Positions 1-64,000 of a DNA stretch of 64,000 nucleotides are shown here, piece by piece. Source of the DNA: an uncultured Gemmatimonadaceae bacterium (lineage in GTDB: Bacteria > Gemmatimonadota > Gemmatimonadetes > Gemmatimonadales > Gemmatimonadaceae). The DNA lies in the NCBI GenBank assembly GCA_963817955.1, contig CAWFQK010000004.1, forward strand, positions 1 to 64,000. Reading direction: 5' to 3'. Numbering within the stretch: position 1 is the first letter of the stretch; each line of letters opens with the position of its first letter. The notes below the pieces were generated by a model that searched no databases, had not been told where the DNA came from, and saw only the letters and a list, made by a program, of their open reading frames with translations. A program made the translations under genes and the position numbers.

Positions 1-1
1 T

Positions 2-1042
2 CTGGTCAGCACCCTGGGTATGGGTTCGCTGATGGTTGCCCCGGCCGTATTTGCATTCGGCCTCGTCGCGTTCGGATTCCTGGGCATGGGACCGGTGACC
101 ATCGCCGTTGACTCCTATGGTCCGGTCACGGACAACGCGCAGTCAGTGTTCGAGCTGTCGACCATCGAAACGATTCCGGGTGCGGCCGCCGAGATCAAGC
201 AGTCGCATGGATTCACGGTGAATTTCGAGAAGGCCAAGCATTTCCTCGAGGAGAACGACGGCGCCGGCAATACGTTCAAGGCGACGGCGAAGCCGGTACT
301 CATCGGCACGGCCGTCGTCGGCGCGACGACCATGATCTTCTCAATCATCGTCGGGCTGACGAATGGTCTCACGACGAACCTCGAGAACCTGTCGATTCTG
401 CACGCGCCCTTCCTGCTCGGCTTGTTGACGGGCGGCGCCATCATCTACTGGTTTACTGGCGCATCCATCCAGGCCGTGACGACCGGCGCCTACCGCGCGG
501 TGGAGTTCATCAAGGCGAACATGAACCTCGAGAGCACCGAGGCTGCGTCGATCGAGGACAGTAAGAAGGTCGTGGAGATCTGCACGAAGTACGCGCAGAA
601 AGGCATGCTCAACATCTTCTTCACGGTTTTCTTCGCGACGCTTGCCTTTGCGTTCGTGGAACCGTTCTTCTTCATCGGCTACCTGATCTCGATCGCGCTC
701 TTTGGCTTGTATCAGGCCATCTTCATGGCAAACGCTGGTGGTGCCTGGGACAACGCGAAGAAGATCGTCGAGGTGGAGCTGAAGCAGAAAGGCACGCCGC
801 TGCATGCGGCGACGGTCGTGGGCGATACGGTCGGCGATCCGTTCAAGGATACGTCGTCGGTGGCCCTCAACCCGATCATCAAGTTCACGACGCTGTTCGG
901 CCTCCTGGCGGTGGAACTTGCCGTCTCACTCACCGATCAGCGCGGCCCGGGGCTTGGCCATCTCCTTGCGGCCGCGTTCCTGCTCGCCTCGCTCGCCTTC
1001 GTGTATCGGTCCTTCTACGGCATGCGGATCGAATCGCAATAG
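2..1042 (+). CDS. hppA: Membrane-bound H+/Na+-translocating pyrophosphatase, C-terminal part (5' truncated by window)
   Basis: Motifs DSYGPVTDNA, GNTFKAT, GGAWDNAKK, GDTVGDPFKDT; multiple TM helices. Confidence 0.95.
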   Translation: MVSTLGMGSLMVAPAVFAFGLVAFGFLGMGPVTIAVDSYGPVTDNAQSVFELSTIETIPGAAAEIKQSHGFTVNFEKAKHFLEENDGAGNTFKATAKPVLIGTAVVGATTMIFSIIVGLTNGLTTNLENLSILHAPFLLGLLTGGAIIYWFTGASIQAVTTGAYRAVEFIKANMNLESTEAASIEDSKKVVEICTKYAQKGMLNIFFTVFFATLAFAFVEPFFFIGYLISIALFGLYQAIFMANAGGAWDNAKKIVEVELKQKGTPLHAATVVGDTVGDPFKDTSSVALNPIIKFTTLFGLLAVELAVSLTDQRGPGLGHLLAAAFLLASLAFVYRSFYGMRIESQ

Positions 1043-1073
1043 CGGCAGCAGCGGGTGAAGCGCACGCTTCGCT

Positions 1074-1119
1074 GAACGGTGGAGCGGAACTGCGGTAACG
1101 CAGCAACGCTCCACCGTTC
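1074..1119. repeat. Intergenic stem-loop (terminator/REP-like/stabiliser)
   Basis: GAACGGTGGAGCG(1074-1086)/CGCTCCACCGTTC(1107-1119) perfect 13-bp stem with inner CTGCG-GTAA-CGCAG. Confidence 0.6.
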
Positions 1120-1148
1120 GACGTTTCTCCACCACTCCATCACCACCC

Positions 1149-2657
1149 ATGTCTTCCTATTTCAGCCGCAAACCGATTGCCGATCTCGTTGCCGAGAGCG
1201 AGAATCCCCACGCGTTGAAACGCGCGCTGGGAGCCGGCGATCTGATCATGCTCGCGATCGGCGCGGTGATCGGCGCCGGCATCTTCGGCGCGATCGGATC
1301 GGCTGCCGCCGGCCAGTTCGGTCCGAATGGCGAGGTGATTCGCGTGGGCGCGGGTCCGGCACTCGTGATCTCCTTTCTCCTGCTCGGCGCTGCGTGCGCG
1401 TTGGCTGGCCTGTGTTACGCGGAGCTCGCGGCGATGATTCCGCAGGCCGGCAGCGCATACGCGTACTCATATGCGACGCTCGGTGAGCTGGTGGCCTGGA
1501 TCATTGGCTGGGATCTCATCCTCGAGTACGCCGTCGGGAATGTGGCGGTGGCCATCTCATGGGGCGACTATTTCAAGTCGCTCGTTGGCGACTGGATCCC
1601 CATGCCCGATTGGATCACGACCGGGTATCGCACGGCGTTGCTCAGCTCCGACCCCAAGATCCACGGCCTGATCAACAGCGCGCCGCATGTCATGGGCATT
1701 CCGATCCTCGTGAATGTGCCGGCCTTCGCCATCGTGGCGTTCATCACGTGGCTGCTGCTGCGCGGTGTCCGTGAGAGCGCCCGGGCCAACAACATCATGG
1801 TGGCGGTGAAGCTGATCGTGCTCACGCTGTTCATCGTCATGGGAGCGCAGCACATCAACAGCGCGAACTACCATCCGTTCGCGCCCAACGGTTTTCGCGG
1901 CATCCACCAGGGCGCCGCGATCGTCTTCTTCGCCTACATTGGATTCGACGCCATCTCCACCGCGGCGGAGGAGACGAAGAATCCACAGCGCAATCTGCCG
2001 ATCGGCATCCTAGGCGGGTTGGCGATCTGCACGGTGATCTACATCGTGATCGGCGCCGTGCTCACGGGCATGGTGCCATCGCAGGACCTCGGCAAAGCCG
2101 CTGATCCGCTTGCATACGCTTTGAAGGCGACCGGCATGACGAGCATCGCGAAAGTCGTCGCGTTTGGTGCCGTGTTCTCCATGGCCGCGGTGCTGCTGGT
2201 GTTTCAGTACGGGCAGCCTCGGATCTTCTTTGCCATGGCGCGCGATGGCCTGCTGCCGAAGTGGGCTGCGCGGGTGAGTCGCAAGTCGCGTGTCCCATAT
2301 GTGACGACGATTCTCACCGGTGCCGTCGTCGCATTGTGGTCGCTCGTCGGTGATGCCGGTGAGACCTACGACCTTACGAACATCGGAACCCTGTTCGCCT
2401 TCGCGCTGGTCTGTATTGGCGTGATCGTGCTCCGTTACACCGATCCCGACCGCCGGCGGCCGTTTCGGGTGCCGTTCGTGCACTTTGTTGGCATCGCTGG
2501 AGCGGCGTTGTGCGTATTTGTCATGCGGGGGTTGCCGGCGCTTGCCTGGGTGCGGTTTGGTTGGTGGCTGGTGATCGGTCTGGTTCTCTACTTTGCGTAT
2601 GGCTACCGCAACTCTACGCTGCGGCGGGGAACCGGCCCCGTCATCGTGGAGTCTTAG
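1149..2657 (+). CDS. APC-family amino acid permease (cationic amino acid transporter-like)
   Basis: GAVIGAGIF, GSAYAYSY, FFAYIGFDAISTAAEE motifs; ~12 TM. Confidence 0.92.
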   Translation: MSSYFSRKPIADLVAESENPHALKRALGAGDLIMLAIGAVIGAGIFGAIGSAAAGQFGPNGEVIRVGAGPALVISFLLLGAACALAGLCYAELAAMIPQAGSAYAYSYATLGELVAWIIGWDLILEYAVGNVAVAISWGDYFKSLVGDWIPMPDWITTGYRTALLSSDPKIHGLINSAPHVMGIPILVNVPAFAIVAFITWLLLRGVRESARANNIMVAVKLIVLTLFIVMGAQHINSANYHPFAPNGFRGIHQGAAIVFFAYIGFDAISTAAEETKNPQRNLPIGILGGLAICTVIYIVIGAVLTGMVPSQDLGKAADPLAYALKATGMTSIAKVVAFGAVFSMAAVLLVFQYGQPRIFFAMARDGLLPKWAARVSRKSRVPYVTTILTGAVVALWSLVGDAGETYDLTNIGTLFAFALVCIGVIVLRYTDPDRRRPFRVPFVHFVGIAGAALCVFVMRGLPALAWVRFGWWLVIGLVLYFAYGYRNSTLRRGTGPVIVES

Positions 2658-2675
2658 TCCTCATCAATCCCACCC

Positions 2676-4076
2676 ATGCAGAATCCTCCCTCCCCGTCCA
2701 TCCATCCCGTTCCGATCGGCTCTGTTGCTGTCGGAAAGGGCGCCCAGCCTCCGAAATCGTTTCTGCGGCGAATCACGTTGTCGCAGTGGATCATCGTCTC
2801 GATGATCGTCGGCATCCTGGTCGGCTGGGCATTCCCGGACTCGGCGCGCGATGCGCACGGCGGCTGGGCAGCCACAGACCTGAATGTCTTGTCGTCGGTC
2901 TTCCTGCGCATGATCAAATCGTTGATCGTGCCCCTGCTGTTTTCCACGCTCGTGGTGGGCATTGCGGGTCACGGCGACGACATGAAACGCGTCGGCCGAT
3001 TGGCTTTCCGGTCAATCTTGTATTTCGAGGTGATCACGAGTTTGGCGCTGGTGGTCGGTCTGCTGGCCGTCAACATCGTCAAGCCCGGGCGGGGAGTGGA
3101 TCTGGGTGCCGCGTCGACAAAGGAAGCCACGGAGCTCGCTTCGACGCATCCGACGTTGACCGGGGTGATCGAGCACACGGTGCCGACGAGCTTCTTTGAC
3201 GCCGGAAGCAAGAATGAAGTGCTGCAGATCGTGTTCTTCGCGATCATCTTTGCCGTTGCTCTGTCGCGGGTGCAAGGGCCGAGCAAGTCGTTCATGCTGA
3301 GTGCGTGTGAGAGTCTGGCGGACGTCATGTTCAAGTTCGTGAATGTCGTGATGGCGTACGCCCCGATCGGTATCGGCGCCGCCATTGCCGTCACGGTATC
3401 GAAGAGCGGTTTGGGGGTGCTGCGCAATCTGGGAATTCTCGTTGGCACGCTGTATGGCTCGCTGATCGTCTTCGTGCTGTTCGTGCTGTTTCCGGTGGCG
3501 CTGCTGTTCAGAGTGCCGGTGAAGCGGTTCGTGCGGGCAGTCCGCGAGCCGTGGCTGATCGCCTTCACCACGGCGTCGTCCGAAGCCGCGTTCCCGCTGG
3601 CCATGGAGCGCATGGAGCAGCTCGGCGTCCCGCGGCGAATCGTCTCGTTCGTGCTGCCGACCGGCTACTCGTTCAATCTCGACGGGAGCACGCTGTATCT
3701 GGCGTTGGCCTCGGTGTTCGCGGCGCAGGCGGCGGGCATCGACATGCCCATATCGACACAGCTCGTCATGATGCTGACGCTCATGTTGACCAGCAAGGGC
3801 GTCGCCGCGGTCCCACGTGCATCATTGGTGATTCTGTCCGGGGCGCTGGCACAGTTCGGGTTGCCACTTCAGGCAGTCGCCGTCATTCTCGGTGTGGACG
3901 CCCTGATGGACATGGCGCGTACGTCGCTCAATGTCGTCGGCAATTGCCTTGCGACAGTGGTGATGGCACGGTGGGAAGGAGAGTTCGATAAACCGACGAA
4001 GTCCACACCATTCGCCGATGCAGTGGTGGGAGAATCGTTGCGTGTTCCACCGGTTCGGACGCCCGATCCGGTCTGA
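2676..4076 (+). CDS. Dicarboxylate/amino acid:cation symporter (DAACS, GltP/DctA-like)
   Basis: AFTTASSEA, LPTGYSFNLDG, SKGVAAVP, DMARTSLNVVGN motifs. Confidence 0.93.
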   Translation: MQNPPSPSIHPVPIGSVAVGKGAQPPKSFLRRITLSQWIIVSMIVGILVGWAFPDSARDAHGGWAATDLNVLSSVFLRMIKSLIVPLLFSTLVVGIAGHGDDMKRVGRLAFRSILYFEVITSLALVVGLLAVNIVKPGRGVDLGAASTKEATELASTHPTLTGVIEHTVPTSFFDAGSKNEVLQIVFFAIIFAVALSRVQGPSKSFMLSACESLADVMFKFVNVVMAYAPIGIGAAIAVTVSKSGLGVLRNLGILVGTLYGSLIVFVLFVLFPVALLFRVPVKRFVRAVREPWLIAFTTASSEAAFPLAMERMEQLGVPRRIVSFVLPTGYSFNLDGSTLYLALASVFAAQAAGIDMPISTQLVMMLTLMLTSKGVAAVPRASLVILSGALAQFGLPLQAVAVILGVDALMDMARTSLNVVGNCLATVVMARWEGEFDKPTKSTPFADAVVGESLRVPPVRTPDPV

Positions 4077-4127
4077 GAAGGCATCGCGCGTCGATGACGC
4101 ACACGTCAAATCCCGAGGGTTGAGCTC

Positions 4128-4619
4128 ATGGCGATTTCGTTCAAGGTCAATGGGACATCCACGACTGTGGATGTCCCGGCGGACATGCCTCTCCTCTGGG
4201 TGTTGCGCGACATACTCGATCTCAAAGGCACGAAGTTCGGCTGCGGCATCGGGCAGTGCGGCGCATGCACGGTGCACGTGAATGGCACACCGACTCGCTC
4301 GTGTACGCGTCGTGCTTCGACCGTAGAAGGGGCGGAGATCACGACGATCGAAGGTCTGTCGCCCGACGGCATGCACGCGCTCCAGCGCGCGTGGGAGGAG
4401 ATCGACGTGCCGCAGTGCGGCTACTGCCATGCCGGCCAGCTCATGGCGGCGGCGGCGCTCCTGATGAGCAATCCGCACCCGAGCGACGCCGAAATCGACA
4501 CCGCGATGAACAGGAATATCTGTCGCTGCGCCACGTATCTCCGCATCCGCCAGGCGATTCATCACGCTGCCGAGCTGCCGAAGACGGCGGGCTCGCGGTC
4601 CGGCGAATCCAACTCGTAG
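4128..4619 (+). CDS. iorA: (2Fe-2S)-binding small subunit, isoquinoline 1-oxidoreductase alpha-like
   Basis: [26 protein letters not shown] motifs. Confidence 0.9.
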
Positions 4620-4627
4620 GCGCCATC

Positions 4628-6871
4628 ATGAAACCCAACAACCAGGTCGATCGGCGCTCTTTTCTCCGGGTCACGGCCATCGCCTCCGGCGGCATCCTCT
4701 TCGCCAGCTACATCCATGCATTCGATACGGCTGAATCGTGGGCCGCGACGCCGGGCGCCGCGGATTTCGCGCCGAATGCGTTCATTCGTATCACACCCGA
4801 CGGCATCGTCACGATCATTGCCAAGAATCCGGAGGTGGGGCAGGGCGTAAAGACCATGCTCCCCATGCTGATTGCTGACGAGCTGGATGTGGAATGGAAG
4901 AACGTGCGTGTCGAGCAGGCACCGCTCGATTCGACCAAGTTCCAGGGACAGTCGGCCGGTGGCAGCATGGCAACGCCGACAAACTGGCTCCCGATGCGTC
5001 GCGTTGGCGCCGCTGCTCGTGCCATGCTCATCACCGCAGCCGCGCAGACGTGGGGCGTACCGGAATCGGAATGCGCGACGTCAGCGGGCTCGGTGCTCCA
5101 CAAACCAAGCCGCCGCTCCATGTCATACGGTCAGCTGGTGGATAAGGCGGCTCGTGTCCCCGCGCCGGCGCTCGACGCGGTGCGGCTCAAAGATCCGAAG
5201 GATTTCAAGATCATCGGTACCCGAGTGCCGAGCGTCGACAATCACGCGATCGTCACCGGTGCGCCGTTGTACGGGATCGACGTCAAGCTGCCGGGTATGC
5301 TCACCGCCGTCTACGCGAAGTGTCCCGTGTTCGGCGGCAAGGTCGTCAGTGCCAATCTGGACGAGATCAAGGCACTACCCGGCGTGCGACACGCCTTCGT
5401 GCTCGATGGCGGCGCGCAACTCAATGGCCTACTCAGCGGCGTGGCGATTGTCGCTGACAATTATTGGCTGGCTCAGAGTGCCCGCCGACAGCTCAAGGTC
5501 ACTTGGGACGAAGGCGCCACCGCTCAGCAGAGCAGCGCCGGCTTCGCCGCAAAGGCCGCGGAACTGTCAGCGCAGCCCCCGCAGCGCACGTTGCGGAAGG
5601 ACGGTGACGTGGATGCTGCGCTGAAGAGTGCCGCCAAGGTGGTAAAGGCGGACTACTACTACCCGTTCATCGCCCACGCATCGCTGGAGCCGCAAAACGC
5701 GACGGCCGCTTACAAAGACGGGAAGTTGGAGATCTGGGCGCCGACGCAGCAGCCGCAGGGTGGGCGCACGCTGGTTGCGAGGACTCTTGGCCTGCCAGAG
5801 ACGGACATCACGGTCCATCTCACGCGGAGTGGCGGCGGCTTTGGCCGGCGCCTCGGCAGCGACTTCATGGTCGAAGCCGCAGCGATTGCCAAGCAAATTC
5901 CCGGTGTGCCGGTGAAGCTGCTCTGGTCCCGCGAGGATGATACCCAGCACGACTTCTACCGTCCGGCAGGGTTCCATTACTTCACCGGCGGCGTGGATGC
6001 CAAGGGAAACCTCGTGGCCTGGCGCGATCACTTCGTATCGTTTGGCGAGGGTGAGAGCTTTGCTCAGAGCGCGCAGATGTCGCCTGCCGAGTTCCCGGCG
6101 CAATTTGTCCCGAACTTTGCATTGGATGTTTCCGTCATGCCATTGGGCGTGCCGACAGGGTTCCTTCGCGCACCCGGAAGCAACGCGCTTGCGTTCGTGA
6201 TCGAGTCGTTCATCGACGAATTGGCTCATGCGGCCGGCAAGGACCCCGTGCAGTTCCGACTGGATCTGCTCTCGCAGCATCAGGCGACCAGCGCCGTTCA
6301 GGCGGGCGCGCCCGGCGGGCCGCCTGGCGGGCCGCAATCCGGAATGGTAGACGCGAACCGCATGCGCGGTGTTCTCGAACTGGTCGCCGAGAAATCCGGA
6401 TGGGGCAAGACAACTTTGCCAAAGGGCACGGGTATGGGCGTCGCGTTCCATTTCAGCCATCGCGGATACTTTGCCGAAGTCGTACAGGCTACCGTCTCGA
6501 AAGCCGGTGCAGTGAAGGTCGACAAGGTGTGGGTGGCCGGCGACGTCGGAAGCCAGATCATCAATCCCAGCAACGCTGAGAATCAGGTTCAGGGAGCGGT
6601 GCTCGATGGCATTGCCGAGGCGCTTGGGCAAGAGATCGTGATCGAGAAGGGACGGGCGGTGCAGGCGAATTTCAATACGTTCCAGCTCCTGCGCTTGCGC
6701 CAGGCGTGTCCCGTCGAAGTGCATTTCAAGGTGACGGAGTTTTCGCCAACCGGACTGGGCGAGCCCGCCTTGCCGCCGGTCGTGCCGGCGCTCTGCAGCG
6801 CGATCTTCATGGCCACGGGAAAACGCGTGCGGTCGCTGCCACTCTCGAAGCAGGATCTGCACTGGGTCTGA
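4628..6871 (+). CDS. iorB: Molybdopterin-binding large subunit, xanthine dehydrogenase family (IorB-like), Tat signal
   Basis: Start at ATG 4628 ([13 protein letters not shown] twin-arginine); GGGFGRR, GLGEP motifs; follows iorA. Confidence 0.88.
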
Positions 6872-6892
6872 TCTCCCGGACGCGGTCACCAG

Positions 6893-6933
6893 ACGGAAAG
6901 GGTCCGAGCGATGTTTGCTCGGACCCTTTCCGT
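6893..6933. terminator. Probable bidirectional terminator hairpin between convergent genes
   Basis: Perfect 17-bp IR ACGGAAAGGGTCCGAGC/GCTCGGACCCTTTCCGT, 7-nt loop. Confidence 0.8.
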
Positions 6934-6957
6934 TCCAGTAGCGTTGATGTCAGTATG

Positions 6958-7890
6958 TCAGACCATCGCCTCGCCGACGATCCGGAGGGCAGCCCTCACG
7001 GCGCCCCGTGCCGCGATGACCGGCTCGCTCCGAACCTGTGCGCCGGGAACGGCTGACTTCAGGCGATGTTCCATGCGCTTCCGCAGCGTGGTGCCGCGTG
7101 AGAGCATGCCGCCAGAAAGCGCGACGGAGAGTGCCGCACGCTCGTCGCCGAACAGTTGGCGTGCCAGCGACCGCACGTGCAGCACCAATTCCTCGACAGC
7201 CAGGCTGACGAGCGCGTTTGCGCGAAGATCGCCCGAATCTGCGATACTGAGGACCACCGGTGCCAACGTCGCGAGCTGCGCCGGCGGTGCGTCGGCTGCC
7301 CAGGCGATCAGGTCCGATGTCTCATTGACCTCGGCCGCCGTGAGAATGGCACCAGTGAGTGCCGTCTCGGGTTCGCGTCCGTCCGCCGCCGAAGTCACGA
7401 CCGACAGCGCCTTTCGCCCGATCCAGGCACCGCTTCCTTCATCGCCACAAACCGGCCCCCAGCCGCCACACCGCGACGTCGCGCCGGTCGGGCTCCGGCC
7501 AAAGGCAACCGAGCCCGTTCCGCTGATCACGAGCACGCCGGGACCGTCGCCGAATGCGTCGTCAAGCGCCACGCTGAAATCGGAGTGAATGACGAGCTCC
7601 GAAGCGAGATCTCTGCTGACGAGCGCCTGCCAGAGCGCCTGCCGCTCTGCCTCTCGGCCAGCGCCGGCCACGCCGACGCAGAGGGCTCGGGGTACGACGT
7701 GGGTCATGTCGCATGACGCCAGAGCATCTCGCACGACGTCTGCAATGACGTTCGCCGAATGCTCCGCCTGCCCGGGTCGGACGGCGCTGCCGGGGCCGAT
7801 GGTCTCTGCGATCATCCGACCCTGTTCGTCCGCTACCATGGCGTGCGTTTTCGATCCGCCGCCGTCGATTCCAATTACGATGAACGTCAT
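6958..7890 (-). CDS. BadF/BadG/BcrA/BcrD-family amino-sugar kinase (GlcNAc/MurNAc kinase-like)
   Basis: Start MTFIVIGIDGGGSKT; ISGTGSVAFG, GGWG..GDEGSG motifs; overlaps stop of upstream SSS gene. Confidence 0.88.
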   Translation of the reverse strand: MTFIVIGIDGGGSKTHAMVADEQGRMIAETIGPGSAVRPGQAEHSANVIADVVRDALASCDMTHVVPRALCVGVAGAGREAERQALWQALVSRDLASELVIHSDFSVALDDAFGDGPGVLVISGTGSVAFGRSPTGATSRCGGWGPVCGDEGSGAWIGRKALSVVTSAADGREPETALTGAILTAAEVNETSDLIAWAADAPPAQLATLAPVVLSIADSGDLRANALVSLAVEELVLHVRSLARQLFGDERAALSVALSGGMLSRGTTLRKRMEHRLKSAVPGAQVRSEPVIAARGAVRAALRIVGEAMV

Positions 7891-9416
7891 GTCGTTTTGA
7901 CTTGCGCCGTCGTCGCCGGACTGGCGCCGTGCGTCAGCGACGAAAGAATGCCTACGAAGAGGGTGATAGTCGTGCCGATCAGCACGTACCAGGGATAGGC
8001 AATTGTTGCAACGGGGGCCAAGGTCGGTGCCCAGGCCGGCACGGCGGCGCTGATCTGCTTTGCGAACACGATGACGCTCATGATCGCGATGCCGACGGAC
8101 ATACCCAGAATTGCATCCCGCTGCCGGGCCCTGCGCCAGAAGATAGCGAGGAAGAAGCCGCCGAGCAGTCCGCCATAGGTAAAGGACGCAATGGACAAGG
8201 CGATGACGACGACCGGCGTCTTCTGGTTCTGGGGGAAGAGCAGCGCGCCGCCGGTGAGAACGATGCCCCACATCAGCGCGAACAGCCTGCCAACACGCAA
8301 CGTGTTCGCGTCGCTCGGAGCGCGTTTGGTCAGCGGCAGGTAAATGTCATGTGTCGATGCCGCAGCCAACGAATTGATCGCTCCGGAATGGGTGCTCATC
8401 GTGGCCGCAAGGATGGCGGCGAGCAGCAGACCGACGAGTCCGTGTGGCATTTGGTCGACGATGAACGTCGGAAAGATTGCATCGGGCGTTGGGAACTGCT
8501 GGCCGCCATACAATGCCCACAAACCGATACCGAGGAACAGAAAGAGCGTGAACTGAACGATGACAACCACGCCGCTGCCGATCACCGCCATCTGCGCAGC
8601 CCTGAGCGATCGTGCGGACAACAGTCGTTGCACAATGAGCTGATCGGCGCCGTGCGACGCCATCGACAGAAAAGCGCCGCCGATGATGCCGGCGAACATC
8701 GTGTGCGGGTCCCTGAGCGTAGTCGACCAGTTGATGACGCGCATCTTGCCCGCCGCCGCCGCCGCGGTGGTGATCGCACCCCATCCGCCGCTCACCAGGT
8801 GGCCAGCGAGGATCACCGCCGCCAAGCCACCGATCAGGTACACCGATGCCTGCACGATCTCGGTCCACACCACCGCGCGCATGCCGCCTTTGATGGTGTA
8901 GAGCACGGTCAGCGTTCCAAGCACGAGAACGGCGACGGGCATCACGGCGGCGCGGGGCAGCAGTGGTCCAATGATGAGCGCGATCGGCACCGCGGTGGCA
9001 AACACGCGGACCGAGTCGGCCATGCCACGCGTGGCCATGAATACGATGGACGTAAATCGTCGCGTGGCGAGACCGAACCGCTGTTCGAGCAGCGCGTACG
9101 CCGTGACGAGATTCCCCTCGTAGTAGCGTGGCAGCAGGGTGAACGCGAGCACGATGCGCCCGACGAGGTAGCCCGTCGCAATCTCGAGGAACCCGAGATT
9201 CGTCGTGTAGGCAAGACCCGGGATGCTGATGAACGTCAGCGCGCTCGTCTCGCTGGCGACGATCGAGAACATGACCGCCCACCACGGAATCTCACGATCC
9301 GCGACAAAGTAATCTTTGGAGTCGCGTTGGCGCCGCCCGACGTACACGCCGAGGAGCGTGATGCCGGCCAGATACGCGATGATGACGAGAAAGTCGAGCG
9401 CGTCTAAGCCGCGCAT
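7887..9416 (-). CDS. Sodium:solute symporter (SSS) family, probable amino-sugar transporter
   Basis: SIVASETSALTF, GGMRAVVWT, DQLIVQRLL, AATMST motifs; context. Confidence 0.9.
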   Translation of the reverse strand: MRGLDALDFLVIIAYLAGITLLGVYVGRRQRDSKDYFVADREIPWWAVMFSIVASETSALTFISIPGLAYTTNLGFLEIATGYLVGRIVLAFTLLPRYYEGNLVTAYALLEQRFGLATRRFTSIVFMATRGMADSVRVFATAVPIALIIGPLLPRAAVMPVAVLVLGTLTVLYTIKGGMRAVVWTEIVQASVYLIGGLAAVILAGHLVSGGWGAITTAAAAAGKMRVINWSTTLRDPHTMFAGIIGGAFLSMASHGADQLIVQRLLSARSLRAAQMAVIGSGVVVIVQFTLFLFLGIGLWALYGGQQFPTPDAIFPTFIVDQMPHGLVGLLLAAILAATMSTHSGAINSLAAASTHDIYLPLTKRAPSDANTLRVGRLFALMWGIVLTGGALLFPQNQKTPVVVIALSIASFTYGGLLGGFFLAIFWRRARQRDAILGMSVGIAIMSVIVFAKQISAAVPAWAPTLAPVATIAYPWYVLIGTTITLFVGILSSLTHGASPATTAQVKTT

Positions 9417-11351
9417 CTACTCCACCACATAGGCCTCCATCGCGAAGTATTCGGCGAGGCCCAGCCGATCCAGCTCGGCAGCCGTGCCTTTGTTGCGCGC
9501 TTCGACGCGCTGCCAAAACTCGCGCTCGTCGTACCCCCCCGGGAAGGGGGCGGAGTCCTTCTGTGATTGATGTTTGAAGATCGCTTGAATCTTCAGCCGC
9601 AGCTCTTCCTGGGAGAGTGGCACGAGCCACGTTGCTTCATGAATCGGCCACTCCTGCCACGCCCCGCGATACAGCCAGACCTCGGGACATGGCTGGCCCT
9701 TCAGCTCCAGCAGCGCCTTGTCGATCGCTTCCTTGCACATCCGATGCGTGCCGTGAGGATCGGACAAATCGCCGGCCACGAAGATGAGATCGGGCTGCAC
9801 TTCGGCGAGCAGCGCGCGCACGATCTCGACGTCCGCCGGTCCGATCGGGTCCTTGCGCACCTTGCCAGTCTGGTAGAACGGCAGATTGAGGAAGCGTGCA
9901 GCGGTGCGCGGTAGGCCGACCGTCTCGATGCCGCTCACCGCTTCCGCTTCGCGAATGAGCCGCTTGATGTCCGCGACTTCGGGAATGTCCACCTCGCCCG
10001 GAGTCTTTCGTTCGAGACACTCATGCACCTTGGCGGCGAGACCATCCAGTTTGGCGCGCTCGATCAGCCCGTGCGCGGCCATGCGCTCGAGAAAGTCGAC
10101 GTAGCGGCGCACATCGTGATCGAACACCGCGATGTTGCCGCTCGTCATGTACGCAACGATGATTTCGTTGTCGTTCTCGACGGTCTTGCGCAGAATACCG
10201 CCCATCGAGATGACGTCATCGTCGGGGTGCGGCGAGAAGCAGATGATCTTGCGCCCCATCGGCAGCTTCGACTTGCCGCGGATCTTTGCACCGAGGATGT
10301 TGAACACCTTGCCGTTCACCTCGCCGGGCGAGCCAAACTTCGCAACGAGCGACGACATGTGCGCGTCGGCATAGTCGCGCTGCGTCAGTTTGAGGATCGC
10401 CTTGTCGGTCTGCTGCGACAACCAGATCACGGCGCGCACGATGAGATCCTGCGTCCAGTGCACCTCGTCGAGGAGCCACGGCGTCTTGATGCGCGTGAGC
10501 TCGGCGCCGGCCGCGCGGTCGACGTAGAAGGTCGTGTTCGGATGGCGCTGGAGAAAAGTGGCTGCGACCTCGACGTCCACGTCGCCCTCGACGGCGCGCT
10601 TGACGATGCTGGCCTTGTGCTCACCCGTCGCAATGATGGCAATCTCGCGTGCATCGAGAATCGTCGCGACCCCCATCGTCACCGCCTCGCGCGGCACATA
10701 CTCGTCGCCGAAGAAATCAGCGGCGGCATCGCGGCGCGTGACGGCGTCGAGTGTCACGAGACGCGTGCGGCTCTCGGCGCCCGAGCCGGGTTCGTTGAAG
10801 CCGATATGGCCAGTCTTCCCGATGCCGAGAATCTGGAAATCGACCCCGCCGGCGCGTTCGATGGCCATCTCATAGCGCTGGGTCGCATCGTCGATCTGGT
10901 CCCGCGGTACGTCGCCGGGCGGGAGGTGTACGTTCTCTGGCTTGATGTCGATGTGCGAGAAGAGGTTCTCCCACATGAACCGATGATAGGAGTGAATGCT
11001 CTCCTTTGGCATCGGGTAATACTCGTCGAGATTGAACGAGACAACGTTCGCGAAGCTCAAGCCTTCGGTGCGATGCATGCGAATGAGCTCGCGGTAGACG
11101 CCAATCGGCGTCGACCCCGTGGCCAGGCCGAGCACCGCGCGGTCGCCCGATGCGGTACGCTCGCGAATGAGGGTGGCAATACGATTGGCGACGAGGCGTG
11201 CGATGTCCTCGTGATCTTCGACAACGACTGTCCGGATGCGCTCGCCTGCCGACCCGGTATGTGATACGCGAGAGGGCCCGCGATCAATCCGATCGCGAGC
11301 CCTCTCTGTCACGACCGCGTCCCGGCGTACGCCAGCGACCGACCGTTCCAT
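9417..11351 (-). CDS. nagB: Glucosamine-6-phosphate deaminase fused to C-terminal PIG-L-type deacetylase domain
   Basis: GLATGSTP, FNLDEY, GIGKTGHIGFNEPG; C-terminal SPHPDDD, DPHGTH, HQSQ. Confidence 0.93.
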   Translation of the reverse strand: MERSVAGVRRDAVVTERARDRIDRGPSRVSHTGSAGERIRTVVVEDHEDIARLVANRIATLIRERTASGDRAVLGLATGSTPIGVYRELIRMHRTEGLSFANVVSFNLDEYYPMPKESIHSYHRFMWENLFSHIDIKPENVHLPPGDVPRDQIDDATQRYEMAIERAGGVDFQILGIGKTGHIGFNEPGSGAESRTRLVTLDAVTRRDAAADFFGDEYVPREAVTMGVATILDAREIAIIATGEHKASIVKRAVEGDVDVEVAATFLQRHPNTTFYVDRAAGAELTRIKTPWLLDEVHWTQDLIVRAVIWLSQQTDKAILKLTQRDYADAHMSSLVAKFGSPGEVNGKVFNILGAKIRGKSKLPMGRKIICFSPHPDDDVISMGGILRKTVENDNEIIVAYMTSGNIAVFDHDVRRYVDFLERMAAHGLIERAKLDGLAAKVHECLERKTPGEVDIPEVADIKRLIREAEAVSGIETVGLPRTAARFLNLPFYQTGKVRKDPIGPADVEIVRALLAEVQPDLIFVAGDLSDPHGTHRMCKEAIDKALLELKGQPCPEVWLYRGAWQEWPIHEATWLVPLSQEELRLKIQAIFKHQSQKDSAPFPGGYDEREFWQRVEARNKGTAAELDRLGLAEYFAMEAYVVE

Positions 11352-11375
11352 GTTTCCTGTGAGACAGGGAAATCG

Positions 11376-11732
11376 TTACGCGGAGAACGAGCTACCGCAC
11401 CCGCAGCCGCCGGTTGAGTTCGGATTCTTGAAAGTGAATCCCGAGCCCTGCATGGACGACACGTAGTCGATCGTCACTCCATTCAGATACTGTGCCGAGA
11501 ACGGATCGACGAATACGCGCCAATCGCCCTGACCGACGACGAGATCGTCTTCCGCCGCCTCGTCCTCGATGAGGAGACCGTACTTGAAGCCGCTGCAGCC
11601 GCCCGGCTGGACGCTCACACGGAGCCCGCCCTTGGCCGGATCAACCGCTTCCTGCTCCATAAACTTCTTCACCTCGGCGGAGGCGACCGGTGTCACGGTC
11701 ACCAACACCTCAGGCTGATTCATTGTGCTCAT
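11376..11732 (-). CDS. A-type Fe-S carrier (HesB/IscA/ErpA family)
   Basis: GGCSGFKY and terminal CGCGSSF. Confidence 0.95.
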   Translation of the reverse strand: MSTMNQPEVLVTVTPVASAEVKKFMEQEAVDPAKGGLRVSVQPGGCSGFKYGLLIEDEAAEDDLVVGQGDWRVFVDPFSAQYLNGVTIDYVSSMQGSGFTFKNPNSTGGCGCGSSFSA

Positions 11733-11771
11733 TGCGGACCCTCCATGTGAGCGGCAGACAAGACCGCGATA

Positions 11772-11790
11772 GACACAATTTAGCAGTGTC
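11772..11790 (-). promoter_or_regulatory. Putative extended -10 promoter (TGcTAAATT) flanked by GACAC-N9-GTGTC inverted repeat, upstream of the A-type carrier gene
   Basis: Minus strand reads GACACTGCTAAATTGTGTC about 40 nt before ATG; SD GGAGG precedes ATG. Confidence 0.45.
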
Positions 11791-11801
11791 GGAACAGGGG
11801 T

Positions 11802-13657
<1,856 letters not shown>

Positions 13658-13661
<4 letters not shown>

Positions 13662-14860
13662 GGTTTTCCCGGGGCGGTGGATGGTGAGAGCCGATCGAAC
13701 GTCGTGACCACGCTGTCGGCAAGTGCGACTCGCACACGGCCGATCTTGTTATTGTTACGGGTTGGATCGACGCGATTGCTGAGCAAGATGATGAACAGGT
13801 CGCGCTGGGGGTCGATCCAGATCGACGTGCCGGTAAATCCGGTGTGGCCAAATGCTGCATCGGATAGCTTGTGCCCCGCGGAATTGCTGCCGTCCGGTTT
13901 CTGCCAACCGAGGGCGCGATCGCGTACCTGGCGCGTGGTGAATGTCGCGATCATCGCCGGCGTGATCACGCGTGCGCCATCGAGCGTCCCGCCGCTCAGG
14001 TACATGCGGGCGAACCGTGCCAGGTCATGCCCGCTGCTGAACAGACCAGCATGGGCCGATACACCGCCCAGGTAGTAGGCGCGTTCGTCGTGGACCATGC
14101 CTCGCACCAGCCGGTGGCGCTGCACGGAATCGAATTCGGTCGGCGCAATGCGTGGCTCGAGCGCCACCGGTGGTCGGTACATGGTTTCGTGCATGGCCAG
14201 TGGCTCGAAGACGTGATCGTGCAGGTACTGGTCCAGCGACTGTTCGGTGACCTGTTCGACCAGCCGCCCGAGCATGTAGGCGCCAATGTCGCTGTAGATC
14301 ATGCGCACGCCGGGCAGCGTGTCGAGTGGCGTAGAGAACATCAGCTTGGCCAGACTATCGGGGTCGTGCGTCACGGCGTCGTACGGCTTGAACGCTGGCA
14401 GCCCGGACGTGTGGGTGAGCAGATGGCGAATCGTCACGCGCTCCTTGTATCGTCCCGTCCAGGCGGGCAGGTAGCGCTGCAGCGGCGCATCGAGGTCGAC
14501 GCGATGCGCATCGACGAGTTGCATCATCGCCGTCGTGAGGCCGATGACCTTCGTGAGCGACGCGAGATCCCACAATGTGTGCTCGTCCGGCCGAGGGGTG
14601 GGTGCCCAATCGAGCTGGCCGACACCATATTCGGCGAGCACGCCGCGGTGAGTGCCGACCACTGCGAAAGCGCCGGGAAAGGCATTGTCAGCGCGTGCGC
14701 GATCGAGCACGGTTACGAGGTCCGCTTGGAGCGCGGCGCTGATCGCGTCGACCGTAGGGCTGGCTGTTTGTGCCGCCGTCACAGTAGACACAGGTTGACG
14801 ACAAGCAGTGGCGACAGCGCCGAGCAACAAACATGTGATCGAGGAGCGAAGATGATGCAC
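13658..14860 (-). CDS. Beta-lactamase-family serine hydrolase lipoprotein (AmiE/YbbE-like muropeptide amidase candidate)
   Basis: ASLTK (SxxK), YSD, HTGFTG, LLTHTSG, AHAGLFS; signal peptide with lipobox VATA-C from GTG 14860 (start uncertain). Confidence 0.82.
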
Positions 14861-16141
14861 GATCGAAGCCGGTTGATGGTGATCGCGCTGTTGTTGGCGA
14901 CCGCTGGTTGCGGCGCGCGGCTCGTCATGAACGGTGGCGCACCGGCGGCCGTCCGGCCGGGCATTACCGTGTTGCTCGACGACAGTCTTGCGCTCGTCCG
15001 CGGCAAGCGGGTGGCCCTGCTGACGAACCAGACCGGGGTGGACGCGCACGGCCAATCGGATATCGATCTGTTGCGCAATGCGCGTGCGCGCGACGCAGGC
15101 GTGGTGCTGGTACGGCTCTTCTCGCCGGAGCACGGCATTCGTGGGACCGAGGATCAGGCGCACATCGCAAGCGGGATCGACCAGTCGAGCGGGCTCCTTG
15201 TGCATTCGCTTTATACCGTCACGGCGATTGCGCCGCCGGACAGTTTGCTAGGAGATCTCGACGCACTGGTGTTCGATCTGCAGGACATCGGCACTCGGAC
15301 GTGGACGTACGTAGGATCGATGATCTATGCGATGCGTGCGGCCGCCCGGCACCATATGCCGATCATCGTACTCGACCGCCCGAATCCGATCACCGGCGAC
15401 CACGTCGACGGCCCCATGCTCGATACGGGTTTATCCAACGCCGAGGAACAGACACCGCAACGGCCAGCGAAACCGTACGCATTATACCCGTTCCCGCTGC
15501 GGCACGGAATGACGATGGGTGAGCTCGCGTTGTTCTACAACAGCGTGCTGGGCATTCGCGCGCAGTTGCACGTGATCCCGGCCGCGGGCTGGCGTCGATC
15601 GATGTGGCTCGATGAAACGGGCCTGCCTTGGGTTCGGCCGTCGCCGAACATCCCGACGTTGGCGAGTGCGTTGACCTACCCGTCTCTGGTCGCGTTCGAG
15701 GGGAGTAACGTCTCCGTGGGGCGCGGGACGAGCGATGCCTTTCAGCGGTTTGGAGCGCCGTGGCTCGACGCGGTGCGTGTGGCATCGTTGCTCAATGGAC
15801 GCCATTTGCCGGGGGTCACGTTCGTCGTCGATTCGTTCACGCCGAGGAATCCGGGGGATGCAAAGTACGCCGATCGGCATATTCCGGGCGTGCGGATCGC
15901 CGTGTCCAACCGGGATCAGGTACAGGTGGGACGCGTGTGCGCCGCCATTCTATGGGCGATCCTGCAGGCGAATCGCGATTCGCTCCGCATCACGGCGAGA
16001 ACGTTCGACGAACGGTTTGGGAGCGCAAGTACACGCGCGGCCATCGTCAGTGGGGCAGACCCTGATGTCGCGCTTGACCGGCAGAGCGCGGCGGTCGAGA
16101 GCTTCATGCGAACATCGGCGCCGTTCCGGATGTATCGGTAA
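14852..16141 (+). CDS. namZ: Exo-beta-N-acetylmuramidase (DUF1343/YbbC), lipoprotein
   Basis: TNQTG, FSPEHGIRG, FDLQDIGTR, VLDRPNP, RHGMTMGE, PSPN, VSVGRGT; SD GAGGAG at 14841; lipobox TAG-C. Confidence 0.9.
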   Translation: MMHDRSRLMVIALLLATAGCGARLVMNGGAPAAVRPGITVLLDDSLALVRGKRVALLTNQTGVDAHGQSDIDLLRNARARDAGVVLVRLFSPEHGIRGTEDQAHIASGIDQSSGLLVHSLYTVTAIAPPDSLLGDLDALVFDLQDIGTRTWTYVGSMIYAMRAAARHHMPIIVLDRPNPITGDHVDGPMLDTGLSNAEEQTPQRPAKPYALYPFPLRHGMTMGELALFYNSVLGIRAQLHVIPAAGWRRSMWLDETGLPWVRPSPNIPTLASALTYPSLVAFEGSNVSVGRGTSDAFQRFGAPWLDAVRVASLLNGRHLPGVTFVVDSFTPRNPGDAKYADRHIPGVRIAVSNRDQVQVGRVCAAILWAILQANRDSLRITARTFDERFGSASTRAAIVSGADPDVALDRQSAAVESFMRTSAPFRMYR

Positions 16142-16262
16142 TACTGTTTTTTCAGCGATACCTGAGGTCGATTGTCACGCAGTCAACGGATGATCGAGCG
16201 GGGCCGGGCCGCCTCGCCCGGTATTTGCCGACTCCCAACGTTCGCCACCTCCGGAGCTTCTG

Positions 16263-16613
16263 ATGAATGCTCGCTTCTTTCCGCTGGCCGCGCTGGCCGC
16301 GCTGGCCGCGCTGGCCGCGCTGACGGCCTGCGGTCCGCGACAGGTCGAGGTTCGTACCGCGCCGACCGAGCAGTCGCAGGTTTCGGTGCAGGTCGCGAAT
16401 AGGCTGAGCCAGGCCGTCAACGTGTACGCGAACGTCGGCGGCGTGGACACGTTCCTGCGCCAGGTGACCGCGAACACGACTACGACGATCCCGGTGCAGG
16501 GGTTTGCCCAGGGGACCGCCGTTACGCTCCGCGCTGTAACCGTGGATGGGACGCATACGTATACACGCGACAAGGTGGTACTGATCGGCACCGTCGTGTT
16601 TCCGCTACCGTAA
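16263..16613 (+). CDS. Hypothetical small lipoprotein
   Basis: Signal peptide with lipobox LTA-C; SD GGAG; beta-strand-rich mature part. Confidence 0.75.
   Translation: MNARFFPLAALAALAALAALTACGPRQVEVRTAPTEQSQVSVQVANRLSQAVNVYANVGGVDTFLRQVTANTTTTIPVQGFAQGTAVTLRAVTVDGTHTYTRDKVVLIGTVVFPLP
16284..16319 (+). repeat. In-frame tandem repeat (CTGGCCGCG)x4 encoding LAA x4
   Basis: Four exact 9-bp copies in the signal peptide. Confidence 0.9.
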
Positions 16614-16768
16614 GTGTTTGCGCGCCAGTTGCGGTTGCTACAACTCTCTGAGAGAGATACCTTTACGTCCGGAGCAGTACTCCGGTTTGCTTGGCGTCAT
16701 TTGCTCCGTCCGCCCGCCGCGCCGGAACTCCGGTGCAGCACTGCGCCCTCGCGCCTCATCGAAGCCGA

Positions 16769-17464
16769 ATGAAGCTTCTCCCGGACTGGCTCAAAAACGG
16801 GTATTTGAAGGTCATCGATCCGGTCGCCAATTGGCTGGTCCGTCGAGGAGTCCATCCGAACACCATCACCATTTTCGGCACGCTCTGCACACTCGCAGGC
16901 GGGGTGATTTACGCTACCGGCCACATCTCCACGGGGGGCTGGTTCCTGAGCTTGACTGCGCTGTTCGACGTGCTAGACGGCACGGTGGCGCGCCGGTCGA
17001 ACAAGAGCTCCACCTTCGGCGCTTTTCTCGATTCCACGCTCGACCGGGTTGCTGATGGGGCGCTGCTCAGTGGGCTCGCGGTCTTCTATGCACTGAACCC
17101 GCAGCACCACAACGTCCCGATGATGGCGGTGTGTTTGCTCGGGCTCATCGGCGCCTACACGACGTCGTACATTCGGGCTCGCGCGGAAGCCCTCGGGTTG
17201 GACGCAAAGGTCGGCATGGTGCAGCGTCCAGAGCGGATCGTGCTATTGTCGGTACCGCAGGCGTTCTTTGGTTTGGTGCTCAACGGCTGGATTCTTGGCG
17301 CCATCATCGTTTTCTTGTCCCTGACGGCGTGGATCACCGTCGTCCAGCGGATGGTTTTCGTCTACCAGCAGACGAACTCGCGCGGCGTCGCATCGCCGAT
17401 TCCGCTTCCCACCGAAAGAACATTGTGGTTGCGTCGCCGTCCGCGCACGGGCACGCGCCCTTAG
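16769..17464 (+). CDS. CDP-alcohol phosphatidyltransferase, probable phosphatidylinositol-phosphate synthase
   Basis: PNTIT; DVLDGTVARR..GAFLDSTLDR signature; SYIRARAEALG; adjacent to ino1. Confidence 0.88.
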   Translation: MKLLPDWLKNGYLKVIDPVANWLVRRGVHPNTITIFGTLCTLAGGVIYATGHISTGGWFLSLTALFDVLDGTVARRSNKSSTFGAFLDSTLDRVADGALLSGLAVFYALNPQHHNVPMMAVCLLGLIGAYTTSYIRARAEALGLDAKVGMVQRPERIVLLSVPQAFFGLVLNGWILGAIIVFLSLTAWITVVQRMVFVYQQTNSRGVASPIPLPTERTLWLRRRPRTGTRP

Positions 17465-17484
17465 TACCAAAAGGAGAGTAATTC

Positions 17485-18798
17485 GTGGCTTCGCCCACTA
17501 TTCGCCCCGCCGGCGGCAAGCTCGGCATCCTCACGCCAGGGCTCGGCGCGGTGGCAACGACGTTCATGGCCGGTGTGGAGAGCATCCGGCATGGCCATGC
17601 CAAGCCGATCGGATCGCTCACCCAGACGGCGAAGATTCGCCTCGGAAAGCGCACCGACAACCGGTCGCCCCTCATCAAGGATTTCGTTCCGCTCGCCTCG
17701 CTCGACGACATCGTCTTCGGCGCCTGGGATCCGATTCCCGATGACGCATATACCGCCGCGAAGAAGGCCGGCGTGCTCGAGGACCGCGATCTCGAGCCCG
17801 TCGCTGATTTCCTCAAGGCCATCAAACCGATGCCTGCCGTGTTCGACAACAAGTACGTCACGCGCATCCACGGCGACAATGTCAAGAAGGGCAAGACGAA
17901 GCGTGACCTGGCGGAGCAGCTGCGCCAGGACATGCGCGACTTCAAGGCCAAGAACAAGTGCGATCGCCTGGTGATCGTGTGGTGCGCATCGACGGAAATC
18001 TTCATCAAGCCGGGCCCGCAGCATGCCACGATCGAGCAATTCGAGAAGGCGATGGAGCGGAACGACGAAGCCATCTCGCCCGCCATGCTCTATGCGTGGG
18101 CGGCGATCATGGAAGGCGTGCCGTACTGCAACGGAGCACCGAACCTTGCGGTGGACACGCTCGCGCTGCAGCAGCTCGCCAACGATCGCGGCGTACCAAT
18201 TTCGGGCAAGGACTTCAAGACGGGCCAAACCTGGTTGAAGACGGTCATCGCTCCGGGACTCAAGGCGCGCATGCTCGGCCTCGCCGGCTGGTATTCCACC
18301 AACATCCTTGGCAATCGCGACGGCGAAGTGCTCGACGATCCGGCGTCGTTCAAGACGAAGGAAGAGTCCAAGCTCAGCGTATTGCACACCATCCTGCAGC
18401 CGGAGCAGTACCCGGATCTGTACAAGGATTTCTCGCACGTCGTGCGCATCAATTACTATCCGCCGCGCGGCGACAACAAGGAAGGCTGGGACAACATCGA
18501 CATCTTCGGATGGTTGGGCTATCCGATGCAGATCAAGGTCAACTTCCTGTGCCGCGATTCCATTCTTGCGGCTCCGATCGTGCTCGATCTGGCCCTGTTT
18601 TCGGACTTCGCGCACCGTGCCGGGCTGAAGGGAATTCAGGAATGGCTCAGCTTCTATTACAAGTCGCCAATGGCGGCGCCTGGGCTGCAGCCGGAACACG
18701 ATCTGTTCATCCAGCAGACGAAGCTCAAGAACACCCTTCGCCACCTCATGGGTGAGGAGCAGATCACCCATCTTGGGCTGGAGTACTATCAGGCATAG
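17485..18798 (+). CDS. ino1: myo-Inositol-1-phosphate synthase
   Basis: GLGAVATT, GKDFKTGQT, STNILGNRDG, GDNKEGWD, CRDSILAAP motifs. Confidence 0.95.
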   Translation: MASPTIRPAGGKLGILTPGLGAVATTFMAGVESIRHGHAKPIGSLTQTAKIRLGKRTDNRSPLIKDFVPLASLDDIVFGAWDPIPDDAYTAAKKAGVLEDRDLEPVADFLKAIKPMPAVFDNKYVTRIHGDNVKKGKTKRDLAEQLRQDMRDFKAKNKCDRLVIVWCASTEIFIKPGPQHATIEQFEKAMERNDEAISPAMLYAWAAIMEGVPYCNGAPNLAVDTLALQQLANDRGVPISGKDFKTGQTWLKTVIAPGLKARMLGLAGWYSTNILGNRDGEVLDDPASFKTKEESKLSVLHTILQPEQYPDLYKDFSHVVRINYYPPRGDNKEGWDNIDIFGWLGYPMQIKVNFLCRDSILAAPIVLDLALFSDFAHRAGLKGIQEWLSFYYKSPMAAPGLQPEHDLFIQQTKLKNTLRHLMGEEQITHLGLEYYQA

Positions 18799-18811
18799 AG
18801 GGGAGGCGACC

Positions 18812-19261
18812 ATGCGAGGCTGGGTAGGGGCAGTGGCAGCACTCGCGGCAGTGGTGTGCGTGGCGTGCGGCGGCGACAACAAGCCGCCGCCGTTGCGCGC
18901 GATGTCGATGACGTATAGCTACACCATCTCGCCCGACGATGTCCCGCCGCATGCGCGGCAAGACATTCATTACACCATTCAGATCTTCGACCGCAAGACG
19001 CGTCAGCCGATCGACAACGGAGAAGGGCAGCTCTTCGCTGGCAAACCGATCTATCCGGATGCGCCGACTGGCCCGCAATCGAAAACCTGGGATGCGCTGA
19101 CGTACGGGCCGGAGGTCGGCACGTACCACGCGAAATTGAATTTCGTAGTCGGCGGAACGTGGGCGGTAGCCATTCGCTTCCGGCGCGATACGCTCCACCC
19201 GTTGGAGCGCATCGACTGGATGCAGGACGTTCTCGCCGAAAAGCCTTCATCGATTCCGTAA
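18812..19261 (+). CDS. Hypothetical lipoprotein (possible YtkA/Ig-like fold)
   Basis: SD GGGGAGG; lipobox CVA-C; GTYHAKLNF..GTWAV pattern. Confidence 0.7.
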   Translation: MRGWVGAVAALAAVVCVACGGDNKPPPLRAMSMTYSYTISPDDVPPHARQDIHYTIQIFDRKTRQPIDNGEGQLFAGKPIYPDAPTGPQSKTWDALTYGPEVGTYHAKLNFVVGGTWAVAIRFRRDTLHPLERIDWMQDVLAEKPSSIP

Positions 19262-19268
19262 ACTCCTC

Positions 19269-19562
19269 ATGCGACACTTCTTTCGTAGCCATAGGGCGCC
19301 TGCCGACGTACTCGCGGCCGCCGATCAGTTCTTCCCAAGCCTCGGGTTGGCGCAGAACACCACCGCGCCCCGCACGCGGACCTACTCCGGCCAGCTCGGC
19401 GCGCTCAAGCTGTCCGTCAAGGCGGAAGGCGGCCACTACACGTTCATCCAGGTCGACACCGACCAGATGGGTGAGAGCCGAATGGACCGTAACGTGAAGC
19501 GGTTCTTCGTTGCCGTGCACAAGACGGAGCATCAGGAACACGTGCTCAGCGCGAACTACTAA
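19269..19562 (+). CDS. Hypothetical protein (97 aa)
   Basis: Typical codon usage; fills the gap; TAATG coupling to next gene. Confidence 0.75.
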   Translation: MRHFFRSHRAPADVLAAADQFFPSLGLAQNTTAPRTRTYSGQLGALKLSVKAEGGHYTFIQVDTDQMGESRMDRNVKRFFVAVHKTEHQEHVLSANY

Positions 19563-20670
19563 TGGCGGTACGTAAGAGGGTCGCGGCTGGCGCCTCGACC
19601 CTGTTGTCGCGCGATCAGCTCCTCGACTTGTACTATCGGATGCGGCTCACCCGGACGCTCGAGGAGCGGCTGGTGGCGTTGTACCGGCAGACCAAGGTCG
19701 TCGGCGGGCTCTTTCGCTCGCTGGGACAGGAAGCGGACGCCGTGGGCAGTGCCTACGCGCTCGAACGCCGCGACATCTTATCGCCGCTCATTCGCAATCT
19801 GGGTGCGATGCTCGTGAAGGGCGCCACGCCGCTCGAAATTCTACGACAGTACATGGCGAAGGCGGACTCACCGACGCGCGGTCGCGAATTGAACATCCAT
19901 TTTGGCGACACTCGAGCGCGGCTTCATCGGCCAGATCTCGCCGCTCGGCGACATGGTGCCCGTCATGGCTGGTGTGACGTTGACCTTCAAAATGCGCGGC
20001 GAGGATCGTGTCGGTCTGGTGTATGTCGGCGATGGAGCGACGTCCACCGGCGCCTTCCACGAAGGTATCAACTTCGCTGCCGTGCAGCGCTGCCCGCTCG
20101 TGGTGATTGTGGAGAACAACGGCTATGCGTATTCCACGCCGACGGCAAGACAGACTGCCGCGAAGCAGTTCGTCGACAAGGCGATCGGGTATGGCGTGCC
20201 CGGTGAACGGGCGGACGGTAACGACGTGTTGGCCGTCTATGACGTGACGAAGCGCGCGGTGGATCGCGCGCGGCGTGGCGAGGGCGTGACGTTGATCGAG
20301 CTCATGACCTACCGTCGCAGAGGGCACGCCGAACACGACAATCAATCGTACGTTCCCGCAGGGCGAGATCGATCGTTGGGAACGCGAGAACGACCCGATT
20401 GCGCGCTTTCATGCGCGGCTGCAGGACGACTTCTCCGTCAAGGCCGCCGAGATCGACTCGATCGACGAACGCGTCGGCAAGGAAGTGGACGATGCAACTG
20501 ACCTCGCCGAGCGCTCCGGGATTCCGGACGCGCACGACGCGCTGGTCGGCGTGTACGCCGATCCTCCGTCCGAGCAGCTGCTCTGGTTCCGCGAAGGCAC
20601 CGCGAGCGTCGTCGACGTGCACGAACGTCCGGAAGGGTGGGGTACCTACTCGGCGGGCGAGAAACGCTAA
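19562..20670 (+). CDS. TPP-dependent 2-oxoacid dehydrogenase E1 alpha (frameshifts near 19910 and 20360, likely sequencing errors)
   Basis: GQEA; GDGATS..ENNGYA TPP motif; YRRRGHAEHD; split over three frames. Confidence 0.9.
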
Positions 20671-21653
20671 TGGCCGAGATCACCTACCTCGAAGCCATCC
20701 GCGAAGCGCTCTTCGAAGAGATGGAGCGCGATCCCAATGTCTTCTGTCTTGGCGAGGACATCGGCCGCTACGGCGGCGCGTTCAAGGTCACTGAAGGGCT
20801 GATCGACAAGTTCGGTGAGCAGCGGGTTATCGACACGCCGATTTCGGAAACCGGCATCGTTGGCGCCGCGGCTGGGGCGGCGCACATGGGCATGCGACCG
20901 GTAGTGGAGATGCAGTTCATCGACTTCGTCGCCAACGCGTATGACATGCTGACGAATTACGTGGCGACGTCACGGTATCGCGCGTTTCTGCCATGCCCCA
21001 TGGTGGTGCGTGGCCCGAGTGGCGGGTATGTCCGCGGTGGGCCATTCCATTCGCAGAATCCGGAGGCAGGGTTCATCCATACTCCCGGCCTCAAGGTCGT
21101 CTATCCGTCCACGGCGCGAGGATGCAAAGGGACTGTTGAAATCGGCCATTCGCGACGACGACTGCGTGTTGTTCTTCGAGCACAAGTATCTGTATCGCCG
21201 GATCAAGGGTGAGATGCCGGCCGGCGACCATGTTATGCCGATCGGAAAGGCTCGGTTGGCGCGCGAAGGTACCGATCTATCGATCATCACGTACGGCGCG
21301 ACGGTATGGAAGGCGCTCGATGCCGCGGCGCAGCTCGAGAAGGAAGACGGGCTCTCCGTGGAGGTGATCGACCTCCGGTCGCTCGCGCCACTGGACGACG
21401 AGGCGATCGAGGCGACCGTGACGCAAGACGAACCGCGTACTGATCGTCCACGAGGACACGCGGACCGGCGGTATCGCTGGCGAGCTCGACGGCGCGCATC
21501 AACGAAAGTTCGTTCGCTTGGCTCGACGCGCCAGTGTTGCGGGTGACGGCGCACGACGTGCCGCTGCCGTTCGCGCCGTCGCTGGAGGACTTCGTTCTGC
21601 CGGCGACCGCCGACATCGTGCGGCGGCGCGCCCGGATTCTGGCAGCCTACTGA
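20670..21653 (+). CDS. 2-oxoacid dehydrogenase E1 beta (several frameshifts)
   Basis: ITYLEAIREA, LGEDIG, DTPISE, EMQFIDF, HSQNPE, FFEHKYLY, EVIDLRSL. Confidence 0.9.
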
Positions 21654-21654
21654 C

Positions 21655-21969
21655 GTGGATCCGGAGAAGGCGGACTTCGAAGTAGGCGGCGAACCCAAAT
21701 CCGAACGTATTATGCGAGAAGGTCGCGTCACGACGTTTTCGCGTGGCTGGGTTCGCGGGCGGCGCCATGATGGCGGCGTGCTCATCGCCAAGATCGTAGG
21801 CGCGATATCTCACTGCCGGCAGATGTTGAGATGGGGTTCGCTTCGTGCAATTGGTACATGTAGGCGGGGTTCGGCGGGCTGATCGCTGGGGCCGTCGTTG
21901 TCCCCATCGTGGCGGTCACATCGCTCCGACGTGCGCGCAGGCTGCACGACAAGCTCGGAACGAGGGTGA
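21655..21969 (+). CDS. Probable small membrane protein, frameshifted, boundaries approximate
   Basis: Hydrophobic segments (VLIAKIVGAI; AVVVPIVAVTSLRRAR) across frames between E1b and E2. Confidence 0.45.
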
Positions 21970-21973
21970 TGCA

Positions 21974-23299
21974 GTGGCACGAATAGATGTCCCGATGCCC
22001 CAGATGGGTGAGTCGATCGCTGAGGGAACGCTGTCAAGGTGGTTGAAGAAGGTCGGCGACCATGTGAAGCGCGACGAGCCGATCTTCGAGATTTCCACTG
22101 ACAAGGTGGACGCGGAGATTCCCGCGCCCTCCAGCGGTGTGCTGGCCGAGATTCTCATCACCGAAGGGCAGACGGTCCCAGTGCAGACGATCGTTGCCCG
22201 AATCGAGACGGACGTCAACGCGGCGGTGAGTGCGCCCGTAGCCGCGCCAGTTCCTGTCGGAGCCACAGACGCGCCTGCTCCGACAACGTCGACCCCGGTT
22301 GCCGTTGCGCCACCCGCTCCGGTCGCTCCAGCCGCACCATCGCATGGAGACGGCGGCGGCTCGTTCGAGGACCGTGTACGCACGAAGTCGTCGCCGCTCG
22401 TTCGGCGAATGGCGGCCGATCATGGCGTCGAGCTTACTGCGCTGCACGGGAGCGGCATCGCCGGTCGGGTCACCAAGAAGGACCTGCTCGAATTCCTCGA
22501 AGCCGGTGCCAAGACCCCAGCACGTCCGCCTGAGACCGCTGCCGTCAACACTGGTGGTACTGTGCCGCAGGGTCCGCTGCCTGAACCATGGCCCGGCGAT
22601 CGCGTGGAACCCATGTCCAAGATGCGCGCGCTGATTGCCGAGCATATGGTCATGTCGCGCCACACATCGGCGCACGTCAACACGTTCTTCGAGGTGGATT
22701 TCACGCGTATCGCGCGGATTCGAGCAAAGAATCGTGCCGAGTTCGAGCGAAAGACGGGTGAGAAGCTCACGTACATGCCGTTCATCATCAAAGCGGTAAG
22801 TGAAGGCCTGAAGGCCTTTCCGGTGCTCAACGCGTCCGTGCGCGGCACGGAAGTGATCTATCGGAAGGCGATCAACATCGGTGTCGCCGTGGCGCTGGAC
22901 TGGGGCCTCATCGTGCCGGTCATCAAGAATGCCGACAACCTGTCACTCACCGGCCTCACGCGTACGCTCAACGATCTGGCGAGCCGCGCGCGTGGCAAGA
23001 AGCTCGACCCGCGCGAAGTGCAGGACGGTACCTTCACCATCAGCAACCCCGGCGTGTTTGGCTCGATGATCGGCACGCCGATCATCAACCAGCCCCAGGT
23101 CGCGATCCTGTGCCTCGGTGCCATCGAGAAACGGCCGAAGGTGATCACTGGTTCCGATGGCGAAGATACCATCGCGATTCGTACGTGCTCATATGTGTCG
23201 CTGTCGTTCGATCATCGGATCGTCGATGGCGCGGACGCGGACAAGTTCATGTCGCTGGTCAAGCAAAGTCTCGAGACATTTCCCGACGCCGTCCTCTGA
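21974..23299 (+). CDS. Dihydrolipoamide acyltransferase E2 (single lipoyl domain)
   Basis: MPQMGES, ISTDKVD lipoyl site; SPLVRR..G.G..GRVTKKD E3-binding domain; FDHRIVDG. Confidence 0.93.
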   Translation: MARIDVPMPQMGESIAEGTLSRWLKKVGDHVKRDEPIFEISTDKVDAEIPAPSSGVLAEILITEGQTVPVQTIVARIETDVNAAVSAPVAAPVPVGATDAPAPTTSTPVAVAPPAPVAPAAPSHGDGGGSFEDRVRTKSSPLVRRMAADHGVELTALHGSGIAGRVTKKDLLEFLEAGAKTPARPPETAAVNTGGTVPQGPLPEPWPGDRVEPMSKMRALIAEHMVMSRHTSAHVNTFFEVDFTRIARIRAKNRAEFERKTGEKLTYMPFIIKAVSEGLKAFPVLNASVRGTEVIYRKAINIGVAVALDWGLIVPVIKNADNLSLTGLTRTLNDLASRARGKKLDPREVQDGTFTISNPGVFGSMIGTPIINQPQVAILCLGAIEKRPKVITGSDGEDTIAIRTCSYVSLSFDHRIVDGADADKFMSLVKQSLETFPDAVL

Positions 23300-23301
23300 G
23301 T

Positions 23302-23562
23302 ATGGCGCGCGTCTTGACGATTCAACGAACGCTGGTCACGCCTCCCGACCGCGAGCGCTTTCATGAGGCCCTTCGCCGTAAGGAGGCGTACTACGCCAAG
23401 GCGAACTGCCGGTTCTGGGCGTTCGAGGAGGCGGCGCTGCCTGGCGCATTTTTAGAGTTTTTCGAATCAGACGATGCCGAGACGTTGGCGCGGGCCCACG
23501 CGGGCGCGCCTGACCCAGTGCTCGATCCCAACCGTGTGTATAGAGAAGTGGAGCTTCACTAG
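23302..23562 (+). CDS. Hypothetical protein (86 aa, possible ferredoxin-like/ABM fold)
   Basis: ATG 2 nt after E2 stop; abuts next gene. Confidence 0.7.
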   Translation: MARVLTIQRTLVTPPDRERFHEALRRKEAYYAKANCRFWAFEEAALPGAFLEFFESDDAETLARAHAGAPDPVLDPNRVYREVELH

Positions 23563-23829
23563 ATGCCATCACGCACCATCACTGTCGACGGCAAGCCTTG
23601 GCTGGTGTTTCCTTCCGGCCGCGTGACGCAGAACGACCGCGACGAATTCGGGGTGCTGTTCGTGAACGGAGTGGGCGCGAATCGCCTGGTTCGCGTCACG
23701 CGCTATTCTCCGCTCGGGGCGCGGTCGCGCGAGCGGTCGCTCGTCGAGCTGAACGACGCCGACCTCGTACGCCTGTTTGGGGCCTCGCAGCCGAGCGATA
23801 CGTCGCCCGAAGCCGACTACTCGGCGTGA
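23563..23829 (+). CDS. Hypothetical protein (88 aa)
   Basis: SD GGAG; GTGA overlap with PHP gene. Confidence 0.7.
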   Translation: MPSRTITVDGKPWLVFPSGRVTQNDRDEFGVLFVNGVGANRLVRVTRYSPLGARSRERSLVELNDADLVRLFGASQPSDTSPEADYSA

Positions 23830-24683
23830 GCGGTCCAACATCGGTCGCCGAGCCTCTCGGGGGCTACGTCGACCTGCACGTGCACTCGACGGCGTCGGAT
23901 GGATCGCGGTCGCCGTCGGACGTTGTGCGGGAGGCGAAGCGCGTCGGCCTCGCCGCGCTTGCGCTCACCGACCACGATACGCTCGACGGCATTGCCGAAG
24001 CGACGGCGATGGGCAACGAACTCGGCATCCGCATCGTATCCGGCATCGAGCTCAGTGCGGTCGAAGGTGACGCAGAAACGCACATCCTGGGGTTGCACCT
24101 GTCGGATACGCGCGAGCTCGAGGCCGAACTCATCGCACTTCGCGAGATGCGGCGCTCACGCGCCGAGCGGATCGTGGGGCGGCTGAACGAGCTCGGCGTC
24201 CGCATCGAATTTGTGTCGGTGCTCGAGCAGGCTGCCGGCGGCGCGATCGGGCGTCCGCACGTGGCTCGGGCCATGATCGCCGAAGGCTGGGCGGTGGATT
24301 TTCGCGACGCATTTGAACGCTATCTGGGCAACGGCAAGCCGGCGTACGTTTCGAAGGACCGCCTCCCCATCGTCCATGCCATCGACTTGATCCATCGGGC
24401 CGGCGGATTGGCCATTCTGGCCCACCCGGCGCATTCCGGCACGCGCGAACGCGTTGCGGGTTTCGTGCAACAGGGCATAGACGGTCTCGAGGTTCGGCAT
24501 CCGGGGCATTCCTCGGAGGATACGGCGCGTCTACTGGCACTGGTCGACTACTTTGCGCTGGTGCCGAGTGGCGGTTCCGATTGGCACGGTGCTGGGGATG
24601 GACCGCGCATGCTCGGTATGATGCGAGTTCCTGCTGAATGGCTTGGACGGCAGGACCTGCGGATCGGTGCGCGCGCCGCGTAG
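23826..24683 (+). CDS. PHP-domain phosphoesterase (TrpH/YciV-like)
   Basis: DLHVHSTASDG, LTDHD, GIELS, GRPHVA, LAHP, GGSDWHG. Confidence 0.92.
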   Translation: MSGPTSVAEPLGGYVDLHVHSTASDGSRSPSDVVREAKRVGLAALALTDHDTLDGIAEATAMGNELGIRIVSGIELSAVEGDAETHILGLHLSDTRELEAELIALREMRRSRAERIVGRLNELGVRIEFVSVLEQAAGGAIGRPHVARAMIAEGWAVDFRDAFERYLGNGKPAYVSKDRLPIVHAIDLIHRAGGLAILAHPAHSGTRERVAGFVQQGIDGLEVRHPGHSSEDTARLLALVDYFALVPSGGSDWHGAGDGPRMLGMMRVPAEWLGRQDLRIGARAA

Positions 24684-24731
24684 GCGGCCCCGTTCGTCTC
24701 ACCGCTCGAAAGGGAGGGGGAGAGCGCCAAA

Positions 24732-25463
24732 ATGGAACTCCGAGGGCGAACTGCTCTAGTCACCGGCGCCGGTCATCGCGTGGGTCGTGCAATTGCCGTG
24801 GCCTTGGGGGCGCGCGGTATGCGCGTCGCGGTGCATTACAACGCCGCGGTTGCCGGCGCACAGGAAACCATCGCGCTGATCGAGCAGGCTGGGGGCCACG
24901 CGATCGCCGTCGGAGGCGATCTCACGCAGCCGGACGTCCCGTCACGCGTCATCGACGACGTCGTCCGAGCCTATCAGTCACTTGATGTGTTGGTGAATTC
25001 GGCCGCGGTCATGATACGCACGCCGTTCGGCGAGGTTACGCCGCGACAGTGGGATGACATGATGGCGCTCAATCTCCGCGCCCCCTTCTTTCTCGCGCAG
25101 GCGGCGGCCCGGCACCTGTGCGCGGCTAAGGGCGCCATCGTGAACATCGCCGACCTCGCCGCGTTCGAGACCTGGCCGGCGTATGTGCCGCACGGCGTAT
25201 CGAAATCCGGCGTCGTGTACCTGACGCGCGCGCTTGCTCGCGTACTGGCCCCGGAGGTCCGCGTGAACGGAATTGCGCCCGGCACCGTGCTGTTGCCCGA
25301 CGATTGGGATCCTGCTGCCGCGGCGCATTTGCTCGCAACGACGCCGTTGCAGCGGATGGGGAGTCCGGCCGACGTGGCGGCGACGATGCTGTTCATTCTG
25401 GACAACGACTATCTCACCGGCGAGACGATCATCGTCGACGGCGGACGGCACATCCGACAGTGA
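24732..25463 (+). CDS. SDR oxidoreductase, pteridine reductase/FolM-like
   Basis: TGAGHRVG (Arg in glycine loop), HYN, VRVNGIAPG, VDGG; HxxSK instead of YxxxK. Confidence 0.82.
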   Translation: MELRGRTALVTGAGHRVGRAIAVALGARGMRVAVHYNAAVAGAQETIALIEQAGGHAIAVGGDLTQPDVPSRVIDDVVRAYQSLDVLVNSAAVMIRTPFGEVTPRQWDDMMALNLRAPFFLAQAAARHLCAAKGAIVNIADLAAFETWPAYVPHGVSKSGVVYLTRALARVLAPEVRVNGIAPGTVLLPDDWDPAAAAHLLATTPLQRMGSPADVAATMLFILDNDYLTGETIIVDGGRHIRQ

Positions 25464-25579
25464 TCGAGATGTTTGGTCCGCCGTTGCGGCGTAGGCAGTG
25501 GCATTCCCTGGTCCGCTAGATTTCATAGTATTCCAGGGAAGGCGGCCCTGCTGGGTCCGCCGCGACACGAGGAACTGAC

Positions 25580-26566
25580 TTGCCCACCCACAACTACGAC
25601 GTCGTCATCATTGGCGCGGGCCCCGCGGGAATGTGTGCAGGCATGTACGCTGGACGTTCCATGCTCAAGACCGTTGTTCTCGAGCGCGGGTTTCCTGGCG
25701 GGGAGCTGCTCAATACTGAGGTGATCGAGGATTATCCCGGCTTCGAGCGCATTCTCGGACATGAGTTGGCGCAGCGATTCTACGATCATGCGGCCAAGTT
25801 CGGCGCCGAGTTCAAGAATGGTGTCGTCGTGGAGTCCGTAAAGAAGGGCGACGACGGTACGTTCGAGACCCGCACGGAAGCCGGCGACGTTTATCTATCG
25901 CCCGCCGTCATCCTGACGGCGGGCGGTACTCCCGTGAAGCTCGGCGTTCCCGGTGAGCTGGAGTACGCGGGAAAGGGGGTTTCCTACTGCGCGATCTGCG
26001 ACGGCGCGTTCTTCCGCGGCCAGACGATCGCTGTCGTCGGCGGCGGTGACGCGGCGACGGAAGAAGCAGACTTTCTGACCCGGTACGCCGATAAGGTGTA
26101 TCTGATCCACCGGCGCGGCGAGCTCCGTTCGTCGAAGATCCTGCAGCAGCGTCTGTTCGAGAATCCCAAGGTGGACGTCGTCTGGGACACGATCGTGGAC
26201 GCCGTCGAAGGGGACGACCAGGGGTTGGTGAACAATCTGAAGTTGCGAGATGTGAACTCCAACGTGGCGCGCGATCTCAGCGTGACCGGATTGTTCGTGT
26301 TCGTCGGCTTTCGGCCAAACACGGGCGTGATCGAAGCACACGTCGATCACGACGACATGGGTTACATTCGCACCGATGCGAACATGCACACCAGCTTGCG
26401 TGGCTTGTTCGCGGCCGGTGACGTGCGCGCCCAGCTGACCCGTCAGGTGACGACCGCGGTCGGCGATGCGACCACGGCAGCCATTGCCGTTGAGAAATAT
26501 CTCAAGGCGTTGACCGACGGTACGCCGAGCGAGCCGATCGTCGGCACCGGAGGGTACACGGCATGA
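25580..26566 (+). CDS. trxB: Thioredoxin-disulfide reductase
   Basis: GAGPAG, GVSYCAICDG, GGGDAA, FAAGDV. Confidence 0.95.
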   Translation: MPTHNYDVVIIGAGPAGMCAGMYAGRSMLKTVVLERGFPGGELLNTEVIEDYPGFERILGHELAQRFYDHAAKFGAEFKNGVVVESVKKGDDGTFETRTEAGDVYLSPAVILTAGGTPVKLGVPGELEYAGKGVSYCAICDGAFFRGQTIAVVGGGDAATEEADFLTRYADKVYLIHRRGELRSSKILQQRLFENPKVDVVWDTIVDAVEGDDQGLVNNLKLRDVNSNVARDLSVTGLFVFVGFRPNTGVIEAHVDHDDMGYIRTDANMHTSLRGLFAAGDVRAQLTRQVTTAVGDATTAAIAVEKYLKALTDGTPSEPIVGTGGYTA

Positions 26567-27204
26567 GGTTCGAGTTCTGCACCGTCGGCGCGTTTCAGGA
26601 GAACGCATATCTCGTCATCGACGAGTCGACGAGTCGGGCCGTGCTGATCGATCCAGGCGCCGAACCCGAACGGCTGATCGCGACGGTGCGCACCTCGCAG
26701 GCGACCCTGGAGGCGATCTGGCTCACGCACGGCCATCTGGATCACATCGGCGGCATTGTCGGCGTGTGCCGTGAGTGGCCGGTGCCCGTGCATTTGCACC
26801 CAGCTGACCTCCCGCTCTATCTCCGCGGTGAAACGCAGGCGGCGGCGTACGGTCTGCCATTCGACCAGCCCGATCCTCCCACCTGCGAGCTCGTCGATGG
26901 CGGCGTGCTGACCGTCGGCACGCTGCAGTTCGAGGTGATGCACACGCCCGGCCACTCGCCAGGGCATGTGATTTTTCGGCATCACGACACCGTATTCAGC
27001 GGCGATCTCTTGTTTGCCGGATCGGTGGGCCGCAGCGACTTGCCCTTGTCGAATCCGGACCACATCCAAGAATCGCTGACGCGCATTTGCGAGCTCGCCG
27101 ACGAGACGCGGATTCATCCCGGCCACGGGCCGGAGACGACCATAGGACACGAGCGGGCCACGAACGCCTATCTACCGAACGGTGCTCGCCTCATGAGGCG
27201 ATAG
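26563..27204 (+). CDS. MBL-fold metallo-hydrolase (glyoxalase II/YcbL-like)
   Basis: THGHLDH, HTPGHSPG, GDLLF, PGHG. Confidence 0.9.
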   Translation: MRFEFCTVGAFQENAYLVIDESTSRAVLIDPGAEPERLIATVRTSQATLEAIWLTHGHLDHIGGIVGVCREWPVPVHLHPADLPLYLRGETQAAAYGLPFDQPDPPTCELVDGGVLTVGTLQFEVMHTPGHSPGHVIFRHHDTVFSGDLLFAGSVGRSDLPLSNPDHIQESLTRICELADETRIHPGHGPETTIGHERATNAYLPNGARLMRR

Positions 27205-27218
27205 ACGTGGAGCTTCGC

Positions 27219-27689
27219 ATGTCTTCCATCGTACAGCTCATTGCGCTGGCGCTGTGGTTGGGAGCGGCGGCGTTCTTCAGCGCGGCCGTGGCACCGGCAT
27301 TGTTTGCCGTGCTGCCGTCGCGTTCCCTGGCCGGCCTGGTCGTGGGACGATTGCTTCCGGTGGTGCTCTACGCGGGTGTATTCGTGGGGCTGCTGGTGAG
27401 CATCACCCAGGTGGTCAGCCGCGGTGGCTGGAGTTATCGCGGCCGAGAAACGGCCGCGGCGGTGATGGTCGCCGCCTGCGCCGTGGCGCAGTTCGTGATC
27501 GCTCCGCGGATCGAGCGTCTCCGCGCACAGATCCCCGGGCCGATCGAACAGTTGGCGCTCGACGACGCGCGCCGCGTCGCCTTTGGGCGTCTCCACGGGG
27601 TGAGCGTGGCCTGGCTCGGTCTGGCCATGATTGCCGCGGTCGTTGCCCTCCTCCTCACGGCCACCGACTGGCCGATGCACAAAGTCTAA
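27219..27689 (+). CDS. DUF4149/TMEM205-like membrane protein
   Basis: 4 TM; WLG..FFSAAVAPALF and FGRLHGVS patterns. Confidence 0.75.
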   Translation: MSSIVQLIALALWLGAAAFFSAAVAPALFAVLPSRSLAGLVVGRLLPVVLYAGVFVGLLVSITQVVSRGGWSYRGRETAAAVMVAACAVAQFVIAPRIERLRAQIPGPIEQLALDDARRVAFGRLHGVSVAWLGLAMIAAVVALLLTATDWPMHKV

Positions 27690-27702
27690 CTAAACCAATG
27701 GA

Positions 27703-29114
27703 ATGATGACCGATACTCGTCGTGAAAAGGACCCGCTCGGACCGCTCGACGTTCCTGCCGACGCGTTGTACGGCGTCCAGACCCTGCGGGCCAAACAGAA
27801 CTTTCCCATCAGCGGCTTGCTTCCGCTCGAACCGTTCGTGACGGCGCAGGTCTGGATCAAGAAAGCGGCGGCACTGACGCACAAGGAGACCGGCCGCCTC
27901 GACGCAACGCGCGCGGATGCGATCGTGCGGGCAGCAGACGAGATCCTCGCCGGCCAGCATCGGAACCAGTTCATCGTGGATCCGTATCAGGCGGGGGCCG
28001 GGACGTCGCACAACATGAACGTGAACGAGGTGCTGGCGAACCGCGCCAACGAACTCCTCGGCGGCAAGCGTGGCGACTATGCGCCGGTGCATCCGAACGA
28101 TCACGTCAACATGGCGCAGTCGACCAACGACACGATCCCGACAAACATCCGTCTGGCGTGCCTGTCGCAGCTCGATGGCCTGCTGAGCGCATTCGAGAAT
28201 CTGCGAGGGGCGCTGGCGGACAAGGGCAAGGAGTTTGACGGCATCGTGAAGGCCGGACGGACCCACCTCCAGGACGCGATGCCTATTCGTCTCGGCCAGG
28301 AGTTCACGGCCTACGCGGGCTCCATCGCGCGCGGCGTGCGCCGCGTCGAACGAGGCCGCCGATTACCTGCGCGATCTCGGCATCGGCGGCAGCGCCGTCG
28401 GCACGGGCGTTACCGTGGAGGAGCGGTATCCTGGACTGATGGCACAAGTATCTCGAGCAGATCACGGGACTCGATCTCCGCGTCGGCGAGGACCACATCC
28501 AGCTCATGCAGAGCATGGGCGACGTGGCGGGCTTCAGTGCGCAGCTTCGCGTGCTGGCCATCGATCTCAGCAAGATCGTCAGCGACCTGCGGCTCATGGT
28601 CATGGGTCCGCGCACAGGAATCGACGAGATCAAGCTGCCCGCGGTGCAGCCGGGATCGTCGATCATGCCGGGCAAGATCAATCCGTCGATTCCTGAGATG
28701 GTCAACCAGGTGTGCTTTCAGGTGGTGGGCCTGGATACGACCGTCTCCATCTCGGCGGAGCACGGCCAGCTCGAGCTGAACGTGATGATGCCGGTGATCG
28801 CGTTCAACGTGCTCCTGGCGATGCGCATCCTCACCAATGCCACGAACGTGCTAGCCGACAAGTGCGTGAAAGGCATCGAGGCGAACCGCGACATGTGTGA
28901 ATACTGGGTCGAGCGGTCGGCCGCGTTGGCCACGGCGCTCGCGCCGCAGATCGGTTACACCAAGGCTGCTGAGATCAGCAAGCAGTCGGTAAAAGAAGGC
29001 ATCCTGATCCGCGACATGGTGAAGCGCGACAAGATCCTGCCGGATGCACAGGCAGATGACGTGTTGGACTTGAAGAAGATGACGGAAATCGGTGTCCCGG
29101 GAGCCGCGCGGTAA
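27703..29114 (+). CDS. Aspartate ammonia-lyase / class II fumarase (frameshifts at about 28350-28450)
   Basis: YGVQTLRA, GAGTSHNMN, HPNDHVN, GRTHLQDA, PGSSIMPGKINP, GQLELNV. Confidence 0.9.
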
Positions 29115-29169
29115 CGCGTGCTCGCGATGTAGCACGCTCGGACGGCCGCTGCGCCGGTGCAGGAAATCT

Positions 29170-29204
29170 GAATGGGCCGTGACGCCTGGCGTGACGGCCC
29201 ATTC
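29170..29204. terminator. Hairpin after aspartase, probable terminator
   Basis: GAATGGGCCGT...ACGGCCCATTC 11-bp IR plus inner stem. Confidence 0.65.
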
Positions 29205-29253
29205 TGTATTCAGCCGTCTTACACTTTGCTCCCTCGCCCTTAGATTGGAGATT

Positions 29254-29745
29254 GTGCGAATCACCACTCTCGCCGAATACGGCGTCATCTGCGCTCTCCA
29301 TCTGGCGCGGCGTGCGTCCGAGGGGCCGATCACAGGCCGCGAGATCGCGGAAAGTGAGCGGCTGCCCGGTGATTACGTCGAACAGATTCTGTTGCGGCTC
29401 CGACGCGCCGGGCTCGTCCGCAGCACGCGGGGCGCGCGAGGCGGGTATGCGTTGGCGCGCCCGGCGAATGAGATCTCGATCCGGAATGTGATCGAAGCCT
29501 CTGAGGTCACGACGTTCGATCTCCACTGTGTATCGCACCCGGTGGGCGAGGAGCGCTGCTCGACGTCGCACACGTGCAGCATCCGCCCCGTATGGATGCT
29601 ATTGCAGCGCAAGATCGATGACGTGCTCGAAGGTGTGCGTCTCTCCGATCTGCTCGCCGAAGAGAGCGAAGTGCGCACACGGGTCGGGTTGGCGGACGCA
29701 ACGGCCGGCGTCCCGGACGCGCGGGTTTTGCCAGTCCTGCAGTAG
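29254..29745 (+). CDS. Rrf2-family transcriptional regulator with three Cys (IscR-like)
   Basis: [28 protein letters not shown]-x9-C-x5-C; GTG start. Confidence 0.92.
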   Translation: MRITTLAEYGVICALHLARRASEGPITGREIAESERLPGDYVEQILLRLRRAGLVRSTRGARGGYALARPANEISIRNVIEASEVTTFDLHCVSHPVGEERCSTSHTCSIRPVWMLLQRKIDDVLEGVRLSDLLAEESEVRTRVGLADATAGVPDARVLPVLQ

Positions 29746-29749
29746 CGAC

Positions 29750-30316
29750 ATGCCATTGTTTGCGCGGTGGCGGGCCGAGCGGGACTTGCAGCGAAAGGCA
29801 TCGGCGTACGTCGAGGTCTTGTTCCGCGATCCGGAACTCGCGGACGTGAAGTGGCTGGCCGAGTACGCTACGGGCGGCGACGTCGATCATGCGCAATGGG
29901 AGCTGCGGTACGCGCGGCGAGCGCTCGGTCTCATCACGGCCCAGCGCGACGCGCTGGACGACCGCACCGCTTCGATCGTGGCGCAGGCGGTCACGAATTC
30001 GTTCGGCCGCGACGGAAACATCGCGTCGGAGATGGCAGAAACGGCGGAGCGCCAGTTCAACGCGCGGCTGAGCGCGTACCGCGACGGGCTGGCAGCGAAG
30101 GCGGGCGCGCCGACGCTGATCCGGATGGGTCAGACACTGTTCGCGTTTGCTGGCGGGAGCTTCCGAAGCCAGGACGCCAACATCGTGCGCGCCGGCGAAC
30201 TGCTCAATCGGTATCTCGCGGAAGCGAATGAGGCGCTGCGCACCAACTTCGGTGCGGCGGATCTTCCGGAGAACGTGCCGCCCTCGGCGCTGGTCGGCGG
30301 ACGAACGGATCGTTAG
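29750..30316 (+). CDS. Hypothetical helical protein (188 aa)
   Basis: ATG 4 nt after Rrf2 stop; typical codon usage. Confidence 0.75.
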   Translation: MPLFARWRAERDLQRKASAYVEVLFRDPELADVKWLAEYATGGDVDHAQWELRYARRALGLITAQRDALDDRTASIVAQAVTNSFGRDGNIASEMAETAERQFNARLSAYRDGLAAKAGAPTLIRMGQTLFAFAGGSFRSQDANIVRAGELLNRYLAEANEALRTNFGAADLPENVPPSALVGGRTDR

Positions 30317-30508
30317 TCCGTATTTCTCACGATCGGTGTGAATGTGGCCATTTCGGAGTGATCGATCCCGTGTGGACACGCTCGCATTCGATCTGGACGA
30401 CAAGCGTGAGGATCATCCGCACCGGGGTCCCTGACTCGCGGGCCACCATCAGGCGCTAGAGACGAGCGCCGACCGCCGACACAGGCGCTCCGACTGCGAA
30501 GAGACGGC

Positions 30509-30802
30509 CCTACACACCGAATCGACGCACCTACACGACGAATCGACGCACCTAAACACCGAATCGACGCCCACTCACGACGATTCGACGGCCACTCACG
30601 ACGATTCGACGGCCACTCACGACGATTCGACGGCCACTCACGACGAGTCGACGCCCACTCACGACGAATCGTCGGCCACTCATTCCGATTCGACGGCCAC
30701 TTACTCCGATTCGACGCCCACTCAGGACGATTCGACAGCCACTCACGGCGAATCGACGGCCACTCAGGACGATTCGATGGTCACTCAACGCGATTCGACG
30801 GT
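30509..30802. repeat. Tandem array of 14 x 21-bp imperfect repeats, consensus CACTCACGACGATTCGACGGC
   Basis: Units counted directly at exact 21-bp period with no indels; first three are a CCTA(C/A)AC variant. Confidence 0.97.
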
Positions 30803-30881
30803 CACTCTGCGGCAACCGACATCACAATTGTTGTCAGATCCCTCCGGCTCGGCACGGATCCGGTTTCCCCGTGCCCCGTCG

Positions 30882-31182
30882 TCTCTGTGACCGCAGGCGG
30901 CGCAACAGCTGGTAATCGCAGAGGGCGCAGAGAACTGCAGAGCTGCAAGAGAACTGCAAGAGAACTGCGGAAGGAAGCTTCTGGAGGTGGAATGCGAGAG
31001 ACGATTCACCAGTCGGATGATCCCATCTGTCAGATGATCCCATCTGTCAGCTGCGCGACTCCGAGCGTCACGACGGAATCAGCCAAGACTCCCAGGCGAG
31101 ACAATCCTTCAAGGTCCTCTGCAGTTCTCTTGCAGTTCTCTGCGACCTCCGCGTTGAAAGACTGTTCCATCGGTCACAGAGA
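30882..31182. repeat. ~300-bp nested inverted-repeat element (REP/MITE-like)
   Basis: Outer IR TCTCTGTGACCG/CGGTCACAGAGA; inner IR ATCGCAGAGGGCGCAGAGAACTGCA vs TGCAGTTCTCTGCGACCTCCGCGTT; internal 17-bp tandem duplication at 31016-31049. Confidence 0.8.
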
Positions 31183-31206
31183 TCCTTCGCTGTGCTCAGA
31201 ATGACA
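31180..31206. repeat. REP-like unit AGATCCTTCGCTGTGCTCAGAATGACA
   Basis: 23/27 identical to the copy at 35591-35617. Confidence 0.75.
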
Positions 31207-31248
31207 GGCCTTCGCGTGTCCCGTGTCCCCCGTCCCGGCCAGTGACGG

Positions 31249-31287
31249 AACGAAAACGGCACACCGAGCCAGAAGCCCGGTGTGCCG
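31249..31287 (-). terminator. Rho-independent terminator of the tRNA gene
   Basis: Minus strand CGGCACACCG..CGGTGTGCCG followed by TTTTCGTT. Confidence 0.8.
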
Positions 31288-31323
31288 CAGAAACATTCGT
31301 CGAATATTGGTCACGCAGGCTAC

Positions 31324-31410
<87 letters not shown>

Positions 31411-31539
31411 AGACCGAAAAAGTTAGTCGGCACGTGTGCGGGCGTCAACGTATCGCGTGTTGCTGTGCGTAGATGCCCTGCCTAACTTGCGGCACCGCGC
31501 GAGGCCTACGGCCCGCGTCCGCTCCTTCTCGTGGTTCCG

Positions 31540-32022
31540 ATGGCCAAGCCCGCGAAGTCTTCCGAAAAAGCCGACGAGATCAAGTCCATCGCCCGAAACA
31601 AGCGGGCGCGGTACGACTACCACATCCTGGACACCTGGGAAGCGGGCCTCGTGCTCAAGGGCACGGAGGTCAAGTCGCTCCGTGACGGCCGCGCCAACAT
31701 CAGCGACGCCTACGGCATTGTGAAGGATGGGGAAGCCTACCTGCTGAACCTGCACATTTCGGCGTACGATCACGGGGGCTACTCCAACCATGAGCCCGAC
31801 CGTACCCGCAAGCTGTTGCTCCACCGCAAGGAAATCCGTCGTCTGATTGGAGCCGTCGAGCGGGAGGGACTCACCCTCATTCCGCTCGAGCTCTATTTCA
31901 AGAACGGAGTGGCGAAAGTGGCATTGGCCCTCGGCAAGGGGAAACAGCTACACGACAAGCGCGACACCGAGCGTGAGCGCGACGCCCAGCGCGAGATGGC
32001 GCGGGCGGTGCGGTCGCGATGA
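31540..32022 (+). CDS. smpB: SsrA-binding protein
   Basis: NKRARYDY, EAGLVLKGTEVKSLR, RKLLLH, GKQLHDKR. Confidence 0.97.
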   Translation: MAKPAKSSEKADEIKSIARNKRARYDYHILDTWEAGLVLKGTEVKSLRDGRANISDAYGIVKDGEAYLLNLHISAYDHGGYSNHEPDRTRKLLLHRKEIRRLIGAVEREGLTLIPLELYFKNGVAKVALALGKGKQLHDKRDTERERDAQREMARAVRSR

Positions 32023-33278
32023 TCGTCGGCCTGCTCGCCGCCGCCTTCCAGCTTGCTGCGGCAGCGCAGCCGCTCGTCGTGCGCGATGCGCGCGACGGCC
32101 AGCGCCGGGTGCGCGTGCCAGTCGTGGCATCAGCGAACGGACCGATGCTGCGTCTCGAAGGTCTCGCCGGTCTGCTCACCATTCGCGTACACCACGATTC
32201 GGGGGCAGCCTATACCGCGGATGTGAACGGTACGCGACTTCAGTTCGAAGCGGGCGTGCCGGTCGTGCGCGTCGGCGCAACCCCGAGGCCGCTCGCCGCG
32301 GCACCCATCGTTCAGAACGGGCATCTGTACGTTCCGCTCCAGCTCGTATCCGAGGTGTTTCCCGCGATCGTGCCGAATACGCGATGGGATGCCGACAGCG
32401 CGCAACTCGTCGTGATCGGCGCGATCGCCGCGACGTCGATGCGCGCGAGCGAAGGGGAGGTTCTCTCGCCAGCGCAGCATGCGTCTGGCAGCGCGACGAG
32501 TCTGGACAGCCGGTTGCCACCAGTCCCAGCCAAGCACAATCGCCGCACAATCATCGTCGATGCCGGCCACGGTGGCGTGGACAACGGCATGACCGGGCCG
32601 ATCGGCGGCGGTCCGCGGATCTACGAGAAGAACATCACGCTCGCCGTCGCCATGAAACTCGGTGGCCAGCTCCGCGACCGCGGAGTGGACGTGGTGTATA
32701 CCCGGACGACCGACACGCTCATCGCGCTCGATGATCGCGGCCGCATCGCCAACCGCGCCGGCGGCGATCTGTTCATCTCCGTCCACGTCAACGCGGCGAA
32801 TCCCAACTGGAAAGATCCTGGCGGCTCGCGCGGATTCGAGACCTACTTCCTCTCCGAGGCTCGAACGGAAGACGCGCGGCGCGTCGAACGGATGGAGAAT
32901 GAGTCGGTGCGCTTCGAGGACGGCCCAGCAAAGATGGGCAAGGACGATCCGCTGAGCTTCATCCTCAGCGACATGCGCCAGAACGAACATCTGCGCGAGT
33001 CGAGCGAGCTGGCCGACATCATTCAGCGGCGGCTGGGCCGCATGCATCCGGGGCCGAGCCGCGGGGTGAAGCAGGCCGGGTTTCGCGTGCTCGTGACCGC
33101 ATACATGCCGGCGGTGCTCGTCGAGATCGGCTTTGGCACGAATCCGCGCGAAGCCGCCTACCTCAGCGATCCCGATCAACAGGCCGCCCTCGCGTCGGCC
33201 ATCGCCGATGCAGCCATGGAGTATCTGCAACGATATGAGCGCCGCGTGACCGGCGCCGGTACGGGACCCGGGCGGTGA
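32019..33278 (+). CDS. N-acetylmuramoyl-L-alanine amidase (Amidase_3)
   Basis: IVDAGHGG, EKNITL, FISVHVNA, GFETY, PAVLVEIGF. Confidence 0.92.
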   Translation: MIVGLLAAAFQLAAAAQPLVVRDARDGQRRVRVPVVASANGPMLRLEGLAGLLTIRVHHDSGAAYTADVNGTRLQFEAGVPVVRVGATPRPLAAAPIVQNGHLYVPLQLVSEVFPAIVPNTRWDADSAQLVVIGAIAATSMRASEGEVLSPAQHASGSATSLDSRLPPVPAKHNRRTIIVDAGHGGVDNGMTGPIGGGPRIYEKNITLAVAMKLGGQLRDRGVDVVYTRTTDTLIALDDRGRIANRAGGDLFISVHVNAANPNWKDPGGSRGFETYFLSEARTEDARRVERMENESVRFEDGPAKMGKDDPLSFILSDMRQNEHLRESSELADIIQRRLGRMHPGPSRGVKQAGFRVLVTAYMPAVLVEIGFGTNPREAAYLSDPDQQAALASAIADAAMEYLQRYERRVTGAGTGPGR

Positions 33279-34225
33279 CCACGTCCGTCCGCCTCAGAAC
33301 GGTCGTTGGTAAGCTGGTATTCAATAATCCTATCGTTCTCGCCGCAGGCACCGCCGGCTACGGCGAGGAACTGTCCGACGTCATGCGACTCGATGCCGTC
33401 GGTGGCTTCGTGACGAAGGCGGTGTCCCTGACGGCGCGCGCGGGCGCGCCGGCGCCGCGCGTCGCCGAGTTCGAGGGCGGCATGATCAACGCGGTTGGCC
33501 TGGCCAACCCCGGGCTCGATGCCGTGCGCCGCACTCAGCTCCCGTGGCTCGCGTCGCATCTGCCGGAGACGCGAAAGATCATCAACGTCGTGGGTTTCAC
33601 GGTCGACGAGTATGCCGCCGTCGTCGCCGGTCTCGAGGAGAGCCTGCGCGGCTCTCCGGGCGCGGCCGACGGCTTCGAGCTCAACGTCAGTTGCCCCAAC
33701 GTGAAGGCGGGCGGCATGGAATTCGGTGCCGATCCAGTGGCGCTCCGCGCCGTGATAGAGTCTGCGCGGCGAGAAACCACACGCCCGATCTTCGTGAAGC
33801 TATCGCCGGCGCTCGCCCGGATCGGTGACGCCGCCCGCATTGCGGCGGACGCCGGGGCCGATGCGATCAGCGTGGTGAATACGGTACCTGGGCTGGTGAT
33901 TGATGTCGAGCGGCGACGGCCCGCGCTGGGGTTTGGCACCGGTGGCGTCAGCGGCCCGGCCATTCTGCCGGTCGGCGTACTCGCCACTTGGAAGGTGCGG
34001 CACGCCGTGACGCTGCCGATCCTGGGGCTGGGCGGCGTGGCGCGCGGCACAGACGCGGTGCAATACATCATGGCTGGCGCATCGCTGGTTGGCGTAGGGA
34101 CCGCTGCGCTACGCGATCCGAAAGCTCCCGAACGCATCGTGCGCGAGCTCGATGGTTGGTGTCGCGCGCACGGCGTGGAGAACGTGCAAGACCTCAGCGG
34201 AACCTTGGAGTGGCCGAGCGTATGA
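33275..34225 (+). CDS. pyrD: Dihydroorotate dehydrogenase (class 1B catalytic subunit)
   Basis: NAVGLANPG, ELNVSCPN, VKLSP, GGVSG. Confidence 0.93.
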   Translation: MTTSVRLRTVVGKLVFNNPIVLAAGTAGYGEELSDVMRLDAVGGFVTKAVSLTARAGAPAPRVAEFEGGMINAVGLANPGLDAVRRTQLPWLASHLPETRKIINVVGFTVDEYAAVVAGLEESLRGSPGAADGFELNVSCPNVKAGGMEFGADPVALRAVIESARRETTRPIFVKLSPALARIGDAARIAADAGADAISVVNTVPGLVIDVERRRPALGFGTGGVSGPAILPVGVLATWKVRHAVTLPILGLGGVARGTDAVQYIMAGASLVGVGTAALRDPKAPERIVRELDGWCRAHGVENVQDLSGTLEWPSV

Positions 34226-34929
34226 GCACGATTCCGATCATTGCGCTGGACGTTTCGACCGCCGCGGACGCGCTCGCATTGGTGAAGTCTTTCGGCCCGC
34301 GTTGCCGATTCTACAAAGTTGGGAATGAGCTGTTCACGTCGGCCGGCCCGGGGGTGGTCCGGGAGCTACGCTCGCGCGGCTGTGACGTCTTTCTCGATCT
34401 CAAGTTCCACGACATTCCAAATACCGTCGCGGGCGGAGTCCGGAATGCAGCCGCGCTTGGCGCCCGCCTCGTCACGGTGCACGCCTCCGGCGGACGAGCG
34501 ATGCTCGAGGCGGCGGCGCGTGCGGCTGGCGATAGTTGTGGCGTGCTCGCCGTGACGGTGTTGACGTCGCTCACTCCTGGCGTTGTGGCGGAGGCATGGG
34601 GCAGGCCTGGCGGCATTGACCTGTCGGTGGAGGTGCTGCGATTGGCGGAGCTCGCCGCGTCCTGTGGCGTGCATGGCATTGTATGCAGCGGGCAGGAGGC
34701 GCCATCCGTGCGCGACAGGTTCGGCGGGGCGTTGGCTGTGCTCGTGCCCGGCGTCCGCGCAGCGGGCGGCCCGGCGCAAGATCAGGCGAGGGTCGTGACG
34801 CCCGCTCAGGCCGCCGAAGGGGGTGCGCGGTACGTGGTGGTGGGCCGGATGGTGACCGCTGCGCCGGACCGTTTGGCTGCGCTGGATGCGCTCGTGGCGG
34901 AACTCGGCGGGACGAGCAGGGGCCAATAA
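34222..34929 (+). CDS. pyrF: Orotidine-5'-phosphate decarboxylase
   Basis: [28 protein letters not shown]. Confidence 0.95.
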
Positions 34930-34947
34930 CAAGTCCAACCCGGCCCC

Positions 34948-34976
34948 TTGCTTGAACTTACTGCCCAGTTTACTGT
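34948..34976 (+). promoter_or_regulatory. Putative sigma70 promoter of the alpha operon
   Basis: TTGCTT-17 nt-TACTGT about 47 nt upstream of rpmJ. Confidence 0.55.
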
Positions 34977-35023
34977 TCGGGTCTGGTCGTGAAATCTCTC
35001 GTCCTGAACTGTCCGGAGCGCCT

Positions 35024-35140
35024 GTGAAAGTTCGCACAAGCGTAAAGCCGATCTGTGAGCACTGCAAAGTTGTGAAACGCAACGGCGTGACTCGCATCAT
35101 CTGCAAGCGCAACCCCAAGCATAAGCAGCGTCAGGGCTAA
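35024..35140 (+). CDS. rpmJ: 50S ribosomal protein L36 (Zn-binding form)
   Basis: [38 protein letters not shown]. Confidence 0.97.
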
Positions 35141-35142
35141 CT

Positions 35143-35520
35143 ATGGCTCGTATTGCTGGCGTCGATCTCCCGCGTGACAAGAAGGTTGAGATCGGACTGA
35201 CTTACATTTATGGCATTGGCCGTCATGCGGCGTCGGAAATCGTGCAGAAGGCCGGCATCGATGCGACGCTGCGCATTCGGGATCTCTCGGATGCCGACGT
35301 CAACAAAATCCGCGGTATCATCGAGCGCGACCACAAGGTCGAAGGCGCGTTGCGTACCGAGGTGGCGATGAACATCAAGCGATTGATGGACATCGGCTCG
35401 TATCGCGGGATCCGCCATCGTCGCGGCCTGCCGGTGCGGGGACAGCGGACGCACACGAACGCGCGCACGAAGAAGGGTCCGCGTCGGGCGATCGCCGGCA
35501 AGAAGAAGGTGACGAAGTAG
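35143..35520 (+). CDS. rpsM: 30S ribosomal protein S13
   Basis: [27 protein letters not shown]. Confidence 0.98.
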
Positions 35521-35535
35521 CGTTCCGCGTTCTTC

Positions 35536-35617
35536 GTCATCCAACGGGGCGAGCCCCCAAAGGATCTCTACATCACGCGTGGCGAACGGCAGGTCCGTCG
35601 CTTCGCTCAGAATGACA
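35536..35617. repeat. REP-like inverted doublet between rpsM and rpsK
   Basis: GTCATCC..AGGATCT left arm; AGGTCCGTCGCTTCGCTCAGAATGACA right arm. Confidence 0.65.
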
Positions 35618-35627
35618 CCAACGGATT

Positions 35628-36005
35628 ATGGCGACTGGGAAGAAGGCAAAGCGCGTCGTGGAAGCGGAGGGCGTAGCGCACGTCAGCGCGACGTTCAACA
35701 ACACGACGATCACGATCACGGACACGCACGGTAATGCTGTGTCCTGGGGCTCCTCCGGCAAGGCGGGGTTCAAGGGATCCAAGAAGAGCACGCCGTTTGC
35801 CGCGACCGTCGCGGCCGAGCAGTGTGCACGCGAGGCGCTGAGCGCCGGTGTGAAGCGTGTGCACGTGCGCGTGCAAGGTCCGGGGTCGGGGCGTGAGTCG
35901 GCGATTCAGGCGCTGGCGACAGCGGGATTGCAGGTCAAGTCTATCAAGGACGTGACGCCGATTCCGCATAACGGTTGCCGTCCTCCCAAGCGTCGGAGAG
36001 TCTAA
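35628..36005 (+). CDS. rpsK: 30S ribosomal protein S11
   Basis: [37 protein letters not shown]. Confidence 0.98.
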
Positions 36006-36007
36006 GT

Positions 36008-36643
36008 ATGGGTCGGTATACAGGGCCGAGCTGCAGGCAGTGTCGGCGCGAGGGGACGAAGCTCTTTCTCAAGGGCACCAAGTGCTTCACCGAGAAGTGC
36101 CCGGTTGAGCGTCGGCCATACGCCCCGGGACAGCACGGGCAGAACACGGCGCGTCGGCGCAAATCGTCGGAGTACTCCAAGCAGCTGCGCGAGAAGCAGA
36201 AGATCAAGCGCATCTACGGTGTCAGCGAGCAGCAGTTCCGGAACACGTTCGAGAAGGTGTCGAGCCTGCCGGGCATCACAGGTCACAACCTGCTGGCTGC
36301 GCTCGAGAGTCGACTCGACAACATGATCTACCGCATGGGTTTCGCTGCGAGCCGGAAGGCCGCGCGCCAGCTCATCCGTCACCGTCATATCGAGGTGAAC
36401 GGCAAGAGGGTGGACATTCCGAGTTATATGGTCGCGCCGGGTGAGGAAGTGCGCATTCGCCAACAGTCGCGCGAAGTGCAACCAGTGCTCGCCGCAATGG
36501 AACAGTCGTCGCGCGGCGGGTCACTCTCCTGGCTTGCAGTGGACCGCAACACATTCAGCGGCCGAATGCTGGAACGGCCAAGCCGTCCGAACATTCCGAT
36601 CGCGGCGCAGGAACAGCTGGTCGTCGAGCTTTATTCGAAGTAA
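36008..36643 (+). CDS. rpsD: 30S ribosomal protein S4 (Cys-containing N-terminus)
   Basis: MGRYTGPSCRQCRREG, PGQHG, LESRLDN, VELYSK. Confidence 0.98.
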   Translation: MGRYTGPSCRQCRREGTKLFLKGTKCFTEKCPVERRPYAPGQHGQNTARRRKSSEYSKQLREKQKIKRIYGVSEQQFRNTFEKVSSLPGITGHNLLAALESRLDNMIYRMGFAASRKAARQLIRHRHIEVNGKRVDIPSYMVAPGEEVRIRQQSREVQPVLAAMEQSSRGGSLSWLAVDRNTFSGRMLERPSRPNIPIAAQEQLVVELYSK

Positions 36644-36648
36644 GCAAC

Positions 36649-36820
36649 AACTCCTCGCGAGAGGAGAGTTCGCCGACAAGCCGAGAAGGCTTGTCGGCGT
36701 TCAAATGAAAGGTTCCGACCGGTGCTGTCGCACTGGATCGGTACCGGTCGGAGCCCTCATCTCCGTTCGAGCTTGCCGCGCATGAGGGGCGGGGCAAGGC
36801 GATGCCGGGGCGAATCCCGG
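36649..36820 (+). ncRNA. Candidate structured cis-regulatory RNA in the rpsD-rpoA spacer
   Basis: Five consecutive hairpins including a GCGA-tetraloop stem and a perfect 12-bp stem; no family recognised. Confidence 0.4.
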
Positions 36821-36845
36821 TAGGACCGCACCGAGAACAACACCA

Positions 36846-37920
36846 ATGGCAAACACGATTGATCTGCGCGGACTTGTCCGCCCGCAGCTGGTCGAAGCGA
36901 CCAAGCGCGAAGACAACCCGAATATCGCCGAATTCCGACTGCAGCCGCTCGAGCGCGGCTTCGGTCATACGCTCGGCAACTCAATGCGACGCATGTTGCT
37001 GTCGTCCCTCCGGGGCGCGGCGGTGTGGGGCTTCCGCATCGACGGTGTCGTCCACGAACACCAGACCATTTCTGGTGTCGTCGAAGACGTCCATCAGATC
37101 ATCGGCAACCTGAAGACGCTGACGCTCACGCTCCCCGAAGACGTGGAGGACGTGGTGCTGCACATCTCCAAGTCGGCGGCCGGTGCAGTGACCGCGGCCG
37201 ACATCAGCTCGTCGGGCGGCGTGCGCATCATTAATCCCACCCACCACTTGTTCACGCTCCAGGACGACCGCGACCTCAACGTCGATCTGTACGTCAACAA
37301 GGGTCGTGGGTACATCGAATCCGACCAGCATCCGCTCGATCGCGGCCTGCCGGTGGATCTCGTGCGCATCGACTCGATCTATAATCCCGTTCGTCGCGCA
37401 AACTTCACCGTTGCCGAGACGCGCGTCGGCCAGCGTACCGACTACGATCGCCTCGTGCTCACAGTCGAGACGAACGGCACGATCTCGCCAGAAGAAGCGG
37501 TGAGCTATGCGGCCGCGCTCGCGCAGACGCATTTCCAGTATTTCGTCGACTTCGGTTCGCACTCGTCGGCGCCCATCGGGCAGTCGAGCGAGAACGGTGC
37601 TGGCGATGGCGTTCGGCTCGGCGGTCTGCTCCAGCACGCCAATCGACGATCTCGAACTCTCCGTTCGCTCGGTCAACTCGCTCAAGAACTCCAACATTCG
37701 GAGTCTGGGCGATCTGGTGCGGCAGACCGAAAGCCAGATCCTGCAGGTCAAGAATTTCGGCAAGAAGTCGCTCCAGGAGATCGCTGATCTGCTCGAGCGT
37801 GAAGGGTTGAATTTTGGTATGCGCTTCGAGGAAGGCGGAGACGGTGGTGTGCGCGTGCTCGATTGGGGCACGCCGCCGAGCCGGGCCGCCGCCGCAGCGC
37901 CCGACGACATGGAGGAGTAA
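36846..37920 (+). CDS. rpoA: RNA polymerase alpha subunit (frameshift near 37635)
   Basis: PLERGFGHTLGNSMRR, RVGQRTDYD; CTD LELSVRSVNSLK, NFGKKSL in next frame. Confidence 0.97.
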
Positions 37921-37925
37921 AGGCA

Positions 37926-38284
37926 ATGCGGCATCAGTAAAGCAGGGCGGCAGCTTCGCCGCACATCGGAACAGAAGATCGCCCTGATGCGGAATCTCGC
38001 GATCGTCGCTCATCGAGCACGGGGCGATCGAGACCACCGAAGCCAAGGCGAAGGAACTGCGTCCGTTCGTCGAGAAGTTGATCACCAAGGCGCGCTCGGG
38101 CACGTTACACGATCGTCGTCAGGCCGTTCGTCACGTGCACAAGCGCGAGACGGCTGACAAGCTGTTTCAGGAGCTCGGGCCGAGGTTCGCCACGCGTCCG
38201 GGCGGTTACACGCGCATCCTCAAGACCGGCCACCGCAAGGGTGACGGCGCAGAGATGGCGCGCATCGAGCTGGTCGAGGGCTGA
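37926..38284 (+). CDS. rplQ: 50S ribosomal protein L17 (frameshifted)
   Basis: MRH.., IETTEAKAKELR..EKLIT, RPGGYTRILK, RKGDGAEMA. Confidence 0.95.
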
Positions 38285-38287
38285 GCC

Positions 38288-38506
38288 ATGGCTATCCAGA
38301 GAAACATCTGCTATTCCTGCAAGAAGGGCATCGCGTTCGGCAACAACGTGTCGCACGCCAACAACGAACGCGCCGCACGTGGAAGCCGAATCTTCAGGTC
38401 ATGCGCACCCTGATCAAGGGCAAGGTCGACGAAGGTGAAGGTCTGTACTCGTTGCATGAATGCTGGCAAAGTGAAGCGGGCGCCGCGCGGGCAGGCGGTG
38501 GCGTGA
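38288..38506 (+). CDS. rpmB: 50S ribosomal protein L28 (Cys-containing, frameshifted)
   Basis: CYSCKKGIAFGNNVSHANN, WKPNLQ, VCTRC. Confidence 0.92.
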
Positions 38507-38536
38507 TCCCGCCGTCGCAGCGCCGCGCCTGAAGTG

Positions 38537-38564
38537 AAGGGGGAGCTTTCGGGCTCCCTTTTTT
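38537..38564 (+). terminator. Rho-independent terminator
   Basis: GGGAGCT-TTCG-GGCTCCC followed by T6. Confidence 0.9.
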
Positions 38565-38587
38565 CTTGTCCTCGGCTTTCCTACTAA

Positions 38588-39570
<983 letters not shown>

Positions 39571-39574
<4 letters not shown>

Positions 39575-40517
39575 CTCGGTTTCTTCTGACGGGCGGCGGC
39601 GGATTCGTCGGGCAATGGTTGGCGCGCGCGCTGCTCGCGCGCGGCGATGACGTGACGTTGACGGGGATCGGCTCGCTCGACGATGGCCCGCGTCTCCTGT
39701 CGGACGTGGAACGCCGCGCCGTACGCTGGCTGGCGGCCGACATGCGGTCGCAGGTGGAACAAGGAGCGGCGCTCGACATTGCGATGCCAGCCGTCGTCGT
39801 CCACTTGGCCGGAGTCGCGTTTCCGCCGCAGGGTGACCGCGATCCGGCCCTGACGTACGACATCAACACCTTGGGGGTCGTGCGCTTGCTCAGCGCGCTC
39901 AATGAGCGGCGGGCGGCGGGAACGCTCGATCCCGTGGTGGTTGTGATTGGGAGTTGCATCCAGTATGGGCGCCACGAACCGACCGAGATGCCGCTGACCG
40001 AGGCGGCAGTGCAGCGTCCGATCACCGTGTATGCGTGCGAGCAAGGCGGCGCAGGAGATTGCGGCGCTACAGATCGCTCGCGCGACGGGCCTCCGCGTCA
40101 TCTGCACGCGCAGCTTCAATCACTCGGGTGTCGGGCACAGTGGGGAATATCTGCTGCCGTCACTCGTCCGCCGCGTCGTCGCGATGCGCCGTGGTGCGTC
40201 TGGCACGCTGGCGCTCGGCAACGACGTGGTGCGCGACTATCTGCACGTGAGCGATGTCGCGGACGCGTACATCGCTCTGGCCGAGCGCGGGCGAGCCGGC
40301 GAAGTGTATAACGTGGCGAGCGGCAACGGGCTCAGCGTGCGTCAACTTGCTGCCGATATCTTGCTTCACGCGGGCGTCACCGCTGACATTTCCACAGACC
40401 CGTCGCTCGTTCGCGCGACGGACATTCCCGTGCTCGTCGGCTCCCCGGCGAAGTTGATGCACGACACGGGGTGGAAGCCCTCGAGGACTCCTTCCGACAT
40501 CATCGACGACCTGCTTC

Positions 40518-40535
<18 letters not shown>
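39571..40535 (+). CDS. rmd: NAD-dependent reductase, GDP-4-keto-6-deoxy-D-mannose reductase-like (frameshifted)
   Basis: TGGGGFVG, HLAG, RSFNHSG, VRDYLHVSDV; coupled to gmd. Confidence 0.7.
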
Positions 40536-43785
<3,250 letters not shown>

Positions 43786-43789
<4 letters not shown>

Positions 43790-44366
43790 GCGACGGCGTT
43801 TTCGTACACGCGTCCGCGTACGTGGACGAGGGCGCGCAGATCGGCACGGGCACGAAGATCTGGCATTTCTGCCACGTCATGTCCGGGGCCGTGATCGGCG
43901 AGCGGTGCGAGCCTCGGGCAGAACGTCGTCGTGATGAACGGCACGCGCATCGGCGAACAACGTGAAGATCCAGAACAACGTGTCGATCTACGAGGGCGTG
44001 GAGCTGGAGGACGATGTGTTCTGCGGGCCGTCGATGGTGTTCACGAACGTGATCAACCCGCGAAGCCACGTCTCGCGCAAGACGAGTACAGGCGCACGCT
44101 GGTCCAGCGCGGCGCCTCGATCGGCGCCAACGCGACGATCGTCTGCGGCGTGACGCTCGGCGCGTATGCCTTTGTCGGCGCGGGCGCGGTGGTCACGAAG
44201 GACGTGCCGCCGTACGCGCTCGTGGCCGGCGTGCCGGCACGGCGCATCGGCTGGATGTGCCAGTGCGGTGAGCGGTTGAACGACGTCGGCGTCGAGCACC
44301 TGCCGCGCTTGCGGCACGTCGTACGTGCGGCAGGGCGACGGCATCGCGCCACTCGCGCCCACCTGA
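43786..44366 (+). CDS. wbpD: UDP-2-acetamido-3-amino-2,3-dideoxy-glucuronate N-acetyltransferase-like (frameshifted)
   Basis: [40 protein letters not shown]. Confidence 0.88.
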
Positions 44367-44388
44367 CTCCACGAGCCCACGGCGACTC

Positions 44389-45453
44389 ATGAGCGGACAG
44401 ACATTTCGCGTCGCGACTGGTCGGCTGCGGTCGCATCAGCAAGAACCACTTCGATGCGATCGCGGAAGGTTGATGGTCTCGACATTGGCAGCGGTGTGCG
44501 ACACCGACGCCGATCGAGCGCGCCGCGCCGGCGAGCGAACACGGCGTGCCGCATGGTTCCGTACGATCGACGACATGGTCAAGGCGAGCGCGAAGGACGT
44601 GCCCATCGACCTCGTGACGATCTGCACACCCTCGGGGATTCACGCGGCGCAAGGCGTCGGCCGCGGCGCGCGCCGGTAAGCACGTCGTGACGGAAAAGCC
44701 GATGGCGATCTCGCTCGACGCAGGCGGATGACCTGGTGAAGGCGTGCGACGATGCGGGCGTGCACCTGTTCGTCGTCAAGCAGAACCGCCTCAACCCGCC
44801 GGTGCAGCTCCTCAAGCGCGCGGTGGACAGGGGCCGATTCGGCCGGATCTACATGGCCAACGTGACGGTGCGCTGGCAGCGGCCGCAGGAGTACTACGAT
44901 GCCGGCACCATGGCGCGGCACGTGGGAGTTCGACGGCGGCGCGATGATGAATCAAGCATCGCACTACGTGGACCTGGTGCAATGGCTGGTGGGTCCCGTG
45001 GAGAGCGTCATGGCGCAGACGGCGACGCAGGCACGACGGATCGAAGCGGAGGATTCCGGGGTCGCCATCCTCAAGTTCCGTTCGGGCGCCCTCGGCGTGA
45101 TCGAGGTCAACGTGCTCACGTACCCAAAGAACCTCGAGGGCTCGATCACGATCCTCGGCGAGAAGGGGAGCGTGAAGATCGGTGGGACGGCGGTCAACAA
45201 GGTGGAGCACTGGAGCTTCGCCGACTACGACGATGACGACAAGCTCGTGGAGGCATCGAACACGAATCCGCCGACCGTCTATGGCTTTGGGCACGAGGGA
45301 TATTACCGAAACGTGCTCGCCGTGTTGCGGGGGGCAGCGAAGCCGGAGACGGATGGACGCGCGGGCCGGAAGTCGCTCGAGCTGATCCTCGGGATGTACG
45401 AATCGGCCAAATCGGGCCGCGAGGTGCCGATTCCGCTGCGTCATGTCGTCTGA
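44389..45453 (+). CDS. wbpB: Gfo/Idh/MocA oxidoreductase, UDP-GlcNAcA 3-dehydrogenase-like (frameshifted)
   Basis: [50 protein letters not shown]. Confidence 0.88.
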
Positions 45454-45564
45454 TCACGAGTTGACCTCCTCCGACATTCCTGTGAACTTTAATAATTCGA
45501 GGCCCCGCATCGAGGCCAGCGAGGCGCCCAACCGCGGGCGCGATCACATTTCTCGACTCTGATC

Positions 45565-46678
45565 ATGCCAGTTCCTCTGCTGGATCTGCGTGCGCAGCAC
45601 GCCACGATCCGGGATGAAGTTGTTTCGGCCCTCATGGGCGTTGTAGACTCGCAGCTCTTCATCCTCGGCGCGCCTGTCGACCAGCTCGAGCGCGAAGTTG
45701 CTGGACTGTCCAACACTGCTCACGCCATCGGCTGCGCCAGCGGCACTGATGCGCTCCTGCTCGCCCTCCGCGCGCTCGATTGCGGTCCGGGAGACGAGGT
45801 GATCACCACTCCCTTCACCTTCTTCGCGACGGCCGGGACGATTCACAACGTCGGCGCCAAGCCGGTGTTCGTGGACATCGACCCGAAGACGTTCAACATT
45901 CGCCCCGACGCGGCCGCGGCGGCGCGGACGGCGCATACCAAGGCCGTCATCCCCGTGGATCTCTTCGGTCAGATGGCGGCCATCGAGCTGGTCGCTGCGG
46001 CGTTGCCGGGCATTCCGGTGATCGAGGACGCGGCGCAGTCGATCGGAGCCCGACGTAGGATTGGCGGTACGTGGCGCATGGCTGGCGAAACGGCGACGAT
46101 CGGCACGTTCAGCTTCTTCCCGTCGAAGAACCTGGGCGGCTACGGCGACGGGGGCATGATGGTCACGCAGGATGAAGCATTGGCTGCGCGGCTCAAGCGA
46201 CTGCGTATGCACGGAGGGGCGAAGCAGTACTTCCACGAGGAGGTTGGGTTACAACAGTCGCCTCGACGCGCTGCAGGCGGTCATCCTCAGCGCCAAACTG
46301 CCGCACCTCGCCGAATGGAGCGCCAGGCGCCGTGAGAATGCGGCGTACTATGACGCGGCGTTCGCAGACGTGCCGGAGGTGACGACACCGTACGTCGATC
46401 CGGCGAACGAGTCGATCTTCAACCAATACACCATTCGAGTGTCGAAGCGTGAGGCGCTGCAGGCGGCGCTGAAGGAGCGCGGGATCGGCACATCGGTCTA
46501 CTATCCGTTGCCGTTGCATCTGCAGCCCTGCTTCGAGTACTTGGGCTATCAGGAAGGCAGTTGCCCCGAGTCCGAGCAGGCTGCCAAGGAAGTGCTGTCG
46601 CTGCCGATCTTTCCCGAACTGACCAAGACCCAACTCGACGAAGTCATCGATGCCGTCCGGAAATTCTATGGCCGCTGA
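45565..46678 (+). CDS. wbpE: DegT/DnrJ/EryC1/StrS aminotransferase, WbpE-like (frameshift near 46245)
   Basis: SGTDAL, EDAAQSIGA, SFFPSKNLGGYGDGG, NSRLD. Confidence 0.85.
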
Positions 46679-48044
46679 TCGCTCCCCGAAGCAGCAGCTT
46701 CTCGAACGTATTCACGACCGGTCCGCCGTCCTTGGTGTGATCGGTCTGGGCTACGTCGGCTTGCCGCTCGCCGTCGAGTTCGCCAAGGCTGGGTTCCATG
46801 TCGTCGGCTACGACGTGAGCGAGCGCGTCTGCGCGCTCCTCATGGCGGGCGATTCGCACATCCAGGATGTCCCGGCGTCGGAAGTCGCCGCTCTCGTGCG
46901 TGCCGGCCTCTTCGAAGCGACTACGGACGAGGCCCGCCTCGGCACGACCGACGCGATCTCCATCGCCGTACCGACGCCGCTCTCCAAGACCCGCGATCCG
47001 GACATGAGCTACGTCATTGCCGCCGCGGAAACGGCCACACGCGTCGCGCATACGGGCATGCTCGTGATCCTCGAGTAGCACCACCTATCCGGGCACCACG
47101 CGCGAAGTGCTGGTGCCGGCGCTCGAGCAGAAGGGGTTCACGGTGGGCGAGGATGTCTTCGTGGCGTTCAGCCCGGAGCGCGTCGATCCGGGGAACCCAG
47201 TCTATCACACCAAGAACACCCCCAAGGTGGTCGGCGGCATCACGCCGGCCTGTACCGCGCTCGCCACAGCGGTGTACGGCAGTTGCATCGACACCATCGT
47301 TTCCGTCTCCAGCGCCCGAGGCGGCCGAGCTGGTCAAGTTGCTCGAGAACACCTTCCGCTCGGTCAACATTGGCATGGTCAACGAGATGGCGATCGTGTG
47401 CGACAGGCTCGGCGTCGACGTGTGGGAAGTGATCGACGCGGCGGCCACGAAGCCTTTCGGTTTCATGAAATTCACGCCCGGCCCGGGCATCGGCGGCCAC
47501 TGCATTCCGCTCGACCCGCACTATCTCGCGTGGAAGATGCGGACGCTCAACTACAAGACCCGATTCATCGATCTGGCGAGCGAGATCAACAGCCAGATGC
47601 CTGCGTTCGTGGTGGAGAAGGTGAGCCACGGGTTGAACGGGACCGCAAGCCGGTGAACGGGAGCCAGATCTGGTGCTGGGAGTGGCATACAAGACGAGAC
47701 ATCGACGACATGCGGGAAAGCCCGGCCTTGGACGTGATCCGGCTGCTCGAAGAGCAGGGGGCGACAGTGTCATTCCACGACCCGTACATCGCGTGCCTCC
47801 GCGAGGAGGGGCACGTGCGTGAGGGCGTGCCGCTCACGCGCGCGGTGCTCGAGGCGGCCGACGCCGTGGTGATCGTGACGGACCATACGCAGGTCGATTA
47901 CCAGCGCTCGTGATGGACCACGCGAGCCTCATCATCGACAGCCGCAACGTCACTCGAGGTATGGTCAAGACGAGAGCGCGTGTCGTGTCCCTCGCCTCGG
48001 CCCGTCCGGGTGTGGGCACGCCGAACCAGGTATCGGCATCGTGA
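46668..48044 (+). CDS. wbpA: UDP-N-acetylglucosamine 6-dehydrogenase-like (frameshifted)
   Basis: GLGYVGLPL, VPTP, FSPERVDPGN, KLLENTFR, PGPGIGGHCIP. Confidence 0.85.
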
Positions 48045-49401
48045 ACATCACCGTCATCGGAACGGGCTACGTCGGGCTGGTCGTCGGCGCCTGTCTCGCC
48101 GAGACCGGGCAATCAGGTGGTCTGCGCGGACATCGACCAAGCGAAGATCGACGGGCTGCAAGCAGAACGTCCTGCCGATCTACGAGCCGGGGCTCGAGGA
48201 GCTCGTCGAGCGCAACCAGAAGCGCATGGGCGCCTGACGCTTCACCACCGACGTCGCCGGCGGCGATTGCGGCGAGCCGAGTCGTGTTCATCGCCGTCGG
48301 CACGCCGCCCGACGAGGACGGCTCGGCGGACCTCCGCCACGTGCTCGCGGTGGCGGAGACGATCGGCCAGAGCCATGACGCGCGAGCTGGTGGTCGTCAC
48401 GAAGTCCACCGTGCCCGTTGGCACGGCGGCCAAGGTGCAGGCGGCTGTCGCGCGAGCACGCGCGCTTTCCGTTCCACGTGGTGTCGAACCCCGAGTTCCT
48501 CAAGGAGGGCGCGGCGGTCGACGACTTCATGAAGCCGGACCGCGTCGTGCTCGGCGCCGAGACGCGACCAGGCGCGCAGCGTGATGGCCGAGCTGTACGC
48601 GCCGTTCGTGCGCACGGGGAAGCCGATCATCTTCATGGACGTCCCGTCGGCGGAGATGACCAAGTACGCGGCGAACGCCATGCTGGCCACGCGCATCTCG
48701 TTCATGAACGAGATCGCCAATCTGTGCGAGCAAGTGGGCGCCAACGTCGACCTCGTGCGGAAGGGCATCGGCTCGCGACGAGCGCATCGGTCCCGCGTTC
48801 CTGTTCCCGGGCCCGGGCTACGGCGGCTCGTGCTTCCCGAAGGACGTGAAGGCGCTCGTGCGCACGACGGCGAAAGACGAGGGGAGCTGCCGATGCGCGA
48901 TTCTCGACGCGGTGGAGGACGGTGAACGAGCGACCAGAAGCACCGGCTGTTCCAGAAGCTGCAGCGCGGTGCTCGGCGCCTCGACCTGGCCGGCGCGCGC
49001 GATTGCGGTGTGGGGGCTGGCGTTCAAGCCGAAGACGGACGACATGCGCGAGGCGCCGGCGCTGACGCTGATCGAGGACGCTGCTGGCGGCGGGCGCCCG
49101 GTGGTGGCGCACGATCCGGTGGCGATGCACGAGGCGAAGCGGCGGCTGGCGCACCTGGGCGACGCGCGTCGCGTATGCGGCGGCGAACTACGACGCGCTC
49201 GAGGGCGCCGACGCGCTGGTGGTGGTCACCGACTGGAACGAGTACCGGCATCCCGACTTTGCGCGCATCAAGGCGGCGCTCAAGCGTCCGATCGTCATCG
49301 ACGGGCGCAACCTGTACGACGCCGCACCAAGCATGGCGCGACTCGGCTTCACCTACATGTCGATCGGCCGGCCGCCGTGGCGCGCGCGTGAGCACGGCTT
49401 C

Positions 49402-49405
<4 letters not shown>
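48041..49405 (+). CDS. ugd: UDP-glucose 6-dehydrogenase (many frameshifts)
   Basis: [57 protein letters not shown]. Confidence 0.9.
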
Positions 49406-50419
<1,014 letters not shown>

Positions 50420-50510
50420 TCGGTTCTGCGCGGGCATATTCGGGTCTGGCCCGAGGCGCCAGGTGGTTATCTTTCCCGGTTCGAGTTCGAACCGATGGCA
50501 CAGTAGCGGG

Positions 50511-50516
50511 TAGAAT
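50511..50516 (+). promoter_or_regulatory. -10 element TAGAAT 7 nt before bamD ATG (leaderless configuration)
   Basis: TAGAAT-CCCCTAT-ATG, no SD. Confidence 0.6.
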
Positions 50517-50523
50517 CCCCTAT

Positions 50524-51327
50524 ATGCACCGAACCTCCTGGAGACTCGCCGCGGCGTTGTCCATGACTGCCGCCGCAGCGTGCCGGCCGGAATTTCAGCT
50601 AAAGAATCTCACGTCGAACGAGTCGCTCTACCGCGCCTCGCTCAACGAGTACAAGCACCAGCGATGGGACAACGCCGTCACGGGGTTCGAGAAGTTGACC
50701 ACGGACCTTCCGGCCCGTGATTCGCTGCTTCCGCGCTCGTACTGGTATCTCGCGTCGGCGCATGAGCGGCAGGGAGAACATCTCCTGGCGGCACAGAGCT
50801 TCAGCCGTCTCGTCGAGACCTTCCCCGAAGACAGCTTAGCCGCGAATGCCGCTCTCGAGGCAGCGCGGTCCTACCGGCGTCTCTGGCGCAAGCCGCAGCT
50901 CGATCCGTTGTATGGGCAAACGGCGATTGCCTCGTACAACACGCTCATCGGCCTCTACCCCACGTCTCCGCTCATTCCGACGGCGCAGAAGGAGATCGGG
51001 GAACTCGAGAACTGGTTCGCCATCAAGGACTTTGACGCCGGGATGTACTATTTCCGGCGGAAGGCCTACGACTCGGGCATCCTGTACTTCAAGGATGTCC
51101 TGGCGAAGTATCCTACGACGCCGACCGCGCGCGACGCGTCGGTACGGTTGGTGGAATCGTACAAGTCGATCCGCTATCGCGAGGATGCGTCCGATCTCTG
51201 CGCGCAGATCACTCAGCAATATCCGAACGACCGCGACGTCCGCAACGTGTGCACGGGCGTGCCTCATCCGGCCGGTGCCAAGCCCGACTCGACTCCCGCC
51301 ACGCAGGCCAAACCGCCGACGTCCTGA
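50524..51327 (+). CDS. bamD: Outer membrane protein assembly factor BamD (TPR lipoprotein)
   Basis: Lipobox AAA-C; repeated ..YP.SP TPR pattern; DP..GQTAI; YYFRRKAY. Confidence 0.85.
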   Translation: MHRTSWRLAAALSMTAAAACRPEFQLKNLTSNESLYRASLNEYKHQRWDNAVTGFEKLTTDLPARDSLLPRSYWYLASAHERQGEHLLAAQSFSRLVETFPEDSLAANAALEAARSYRRLWRKPQLDPLYGQTAIASYNTLIGLYPTSPLIPTAQKEIGELENWFAIKDFDAGMYYFRRKAYDSGILYFKDVLAKYPTTPTARDASVRLVESYKSIRYREDASDLCAQITQQYPNDRDVRNVCTGVPHPAGAKPDSTPATQAKPPTS

Positions 51328-51330
51328 TCC

Positions 51331-51904
51331 GTGCGGATCGGGCTTCTCGGGGGGAGTTTCGACCCTCCTCATAACGGCCATTTGCTCGCCGCCGGCGATG
51401 CCTTCGAGGCGCTCGAACTCGACCGTCTCGTTTTCATCCCGGCCGCCGTCCAGCCGCTGAAGGCTGGTCAAGCGGCGGCAACCTCGGCGCAGCGGCTCGA
51501 GATGGTGCGGCGTCTCGTCGATGACGACGCACGCTTCGAGCTCGATCCGGTCGAGATAGAGCGGGGCGGTTTATCTTATACGGTTGACACTTTGTCAGAC
51601 CCTGGCGGGGCGTTGGCCGATGGCCGAGCTGTTCTGGCTGGTCGGAGCCGACGTTCCACAATCGTTCGCCAAATGGCGGGAACCTGAACGGATCGTCGCG
51701 TTGGCGACCGTGGTGGTCATGCAGCGGACCGCAGAGGTGCCGAACCTCTCGGTCATGCCTGGGACGCCGCAGTTGCTGGCCACACGCCGGATCGACATCT
51801 CTTCGACGGAGATTCGCGCGCGGGTGAACGCAGGGCAAGTCGATCCGTGGTTTCGTGCCGGAGCCGGTGCCGACTATATCCTGTCGGAGCGGCTGTACCG
51901 ATAG
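51331..51904 (+). CDS. nadD: Nicotinate-nucleotide adenylyltransferase (frameshifted)
   Basis: GGSFDPPHNGH, SYTVDTL, ISSTEIR. Confidence 0.93.
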
Positions 51905-51914
51905 GGGAGACTGT

Positions 51915-55254
<3,340 letters not shown>

Positions 55255-55415
55255 TCGTGCCAAGCGGCGAGTGATTGGCCCCGGCGACCAGCGCGTGCTG
55301 GTGCGCCGGAGCGATGGAGCGCCCAGTGGCTATCGGGGTATGAGTGCGTGGGATTGATGGTGAACTCAGTGCCGACCAGGTGCAGATATCCGAATTCCCA
55401 TATCGGAGCCCCTGC

Positions 55416-56120
55416 ATGGCTGGCCCGGAAGCGGCAAAAGCGTTAAGTATTCGAGAGTTGCCTCGATCAGAGCGGCCGCGGGAGCGGCTCGTCGATCTCG
55501 GCGCGGCATCGCTCAGCAGCGCAGAGCTGCTCGCGATCCTGCTCGGTTCGGGAAGTGTCGGTCGCACGGCGCTTCAGGTCGGTCAGTCTGTCCTCGCCGA
55601 AGCAGGCGGGGCGCTACGATGGATCGCGCGTCAACCGGTGGCCGCTCTCACGGCTGTCCCGGGCGTGGGAATGGCTCGTGCGGTAACGATTCATGCTTCG
55701 CTCGAATTAGGGCGGCGCATGGCGGCGGAGGGGCGCGACGACGGCTCCCCGGTGCGATCACCGCGCGATGTCATGGCGTATTTCGCGCCTCGAATGGAAG
55801 ATCTGCCGGTCGAGGAGTTTCACGTTGCTGTGCTCGACGCGCAACATCGGCTCGAGCGCGACATCACGGTCACACGTGGCATTCTGAATTCGTCCCTCGT
55901 GCATCCGCGCGAGGTGTTTCGCGAGGCCATTGCCGAGCGCGCGGCGGCGGTGATCCTCGTCCACAATCACCCGAGCGGCGATCCCTCGCCGTCGGCGGAT
56001 GACCGGGCCGTGACCGATCAACTGGTCGCGGCGGGACGGTTGCTCGACATTCCGGTGCACGACCACGTGATCATCGGACGCGGGCGGTACACGAGTTTCG
56101 CGGAGGCAGGACTCTTGTGA
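55416..56120 (+). CDS. radC: RadC/UPF0758 JAB-domain protein
   Basis: ERPRERL, ELLAILL, VHPREVF, HNHPSGD..PS..D, DHVII. Confidence 0.93.
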   Translation: MAGPEAAKALSIRELPRSERPRERLVDLGAASLSSAELLAILLGSGSVGRTALQVGQSVLAEAGGALRWIARQPVAALTAVPGVGMARAVTIHASLELGRRMAAEGRDDGSPVRSPRDVMAYFAPRMEDLPVEEFHVAVLDAQHRLERDITVTRGILNSSLVHPREVFREAIAERAAAVILVHNHPSGDPSPSADDRAVTDQLVAAGRLLDIPVHDHVIIGRGRYTSFAEAGLL

Positions 56121-58295
56121 CGGCGACGGCGGTTCGTGAAGGCGATTTCATTCCGGGCTGGGGCGAGGATGAGCTTCCGTTGCATGAGAAGCTCGACCGC
56201 GACCTGCTCGTGCACGCCTATCAGTACAGCGAATCCGCGCACCGTCGGGCAGCTGCGCAACTCCGGCGACCCCTATATCACCCACTCGGTGGAGGTCGCC
56301 AAGATCCTGGCCGGCCTCCAGCTCGACTCGATCACGGTGGCCAGCGGGCTGCTGCACGACGTCATCGAGGACACGACGTTCACGCTGGCCGATGTGGAGC
56401 GCGAGTTCGGGCGCGAGATCGCAGCCATCGTCGATGGCCTGACGAAGATCGCCAAGCTGCCGACCGGCGGCTCGACCCAGGAGCGGCAGGTCGAGAGCTA
56501 CCGCAAACTGCTCCTGTCGATCGCCAAGGACGCGCGCGTCATCATCGTCAAGCTGGCGGATCGTCTGCACAATATGCGGACGCTCGATTGGCTCGCGCCG
56601 GAGAAGCGCCGCCGCATCGCACAGGAGACGCGCGATCTCTACGCGCCGCTCGCCCACCGATTCGGCATGGCGAAGCTGCGGTGGGAACTCGAGGACCTCG
56701 CGTTCAAGCATCTCGAAACGGAAGAGTATAAAGCCCTCGCCAAACAGGTGTCCCAGAAACGGAACGAGCGCGAGGCGCTCATCCGCCAGCTGGCGGAGCC
56801 GTTGAGCATCTCGCTGGCCAAGGCCGGCATCGCGAACGTCGAGGTCAGTGGGCGGCCGAAGCACCTGTGGTCGATCTACAAGAAGATGAAACAACGCGAA
56901 AAGCCGTACGAGGAGATTTACGATCTCCTCGCCATTCGCGTGCTCGTCAACACGGTGCCCGACTGCTACCATGCGCTCGGCATCATTCACGACGGGTGGA
57001 CGCCGGTGCAGGAGCGAATCAAGGATTACATCGCGCAGCCGAAGTCCAATGGCTATCAATCGCTGCATACCACGGTGTTCGGACCAGGGCGGCAATTGTA
57101 CGAAGTACAGATCCGCACCCGCGACATGCATCGCACCGCGGACTATGGCATCGCCGCGCACTGGCGCTACAAGGAGGACGCGAAGAGCGATGATCTCGAT
57201 CGCCACCTCTCTTGGTTCCGGCAGGTGCTCGAACTGCAGATGGACGCCAAGACTCCGGACGAGTTCCTGGAGTTCCTCAAGCTCGACTTGTACCAAGACG
57301 AGATCTTTGTCTTCACGCCGACCGGCGACGTCATCCAGCTTCCAAAGGGCGCGACGCCCCTCGATTTCGCCTTCGCCGTGCACACGGAAGTTGGTATCCA
57401 CACCGCGGGCGCGAAGGTCAACGGCCGCATCGCTCCACTTTCCCGGCCGCTCCGCAACTCGGAGACGGTCGAGATCATCACATCGACGACGGCCAAGCCG
57501 ACGCGGGACTGGCTAGCCCATGTGCGAACCGGCCGCGCGCGGCACAAGATCCGTCAGGTGCTCAAGCGCGACGCGCAGACGTCTGCCGAAAAGCTCGGCC
57601 GGGAAATGCTCGACCGCGAGGTGAAGCGCCGGCGGCTTGCTCGTGCCAGTGAGGATGAGCTCGACCGGGCCGCGGTTGCGCTCAGCCTGACTGATTCTAC
57701 GCATCTGTTGGCGTCGATTGGTCAGGGCGACGTCAACGTCACGTTGGCCATCAAGCATATCTATCCAGAGGCCGAGGACCTGGACGGTGCGAAACCCAAC
57801 GTGTTCGAGCGCTTCGTGGATCGGGTGCGCGGCACGAATACCAAAGGTGTGCGCATTCAGGGCGTGGACGGCCTCATGGTCCGGTACGCGCAGTGTTGTC
57901 AGCCGGTGCCGGGTGACCCGGTGGTCGGATACGTGACGCGCGGACGCGGCGTCAGCATCCATCGCGCTGATTGTCCGAATCTGTTGCTGTTGGCGCACGA
58001 GCCGGAACGTCGGCTCGAGATCGACTGGCAGGAAGCGCAGGGCGAGCGATTCGTTGTGCGGCTGGCGCTCGAAGGGACCGATCGGCGCGGTCTCTATGCC
58101 GACGTTGCGGCCGCCGTGAGCTCTACCGGCACGGACATGAAGAGCATGGACCTGCGCAGCACCGACGGCCGCACCAGCGGATCCATGCTCGTGGAAGTGG
58201 AGAACCTCGCGCATCTCGAGAAGATCATCCGCGCGACGCGGCGCGTGAAAGGCATCGCCGAGGTTGCGCGCCGGGAGCGACTGACGACGGATTAG
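56117..58295 (+). CDS. rel: Bifunctional (p)ppGpp synthetase/hydrolase (frameshift near 56240)
   Basis: LLHDVIEDT hydrolase, KLADRLHNMRT, RIKDY, GYQSLHT, TGS and ACT domains. Confidence 0.95.
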
Positions 58296-58311
58296 GCCCA
58301 CCCGTCGCCGC

Positions 58312-60393
58312 TCAACGGTTCGACCGACCGATCTGTTGGGACGCGAGTTTCTCCAGCCATGGATCGTTCTTCGGCGAGCTCACGATCGATGTCAGCCGTA
58401 CGGCCGACACGTCGAGGCGCGCACCCGGAAGCAGCGAGTATGTCTGCCAGTGCAAGACTGGCGTCGCGCCGCGGACCACGAGGAGCGGAAAGCGCGTCCT
58501 CATGGTGTACGGATCGATCGTCACGGGGTTCCGCTGGATCGCGCCGGTAGCGGTGACGAGATAGCGCGGCGTGGCACCGACGATCGGCAGCCACTGCAAC
58601 GGGTTGTGTGTGCGGTATTGCAACTCGACCTGGAGAAGCACGAGGGTGGGCCCTTCGTTCGCCGACGCGATCGTCGGCAGCCGAAGGCTATCGGTACCGG
58701 CGGCAACCGTGGACCATCCCAGCAGCACCGGGGCTGGCAACTCGGCGGCGCGGCGTTCCCAGAACAATGACCACGGCGTGTGACCGACCAGCTCGTAGTT
58801 GCGAAGCAACTCGACGTAGAAGTCCCAGCTCGTGTCCTCGATCCACGCTTCGTACTGAGTGTAGAGGGGATCGACGGTCTGTACGAGCCGCGGCTTCACG
58901 CGGCGGAAATCGTCGACGTACTTCGCGCGGTTCTGTGGTCCGAGGGCGTGAATGATGTAGTCCACGGATGGATGGAACAGACCGTTGCGCGCCTCGAGCA
59001 GACCTGCGTAGGTGGACCACAACACGGGGGGGCGGCCCGACGCGTCGCGTCGTGAGTCGAGCATGGCTTGCCCCGCGACGATGGTCTGCGGCCAGATGCC
59101 GTCGTACACAGCGCCGACGCGGTGCAGCAGATGATCGCGCACCATGTGCGGGATCGTGACGCGGACCGTGTCGATAATCGCCGGGACGAGCACGACGGCG
59201 TATAGCGCCGACGCACAGGCGACCATGAACGTCGATCGGCTCACGCCGCATAACGGGCGGCGTCCCAACCGTGCGTCGCGCCGGACGAGCTGGTGATCCA
59301 GGTAGACGGCTCCAAGCAGCAGCAGCACCCGAAGGAGTGGCTGCACATAGGCGTTGACGAACGTGCCAAGGAGCGATGCGCAGGAGATCAGCCCATACAG
59401 CGCGAGGACCGTGAACGCGAACTCGCGTCGCCGCGCAGTGCCGGAGTCGCTTCGCCACAACCGTCGCATGGTGAGGCACACGGCGGCGATGCCTGCAAAC
59501 AGCGTAAGCGGGATGCGGGGAATCGCTGCCAGCATGGCCGGCAGCGTGCCCCAGCTCGACAGGAAGAGGTTCGGTGGCGCGCCGAAGTACCAATACTGAT
59601 CTTTGGGGACGAGTGAGAAGTTGTACCGCAGCGCGCCGCGCATGCCGTCCGTGCCACCGAGCAGCGTGAGCAGCGAGACGAGTGTGACCATCGCGATCGC
59701 GACCATGGCCGCGCCGTCCACGAGGTATTCGCGCCGTTCGCCGTTCCGGCCGCGCCGGAGCGATGCGACGATGGTCGCCAGCACGACGGCCATCACCGCG
59801 GCGAGCCCCTGCTCAGTGCTCATGACCAATGCGGCACCAAGTACAATGCCGGCGATCACCGTACGCATGGATCGGCGGACGGAGAGGCACAGGAAGATCG
59901 GCACCAGCGTTGGGAGCGTCGAACGGACGCCGAGCAGGCTGTTGAGGGCCACGAGCATCGGTGCCATGCGCAGCCCGATCGAGAGCGCCATCACGATGCC
60001 GGACCACACGAGCGCGCGCGTCCAATTGCCAATGAAGAATCGCAGAAACGCGATCAGCGTGATCGGATAGAGCACCGCCGTCACGAGCTCGCGGGTGATT
60101 TCGGAGGCGAAGAAGGTGCCGCCGAGCAGGCGGAACGGGATGTAGTGGAGAAACGGAATCCCGAGCCCGTGGAAGAACTGAAAATCCACGCCGGCCCGCT
60201 GCCCCGCATAGATCCGTCGGAGTGCGTTGTAGAGCTGGAACGGTCCGTCGATGGCCGAGCCCTGGAAATGGAGCGCAGTCTCCAAGCCGTCCACGACCAT
60301 TACGACGGAGAAGAACGCGAAGAACAACGCGAAGAACAACGCCCAGCCAGTCGTGGCGGCGCGGGAGGTCCGAGACGGCTCCGGCACGATCAC
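58312..60393 (-). CDS. Uncharacterised polytopic membrane protein (693 aa), GT-C glycosyltransferase-like topology
   Basis: Uninterrupted ORF; about 11-13 hydrophobic segments and a soluble C-terminal domain; first loop [16 protein letters not shown]. Confidence 0.75.
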
Positions 60394-60501
60394 GAGGTCC
60401 GCGTTCGCCGATGTGGGTCGGTCACTGCTTGCATGTCGAAGAAGGCTACGAGGTGGGTTCGGGCGCTGGTCCTGGCAGACCGAACAAAACCCGACACAGT
60501 G

Positions 60502-60510
60502 TGTTATATT
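60502..60510 (+). promoter_or_regulatory. Extended -10 TGtTATATT 6 nt before uvrB ATG (leaderless configuration)
   Basis: TGTTATATT-CTAGCG-ATG, no SD. Confidence 0.6.
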
Positions 60511-60516
60511 CTAGCG

Positions 60517-62571
60517 ATGCCGTTCGCCGAGTTCGATCTCCAGGCCCCGTTCCAGCCAGCAGGCGATCAGCCACGAGCGATCGCCGAGCTGTCTGCGGGT
60601 TTGGCGCGCGGGGATCGCTTTCAAACGCTGCTCGGTGTCACGGGCTCCGGCAAGACCATGACGATGGCCAACGTCATCAAACAGCTTGGCCGCCCGACAT
60701 TGGTCATGTCCCACAACAAGACGCTCGCCGCACAGCTGTATGGCGAACTGAAGAGCTTCTTTCCGCACAACGCTGTCGAGTACTTCATCTCGTACTACGA
60801 CTACTACCAGCCGGAAGCGTACGTCCCGACGACGGACACGTACATCGAAAAGGATGCGTCGATCAACGAGGACATTGACCGCCTCCGACTGCGCGCCACG
60901 TCGAGCCTGATGGAGCGTGAGGACGTCATCATCGTCGCCACGGTTTCGGCAATCTACGGCCTTGGCGATCCGGTGTCATACCGCGAGCAGATGGTGACGC
61001 TCACGACGGGCCAGAAGATCGACCGTGACGAGATCCTGCGCTCGCTCGTGCGCATTCAGTACGGGCGCAACGACGTCTCGTTCGAGCGGGGTACCTTCCG
61101 GGTGCGCGGCGACACGGTCGAGATCTTTCCGGCGTACGAGGAGCAGGGCGTTCGTGTCGAGATGTGGGGAAACGAGATCGAGCGGATTTCGAAGATCAAC
61201 GTGCTCACCGGCGAGACGATCGCGCAACTCGAGCGCGCGGCGATCTATCCGGCGAAGCATTTCGTGACACAGCGGTCAACGCTCGAGCGCGCCGTGAAGC
61301 TCATTCAATCGGAGCTTGCCGTCCGACTTGGCGAGTTGCGCGCCGCGGGCAAGCTGCTCGAGGCGCAGCGGCTCGAGTCGCGGACGAACTTCGATGTCGA
61401 AATGATGCTGGAGATCGGCACCTGCGCCGGCATTGAGAACTATTCGCGCCACCTCGCCGGACGTGAGGCAGGCGAGCGGCCGGCCTGCCTGTTCGACTAT
61501 TTCCCCGAGGATTTCCTCGTGGTGATCGACGAGTCGCACGTCACGCTGCCGCAGGTGTCCGGCATGTTCAACGGCGACCGCGCGCGCAAGCTGACGCTGG
61601 TCGAGTACGGGTTTCGCCTACCGAGCGCGCTCGACAACCGGCCACTCATGTTCGATGAGTTCCTCTCGTTGACGCCGCGGGCCGTCTTCGTGTCGGCGAC
61701 GCCGAGCGATCTCGAGCTGCGGTTGTCCGAAGGCGTGGTGGTGGAGCAGATCATCCGGCCGACGGGACTGGTGGATCCGGAAATCGAAATCCGCTCGGTG
61801 CGAGGCCAGGTGGACGATCTGTTGAACGAGATCCGCATTCGCGAGCGAAAGGGAGAGCGGGTCCTGGTGACCACGCTCACGAAGCGCATGTCCGAGGACC
61901 TCACCGACTATCTGCAACAGGTTGGCGTGCGTGTGCGCTACATGCACTCCGACATCGATGCGATCGAGCGCGTGGAGATCATCCGCGGCCTCCGCCTGGG
62001 CGAATTCGACGTGCTCGTCGGCATCAATCTGCTGCGCGAAGGTCTCGATCTCCCGGAAGTGTCGCTCGTGGCGATTCTCGACGCGGATCAGGAAGGATTT
62101 CTGCGCAGCGACCGGTCGCTCATCCAGACGGTGGGCCGCGCGGCGCGCAACGCCCACGGTCGGGCGATCTTCTACGCCGACAGGATAACGGGATCAATGC
62201 AGCGCTGTATGGAGGAGACGGAGCGCCGGCGCGAGATTCAACGGGCGCACAACGAGGAACATGGCATCACGCCCACCACGGTCAGCAAGAGCGTGGATGA
62301 GGTGCGGTTCAGTACGCGCGTCGCTGACGCCCGCGCAGAGCGTGACGAAAAGGAGAGGAAGCAGGTGGCGGAGCCGGCGCGCGGGTACGCGATCATGGAC
62401 GCCGCGTCACTCGAGAAGATGCTCGACGAGCAGATGCGTGAAGCGGCTGCGGCCATGGACTTCGAGTTGGCCGCGCAGCTTCGCGATCAGCTGTTCGAGT
62501 TGCGCGCCAAGCGTGACGGCAACACGACACGAACTCGCGTGGCGGCGAGCGGCGGACGAGGCGGACGATAG
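60517..62571 (+). CDS. uvrB: Excinuclease ABC subunit B
   Basis: [40 protein letters not shown] domain. Confidence 0.98.
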
Positions 62572-63032
62572 TGCCGCACGCTCCAATCATCCCGCCATTG
62601 GCCAGCCAAGGCCGTCTCGCCTGCGACGAATCCGAGCTCAAAGCCTGGGGCGAGCAATTCGGGCATATCGCCTTGCCGCCGCTCGTCGTGACGATCAGCG
62701 GTGAGCTCGGGGCCGGCAAGACGACGCTCGTCAAGGCGATCTGCCGCGGCTACGGCGTCACCGACGACGTCACGAGTCCGACCTACGCGCTCGTGCATCA
62801 GTACCACTCCCCGCGTTCGGCGGTCTATCATCTCGATCTGTATCGCCTCGCAAACATGGCGGAGTTGACGAACCTGGCTTGGGATGAGATCCTCGCGGAG
62901 GAGGCGCTGGTGCTCATCGAGTGGCCGGAGCGGGCGGGGGATCGCATTCCCCGCGTGCACGTGCCGATCAGCCTGCAGCATCTGCCCAACGACCCCGCGC
63001 GACGTCTGCTCTACGCAGGGGGGCATGTATGA
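62571..63032 (+). CDS. tsaE: tRNA t6A biosynthesis ATPase
   Basis: GELGAGKTT, VTSPTY, HLDLYRL, IEWPER. Confidence 0.95.
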   Translation: MPHAPIIPPLASQGRLACDESELKAWGEQFGHIALPPLVVTISGELGAGKTTLVKAICRGYGVTDDVTSPTYALVHQYHSPRSAVYHLDLYRLANMAELTNLAWDEILAEEALVLIEWPERAGDRIPRVHVPISLQHLPNDPARRLLYAGGHV

Positions 63033-63688
63033 TCACGCTGGCACTGGACGCGTCTACGTACGCGGGAGACGTCGCGGTGCTGGACGGGACGCGCGTGCTG
63101 GCGGAGGAGGGGGTGGCGATGAAGGGCGCCGAACACGAGCGACTGATGCCGGCGGCCGCCGACTGTCTTCGCCGCGCAGGCGTCGCGATTGGCGATGTAC
63201 AGCGCGTCGTTTGCGGAGCGGGGCCTGGGAGCTTTACGAGCCTTCGCATTGCCAGCGCGATCGCCAAGGGGATCGCAACCGGTGTTGGGTGCCCGTTGTA
63301 CGCGGTGCCCTCCCTGGCGCTGGTGATCGGCGGAGCGGATCTCCCGCTTGGCCGGTATCTCGCGGCGCTCGACGCCCTTCGTGGGGAGCTCTATGTCGGA
63401 TTGCTCGACCTGACGTTGGACAGCGTTGTGGAGGTGGAACGTGCGCGCCTGATCCTGGCCGCGTCGGTGACCGGCGTGGCCGAGGAATACGGCGCGATGA
63501 TTGTCAGTCCGGCGCCGATCGACGGCGGAATCATGGCCGGGCCGCGGGCGCGGGCGGTCACGAAGCTCGAGGCGTTGCTTGCCGAGCGCGGCCCAGTAGA
63601 CCTGGGGACCTGGGAGCCGTCCTACGGCCGGCTCGCCGAGGCGCAGGTGCGATGGGAGTCGGCCCACGGTCGGCCGTTGCCCGCCTGA
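63029..63688 (+). CDS. tsaB: tRNA t6A biosynthesis protein TsaB
   Basis: LALDAST, HERLMP, GPGSFTSLRI, P.Y.R..EA. Confidence 0.93.
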   Translation: MITLALDASTYAGDVAVLDGTRVLAEEGVAMKGAEHERLMPAAADCLRRAGVAIGDVQRVVCGAGPGSFTSLRIASAIAKGIATGVGCPLYAVPSLALVIGGADLPLGRYLAALDALRGELYVGLLDLTLDSVVEVERARLILAASVTGVAEEYGAMIVSPAPIDGGIMAGPRARAVTKLEALLAERGPVDLGTWEPSYGRLAEAQVRWESAHGRPLPA

Positions 63689-64000
63689 TGAGTGTCTGCA
63701 TAACTGCCGCGACCGAGGCTGATCTGGCGGCGATCGCGGCGATCGAGCGGGCGGTATTCAGTGATCCGTGGTCGATCCAGTCCTTTCGTGACGCGCGATC
63801 GCACCCGGCGGTGTTCTTTGCCTGTGCGCGCAGTGACGACGACTGCGTGCTGGGTTATGTTGTGGCCTGGTTTGCTGCCGACGAGGGGGAGATCGCCAAC
63901 CTCGCCGTGGCACCCAGCGAGTGGGGCACTGGGCTCGGACAGGCGTTGCTCGACGCGACGCTTGGTCTGGCGATCGAACGAGGGGTGGCGGTGGTGTATC
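63688..64000 (+). CDS. rimI: Ribosomal-protein N-acetyltransferase (3' truncated by window)
   Basis: MSVCIT..IERAVFSDPWS..GYVVAW..DEGEIANLAVAP..G.GLG; follows tsaB by TGATG. Confidence 0.88.
   Translation, partial: MSVCITAATEADLAAIAAIERAVFSDPWSIQSFRDARSHPAVFFACARSDDDCVLGYVVAWFAADEGEIANLAVAPSEWGTGLGQALLDATLGLAIERGVAVVY

Follow-up and report, generated by a model that had tools for sequence, protein, structure and literature searches.

How could a diderm bacterium take up and break down the amino sugars of peptidoglycan with neither a PTS nor AmpG? The question is raised by the genome (94% complete) of an uncultured Gemmatimonadaceae soil bacterium (GCA_963817955.1), of which we analysed positions 1-64,000 of the forward strand of contig CAWFQK010000004.1, here called the window. 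Seven genes are packed into positions 6958-16141, NamZ on the plus strand lying opposite a minus-strand operon of six (families called by Pfam and NCBIfam profile matches):

6958-7890, minus strand: BadF-type sugar kinase, 310 aa; candidate MurNAc/GlcNAc 6-kinase, MurK-like (PF01869, 124.3 bits)
7887-9416, minus strand: SSS1, sodium:solute symporter, 509 aa; candidate MurNAc/GlcNAc importer (PF00474, 148.7 bits)
9417-11351, minus strand: NagB-PIG-L fusion, 644 aa; GlcN-6-P deaminase and LmbE-type zinc deacetylase domains (PF01182 and PF02585)
11376-11732, minus strand: HesB/ErpA-like A-type iron-sulfur carrier, 118 aa (PF01521, 70.5 bits)
11802-13661, minus strand: SSS2, long sodium:solute symporter, 619 aa; candidate MurNAc/anhMurNAc/disaccharide importer (PF00474, 111.7 bits)
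13658-14860, minus strand: beta-lactamase-fold serine hydrolase, predicted lipoprotein, 400 aa; candidate MurNAc-L-Ala amidase/peptidase, AmiE/PBP4B type (PF00144, 219.5 bits)
14852-14860: head-to-head start-codon overlap of NamZ and hydrolase, ATGATGCAC (ATG for NamZ, GTG for the hydrolase)
14852-16141, plus strand: NamZ-family (GH171) exo-beta-N-acetylmuramidase, predicted lipoprotein, 429 aa (PF07075, 217.5 bits; PF20732, 109.4 bits)

All genes named by a sequence-only reading of this DNA, i.e. the lipoprotein hydrolases, two SSS symporters, NagB-PIG-L fusion and BadF-type kinase, were found with Pfam and NCBIfam, but that reading had overlooked the HesB/ErpA-like gene inside the operon. 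The overlapping or abutting divergent packing it described is borne out: the kinase and SSS1 genes overlap by 4 bp, SSS1 directly abuts the fusion, SSS2 and the hydrolase again overlap by 4 bp, and the shared stretch of NamZ and the hydrolase measures 9 bp. In relatives, the latter is a palindrome, ATGCAT, in five of eight loci inspected, and ATG...CAT across 9 bp in the other three. The HesB/ErpA-like gene (TIGR00049, 120 bits; cut-off 58.8) is the only copy in the genome and is flanked within the operon by gaps of 24 and 69 bp. Long opposite-strand ORFs (7902-9407, plus; 10023-11264, plus; 12124-13530, minus) had no Pfam match and were set aside as by-products of 63% G+C.

We consider it likely that the locus lets the cell import and degrade peptidoglycan amino sugars independently of both PTS and AmpG. 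Wall fragments in the periplasm would first lose their stem peptides to the lipoprotein serine hydrolase, after which the lipoprotein NamZ would clip MurNAc from their non-reducing ends; a GH3 NagZ-like enzyme encoded elsewhere would assist. SSS1 and SSS2 would move the released sugars over the inner membrane via a sodium (or proton) gradient, the likeliest cargoes being MurNAc and GlcNAc and, in the case of SSS2, anhMurNAc or a disaccharide. The BadF-type kinase would form 6-phosphates, and MurQ, plus AnmK for the anhydro form, would lead to GlcNAc-6-P, on which the two halves of the fused enzyme would act in turn, PIG-L removing the acetyl and NagB the amino group, to yield fructose-6-P, acetate and ammonium.

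The gene arrangement is not due to chance: the neighbours of the fusion recur across 78 Gemmatimonadaceae loci. Counting in each case only loci with enough flank, we found SSS1 at 56 of 57, the kinase at 50 of 51, HesB, in the same place, at 72 of 74, SSS2 at 49 of 56, the hydrolase at 49 of 54 and NamZ at 25 of 51; as kin are not independent, such counts within the phylum overstate the number of events. Variants of the cluster include NamZ / GH3-hydrolase-fusion-SSS1-kinase in G027 (family f4) and hydrolase-fusion-kinase in family f8; of 18 loci from Gemmatimonadota families other than Gemmatimonadaceae, 15 have the fusion by itself, surrounded by unrelated genes. Gemmatimonadales clusters without the fusion still hold NamZ / GH3-SSS2-HesB-SSS1-kinase.

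Conservation extends well beyond the family. We sampled 79 SSS1-family loci, 68 of them from outside Gemmatimonadota, and sought partner genes within 8 kb. At least one was present at 58 loci (47 of the 68 outside the phylum) and none at 21; the hydrolase was a partner at 39 loci, the kinase at 36, MurQ at 23, NamZ at 20, NagB at 17, GH3 at 15 and SSS2 at 14. Two loci, L203 and L265, carry colinear LysR / kinase-MurQ-SSS1-GH3-hydrolase::NamZ operons, and in L257, L266 and L223 SSS1 lies directly upstream of hydrolase::NamZ fusions. SSS2 relatives adjoin MurQ, AnmK, GH3, hydrolase or SSS1 at 22 of 80 loci in many phyla, e.g. as MurQ-SSS1-hydrolase-SSS2 in Vicinamibacteraceae (L146) and MurQ-AnmK-GH3-like-SSS2 in Longimicrobiales (L142), with MurQ and AnmK confirmed by NCBIfam in four of these loci, the two examples included. 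A partner gene was absent at the other 58, and the 14 SSS2 loci scanned with Pfam (Bacteroidota, cyanobacteria, Planctomycetota and others) had mostly unrelated contexts. In Acidobacteriota and other phyla, relatives of SSS1 or SSS2 lie beside murQ, kinase, NamZ, GH3 and serine hydrolase genes. The cargo of SSS-family proteins cannot be read from sequence; MurNAc and GlcNAc are candidate substrates of SSS1 (TIGR00813, 214.7 bits; cut-off 184), and MurNAc, anhMurNAc or a disaccharide of SSS2 (126.7 bits, under the same cut-off).

The steadiness of the fusion-SSS1-kinase core relative to NamZ (56/57 and 50/51 versus 25/51) would also suit a nag-type operon for GlcNAc from chitin or other glycans, with SSS1 as GlcNAc importer, the kinase as NagK, the fusion acting on GlcNAc-6-P, and NamZ, hydrolase and SSS2 as a separate module that happens to adjoin. 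Such a route would be complete with transporter, kinase, deacetylase and deaminase, requiring no MurNAc step; the genome encodes a GH20 hexosaminidase, and the best NCBIfam match of the kinase is a GlcNAc kinase, NagK_SO3507. We nevertheless regard this as quite improbable as the main function, given the MurQ, NamZ and serine hydrolase genes adjoining SSS1-family loci, the NamZ and GH3 genes retained by Gemmatimonadales even where the fusion is missing, and the Pfam-scanned clusters, none of which showed a chitinase. Nor are the two readings exclusive, since MurK-type kinases accept both sugars, according to the available part of PMC10465942.

The kinase itself favours the peptidoglycan route. 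Its best solved relative is PDB 8zo3, annotated 'N-acetylmuramic acid/N-acetylglucosamine kinase' (E 1e-36 over 293 residues), which we take to be MurK of Clostridium acetobutylicum. The kinase gene adjoins MurQ in Acidobacteriota loci. NamZ, a single-copy gene, has as best solved relatives 4k05 (E 1.5e-57) and 4jja, and its motif FSPEHGIRG is invariant across six aligned homologues. The serine hydrolase carries an SxxK motif (SLTK), with PBP4B as its best NCBIfam match. Both kinase and hydrolase score under the cut-offs of their nearest named equivalogs (114.8 bits versus 370 for NagK_SO3507; 161.8 versus 385 for PBP4B). The two window hydrolases carry an N-terminal signal peptide whose last residue is Cys (LLATAGC and AVATAC), a feature conserved in orthologues; lipoboxes are clearer in relatives (e.g. 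LVAGC, LAAGC, LGAC). Moreover, the three hydrolases are connected through gene fusions, with GH3::hydrolase in L036 and hydrolase::NamZ in L203, L265, L257, L266 and L223.

Searching the genome for the remaining steps, we located murQ (370 bits; cut-off 302) adjoining anmK (331 bits) on another contig (C2), and two GH3 genes, one of which shares 47% identity with the GH3 encoded in the G027 cluster. Neither a PTS EIIC nor an AmpG-like permease (TIGR00901) was found in this genome, in agreement with the PTS- and AmpG-independent character proposed from the window. MurA is present; the organism is therefore not an auxotroph. These results also bear on whether the system is housekeeping only, taking the place of AmpG, NagZ, AnmK and MurQ in the recycling of self-derived wall material with no foreign scavenging. 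In favour of this are the near-universal occurrence of MurQ (183/201) and the kinase (161/201) among Gemmatimonadota genomes, the presence of MurA, and the pairing of MurQ with AnmK, whose substrate is generated by the cell's own lytic transglycosylases; with no AmpG-like gene found, some other permease must import turnover products. However, NamZ and the hydrolase are of extracytoplasmic exo-enzyme types that, according to the available parts of PMC8054146 and bioRxiv 10.1101/2021.12.02.470905, degrade added peptidoglycan in Bacillus subtilis and Tannerella; an outer-membrane beta-barrel or TonB part joins the cluster in some relatives (L257, L096, L222), and the final outcome of the pathway is breakdown to fructose-6-P. 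An exclusively housekeeping role thus appears doubtful. The two roles are not separable by sequence, and both own turnover and dead neighbours are likely sources of wall material.

The last step depends on the fusion, a full-length member, with identical architecture, of the NCBIfam family NF002557 / PRK02122, 'glucosamine-6-phosphate deaminase-like protein' or long NagB (901 bits; cut-off 384). It is the only match to this model in the genome at E<=0.001, and the genome's only NagB. Its N-terminal half scores above the cut-off of the nagB equivalog TIGR00502 (262.1 versus 236.9), and the motifs SPHPDDD and HGTH are intact. A literature search found no functional test of the second domain of this family. 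Among 201 Gemmatimonadota genomes, the fusion scored above cut-off in 113 and NagA in none (in the genome studied here, the best NagA score was 21 bits against a cut-off of 226), which fits a role of the PIG-L half as the deacetylase. NagA-like matches (144-182 bits) were confined to family f10 (11/11 genomes), where a short stand-alone NagB takes the place of the fusion; likewise, of five Acidobacteriota genomes with a homologous cluster, four have NagA and none the fusion.

Alternatively, the PIG-L half may have a different N-acetylated sugar as its substrate (a disaccharide or free GlcNAc, in the manner of archaeal Dac enzymes) or be regulatory, with an unrecognized enzyme taking GlcNAc-6-P. 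In approximately 70 of the 201 genomes MurQ is accompanied by neither NagA nor the fusion, which means that something else can handle GlcNAc-6-P there, and the sole solved relatives of the PIG-L region, matched weakly (E ~4e-6), are diacetylchitobiose deacetylases. The single control genome that passed the fusion-family cut-off is most likely Bacteroides thetaiotaomicron, a control that has NagA. The nagB of the Flavobacterium johnsoniae chitin locus is presumably of the long form. This gene could not be expressed, and its deletion was without effect, according to the available part of PMC5127042. On the other hand, fusion to a domain above the nagB equivalog cut-off argues for consecutive steps, the metal and catalytic motifs are intact, the distributions of NagA and fusion complement each other, both among families and from phylum to phylum, and no other NagB exists in this genome. 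On balance we judge a function other than GlcNAc-6-P deacetylation to be rather unlikely. Kinase and fusion are not co-distributed throughout the phylum: of the 11 genomes of family f6, 9 encode the fusion and none the kinase.

How does the route compare with established systems, as described in the available parts of the cited papers? The B. subtilis operon murQ-murR-murP-amiE-nagZ-namZ(ybbC) (PMC5061867, PMC8054146) has the same extracytoplasmic trio of NamZ, beta-lactamase-fold amidase and GH3 NagZ, and the same MurQ step; here, GH3 is encoded elsewhere in the genome, being in-cluster in relatives of the window. Its importer is the phosphorylating PTS MurP, whereas here two SSS symporters and a separate kinase are present, murQ is unlinked and lies with anmK, MurR is missing, the enzymes are predicted lipoproteins of a diderm, and the NagB-PIG-L fusion lies inside the operon. 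E. coli (murQ-murP-yfeW(PBP4B) with AmpG, NagZ, AnmK, NagA and NagB; PMC5061867) shares MurQ and AnmK, and the third gene of its murQ operon encodes PBP4B, the best named, sub-threshold match of the hydrolase; AmpG, MurP and NagA were not found here. C. acetobutylicum MurK (cited in PMC10465942) shares the BadF/ASKHA fold, but the window kinase is an equivalog by no curated model, MurNAc/GlcNAc being its candidate substrates.

Tannerella already provides a precedent for MurNAc use by a diderm independently of a PTS (PMC5790795, PMC5388701), so the idea is not novel in kind. The T. forsythia cluster ampG-namZ(ybbC)-murT-murK-murQ (PMC5388701, PMC5790795, PMC7670621, PMC10465942, bioRxiv 10.1101/2021.12.02.470905) likewise combines periplasmic NamZ, a secondary MurNAc transporter and a BadF-fold kinase, followed by MurQ. 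In contrast, the window kinase is far nearer 8zo3 (130 bits) than Tannerella MurK (27 bits), AmpG was not found in this genome, and the organism makes its own MurNAc through MurA. SSS1/SSS2 relatives were absent from all 20 Bacteroidota murQ loci, and a putative MurT-type protein next to the Tannerella-type murK-murQ pair of L292, a locus from this phylum, has neither a PF00474 match nor profile likeness to SSS1 or SSS2.

Collectively, the comparative evidence supports the diderm salvage variant that the sequence-only reading had proposed, i.e. hydrolases, Na+-symporters, kinase and fused NagB. Three computational checks that might have refuted this proposal, on conservation of the cluster, on the remaining pathway genes and on the nearest solved relative of the kinase, all favoured it. 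The locus is most likely a variant of the MurK/MurQ pathway known from Bacillus and Tannerella, in which sodium-driven importers and a fused two-step enzyme would be the replacement parts. For the NF002557 / PRK02122 family, the addition is one of context: a whole NagA-less class.

The locus at 6958–16141 is a variant of the known MurK/MurQ pathway and is best read as a sodium-symporter-run system for uptake and catabolism of amino sugars, with those of peptidoglycan as the presumed substrates. Because the G+C content of the window is 60–67%, it contains many long spurious ORFs; Pfam and NCBIfam recognized one coherent gene set in this interval. This confirmed the genes named by a sequence-only reading, which had overlooked the HesB/ErpA-like gene. 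With starts fixed from translations and orthologues, the genes are:

14852–16141, plus strand, NamZ (PF07075 and PF20732)
13658–14860, minus strand, β-lactamase-fold serine hydrolase, first in minus-strand transcription order
11802–13661, minus strand, SSS2, a sodium:solute symporter of 619 residues, second
11376–11732, minus strand, HesB/ErpA-like A-type Fe-S carrier, third
9417–11351, minus strand, NagB-PIG-L fusion, fourth
7887–9416, minus strand, SSS1, a symporter of 509 residues, fifth
6958–7890, minus strand, BadF-type kinase, last

With these starts, two gene pairs of the operon share 4 bp, a third pair abuts, and HesB is set off by gaps of 24 and 69 bp. The flanking genes are unrelated to the cluster: a molybdopterin-binding oxidoreductase subunit gene is convergent with the kinase, CDP-alcohol phosphatidyltransferase and myo-inositol-1-phosphate synthase genes lie beyond NamZ, and the window starts with an H+-pyrophosphatase fragment and an amino-acid permease. 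The cluster has no regulator gene; a promoter and terminator pattern scan of 6500–16700 returned 2 and 7 sites versus 2.2 and 5.8 expected, i.e. chance level, and no Rfam family matched 6000–17000 at gathering scores. Sequencing-run matches were to four soil DNA runs of one study, with small word shares; no RNA run was among those listed. Further along, a 2-oxoacid dehydrogenase E1 component (19562–20501, plus strand) is split over two overlapping frames, with ORF 19562–20206 covering profile positions 1–95 and ORF 19902–20501 positions 93–237. The frameshift is either genuine or stems from an error in the assembly.

Several pathway genes noted earlier as absent from the window were sought, together with ampG, in the whole assembly (4.53 Mb, nine contigs, 94% complete). 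MurQ (370 bits; equivalog cut-off 302) is encoded on contig C2 directly beside AnmK (331 bits), with unrelated genes around them, and the genome holds MurA, one GH20 gene and two GH3 genes, one of them 47% identical to the in-cluster GH3 of a relative. The contexts of both GH3 genes, of the GH20 gene and of a hydrolase paralogue in this genome were uninformative. NagA was not found in the 94% complete genome (best TIGR00221 score 21 bits versus a cut-off of 225.65), nor did the same assembly give a TIGR00901 match for an AmpG-like permease or a PF02378 match for a PTS EIIC, including the MurP type. These results agree with the proposal of a PTS-independent, AmpG-free system. On paper, the window genes and the rest of the genome make up a complete route to fructose-6-P. 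MurNAc, anhMurNAc or GlcNAc outside the cell would be imported by a symporter and phosphorylated by the kinase, or by AnmK; MurQ would then lead to GlcNAc-6-P, which the fusion would turn into fructose-6-P.

Both NamZ domains pass their gathering scores (PF07075, 217.5 bits versus 26.9; PF20732, 109.4 bits versus 25). Its residues E93, within FSPEHGIRG, and R291, within SVGRGT, do not vary across six homologues and would correspond, judged by position only, to Glu92 and Arg279 of BsNamZ, which are described as proposed active-site residues, Glu92 being the proposed catalytic one (PMC8054146). The N-termini of NamZ and the hydrolase are alike, in that charged residues, a hydrophobic segment and a Cys follow one another; canonical lipoboxes occupy this place in orthologues, and the N-termini of NamZ in the window and in orthologues read as a signal peptide ending in Cys. 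NamZ, a single-copy gene in this genome, is predicted to be extracytoplasmic and is a candidate for releasing MurNAc from non-reducing ends.

The translated hydrolase contains SLTK (SxxK) and HTG (HxG near the C-terminus), which we take to be the serine-hydrolase motifs of a β-lactamase fold, presumably shared by the Bacillus amidase AmiE. Its best named relative is PBP4B, although the score against equivalog NF002968 (161.8 bits) is under the cut-off of 385. PBP4B is described as the product of the third gene in the E. coli murQ operon, and AmiE as belonging to the Bacillus operon (PMC5061867). Relatives of the hydrolase are encoded with NagZ, NamZ or MurQ, and also occur fused to GH3 and to NamZ. 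A second β-lactamase-fold gene of the genome (G000 C1:173480–174562), 44% identical to the cluster's hydrolase, has ECF sigma factor, PDZ-domain and ZIP-transporter genes as neighbours; the in-cluster hydrolase of G027, a relative from family f4, is slightly closer to this paralogue (51%) than to the window's copy (46%).

NamZ and the hydrolase start head to head over a common 9-bp stretch, ATGATGCAC (14852–14860), in which the start codons overlap; unless transcription gives leaderless mRNAs, the promoter of either gene has to be located within the other one. In five of the eight relatives examined, the bases common to both starts are the palindrome ATGCAT, so that both proteins start Met-His:

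L010, 2618–2623, ATGCAT at the head-to-head starts
L015, 6425–6430, the same
L021, 6429–6434, the same
L031, 3125–3130, the same
L033, 6362–6367, the same

A synteny survey, proposed from the sequence alone as a check on the system, found the cluster kept in Gemmatimonadaceae and relatives of its parts next to MurQ in other phyla. The 78 loci closest to the fusion are nearly all from Gemmatimonadaceae/Gemmatimonadetes (72–87% identity). In Gemmatimonadaceae loci whose flanks reach far enough to be counted, SSS1 (56/57) and the kinase (50/51) come after the fusion, and HesB (72/74), SSS2 (49/56) and the hydrolase (49/54) come before it. A divergent NamZ accompanies the operon at 25 of 51 loci; where it is missing, GH3 genes precede the hydrolase. 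Gene order at family level says little by itself, because the inositol genes are equally syntenic. In seven other Gemmatimonadota families the fusion is solitary among unrelated genes in 15 of 18 loci; G027 has NamZ facing GH3-hydrolase-fusion-SSS1-kinase, and two genomes of family f8 have hydrolase-fusion-kinase or kinase-fusion. The genome has no A-type Fe-S carrier gene other than this HesB/ErpA-like one, which is also kept in Gemmatimonadales clusters without the fusion (SSS2-HesB-SSS1-kinase). We know of no enzyme of the cluster that needs an Fe-S cluster; HesB may be a passenger gene or supply metal to the LmbE-type (PIG-L) domain.

SSS1 passes both PF00474 (148.7) and TIGR00813 (214.7; cut-off 184), while SSS2 passes PF00474 (111.7) and falls below the TIGR00813 cut-off (126.7 versus 184). 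The 120 SSS2 homologues listed are all at least 76% identical and named only 'sodium:solute symporter', and the ESM Atlas placed both symporters in generic SSF clusters only. At E ≤ 1e-30, an exhaustive profile-free search recovered 1090 SSS2-type representatives, with named members from Myxococcales, Planctomycetia and cyanobacteria. From an alignment of diverse members we collected 80 SSS2 loci of many phyla, of which 22 had at least one peptidoglycan-sugar partner gene within 8 kb; among the 58 without a partner, 14 were scanned with Pfam and showed mostly unrelated contexts. Loci with partners include:

L119, Acidobacteria, MurQ facing SSS2
L146, Vicinamibacteraceae, MurQ-SSS1-hydrolase-SSS2
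L120, MurQ, short NagB, kinase and SSS1-hydrolase-SSS2
L142, Longimicrobiales, and also L156 and L163, MurQ-AnmK-NagZ-like-SSS2
L113, Nitrospirota, GH3-SSS2

NCBIfam placed MurQ above its cut-off in L146, L120, L119 and L142 and confirmed AnmK in L142. The same approach applied to SSS1 yielded 79 new loci, 68 of them outside Gemmatimonadota and mostly from Acidobacteriota. A partner was present in 58 of the 79: the hydrolase in 39, the kinase in 36, MurQ in 23, NamZ in 20, NagB in 17, GH3 in 15 and SSS2 in 14. In a full-text literature search, no paper connected MurQ, AnmK or the recycling of peptidoglycan to a solute symporter of this family. In L119, GlcF/GlcE-like genes of the glycolate/lactate oxidase type (6817–9320, minus strand) directly adjoin the MurQ and SSS2 pair and could serve to dispose of D-lactate released by MurQ. 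At two loci that are not from Gemmatimonadota, a GHL10 (PF02638) glycoside-hydrolase-like gene stands ahead of SSS1-hydrolase-SSS2 (L120, 3746–5011, and L115, 3778–5091, both plus strand), the latter with a GntR/HutC-type regulator upstream.

The predicted extracytoplasmic enzymes also occur as natural fusion proteins:

L036 4708–7629, plus strand, GH3::β-lactamase-fold, 973 aa, in one Gemmatimonadaceae MAG
L203 12000–14474, plus strand, hydrolase::NamZ, 824 aa
L265 11492–13921, plus strand, hydrolase::NamZ, 809 aa
L257 and L266 9442–11889, plus strand, hydrolase::NamZ
L223 9474–11960, plus strand, hydrolase::NamZ

The five hydrolase::NamZ loci (809–828 aa) comprise four from Acidobacteriota and one labelled Clostridia. 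L203 and L265 share the order LysR facing kinase-MurQ-SSS1-GH3-hydrolase::NamZ; in the three others hydrolase::NamZ comes straight after SSS1, one of them having an outer-membrane β-barrel gene upstream. No triple SSS::hydrolase::NamZ fusion was present in the eight loci checked, where the symporter has an ORF of its own that lies 4 bp upstream or abuts. The cross-phylum clusters and the hydrolase::NamZ fusions are the strongest evidence that the parts would share one substrate and that the symporters probably belong to the MurQ route.

The kinase (PF01869, 124.3 bits) is, by homology, a candidate MurNAc and/or GlcNAc O6 kinase. It matched the MurNAc/GlcNAc kinase 8zo3 at E 1e-36 (130 bits) versus 2e-5 (27 bits) for Tannerella MurK, and scored 114.8 bits against the NagK_SO3507 equivalog, under the cut-off of 370. 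The Tannerella cluster is described as ampG-namZ-murT-murK-murQ (PMC5388701, PMC7670621). One paper assigns MurT in its introduction to the 'sodium symporter superfamily' and in its discussion to the 'major facilitator superfamily' (PMC5790795); as these statements conflict, MurT was compared with SSS1 and SSS2 indirectly. Among 20 Bacteroidota murQ loci, none had an SSS1 or SSS2 relative within ~8.5 kb of murQ. In locus L292, MurQ is preceded by a Tannerella-type MurK (8ow9, E 1.8e-64) and this by a 435-aa ORF in the murT position, taken as MurT from gene order only, which had no Pfam match at E ≤ 1e-6 and hhalign probabilities of 0.2% versus SSS1 and 0.1% versus SSS2. Because this ORF is unlike either symporter and the window kinase, nearer to 8zo3, sits on another branch than Tannerella MurK, the window system appears to share Tannerella's way of working but to come from other transporter and kinase lineages.

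By sequence, the fusion is an ordinary, full-length member of NF002557/PRK02122 (901 bits; cut-off 384), the 'long NagB'. Its N-terminal half passes the nagB equivalog TIGR00502 (262.1 versus 236.9), and SPHPDDD and HGTH, presumably the metal and catalytic motifs of the LmbE-type domain, are intact. In a phylum sample of 201 Gemmatimonadota genomes, including four flagged as unpublished (G055, G095, G155 and G180) on which no conclusion hinges, the fusion was above the NF002557 cut-off in 113 (109/197 without the four) and MurQ above that of TIGR00274 in 183, while no genome had NagA above the TIGR00221 cut-off (0/201; 0/197 without the four). NagA-like matches (144–182 bits) were confined to family f10 (11/11 genomes), which has short stand-alone NagB genes and is without MurQ. 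Five Acidobacteriota genomes with a homologous cluster have NagA above cut-off in four cases, short NagB in two and the fusion in none. This distribution over the two phyla fits a PIG-L half that would do the job of NagA. Against such a role, ~70 of the 201 genomes have MurQ with neither NagA nor the fusion, family f6 has the fusion without a kinase homologue, and B. thetaiotaomicron, most likely the single control above the fusion-family cut-off, has NagA. In the fusion-less loci L225, L255 and L137 no positional replacement was seen downstream of the kinase, as the genes there are convergent. Kinase homologues (E ≤ 1e-25) occur in 161 of the 201 genomes, and their co-distribution with the fusion, which is not tight, was dropped as an argument. 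Our literature search found no paper on a NagB-PIG-L enzyme or on activity of the fusion; the NagB of the F. johnsoniae chitin locus is reported as one that could not be expressed (PMC5127042).

Tentatively, and as something short of probable, we propose a joint reading. SSS1 and SSS2 would be the first recognized members of two sodium symporter subfamilies that bring in peptidoglycan sugars to feed the MurQ pathway. Both would have no relation to MurP, MurT or AmpG and would be the principal way in for these sugars in Gemmatimonadota and Acidobacteriota, with SSS2 standing in for AmpG by importing the anhydro form or a disaccharide. In an entire class of bacteria that has lost NagA, GlcNAc-6-P would be deacetylated by the PIG-L half of the long NagB. 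So far as our literature search reaches, neither an association of symporter subfamilies with MurQ in two soil phyla nor a whole NagA-less class with the long NagB as its obvious candidate deacetylase has been described.

In soil, Gemmatimonadota and Acidobacteriota rank among the most abundant phyla. Much of the organic nitrogen there is in muramic acid and glucosamine that come from dead bacteria, and the consumers of these sugars are poorly known. The locus and its relatives offer a concrete candidate route by which these phyla may consume cell-wall amino sugars. They also provide a candidate importer of MurNAc-type sugars for diderms without PTS and AmpG, a candidate activity for the serine hydrolase that accompanies NamZ and NagZ, and a candidate function for the second domain of the very common long NagB.
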